A DNA stretch of 16,566 bases from Desulfurococcaceae archaeon (GTDB lineage: Archaea; Thermoproteota; Thermoprotei_A; Sulfolobales; Desulfurococcaceae). Below, piece after piece: positions 1-16,566 of the stretch. Where the stretch lies: positions 1 through 16,566 of the forward strand of contig JAWAJB010000019.1 in NCBI GenBank assembly GCA_038888155.1, in the 5' to 3' direction. Position 1 is the stretch's first letter. Each line of letters opens with the position of its first letter. The notes below the pieces were generated by a model that saw only the letters and a program-made list of their open reading frames with translations, was not told the origin of the DNA and did no database searches. The position numbers and the translations under genes were made by a program.

Positions 1-1
1 G

Positions 2-508
2 ATTCAAGCATTTTTCAGCGAAGCCTATCTTCTCTCGATAATACTGGCTATTATAACAATAATCCACACCTTTCTTAAAGAAAGAGGTTACTACATTGTC
101 TATACATCTCTCTTTACATCTTTAGTGATATTTTTCTACATTCTTATATATTCTCGATCTCTCCTTGAGCAAGCTTTCAAAATATGCAACATCTACTACA
201 TAACATCTTTAACACTCTCTGCATATTTATCGATCTTGCTTCTCTTAGAAAGAGATACCATGAATCCATCGAAAACCTCCACCGTAACTATACCTTTACT
301 CCTAGGAGTGCTCTTCTTCTTTAAAGAATCATATACAACACTTATCTGCATGGCCATACTAATATCTTCATTCCTTACAACTTATCTACCGAAATCTATA
401 ACTATCAATAAAGCAAACGATGAAGAAATAGAAATAACACTCATACTAGACAAGTTCCTAGCCTTCACACCGATTATATTACTACTTGTTACAAGCGTAA
501 TTGAATAA
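2..508 (+). CDS. Multi-pass membrane protein of unknown function, 5'-truncated by the window edge
   Basis: The frame of the listed 125..508 ORF is open from position 2 (IQAFFSEAYLLSIILAIITIIHTFLKERGYYIVYTSLFTSLVIFFY...), so the real start is upstream of the window; several hydrophobic segments; TAA at 506-508. Confidence 0.7.
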   Translation: MQAFFSEAYLLSIILAIITIIHTFLKERGYYIVYTSLFTSLVIFFYILIYSRSLLEQAFKICNIYYITSLTLSAYLSILLLLERDTMNPSKTSTVTIPLLLGVLFFFKESYTTLICMAILISSFLTTYLPKSITINKANDEEIEITLILDKFLAFTPIILLLVTSVIE

Positions 509-533
509 TGAATAAGATAGAGACCCGTCTAAA

Positions 534-561
534 GATAGTTGACGATATCTCTCCAACTATC
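534..561. repeat. Perfect 8-bp inverted repeat GATAGTTG-N12-CAACTATC (operator or hairpin)
   Basis: GATAGTTG at 534-541 and its reverse complement CAACTATC at 554-561, ending 9 nt before the TATA-like TTTAAAT at 571-577. The repeat is seen directly; its function is unknown. Confidence 0.55.
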
Positions 562-577
562 AGAGATAGATTTAAAT
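562..577 (+). promoter_or_regulatory. Putative archaeal promoter (purine-rich BRE + TATA box) for the small membrane protein gene
   Basis: AGAGATAGA followed by TTTAAAT (571-577), about 25 nt upstream of an SD-like GAGGGTG (601-607) preceding TTG at 614. Confidence 0.5.
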
Positions 578-613
578 CCTATTCATATGTAATAGAACGA
601 GAGGGTGGATTGC

Positions 614-871
614 TTGAATAGAGATCGAGTTGTCGGCATACTGTTATTTACAGTCTCTATCTTAATAATACTCGTCTATGCTTGGATACTCTTCTTTACA
701 CAATGGGCCATGCTCGTAATACAGATAACCCTCATGATAGCTGTAGCAGGAGTATTAGGTATACTTGCTTGGATAGGATATACTCTTGCAACGACACCAC
801 CGCCTAAACCAATAGAAGAAATAGAGAAAGAACTAGAACAAGAATCAAAGCAATCTGAATCTAAAGAATAA
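614..871 (+). CDS. Small two-TM archaeal membrane protein with TTPPPKPIEEIEKELE tail; DPM2-like N-terminus
   Basis: Likely start TTG at 614 (MNRDRVVG...) after SD-like GAGGGTG, rather than GTG 605. Two hydrophobic helices, then Pro-rich and acidic helical tail. I recall this as a conserved archaeal family often auto-annotated 'transcriptional regulator', but no DNA-binding motif is visible. Confidence 0.85.
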   Translation: MNRDRVVGILLFTVSILIILVYAWILFFTQWAMLVIQITLMIAVAGVLGILAWIGYTLATTPPPKPIEEIEKELEQESKQSESKE

Positions 872-1106
872 TAAAACAAAAGTAATTATAGAGAGTTTAC
901 TAAAGATCCAGAATTCCATGTGTGGAGAGTTTAAGAAGTAGATACCCAAGTGTTGTTATACTATATAAATAACTTTTGGGACATGCTTTGTTACAACTTT
1001 GGAATTATGTTGATACTCCATGATACCTGGTGAGAAATGATTGGATTTTACCCGCCTTCATAAATCTCGTTAATTTCTGTAGTATGATAGAATTTAGTTG
1101 GTAAGA

Positions 1107-1114
1107 TTTATATA
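1107..1114 (+). promoter_or_regulatory. TATA box TTTATATA, probably leaderless transcript
   Basis: Consensus archaeal TATA ending 24 nt before ATG 1139; no SD motif. Confidence 0.6.
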
Positions 1115-1138
1115 TCATGCGTACAAATAAGTTTAGAG

Positions 1139-1561
1139 ATGTTCGTCTCACATTATTCATCATCCTCTCCGCAAAGTTCTCTTAATGATGTGGGTGCTAT
1201 GCTCTTAAAGGATTTACGATGTATTGTAGTGAAGGTTAAGAAGTTGAGGAAGTGGTATCTAGTCAGTAGACTGACACGAGCCTTTATAAGATCTTGTCTT
1301 TTAATGAGGTTAGAAACTGTTAAGAGTCTTATCTTAATGAAAGCCATAGTTAAGACTATTAAAGAGCTTAAGGAAATAATTTCAGAAGAAGCAAAACTAA
1401 TAAGGATGGGGTTAAGCGAAGCATGGAAGATAAGCGAATTAGCTTCAAAATGGGGTCATAGCTCTTCAAAAAGTTGGAAAAGCAATAAGTACTTCATAAT
1501 ATATCAGGCATTAACACTGAAGTGGATAAAAAAGTTGTTTGGATTGGTTCTGTCAAATTAG
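1139..1561 (+). CDS. Conserved basic hypothetical protein (W..vSR..R, VKS..L, G...A...S..A..WG.....W pattern)
   Basis: 140-aa Lys/Arg-rich ORF with a good TATA box; pattern resembles an uncharacterised family I recall from Bathyarchaeia-type genomes. Confidence 0.75.
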   Translation: MFVSHYSSSSPQSSLNDVGAMLLKDLRCIVVKVKKLRKWYLVSRLTRAFIRSCLLMRLETVKSLILMKAIVKTIKELKEIISEEAKLIRMGLSEAWKISELASKWGHSSSKSWKSNKYFIIYQALTLKWIKKLFGLVLSN

Positions 1562-1644
1562 TGTTGAGAATATGAGGGCTTCAAGAATGTGTAAGACTTG
1601 CTAAAATATTTAGAAATTTAGATTTATAGAAACATGCTAATGCG

Positions 1645-2601
1645 ATGAAAGTTCAGGAGAACGTTGCAGAAAGTTTTCGATTAGATGAGAATGAAAGAGA
1701 ACAGCATATTATTGCATGTATCCCGGCGTACAACGAGGAGAAAACTATAGCCCAAGTGATATTGAAAACTAAAAAATATGTTAATAAAATTATTGTGTGT
1801 GATGATGGCTCGACAGATATGACTGCTGAGATTGCTGAAGCACTTGGAGCTGAAGTAATAAGACATGAAAGAAACATGGGTAAGGGAGCAGCTATTCGTA
1901 GCTTATTTAAAAAAGCTAGAGAAGAAGTCGCTGACATAGTAATTACCATAGACGCAGATGGGCAACACGATCCAAACGAAATACCCATGCTTCTCAAAAT
2001 AATGTTTGAGACTAATGCTGACATAGTTATCGGAAGCAGATTCCTGACGGAAAAAACTGCTAGAAAAGTACCAAAGTATAGATATTTTGGGAATAAACTC
2101 CTAAACTTAGTAACTTTTGTAGAAGATATAACCGATACTCAAAGCGGTTTTAGAATATATAATAGGAAGGCAGTAGAAATGATAAATCCAGCTGAAATGG
2201 GGTTCGCGGTAGATTCAGAGATACTTTACAAAGCTGTGAAGCTAGGTCTCAAGATAGTTGAAGTCCCAGTAAATGTTGAGTATAATGTGCCGAGACCATC
2301 AAAACGCGGTCCAATATACCATGTACTAGACGTATCATTAAGTATGCTTAAGCAAATGTCAATAAGACATCCATTAATCTTCTATGGTATACCTGGATTA
2401 ACATCCATCATTATAGCATCTATCACAGTAGCCTTACTGCTATATTATTATAACTTATCTAGGTACTTCAGTCTACCTCTCGCAATATTAAGCCTAGGAT
2501 TCATACTGGCTGGAATAATGTTCTGCTCAACAGCAATAATATTATGGGTGCTAACATCATTATTAAGGGAAGGACACGATTCACCCCTCAAATCTAAGTA
2601 A
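1645..2601 (+). CDS. Glycosyltransferase family 2, DPM1-like polyprenol/dolichol-phosphate sugar synthase with two C-terminal TM helices
   Basis: Motifs IPAYNEE, VCDDGSTD, N.GKG, DADGQHDP (DxD), VIGSRF, DTQSGFR, IVEVPV; hydrophobic C-terminus. Confidence 0.93.
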   Translation: MKVQENVAESFRLDENEREQHIIACIPAYNEEKTIAQVILKTKKYVNKIIVCDDGSTDMTAEIAEALGAEVIRHERNMGKGAAIRSLFKKAREEVADIVITIDADGQHDPNEIPMLLKIMFETNADIVIGSRFLTEKTARKVPKYRYFGNKLLNLVTFVEDITDTQSGFRIYNRKAVEMINPAEMGFAVDSEILYKAVKLGLKIVEVPVNVEYNVPRPSKRGPIYHVLDVSLSMLKQMSIRHPLIFYGIPGLTSIIIASITVALLLYYYNLSRYFSLPLAILSLGFILAGIMFCSTAIILWVLTSLLREGHDSPLKSK

Positions 2602-2602
2602 A

Positions 2603-2779
2603 GGTATAGTATTAATGTTCTCACCTTTCTTTAAAATCTTTATTGGATATCTATCTGACAACAACTTCAAGCATTTACCAGCTATAGAAGAAAGCATACT
2701 GGCATTCACGTTGATAGCATTAGGATTACAGGCATACTTTTCAGCATTTATGTTAAACATAACAGGAGAGAAGACATGA
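2603..2779 (+). pseudogene. C-terminal TM remnant of a second DPM1-like GT2 (readable as a 54-aa ORF from ATG 2615)
   Basis: MFSPFFKIFIGYLSDNNFKHLPAIEESILAFTLIALGLQAYFSAFMLNITGEKT*; the 'ILAFTLI.LG.Q..FS.FML' ending resembles the last TM helix of a DPM1-like GT2 subfamily; its TGA overlaps the next ATG (ATGA, 2776-2779). Confidence 0.6.
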
Positions 2780-3954
2780 AGATATTACTGCTTACACAAC
2801 TTTTTCACTCTTCTCGTGGTGGAGGAGAAATGATGTTCTTTCAGTTGGCCAAGGGTTTAGCCGAAAGAGGACACAAAGTATATGTGATAAAACATAAAAT
2901 ATTAAATGATAACGAATACGAAGGGAGAAAACATAATATACAGATTTATAGTATATTCCCATCCATAGAACATAAAGGAGGGCTTCCTGCCTCCATTATA
3001 CAAAACCTACTGTATTTCTTTAATTGTTTAAGGATGTCTGTCAAGCTTGTTAAAAAAGAACAAATAGATGTAATTCATGCGAGCAATTATACCCCAATTC
3101 TTGCAGGTTGGTTTCTATCTACATTAACAAAGCGCCCTCTATTGGTAACTATTCACGACATAGTGTCTATGCATGGAATTCATTTTTGGGAGAAATGGAT
3201 GAAACAGTTTGGCAAACTATCTAAATTGAAAGCATTAATGGGATACGTAATTGAGTTGATAAGTGTAAAGATTTCTAAAAATATTCATACAGTTAGCGAA
3301 GCTAGTAAAGAAGATATATTACGATTAAAATTTAAAGAGAAAAACGTATATGTTATTCCAAATGCGTTAGACGTTTTGAAATACAGTCCTCATTGCGAGA
3401 GCATTGAGTACGTGAACGAAATAGCTTTTATTGGGAGATTAGTATTCTATAAGAATTTAGAAGTAATATTGAAAGCGTTATCATGTATCGCTGAGCATGA
3501 AGTTAAGCTTCTTGTTATAGGTGATGGGCCCATGAGATATTATTGGCAGAAGCTAGCTGAAGACCTTGGAGTAGCAGGTAAAGTTAAGTTTATGGGATAT
3601 ATCTCTCATGAAGAGAAGGTAAAGATCTTGAGAAAAGTTTCTGCCTTAGTTCTTCCAAGCTTGTTTGAAGGTTTCGGAATTGTGATTCTTGAAGCATGGG
3701 CATGCAAGAAGCCAGTAATAGTTGCCGACCTCCCACCACTTAATCAGATCGTTGAGCATGGCAGAGATGGTTTTATCGCTAATCCATTTAAACCTGAGGA
3801 ATGGATGAAATATATCCTACTTTTAACTAGTAATAAAGAGTTTGCTAAGGAACTTGGACTCAATGGTTATAGTAAGCTAGTAGAAAAGTATAACATAATA
3901 GACTGGATTACAAAACTTGAGGAATTGTATCGGGAATTGATTACTAGAAAATAA
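2776..3954 (+). CDS. Glycosyltransferase family 4 (GT-B fold, retaining)
   Basis: N-terminal GGGE, LAERGHKV, VTIHD, VIPNA, FIGRL..YKN, GDGP, PSLFEGFGIVILEA (EX7E motif); GGAG SD upstream. Confidence 0.95.
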   Translation: MKILLLTQLFHSSRGGGEMMFFQLAKGLAERGHKVYVIKHKILNDNEYEGRKHNIQIYSIFPSIEHKGGLPASIIQNLLYFFNCLRMSVKLVKKEQIDVIHASNYTPILAGWFLSTLTKRPLLVTIHDIVSMHGIHFWEKWMKQFGKLSKLKALMGYVIELISVKISKNIHTVSEASKEDILRLKFKEKNVYVIPNALDVLKYSPHCESIEYVNEIAFIGRLVFYKNLEVILKALSCIAEHEVKLLVIGDGPMRYYWQKLAEDLGVAGKVKFMGYISHEEKVKILRKVSALVLPSLFEGFGIVILEAWACKKPVIVADLPPLNQIVEHGRDGFIANPFKPEEWMKYILLLTSNKEFAKELGLNGYSKLVEKYNIIDWITKLEELYRELITRK

Positions 3955-3978
3955 CTAGAAAGTAATCGCTAAGAATAA

Positions 3979-4063
3979 TTAAGAGCGATTAAAAGCGATG
4001 CCTTAAAAATTGGAGCTTAGGAGTGATGGCATGGAGTTTACGTTGGAGATGATTATAGAAGCA
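3979..4063 (+). pseudogene. Internal fragment of a DPM1-like GT2 (frameshifted)
   Basis: LRAIKSDALK (3979-4008), frameshift in the A-run at ~4009, then LELRSDGMEFTLEMIIEA (4010-4063), matching the GT2 segment 'RA..R.AL..L.L...GMEF..EMII.A'. Confidence 0.7.
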
Positions 4064-4186
4064 TGGATCCTGTCATCCAGGTAATACGTAGATAGTGTAA
4101 TTTTTTAGGTGTTTGATTCTGAAAAACCTTTATGGATTACAAGTATTCTTTGAACGTGAGTTTGTTATTTGTAGGATCTGAATGGT

Positions 4187-4622
4187 ATGAACATAAAATT
4201 ATTTATAGTTAGTGGGTATAAAATGGATTCTTTGCTTTTCGGAGCTACGCAAAGAATTTACTATTTAGCAAAAGCGGCAAAAAATTTAGGTATTGATGTC
4301 TATATAGCCCATCCAGGGAGAACGTATGAAAAGAATGGTATCTCCTATATTCACTATGGGTTTATGTTTAAAAGTTGGCAATTTGAACTTTAAACTTCCT
4401 CTTTTCCTCATTAAATCCATTAGTTATTAAAGACTTGATTTCTCTTATTGAAGAAATAAAACCGGATATCGTGCAAATAGAGCAACCATATTTGTTTATC
4501 CTATCAAAAATTTTAAGAAAAGCGAGCTTCTTTAAAAAGTACGCATTGTACTTGATGAGCATAATGTTGGGTTCTTAGCTATGAATAAACCTAATACTTT
4601 ACTCTTACTACCCTATGTTCTA
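4187..4622 (+). pseudogene. GT4 glycosyltransferase pseudogene, N-terminal half
   Basis: GATQRIYYLAK..; frameshift near 4370-4390 to LIEEIKPDIVQIEQPY; second frameshift near 4535 to RIVLDEHNV; cut off by the IS6 remnant. Confidence 0.8.
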
Positions 4623-4959
4623 GTAACCCATAGATAGGCTCTCTTGGCTAGATTATATATTACTGCCTCATTCACGGCTATGAAGACCCTCCTACACTAG
4701 AGATAAATGAAAGAATCTCCTCAGCCTTATGGAGCCGCATCCTCATAGATTAATAGCTAATATTGAATCCTAGTTCTGAGAGGACCTCTTGAAACCCTTC
4801 TAAGACTTAACTCCTAAACATAAAGCCTTAACTCATCTAGTAAAACTACAGCTAGGAAAAACATTCCTATCACTAAATAATCTAATCAGATGGGTCAAGT
4901 CAACCACTATACAAGTTCATAGATAAAGAGAAGAGACTTAGCCTTAACTTGACAGTATC
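4623..4959 (-). mobile_element. Truncated, degenerate IS6-family insertion sequence (left end plus transposase N-terminus)
   Basis: Minus strand begins GATACTGTCAAGTTAAG (4959-4943), resembling archaeal IS6 termini; from GTG 4907 reads across frames MVDLTHLIRLFSDRNVF...VKAL...LSLRRV...EVLSELGFNISY*SMRMRLHK...RRVFIAVNEAVIYNLAKRAYLWV, matching IS6 'GLS.R', 'IAVDET' and 'YLW' motifs. No right end found. Confidence 0.8.
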
Positions 4960-5254
4960 ATCAAAATGGACAGAAGTTTTTTCGATAGTAACACTTGAAG
5001 CTATCGCATCTTCATTATATATAATTTCTTCAAAAAATGGAAGTTTGCCGGATATTCTAGATAAATATCCTCGAAAAATTTACCTACGAGAAGTAATCGT
5101 AAGTGAGATAGTGAATAAGCCAATCATTCTCATCAATAGTTGGAATACAATGAATGAACAATGTCATGACGACGAATTAACATACCTGAAGAATTTTGAT
5201 TGGACTAATATAGCAGACAAAATAGAGTATTTGTACAAACAGTCGGTTAATTAA
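4960..5254 (+). pseudogene. GT4 glycosyltransferase pseudogene, C-terminal part
   Basis: Starts right after the IS end with SKWTEVFSIVTLEAIAS (EX7E motif), then GSLPDI and FDW..IA; the listed TTG start at 4949 lies inside the IS terminal repeat. Confidence 0.8.
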
Positions 5255-5267
5255 AGATAGTTGAAAA

Positions 5268-7085
5268 TTGGATAAGAAGATGGGGGATCTTAAGCTGCCA
5301 GTCCCTACTTCATTAAAGAGAGTCATGTTGCTTTTGATACTTCAAAGCTCGTTTATCTTTCTCTCTCCATATATTCAATCTTTCTTTCAACATATTATTG
5401 ATTTTACAAATCTTGATCACCTACTACTAATATTTGTAGTTGTTATACCATATCTTTCAGCATTATTTACAGTATGTATTTTAGGGCCAGGTAGTGAAGA
5501 ATCTCTTTACACTTCAAAAATAAAGATTGTAAGCAAAGTAGATATTCCATTAGTAGCATGTCTCATTTTCATATCTTTAATCATTTTTTCTAAGTTTTCT
5601 CAATATGATATGCCTGTTGGATATGATACCCCCTTGTATCTTGCTTGGGTAGAAGCTATGTTAAAAGAAATGAAATTTAAGTTCTCCATCACTGATTTTC
5701 TCATTGGACGACAATTTTATATCTACTTGCTTACAATTTTAAAATCTTTTCTAAATGTGGATTCACTAATACTAGGAAGATTCCTCTGGTGTCAGATCAT
5801 TCTCTTGCTTATACCTCTTTATTTATTAGTTAAACTACTTACAAATTCGAGTTTTATTGGGTTTGTCTCAGGATTACTAATGATATTCTGGCATAGAACT
5901 CCAAGGCTTATATCAGATCTTCATGCAAATGTTTTTGGGATCTTCGTAATGTTAATTTTATTCATCATAATCTTTCTTATTACCAACACGCATACAAGTT
6001 ATGTAATGAAGCTTTCTACGATATCATTCTTTGGCACATTGTTCATTTATCAATTTCATCAAATGACAGCCTTAGTGTTTGCTTTAGCTATGATGGGGTA
6101 CTTAGTATCTCAATCCATTTCTTACGTGATGGTAATTCATATGAAAGGTGTTGCCAATAACATAGTAAAAAATAGAAGTACGAAAATAGTTCTTTTTCTG
6201 CTACCAATAACTATGTATATTTTGTGCCGCGGATTTGTAACCGCAGGGTCATCTATAGTAAATTTTTATCCATTGATGAAGGATTTTCTAAGAAAATGGT
6301 GGCCCGAAATTCCTATATATAATTTTGAAAGTTTTGTAGGCTCACTAGGTGGATGGTATATTTTTATCTTGGCTGAAATAGGCATCGTATACATAATAGT
6401 CAAACATAGGACGAAATGCTTCATCAGAATCTTAATGGTCTATCTTATAACATCGTTGTTGCTATTTCAGAACAACATATTTGGATTACATGCCCTTCCC
6501 GAGAGGTTTGCTGTATTTACGTTGATGCCCATTTATGCATCTCTAGGCTTAAATTACATTAGAGAAATATTTGGTCAGCATTTAACGAGAAATGTTCGTC
6601 TAAGAATTGATTTTTTCTCAAAAAGTTTTTCAAGGAGGACATCAAATATACATAACATCTCATTCGTGATGATATTGCTAATACTATTAAGTCAAATAGT
6701 GCCTCTACAACTTGCTATAATAGACCGTTATGGACCAACTATAAGTAGAGAGGCATACGAAGACCTAAAGTATTTAAGAGATTATTACGTGAATATAGAC
6801 ATTCGGAGTAATAAAAGTGTATTGATAATATTCTCTAATACTAAGCTTTTAGAATGGATGAAGCAGCTAATGCCGATAAAAGCCATCAGATATCCCCAGG
6901 ATCCCGTAGTAGGGATGGCAGGATTAACTACTTACAGCTATAACATCGAAAAAATAAAATTATGGGAAGTTGTTTATCTAATAGATCCTAGCAAAAACTA
7001 TTTTCAAAATATTGGTTATTCATATTATGAAATAATCTTGAATTCCAGCATAATAATCTATAAGATTACTCAAAATCAATCATGA
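5268..7085 (+). CDS. Large multi-pass membrane protein, probable GT-C fold glycosyltransferase or glycan polymerase
   Basis: 605 aa, roughly a dozen hydrophobic segments, acidic loop motif GYDTPLY after the N-terminal helices, conserved-looking DLHAN, FHQMT and PERF, soluble C-terminal domain; alternative start ATG 5280. Coding status is secure, function is inferred. Confidence 0.75.
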   Translation: MDKKMGDLKLPVPTSLKRVMLLLILQSSFIFLSPYIQSFFQHIIDFTNLDHLLLIFVVVIPYLSALFTVCILGPGSEESLYTSKIKIVSKVDIPLVACLIFISLIIFSKFSQYDMPVGYDTPLYLAWVEAMLKEMKFKFSITDFLIGRQFYIYLLTILKSFLNVDSLILGRFLWCQIILLLIPLYLLVKLLTNSSFIGFVSGLLMIFWHRTPRLISDLHANVFGIFVMLILFIIIFLITNTHTSYVMKLSTISFFGTLFIYQFHQMTALVFALAMMGYLVSQSISYVMVIHMKGVANNIVKNRSTKIVLFLLPITMYILCRGFVTAGSSIVNFYPLMKDFLRKWWPEIPIYNFESFVGSLGGWYIFILAEIGIVYIIVKHRTKCFIRILMVYLITSLLLFQNNIFGLHALPERFAVFTLMPIYASLGLNYIREIFGQHLTRNVRLRIDFFSKSFSRRTSNIHNISFVMILLILLSQIVPLQLAIIDRYGPTISREAYEDLKYLRDYYVNIDIRSNKSVLIIFSNTKLLEWMKQLMPIKAIRYPQDPVVGMAGLTTYSYNIEKIKLWEVVYLIDPSKNYFQNIGYSYYEIILNSSIIIYKITQNQS

Positions 7086-7173
7086 GAACATAAATAAACT
7101 CCTAATCTTTAAGAAATCACAAAAATTAGTCTGTTCTGCGAAATTGTCATTCTTTCCGTTTTATAGAAAGAAA

Positions 7174-8376
7174 ATGAAGAGAAAAGTTATAATTATTCAT
7201 ACTGGGATTGGGATTCCTCGAGGAAGAGCGTATCTATTCTTAGAAAGTTTATGTCTAAAAAACATTATCCCAGTATTTGTAAGCGATTCTATAGTAAAAG
7301 AGTTAGGGAAAACTCTGTTAATGAAGATAAGAGAATGTAGATTCCGAAGATGGCTCTTGCCATGCCTTCATCATCTATTAGAAGTAAACTTCTTTTTTAA
7401 AATGATAATCGACTTTATAGCTATCCCATTTATCATCACCTTCGAAAATCCAAGCTTCATAATTTTAACTATTCCAGGTACCACATCATTACTTCCTACG
7501 TGGTTAGCGTGCAAAATGCTATCTAAAAAGTTGGTTATAGATATTAGAGACGAAGTGGAAGAATCGCATAGTAAGAAATTAAGATTTATAGCGCCCATTA
7601 TTAAAAAAATATTCAATCTAATTTATTCGAGTGCTGACGCATTATTTGTTGTAAGCCCTCTGCTTCTGGACAAGTATAAAGTTTTAAATTCAAAAGTATT
7701 CCTGATCACAAATTACGTTGACACCAGCTCATTTAAGCCCATAACACACGAAGAAAAAGTTTCAATACGTAAATCACTTAATTTTTCAGTAGATGACTTT
7801 GTCCTAATATATTCAGGTAAATTGGGTTATCCTTATAGAATCGATACTTTACTCAAAGCTATAAAGATACTTAAAGACAGAGGCCTAAAAAATATAAAAC
7901 TACTAATTATTGGTAAACCAGAAGGAACGGTTGATGAGAAATTTGATTATAAGACTATTTCCTTTTTATTAAATAAGCTGAATATATGTGATCTTGTAAT
8001 CACCTTACCATTCATGCCGCAAGAAAAGCTAGTAAAATACGCCTCTATAGCTAATATTGGAATAATACCATTAGATAAAGATCCTTTATGGAAATACGTT
8101 ATTCCAATAAAGTTTATGGAATATTCTGCTCTAGGTCTACCATCAATTGTATCGACTTATCCAGACTCCGTACTTGCAAAAATTATAAATAAGTATAAAG
8201 TTGGTTTAATATGTAATCTATGTCCAAAAGATTTAGCCAACACTATACAATACTTATTTGATCAGCGTAACTTGTTAAAAAGCTTTTCAGAAAATGCACG
8301 AATCCTCGCAGAGAAAGAATTTGATAAAAGTAAAATTTTACAAGATTTTTCAAGAATAATTGACATACTCTTATAA
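7174..8376 (+). CDS. Glycosyltransferase family 4 (WbuB-like subgroup)
   Basis: DIRD, ADALFVVS, ITNYVD, IYSGKL, PIKFMEYSALGLP motif; ATG 7174 preferred over TTG 7144. Confidence 0.9.
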   Translation: MKRKVIIIHTGIGIPRGRAYLFLESLCLKNIIPVFVSDSIVKELGKTLLMKIRECRFRRWLLPCLHHLLEVNFFFKMIIDFIAIPFIITFENPSFIILTIPGTTSLLPTWLACKMLSKKLVIDIRDEVEESHSKKLRFIAPIIKKIFNLIYSSADALFVVSPLLLDKYKVLNSKVFLITNYVDTSSFKPITHEEKVSIRKSLNFSVDDFVLIYSGKLGYPYRIDTLLKAIKILKDRGLKNIKLLIIGKPEGTVDEKFDYKTISFLLNKLNICDLVITLPFMPQEKLVKYASIANIGIIPLDKDPLWKYVIPIKFMEYSALGLPSIVSTYPDSVLAKIINKYKVGLICNLCPKDLANTIQYLFDQRNLLKSFSENARILAEKEFDKSKILQDFSRIIDILL

Positions 8377-8750
8377 GAGTAGGTAACTAAAGGGCTGACT
8401 CGATACCTATTATATATCTAACATATTGTCTCTAGCTACTTTCGTCCGTAGTAAAAAAAGCAAGCAGTGTAAATATCTAAAAAAGAGAAAACATCACTCC
8501 CGACACTTACAGCTTTGTGAGTTCGCTTGAAACCTCAGATCCTTTTCGAAAGAAATCGCTAATCCTAGCATACCATGAACTTTCAAGCCTACCATAAGCA
8601 GTCTTCTGAGAATCCATGACTTAAGCATCTTGCTTCCAAGAAAATTGTCTCGATTCTAGTTGAAAGGCTTGCTCACAGCCATTCCTATTTATCGCACACT
8701 GATTAAAGTAAGGATTGAGCATTGTTAACTAGTAAAAGTTCTTCTTCGGC

Positions 8751-8830
8751 CCTTCAGAGTAGATTGTTTTCTCCATAATTGGTGCTATACTGATTAAAGG
8801 GTGGCAATACCATCATCCACTCATCATAAA
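8751..8830 (-). ncRNA. Weak candidate box C/D sRNA
   Basis: Minus strand: ATGATGA (box C, 8827-8821) ... ATGGAGA (C'-like) + 12 nt + CTGA (box D, 8757-8754). No clear D' box and no target recognised. Confidence 0.2.
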
Positions 8831-8893
8831 ACAGGAAGAGAATGGTTATCCCTGTTTAATACAATATATGATCTGGCAAATGTAGTGCCAGCG

Positions 8894-9129
8894 ATGAGTT
8901 GTAGAGTGTGATCATTGTCAAGGAAGTCCACGGCTACTGTCAATCTGCAAAACTGGCGATAAAATCATCGTAGAGAGATTCTACATAAACTTAGGCGAGA
9001 CAGGAGACATCCGTATACACGCGTTTGCAGCAAGGTCAGCGTTACTCTCAGTGTTCCTACATGAGGCATTAGCTAAGAACTCGGATAGACTCAGAAGAAG
9101 ACGTAAGCTACCCCAATGCCCAGACCCAG
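8894..9129 (+). pseudogene. TIGR04076-family protein pseudogene (copy 1), C-terminally truncated
   Basis: Across frameshifts: MSCRV/IIVKEVHGYC/ICKTGDKIIVERFYINLGETGDIRIHAFAARSALLSVFLH...QCPDP; parallels copy 2 at 14927-15230. Confidence 0.8.
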
Positions 9130-9546
9130 AAACTCTAAGTATCTTATAGGTTCTGTAACTTCAATGTTCTCTGCCTTTAAGAACCACTCAAACCCATATT
9201 CTATTTTGCGCTCTCTAGCGGCTGTGAAGTTCAGCTTCAGCATGCGTCACTGAAATACCTAGTTTTACAAATGTTAAAGTGCTAGCCAAAGTACCATTAA
9301 TATCACCGTATATAGTGACGACTTTAGACTTCTCTTTTATGAGAACCTCTTCTATACGCTTAAGCATTTCACCAGCCTGATACTTGTGAGAACCAGAACC
9401 AACATCTAAATCGTATTATGGTTCAGCAAATGTTTATTCTTCAAAGAAAACCTTACTGGGTTCATGGTGAAGATATCGTCCAGTATGAATGTTCAATCAC
9501 TCAGGTACTTTCTTTAATGCTGAGCATACTGAACTCAGTTCATGAA
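9126..9546 (-). pseudogene. wecB: UDP-N-acetylglucosamine 2-epimerase pseudogene (copy 1), heavily decayed
   Basis: Minus strand: IHTGRY...SKVFFEE*..EP*YDLDVGSGSHKYQAGEMLKRIEEVLIKEK..VVTIYGDINGTLA...KLGISVTHAEAELHS, then a large internal deletion, then EYGFEWFLKAENIEVTEPIRYLEFL. Confidence 0.88.
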
Positions 9547-9766
9547 GGCCCTGGAATATTTTTAGTGAAGGCATACTTCTAATAGCAGCTAATTAGCTTA
9601 ATTACTAAAAACCAACTGACTTATGTCAGCTATGCTCATAGGTCAAATAGAAGATAAGGTATGTGAAGATAACATGAGTTTTTAAAAGCATTAATAATCT
9701 TCTCTTAATGTTAGTTAAAGTCCCTGAAGGAATAGCATATAGCTTGTCTTTGATGAAGTTTTACTA

Positions 9767-11416
9767 TTACTCATAAAGAGAAGATAGAGACCTTGAGAAA
9801 AGCTTCCGCTTTAGGATTTCTAATGTTAGTAAAGTGATGTAAGCAGTGGGGTCTTTAATTTTACTTTCAACCAGCAATGTATTTTCTCCTCTTGAGCATG
9901 ATAGTTTATAATAGAGTTTAGGAAAATATACATCAAAACCGCATGGATTCTTCACAAAAGAATTTCTTTTTGCTACTACTAAGAGTGCCTTTTTAAGAAG
10001 ATTATGTATATTTATATATCTCGAAGTAAGTAAGGGGATAATTTTACTTTTCATAATCCTTGTAATATCAGATGAAATATCTAATTGTGAGAAAACATTT
10101 TTCTCGAGAAAGTCTAGATAAAATTTTTGATATTTTTTAAATTTAAGAGATAAAGACGCAAAGAACGAGACTATTCTTTTATCCCAAAGTGGAAAAAGAT
10201 GACCGTAACCCAACAATGTATATGGCAACCTTGCACTCGCAATAAATTTATACTGTCTCTCTCTCCAATTAAACATTTCAACTAGCTCGTAGATTTTCGG
10301 TTTATGATCGGGATTGTAGTGCTTGACTTCAGCATACAGTTTGCTTAAGTATCTTGTTAAAGTTTCCCTGAGTTCTATTGGATAAAGGGAAAAACATGTA
10401 TGATGACTCTCAAGTATTGCTTGTGCCGCCTCAGCAAGATTGCTTGCCACTACTGATTTTGGAAGCAATTGTTTCCCAGACAAAAAATCTCCTGTATCTC
10501 CAGGGACAAACACCACATCTTTATGAAGCGCGAATTCTTTTTGGAAAATCTTATCAAATTTAATGGTTGAAATAAGCTCCTGAATATTCGGCGTTCTGAA
10601 CAACTGGCTGTTCTTAAATAAGTATTCGGGTAAAATATTGCAAACATAATTCCAATCTTCATCAGTATATTCAATGAGCATATGATGTAAACCTAGTTTT
10701 TTGGCTATGGCCTTAGCTATAGGGAACTCATAGCTGTATTTAGCACCATAGGTTAAAGCTATTGGCCGATTTTTCATTAAAAAGAGCATAGATAATATAA
10801 ACCTTGAATCATATCCTGCTGACAACGGTACTATAACAATCTTGTTACGAAGTATTTCGGCACATTCTCTGAACACCTCCTTAATTATATGCCAAAATAG
10901 TTCTTCAGCTAACTCTTGGTCATCTAAAACATCTCCTAAAGGCATATAAACAAATGTTGTCTGGACCTCGCATCTATTGTCTTGACAAATTAATTTTTTA
11001 CCTGCCTCCAGCAAATATATTCCGTTAACTAGAGTGTTCCGACCTAGTACATTCTTTAATTCTCTAAACTCCAAAAAGCTATTTGGGCTTCCTTCAATAT
11101 CGTCATCATAAACAAGGACATAGATATCATCTGAGAGCAAAAAAGTTCCATTTCTTTTTATGGTATAGAATAGAGGCTGAGGATTGAATAAACCTGCGAA
11201 CGCTTCAAGATAATCATCTTTAACAATCACGTACGGAAGTCCGCTTCTGAATATATACCTTTCAGCATCATAGAAATCGTGTAGTGCAATATAAAATCCT
11301 TGTGGAATATACAGTTTCCCGTTTCTATTCTGCTTCAGAAGTATATAGCGTGTTAGTAAGACCTTTACTGCCTTAACTGAGTCCGTAAAGTTGGAGTCGT
11401 CCACGATCTTATCCAT
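9767..11416 (-). CDS. Asparagine-synthase-like (PP-loop) ATP-dependent amide ligase, polysaccharide-locus type
   Basis: PP-loop VPLSAGYDSR, TYG, PGDTGDFLSG, FNWRERQYKFI, PLWD; degenerate Ntn-like N-terminal region (PLFY, LSDD) with no N-terminal Cys; AGAGGT immediately before the ATG. Confidence 0.85.
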   Translation of the reverse strand: MDKIVDDSNFTDSVKAVKVLLTRYILLKQNRNGKLYIPQGFYIALHDFYDAERYIFRSGLPYVIVKDDYLEAFAGLFNPQPLFYTIKRNGTFLLSDDIYVLVYDDDIEGSPNSFLEFRELKNVLGRNTLVNGIYLLEAGKKLICQDNRCEVQTTFVYMPLGDVLDDQELAEELFWHIIKEVFRECAEILRNKIVIVPLSAGYDSRFILSMLFLMKNRPIALTYGAKYSYEFPIAKAIAKKLGLHHMLIEYTDEDWNYVCNILPEYLFKNSQLFRTPNIQELISTIKFDKIFQKEFALHKDVVFVPGDTGDFLSGKQLLPKSVVASNLAEAAQAILESHHTCFSLYPIELRETLTRYLSKLYAEVKHYNPDHKPKIYELVEMFNWRERQYKFIASARLPYTLLGYGHLFPLWDKRIVSFFASLSLKFKKYQKFYLDFLEKNVFSQLDISSDITRIMKSKIIPLLTSRYINIHNLLKKALLVVAKRNSFVKNPCGFDVYFPKLYYKLSCSRGENTLLVESKIKDPTAYITLLTLEILKRKLFSRSLSSLYE

Positions 11417-11531
11417 ACCTCTAATTCACATATCGATTAGATGAAAGGTATTATTTTTAATTTTTCTATTGAGTTCGCTAAACTAAAACTCGTACTATTT
11501 TCTCGTTAGACTCTTCAATTTATACTTCATA

Positions 11532-11560
11532 TCTAGGGAATTTCACAGAAATTTTCTAGA
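11532..11560. repeat. 13-bp imperfect inverted repeat in the divergent intergenic region
   Basis: TCTAGGGAATTTC-ACA-GAAATTTTCTAGA: 11 Watson-Crick pairs plus 2 G-U pairs on the + strand. Confidence 0.5.
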
Positions 11561-11667
11561 GACATAGGATTTCGTTTTCACTCTTCCAGAAACTGATCAG
11601 TTGAGTAATGTAAGAATCAGAGCGGCTATACTATGTCTTTTTAATTTTTAGATTACTAGAAGTACCT

Positions 11668-11675
11668 TTTTATAT
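11668..11675 (+). promoter_or_regulatory. TATA box for FkbM gene, probably leaderless
   Basis: TTTTATAT ending 23 nt before ATG 11699; no SD motif. Confidence 0.55.
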
Positions 11676-11698
11676 GGCAACGATTTTGGAGTCTTAGA

Positions 11699-12517
11699 AT
11701 GATAAAGCAGAAAATACTGAATATCGTTATGCTTATTCGTCAAATATGTGAGTGTGTCAGAACTTTTGGATTTTATTACACATTACGTTTATCAATCATA
11801 ATATTAACTCAATTATTGCCTATAACCGCTAAGAATTCAAGGTTTAAGATCGCCAGATACCGTTGCTCCTGCGGTTACATCTTTTTCGCTTATTATTCTG
11901 ATTGGTGGCGTTTCATAAAACATTTTGAGCCAAAGACCATCACCTTTTTAAGATCAGTGGTTGATAATGATAAAATTGTCATAGATATTGGCGCACATAT
12001 AGGATTACATGCGATACACTTAGCAAAAAAGGCTAAACTAGTAATATGTCTGGAGCCTGAGCCAAATAATTATAGGCTATTGAAAATAAACGTGAAAATG
12101 AACAAATTGGATAATATCATAGTGTTACCCATTGCAGCCTCAAATAAGGATGACTATGTGATTCTATATTTAAGTGAGCGCAGTAGCGGTGCTCATACAT
12201 TGGAATATTCTCGTTCCAATTTAATTCAGTCTAGAAAAAATCTACGCGTATTATCAAGAAAAGTGGACACATTATTAGAACAGCTAGGAATAAGAAACGT
12301 GGATATAGTTAAGATTGATGTGGAGGGACATGAAGAAAAAGTGATTGAGGGGATGATAGAGCTTTTAAAGAGGGGATATCCGAAAGTGTTCGTAGTTGAA
12401 ACAATGAAAGGGTCTAATCTATTGACATATCTATGCTCTAGATATGGTTACAGAATTACGTCAGTGCTTGAATGCTGGAATAACTCCTGCAACTACGCAT
12501 TAACTTTACAAAATTAA
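11699..12517 (+). CDS. FkbM-family SAM-dependent methyltransferase
   Basis: IDIGAHIGLH (motif I), EPEP.N...L..N, KIDVEGHE..VIEG. Confidence 0.93.
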   Translation: MIKQKILNIVMLIRQICECVRTFGFYYTLRLSIIILTQLLPITAKNSRFKIARYRCSCGYIFFAYYSDWWRFIKHFEPKTITFLRSVVDNDKIVIDIGAHIGLHAIHLAKKAKLVICLEPEPNNYRLLKINVKMNKLDNIIVLPIAASNKDDYVILYLSERSSGAHTLEYSRSNLIQSRKNLRVLSRKVDTLLEQLGIRNVDIVKIDVEGHEEKVIEGMIELLKRGYPKVFVVETMKGSNLLTYLCSRYGYRITSVLECWNNSCNYALTLQN

Positions 12518-12635
12518 TTTAGATACTACATAATAAAATGAGAGAAGGTTGGTTGACAGTTATCAGGGGCTAATTTACGCAACTTAAACTTTTAACTTCT
12601 TTTACTAAGGATTAAGTAGATAGAGTGTAGTTGGC

Positions 12636-13936
12636 TTGTCTGAAGAATTGTGTGTTATTGGGCTGGGTTACATAGGTCTTCCCACCGCTGTTATTTTTGC
12701 TAATAATGGGTTTGAAGTTATGGGCGTTGACGTCGATGACTCTAAAGTTGCAATGGTTAATAATGGTAGATCTTACCTTAAGGAACTTAGTCTGACGATC
12801 TTCTTAAAAAGGTTGTCCTCGAAGAAAAGCTTAGAGCTACCACTAATATTGATAAGGCTCTAGAGCGATGTAATATCTTTTTGATTGACATCCCTACACC
12901 TGTAAAGACTGCTATTGTCGATTTGAGTTATGTTGTTAATGTCTCTAAGATTATTGCTAGAAGGTTGCGTAGGAATGTGCTTGTGGTTATTGAATCTACG
13001 GTGCCTCCTGGCACGACTAACGGCTTTGTCAGGAATATACTAGAGGAAAGTTCAGGACTAAGAGCCGATGATGATTTTTACCTTGCACATGTTCCGGAGC
13101 AAATAGCATCAGGTAGGGCTATTAAAGAGCTACTTAACGTTCCTAGGATTGTTGGTGAAGTAGGATCTCATTCAACCGATAAAGCTTTAGAGATTTACGG
13201 AAAGATTAATCCTAACCTGTTACTAACAGATGCTACTACGGCTGAATTCGTCAAGCTTATTGAAAATACTTTTCGTGATTAAACATAACTTTTGCTAATC
13301 TAATCGCACTAATTGCTGAGACGCTTGGCATAGATATCTACGAAGCTATTAGATTAGCCAATACTCATCCTAGGGTAAATATACATTGGCCTGAGGCAGG
13401 TGTTGGAGGACCATGTTTAACTAAGGATCTGTATATGCTTGTCTCTCTAATATCAAAGTTTTGAGGCGCTGAGCTTATAAAGATTGCGAGGAGAATCAAC
13501 AAATACATGTCATACCATGTAGTCAGAATAGTTGAGAAAGCACTTAGATTCGAAGGATTAGATCCAACTTCTTCAAAGATAGCTGTCCTTGGAGTAGCCT
13601 ACAAAGAAGGTATTGACGATACTCGAGAGTCTCCGGCTAAGATAATAGTCCATGAGCTCGTTAAAAAAGCAGAGAGGTGTAGTCCATGATCCATATACGC
13701 ATGAGAGCTTTGAAGCTAGATACTCTGAGAACGTGGAGGAAGTAGTTAAAGATTCTGACGTGATGGTGGTGGTTACAGACCACCCTGAGTTTAAAGCACT
13801 TAATTTAAATGACCTTGGAAAACTTATGAGAAATAAGATAATCGTAGATTGTAGGAAGGTTTTCAAGCCTTATCAAGCAATAGTTGCCGGCTTTAAGTAC
13901 TATGGAGTAGGGTATGGTAAAGCGTGGAAGATATGA
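12636..13936 (+). pseudogene. wecC: UDP-N-acetyl-D-mannosamine dehydrogenase-like nucleotide-sugar dehydrogenase pseudogene
   Basis: GLGYIGLP, PTP, ESTVPPGTT, AEFVKLIENTFRD, GVGGPCLTKD, LGVAYK...DTRESP, TDH..F, D.R motifs split by frameshifts near 12793, 13280 and 13670-13678 and an in-frame TGA at 13462-13464. Confidence 0.9.
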
Positions 13937-13942
13937 AAAGAT

Positions 13943-14930
13943 ATGAATATTCTAGTATTCACAGGGACAAGACTGGAGATAATAAAGATGGCTCCAGTCA
14001 TTAAAAAGCCTGAGGATAAAGGGCTAGAATTCATTTATGTTCATACCGGTCAACATTATGATTATGATATGAGTAGAAGGTTTATTGAGGAGCTTGGATT
14101 ACCAAACCTACACCTAGAGTTCAAACTAGAAAATGATTCTCCTGCCGAACAAATAGGAGAAACAATGATTAAAATAGAAAAAGCTTTAGAATCACCCAGG
14201 AGGAAACCAAGAGTGTCACTAGTACAAGGAGATACAAATAGTGTATTGGCAGCGGCTCTTACATCACTTAGGCTGAGGATAAGGCTTGGGCACATGGAGG
14301 CTGGTTTAAGAAGCTATGACTGGAGAATGCCGGAGGAACACAATAGGAGAATGGTTGACCACATATCAGATTACTTATTTGCACCCACAGAACTAGCAAA
14401 GAAAAATCTAGAAGAGGAAAAAGTACTAGGACAAGTATATGTTATAGGCAATACAGTGATAGAGGCTCTTGAAATGTTCTCCGAGAAAGTTGTAGAGACG
14501 GAAACAAAGATATTAGAGCATGTAAAATCCGATAATTACATTTCAGTTACATTCCATCGTGCTGAAAATGTCGATGATCCGAAGAATTTGAAGAACTTCG
14601 TTGAAATACTGAGGAGGATAACTCTTCCAGTGGTTTATCCAATACACCCTAGAACGCTCAGAAGACTCGAGGAGCACAGCCTTCTTAATACGTTAAAAAA
14701 CATGAGACATGTTCAGATTATGCCCCCCGGGATACTTTGAATTTCTGGCTCTTCTCAAAAATGCAGTGCTAATAATTGCACGAATAGTGGGTTTAAACCC
14801 AAAGGTTGTCTTAGCCGAACTCGAGAGAATAATATCCTCCCAACCGGAGCTATCCATTGAATCGCCCTTCGGAGATGGAAAGGCATCTGAGAGAATAGTG
14901 GGTGTACTTGAGAAAGAATTACTACTTTAA
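13943..14930 (+). pseudogene. wecB: UDP-N-acetylglucosamine 2-epimerase (non-hydrolysing) pseudogene (copy 2)
   Basis: GTRLE (usually GTRPE), HTGQHYD, VQGDTNS, HMEAGLRS, MPEEHNR, GNTV, TFHRAEN, PIHPRT, PFGDGKASERI; frameshift at C6G3 (~14723-14731); the TDSGG..QEE...ERPE block is missing near 14775. Confidence 0.9.
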
Positions 14931-15230
14931 GGTATTTTCTCTCTTCTTAACTCAAATATAATAGTGCCACCGGTAGTATAGGGTTTTCCAGGATCAGGGC
15001 ATTGAAGATACCCTATATCGTCTTCTTCACCTATACCTATTTCACGGGCTGAGAATCTTTTAAAAAAAAGCTGAGAGTAGACATCGCTATCAAAGCATGG
15101 GGATGTATTCGTATTATGTCGGCATACAACGTAAAATCTTTCAAACTATAAATTTATCGCCAGGATTATAGCCCACAGCACAGCAACCTTTGACTTCTTT
15201 CACTATAATTCTAACCCTATAATTAGGCAT
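14927..15230 (-). pseudogene. TIGR04076-family protein pseudogene (copy 2), full length but frameshifted
   Basis: ATG 15230: MPNYRVRIIVKEVKGCCAVGYNPGDKFIV / ERFYV / HALIAMSTL / FSAREIGIGEEDDIGYLQCPDPGKPYTTGGTIIFELRREKIP*; its stop overlaps the wecB stop in TTAA (14927-14930). Confidence 0.85.
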
Positions 15231-15945
15231 AGATATCGCCATAACAATTCTCAAACAATAGTATCTAATTAAGGTATTCAAGATCATTAGGAATAATGAT
15301 ATTGTATCAAACTTTTTCTGATGAGCGCCCATATAGTTTAACCATAAGAGGTAATACCTTATCGCAAAACCGTATGGTATAACCCTATTACTTATCAAGG
15401 TGCAAACTAGTAAAGATAGAGAATTAATACCAAAAGACTCTAGAATAAACTGAAATGTTGAAATGTGCAAAACGCTGGAGAGATGCTATCATTTTGGGGG
15501 TTGAGGCTCTTGTAGGGTCGTATTTGATGTAAAGGGGAATAATGTTTTTGTCATTGCTAATGAATGCTAGAAACTGTTTCCGTGGTATATTTGGAGAACA
15601 TTGTTTAAGCCTCCTAGTTAGCAGAGGGCTGAGGATTTATGAGGGAGCCATTATTGAGCGCAACATAGGGGTAGCTATATCCGATTATGAGGGCAGACAT
15701 GTTAGGCTTTATAAATATTGCAAGACCAAGGATGCAATGGTACAAGAATTATAGTTCTCGAAACTTTGGATGTCATGTAGATCTCTTCCTAGACAATTAA
15801 GACCTTACAAGCTCTCAGTGATCCAGCTCCTTTAGACGGTATTTTTCAGTACTACGCTACCTGACGACCAATATTGAGACTTGAGATTGTTTAATAAACA
15901 TTATAATAGAAATGGTTTTAGATTGGAGAAGATGAGAATATAGTA

Positions 15946-16566
15946 TTGACGCGGCCGGCTAAAAGGCTATACGATGTTGCTGAAGAATCTGTTAGAGGTG
16001 TCTTAGCCTTATTTACTGGTGATGTTCTTTCGACGATTATACTAGCTATTGGATCTATTTTAATAGCTAGATTTCTTGGTCCCGAGGGTTATGGACTCTA
16101 CTCGCTCTCATTAGTCATACCGACAATCATGTTGTCATTGATTGCTTTAGGAATAGATCATGCAGTGATACGTTTTCCCGCAAAGCTTAAAGCTGAAGGT
16201 AGATTGGGCCAGATTCCAATTTTGCTGAAATCGGCGATAGCATTTAGATTTATTAGTGGCCTTGTGATGTGGCTTATATGTTTCCTCCTTTCAGACATCT
16301 TGGCGACATACATCTTGAATAGACCTGAGATAGGATTCTATATCAAGATCTCGTCGTTCCTGATAATTGTACAATCAATTTCCACATTATTCTATAGTAT
16401 CTTTATCGGGCTAGGTGTTTCTGAAAGAGGGGCCATGGTTAAAGTTCTCATGTCTATTATCAAGTCTACTTTAGCGCCAGCATTGATCATAATAGGTTTA
16501 GGTATTACTGGTGCGGTTACCGCTCACGTTCTAAGCTACTTTGCCGCATGTCTGGCTGGGACAATT
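15946..16566 (+). CDS. Oligosaccharide flippase (Wzx/RfbX, MOP superfamily), 3'-truncated by the window edge
   Basis: Open frame from TTG 15946 to the end of the window: MTRPAKRLYDVAEESVRGVLALFTGDVLSTIILAIGSILIARFLGPEGYGLYSL...; the ARxLGPxxYG motif is typical of flippases. Absent from the ORF track because it has no stop in the window. Confidence 0.92.
   Translation, partial: MTRPAKRLYDVAEESVRGVLALFTGDVLSTIILAIGSILIARFLGPEGYGLYSLSLVIPTIMLSLIALGIDHAVIRFPAKLKAEGRLGQIPILLKSAIAFRFISGLVMWLICFLLSDILATYILNRPEIGFYIKISSFLIIVQSISTLFYSIFIGLGVSERGAMVKVLMSIIKSTLAPALIIIGLGITGAVTAHVLSYFAACLAGTI

Follow-up and report, generated by a model that had tools for sequence, protein, structure and literature searches.

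The gene at positions 614 to 871 (+ strand) of the window, which is the whole stretch of 16,566 nucleotides analyzed here (contig JAWAJB010000019.1 of a Desulfurococcaceae archaeon), on sequence evidence very probably encodes a homolog of the eukaryotic membrane proteins DPM2 and PIG-P, and would represent a divergent, short-loop member of their two-helix family. DPM2 is the regulatory subunit of the eukaryotic dolichol-phosphate-mannose (Dol-P-Man) synthase and a component of the GPI-GlcNAc transferase. DPM2 and PIG-P are small and poorly understood helper subunits of two essential enzymes of the ER, and defects in the pathways concerned lead to human glycosylation disorders. The contribution of the present analysis is the short-loop form of this family, which is missed by the Pfam models, misleadingly named, near-universal in its phylum and equipped with an invariant tail predicted to be cytoplasmic. 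It offers a handle on what the ancestor of DPM2 and PIG-P did.

The open reading frame containing the gene extends from 605 to 871 (+ strand), begins with GTG and encodes 88 amino acids; residue numbers given below refer to this frame. Judged from its homologs, the TTG at 614, which yields a protein of 85 amino acids, is the likelier start than the GTG at 605, since homologous N-termini read MSRDQ or MNRDQ at this point, the nearest clusters are 85 amino acids long and the Atlas record begins with residue 4. A preceding interpretation made from the DNA letters without database searches (the sequence-only reading) had described a protein of about 85 amino acids with two transmembrane helices, and this description holds: both helix strings that it quoted are present, DRVVGILLFTVSILIILVYAWIL as residues 7-29 and AWIGYTLA as residues 55-62, and an AlphaFold2 model built with the family alignment (mean pLDDT 81.3) placed helices at residues 3-31, 35-63 and 70-87. 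Helix 1 (611..697, + strand) is the first membrane helix, and D7, G11, Y25, W27 and F30 within it are invariant in 28 aligned family members. It is connected by a loop of three residues to helix 2 (707..793, + strand), the second membrane helix, whose C-terminal end reads AWIGYTLAT. The linker TTPPPKP, which includes PPPKP, leads to helix 3 (812..865, + strand; pLDDT 66-70), an acidic C-terminal tail predicted to lie on the cytoplasmic side. Because the inter-helix loop is short and acidic, the N-terminus is basic and relatives carry C-terminal fusions to DNA-binding HhH domains, we infer that both termini face the cytoplasm.

The most conserved block of the protein, AWIGYTLATTPPPKPIEEIEKE (767..832, + strand; residues 55-76), comprises the end of helix 2, the proline linker and the start of the acidic helix. 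Across the 28 aligned members, which come from different orders, residues 55-69 (AWIGYTLATTPPPKP) show no variation, and six of the seven residues 70-76 are invariant or nearly so. The polar or aromatic helix residues recorded without variation in these members are D7, G11, Y25, W27, Q40, T42, W56, G58 and Y59. In farther relatives the pattern WIG[YW]T..TPPP is kept and the tail is variable.

The Pfam models of DPM2 (PF07297) and PIG-P (PF08510) served as a stand-in for the eukaryotic sequences, and the final step to eukaryotes rests on them. With the window protein alone, neither model gave a match at E ≤ 10, and the DPM2 model found nothing in the host genome at this threshold either. Three of the 28 family members matched the DPM2 model (best E 0.1) and seven the PIG-P model (best E 0.019); the best PIG-P match in the host genome (E 0.09) was a paralog of the window gene. 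The PIG-P matches of the family, of the bridging proteins described below and of fused forms are all below the Pfam cut-off of 39.3 bits, and it is by such sub-cut-off matches that PIG-P, a subunit of the eukaryotic GPI-GlcNAc transferase, would fall into the same family as the window protein.

The link between the window family and the Pfam models is formed by proteins of Asgard archaea, among which 85 of 301 genomes had a match to the DPM2 model (E ≤ 0.01) and 33 of these exceeded the Pfam cut-off. The matched Asgard ORFs are about 82-151 amino acids long, save one tandem form of 181 amino acids (L106), and carry the hallmarks of the window family: an N-terminal K/D-D-K-x-x-G motif (D-x-x-x-G), an aromatic pair in helix 1, and a helix 2 ending in AAWIG[YW]TM.TTPPP.P.EE, of which the core WIG[YW]T..TPPP is common to the window family. 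For comparison, the window-family alignment (A1) was set against an alignment of 20 of the 30 fetched Asgard ORFs (A2), from which near-duplicates had been removed, as had an HhH fusion and a tandem form. The inter-helix loop of the Asgard ORFs is longer and contains the segment W-A-x-A-I-P, which is found in A2 and in the fused forms and is absent from A1. The motifs D-[QK]-x-x-G, the aromatic pair of helix 1 and W-I-G-[YW]-T are present in the window protein, and the same columns are conserved in A2. When the A2 members were scanned singly, all 20 matched DPM2 (best E 1.8e-14, 54.2 bits compared to a cut-off of 27.3) and 13 matched PIG-P (best E 1.3e-9). Alignment of A1 with A2 by hhalign gave a probability of 99.6% and an E-value of 1.7e-24 over 79 columns, which take in the linker as well as the two helices.

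Of 301 genomes from the host phylum, 30 had a match to the DPM2 model (E ≤ 0.01), which exceeded the cut-off in one case; the 13 genomes of the host's own family had none. All six Thermoproteota hits that were fetched turned out to be members of the window family with loops of intermediate length, the TTPPPKP motif and the WIG[YW]T..TPPP core. Among the sequences compared, loop length forms a continuum from the short Thermoproteota proteins through these intermediate ones to the long Asgard forms accepted by Pfam as DPM2, and within the DPM2/PIG-P family the window protein is therefore best regarded as a divergent member with a short loop. Since the bridging proteins match both models and A1 matches A2 so strongly, the kinship is to be placed at the level of the DPM2/PIG-P family and not specifically with DPM2. 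The sequence-only reading had proposed an archaeal DPM2 homolog and had named a comparison with the Pfam DPM2 profile as the way to check it. At family level the proposal stands by way of the Asgard proteins, but a direct match to DPM2 was not obtained; correspondingly, the profile comparison failed with the single protein and succeeded when the family alignment was compared with the Asgard DPM2-type alignment.

With DPM2 the window protein has in common its similar size, the two-helix hairpin, the N-terminal D-x-x-x-G and the [WF]-I-G/S-Y at the end of helix 2. It differs from DPM2 by having a loop of three residues instead of a long one with W-A-x-A-I-P, and by the invariant TTPPPKPIEEIEKE tail of its family, which lies outside the Pfam match (this ends at model position 71-73 of 75), so that the most conserved part of the protein is without a known eukaryotic counterpart. 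With the Asgard DPM2/PIG-P-like hairpins it shares family and motifs; compared to them it is the short-loop Thermoproteota form, which escapes the Pfam models and is misnamed in databases. A difference from DPM2 in the strict sense of a Dol-P-Man synthase subunit is that the Pfam DPM3 model had no match in the host genome (97.4% complete) at E ≤ 10. As to the second eukaryotic enzyme, GPI anchors are not known to be made by archaea.

An archaeal origin of DPM2 and PIGP, with its bearing on how the eukaryotic complex arose, has already been published: a Nature paper of 2025 lists 'DPM2 and PIGP: 2.88-2.06 Ga' among the pre-LECA duplications 'of archaeal origin' (PMC12872463). According to two further papers, a proteoarchaeal origin is argued for Dpm1 (PMC4973528) and the eukaryotic membrane subunits are expected to be structurally distinct (PMC12992685). 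In a literature search combining DPM2 or PIG-P with the names of archaea, Asgard or TACK, no paper was found on the role of the archaeal proteins or on their spread in Thermoproteota. One candidate source on DPM2 (PMC12153357) was set aside, because 'DPM2' is there only the name of an instrument.

The family proved to be large and widespread. A single-sequence search with the window protein matched 2158 proteins (E ≤ 0.01), and 551 representative clusters at 50% identity were recovered with the family profile (E ≤ 0.001). When every species was represented by one genome and scanned by pattern, at least 571 relatives were among the 599 matched stretches listed; named records with the family include Pyrobaculum and Infirmifilum. 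Of 301 genomes sampled from the host phylum, 273 had a match at E ≤ 1e-5; among those of high quality the figure was 241 of 262, and by genus it was 109 of 122. The family is thus near-universal in the phylum, being present in about nine in ten sampled genomes, with one exception, a family within the host's own order in which 1 of 10 genomes matched. Because of these numbers of matches, clusters, relatives and genomes, the gene is real, far beyond chance. A protein of 6831 amino acids with 29 matched stretches (P0121) was discarded as a relative; it lacks the WIG motif and was taken as a low-complexity match. In eight of ten longer relatives the hairpin is fused to DNA-binding domains of the HhH/DUF4332 kind, and in one protein (P0259) to an HHH_5 domain (Pfam); an Asgard ORF (L098) combines the hairpin with an HhH-like tail. 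The fused relatives matched the PIG-P model with E-values of 4e-6 to 5e-5. HhH domains were confined to the longer fused relatives.

The gene had been described as lying two genes upstream of a DPM1-like synthase, which is accurate. A gap of 770 bases separates it from a GT2 glycosyltransferase gene at 1645..2601 (+ strand), and the gap contains one other gene (1139..1561, + strand) for a protein of 140 amino acids, which had no match in Pfam or NCBIfam and no assigned family. This intervening gene is real, because a paralog with 67-70% identity follows the second hairpin copy of the host on contig C132. The GT2 is of the Dol-P-hexose synthase type (Pfam Glycos_transf_2, E 8.8e-31). Against the AglJ model it reached 138 bits, under the cut-off of 325, and its sole PDB match at E ≤ 1e-10 was the Dol-P-Man synthase of Pyrococcus furiosus (5mlz_A, E 1.3e-17). 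Since it has two C-terminal hydrophobic segments of its own, beginning at residues 243 and 271, it needs no tether to the membrane. Among the DPM1-type GT2s of the host genome there are two-helix, four-helix and helix-less forms. From position 2776 on, the window is a glycan cluster with GT4 genes, a methyltransferase, sugar-nucleotide enzymes and a flippase. The first of these genes encodes a GT4 (2776..3954, + strand; Pfam Glycos_transf_1, E 3.2e-37; Glyco_transf_4, E 4.1e-22), and the ten families with which this protein was listed (E ≤ 10) did not include a PIG-A domain. A complex prediction for the hairpin (A1) and the GT2 (alignment A3, 50 sequences) gave 0.00 in both runs compared to a mark of 0.32; performed without controls, it is neutral on binding.

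We then compared the surroundings of the family gene across 80 loci, i.e. the window and 79 fetched loci, by crude ORF calling and clustering. The commonest neighbor families were NAD-dependent sugar epimerases/dehydratases in 17 loci and GT2 in 14, followed by ABC ATPases in 10 and sugar nucleotidyltransferases in 8. Models built for the sugar families then showed how the share of sugar-related ORFs changes with distance from the family gene: it was 24 of 214 (11.2%) up to 1 kb away, 14 of 239 (5.9%) at 1-2.5 kb, 7 of 265 (2.6%) at 2.5-4.5 kb and 7 of 257 (2.7%) at 4.5-7 kb. The share of sugar-nucleotide and glycosyltransferase genes is therefore enriched about fourfold within 1 kb compared to 14 of 522 (2.7%) at 2.5-7 kb, where it has to be considered that the sugar categories were picked after the commonest neighbors were known and that related genomes are not independent. 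A sugar gene was the immediate neighbor in 19 of the 80 loci, whereas random genes of the host genome had one in 115 of 1962 cases (5.9%), and these 19 loci belong to Bathyarchaeia, Nitrososphaeria, Desulfurococcales, a Korarchaeote and an Asgard genome. The adjacency to genes of sugar activation and transfer is thus recurrent and moderate.

A fixed partner did not emerge from this comparison. There was no sugar gene within 1 kb in 57 of the 80 loci, and any GT2 within 7 kb was found in 14. Eleven members of the neighbor cluster matched the window GT2; only L020 is closely related to it, with 48% identity over 297 residues, and the others are 26-41% identical. In terms of sequence relationship, the linked GT2s are different paralogs, and no single GT2 ortholog is tied to the hairpin family. 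The phyletic pattern of GT2 cannot discriminate here, because the GT2 model matched in 301 of 301 sampled genomes (a sample that includes one unpublished genome). Of the gene-neighborhood statistics suggested by the sequence-only reading, the enrichment of sugar genes thus speaks for a link to glycosylation, but the many loci without a nearby sugar gene and the lack of a fixed GT2 do not. Its more specific idea, a subunit working with the GT2 at 1645..2601, would be no more than a candidate, given the few loci with a GT2 within 7 kb, the one close relative and the absence of a DPM3 match from the host genome.

For the function of the protein we propose the following explanation. An archaeal DPM2/PIG-P stock would have been the source of the eukaryotic ER subunits DPM2 and PIG-P. 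By analogy with these eukaryotic relatives, the hairpin might pack onto the membrane portion of an enzyme that faces the cytoplasm and loads sugars onto a lipid carrier. Its partner could be a GT2 Dol-P-hexose synthase or a GT4, the neighboring GT2 being one candidate only. The hairpin would stabilize or enhance the partner transferase, with the invariant TTPPPKPIEEIEKE tail as a putative docking element. Such a function as accessory subunit of a lipid-linked sugar transferase is a plausible but tentative assignment, which we hold somewhat below an even chance; for the explanation as a whole, a DPM2/PIG-P-family member acting as transferase accessory, we come close to an even chance.

The same hairpin could serve more generally as a membrane anchor or adaptor, with the proline linker and the acidic helix recruiting a conserved cytoplasmic partner that has nothing to do with glycosylation; a role in glycosylation would then have arisen later, on the line leading to eukaryotes. 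The HhH/DUF4332 and HHH_5 fusions and the HhH-like tail of the Asgard ORF fit an anchor better than a transferase subunit, the presence of the family in 273 of 301 genomes of the phylum resembles that of a housekeeping gene, the neighborhoods are heterogeneous, and the most conserved part of the protein is the tail outside the Pfam DPM2 match. What argues for the transferase accessory instead is the roughly fourfold enrichment of sugar-nucleotide and glycosyltransferase genes beside the family gene in several unrelated lineages, together with invariant polar and aromatic helix residues that exceed the needs of a passive anchor and with the fact that both eukaryotic descendants act in lipid-linked sugar transferase complexes. 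We consider the general adaptor rather unlikely, yet deserving to be taken seriously.

The gene contexts of the other copies in the host genome bear on a further possibility. This genome contains four copies of the family, and the three besides the window gene are in non-glycan contexts. One (C1) has a CDP-archaeol synthase gene less than 1 kb away, separated from it only by two short uncharacterized ORFs, a divergent one (C3) is convergent with a polyprenyl synthetase gene (PF00348, E 3.8e-53), and one adjoins membrane proteins without known family. The two lipid-related contexts, and also the absence of a fixed glycosyltransferase partner across loci, would suit a protein that handles polyprenyl phosphate such as dolichol phosphate, the hairpin binding the lipid carrier on the cytoplasmic side of the membrane and offering it to any transferase nearby, so that a fixed protein partner would be absent. 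In the same direction, the title of a 1998 article by Maeda et al. reportedly credits DPM2 with 'binding of dolichol phosphate'. However, there are just two lipid-gene contexts, and both come from one genome, so that a lipid-handling protein appears improbable to us.

The preferred explanation of a transferase accessory can also be sharpened in a way that would move the multi-subunit design of Dol-P-Man synthase back in time. The type-III Dol-P-Man synthase of P. furiosus (PDB 5mlz) has four membrane helices, which form two hairpins, and a two-helix GT2 combined with a separate hairpin would, as we propose, reach an equal helix count. The authors of this structure state that DPM2 and DPM3 together could match its two hairpins topologically and that TMH1 and TMH3 resemble human DPM2 (PMC5526996). 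The Thermoproteota hairpin might accordingly be the detached second hairpin of a split Dol-P-hexose synthase, in which a two-helix or helix-less DPM1-type GT2 and the hairpin together restore the type-III enzyme's membrane domain of four helices and the acidic invariant tail clamps the catalytic domain in the manner of human DPM3. The multi-subunit DPM design would then be older than eukaryotes and even Asgard archaea, and the near-universal family would belong to the core of archaeal glycosylation, as a component overlooked so far. Compared to 5mlz, however, the hairpin family is without a sequence link to any PDB chain, and it shares no homology with the hairpin that the GT2 itself carries. 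When the A1 and A2 profiles were searched against the PDB sequences, nothing but noise came back at E ≤ 10 (best E 2 and 0.62, respectively), and no chain of DPM2, PIG-P or the P. furiosus synthase was among these matches. We regard the split synthase as a long shot.

Hydrophobic hairpins resemble one another easily, and the family might be unrelated to DPM2 and PIG-P. Such a chance likeness would agree with the lack of a DPM2 match for the window protein and with the behavior of the Phage_holin_3_6 model (PF07332), which matched all 28 family members (best E 4.5e-6) and thereby illustrates how readily hairpins cross-match. This model also gave the best Pfam match of the window protein itself (20.6 bits, E 4.7e-4); membership was rejected, as the score is under the cut-off of 28.4 bits, and the match was read as hairpin cross-matching. 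The 99.6% probability of the comparison between A1 and A2 is nevertheless far removed from that of the controls, which was 1.7% for A1 with reversed A2, 2.8% for reversed A1 with A2, and 0.5% and 1.4% for the C-terminal hairpin of the GT2 with A1 and A2, respectively. The common motifs sit outside the hydrophobic cores, the loop lengths form a continuum inside one family, and the DPM2 model found nothing in 14 control genomes at E ≤ 0.01. Chance likeness is thus very improbable and, as far as the alignments go, largely refuted. The GT2 hairpin had also been considered as a paralog of the family, and this was rejected because its values are level with those of the reversed sequences. Structural searches were uninformative for so simple a fold: Foldseek of the AlphaFold2 model against the PDB gave no match at E ≤ 10, and the matches from a wide search with VIA-align were all coiled coils or helical hairpins of a generic kind (best Z 6.0).

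Relatives of the protein are entered at NCBI and JGI as 'transcriptional regulator' or 'predicted DNA-binding transcriptional regulator', and a look-up in the Atlas returned clusters of the own family only, with automatic names such as 'HTH DNA binding domain'. Despite these names, the domain content of the stand-alone form refutes a DNA-binding regulator, which is the least probable of all readings, as Pfam and NCBIfam scans detected no DNA-binding domain in the window protein or the 28 members and the two membrane helices and the acidic tail use up all 88 residues. To judge from these scans, the name is a mislabel, which probably spread from fused or wrongly grouped forms, and its correction would fix a widespread annotation error.

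With respect to expression, contigs from one metatranscriptome library span positions 612-775 and 781-1032, which indicates presence in the library and is no proof of a transcript; positions 400-611 and 1033-2662 are without contig cover in the same library, and these gaps are uninformative on transcription. Rfam and tRNA scans of the window gave no match. Upstream of the gene, a purine-rich stretch, GAGGGTGG, was spotted by eye directly 5' of the TTG at 614, as were two A+T-rich, TATA-like stretches at about 571-576 and 586-593.

The host genome bin (2.4 Mb) contains four copies of the hairpin family, where one or two are typical across the genomes of the phylum. The family profile matched at positions 614-880 of contig C19, 687-947 of C132, 191892-192155 of C1 and 99061-99291 of C3. 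Since the contamination of the bin was estimated at 6.4%, the C132 copy is possibly foreign to the host and may stem from a second organism. The hairpin gene is followed at its 3' side by a gene for a basic protein of 140 aa (window 1139..1561, plus strand), and this pair is present twice, as the C132 copy also has the 140-aa gene on its 3' side (C132 28..450, minus strand). The two 140-aa proteins share 67-70% identity, and searches against Pfam and NCBIfam gave no matches for the 140-aa protein. Weak relatives of it were found at two other fetched loci, L027 and L048, at a distance of 4-6 kb from the hairpin.

Contigs from a single metatranscriptome library covered positions 612-775 and 781-1032, and none lay elsewhere in the window region 400-2662. 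The former stretch starts two bases ahead of the TTG start codon of the hairpin gene, which hints at a leaderless transcript, a contig end being no proof of a transcript start.

Several genes of the downstream glycan cluster appeared truncated or split (window 4187..4393, 4949..5254, 12881..13282, and 13943..14740). A GT4 fragment covered Glycos_transf_1 at positions 98-134 only, a piece of a UDP-glucose dehydrogenase covered the N-domain model at positions 82-182 only, and a UDP-GlcNAc 2-epimerase covered positions 5-247 of 347. These genes may represent frameshifts or decaying genes. Two large proteins of the cluster, of 605 aa (5268..7085, plus strand) and 549 aa (9767..11416, minus strand), had no Pfam match at E ≤ 0.001; possible identities are membrane polymerases of an uncharacterised kind or enzymes similar to GT-C.

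With respect to distribution, one family from the order to which the host belongs stood out, as the hairpin profile matched just 1 of its 10 sampled genomes but was positive in nearly every other family. The genomes of this family have sizes of 1.8-2.8 Mb and are mostly complete. The near-absence of matches there reflects either a lineage-specific loss or sequence divergence beyond detection.

NCBI, JGI and automatic clustering label the stand-alone hairpins as "transcriptional regulator" or "HTH DNA binding domain protein". No DNA-binding domain was found in the stand-alone proteins, and these names are a propagated misannotation. The 6831-aa protein P0121 matched the family profile with 29 stretches over profile positions 41-76; the WIG motif was not found in it, and the match is probably due to a proline/glutamate-rich repeat.

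DNA-binding-type domains (HhH or DUF4332) are joined C-terminally to a DPM2/PIG-P-type hairpin in the longer proteins P0272-P0279 and P0259 and, as an HhH-like tail, in an ORF of an Asgard genome (locus L098, 1267..1719, minus strand). The linker TTPPPKPIEEI is retained in such fusions in several lineages, including one Asgard genome. Tethering of an HhH protein to the membrane is unusual in a glycosylation subunit. In another Asgard ORF of 181 aa (locus L106, 568..1110, plus strand), the DPM2 model matched twice within a single frame, and this ORF, with its two DPM2-type hairpins in tandem, is a natural fused dimer.
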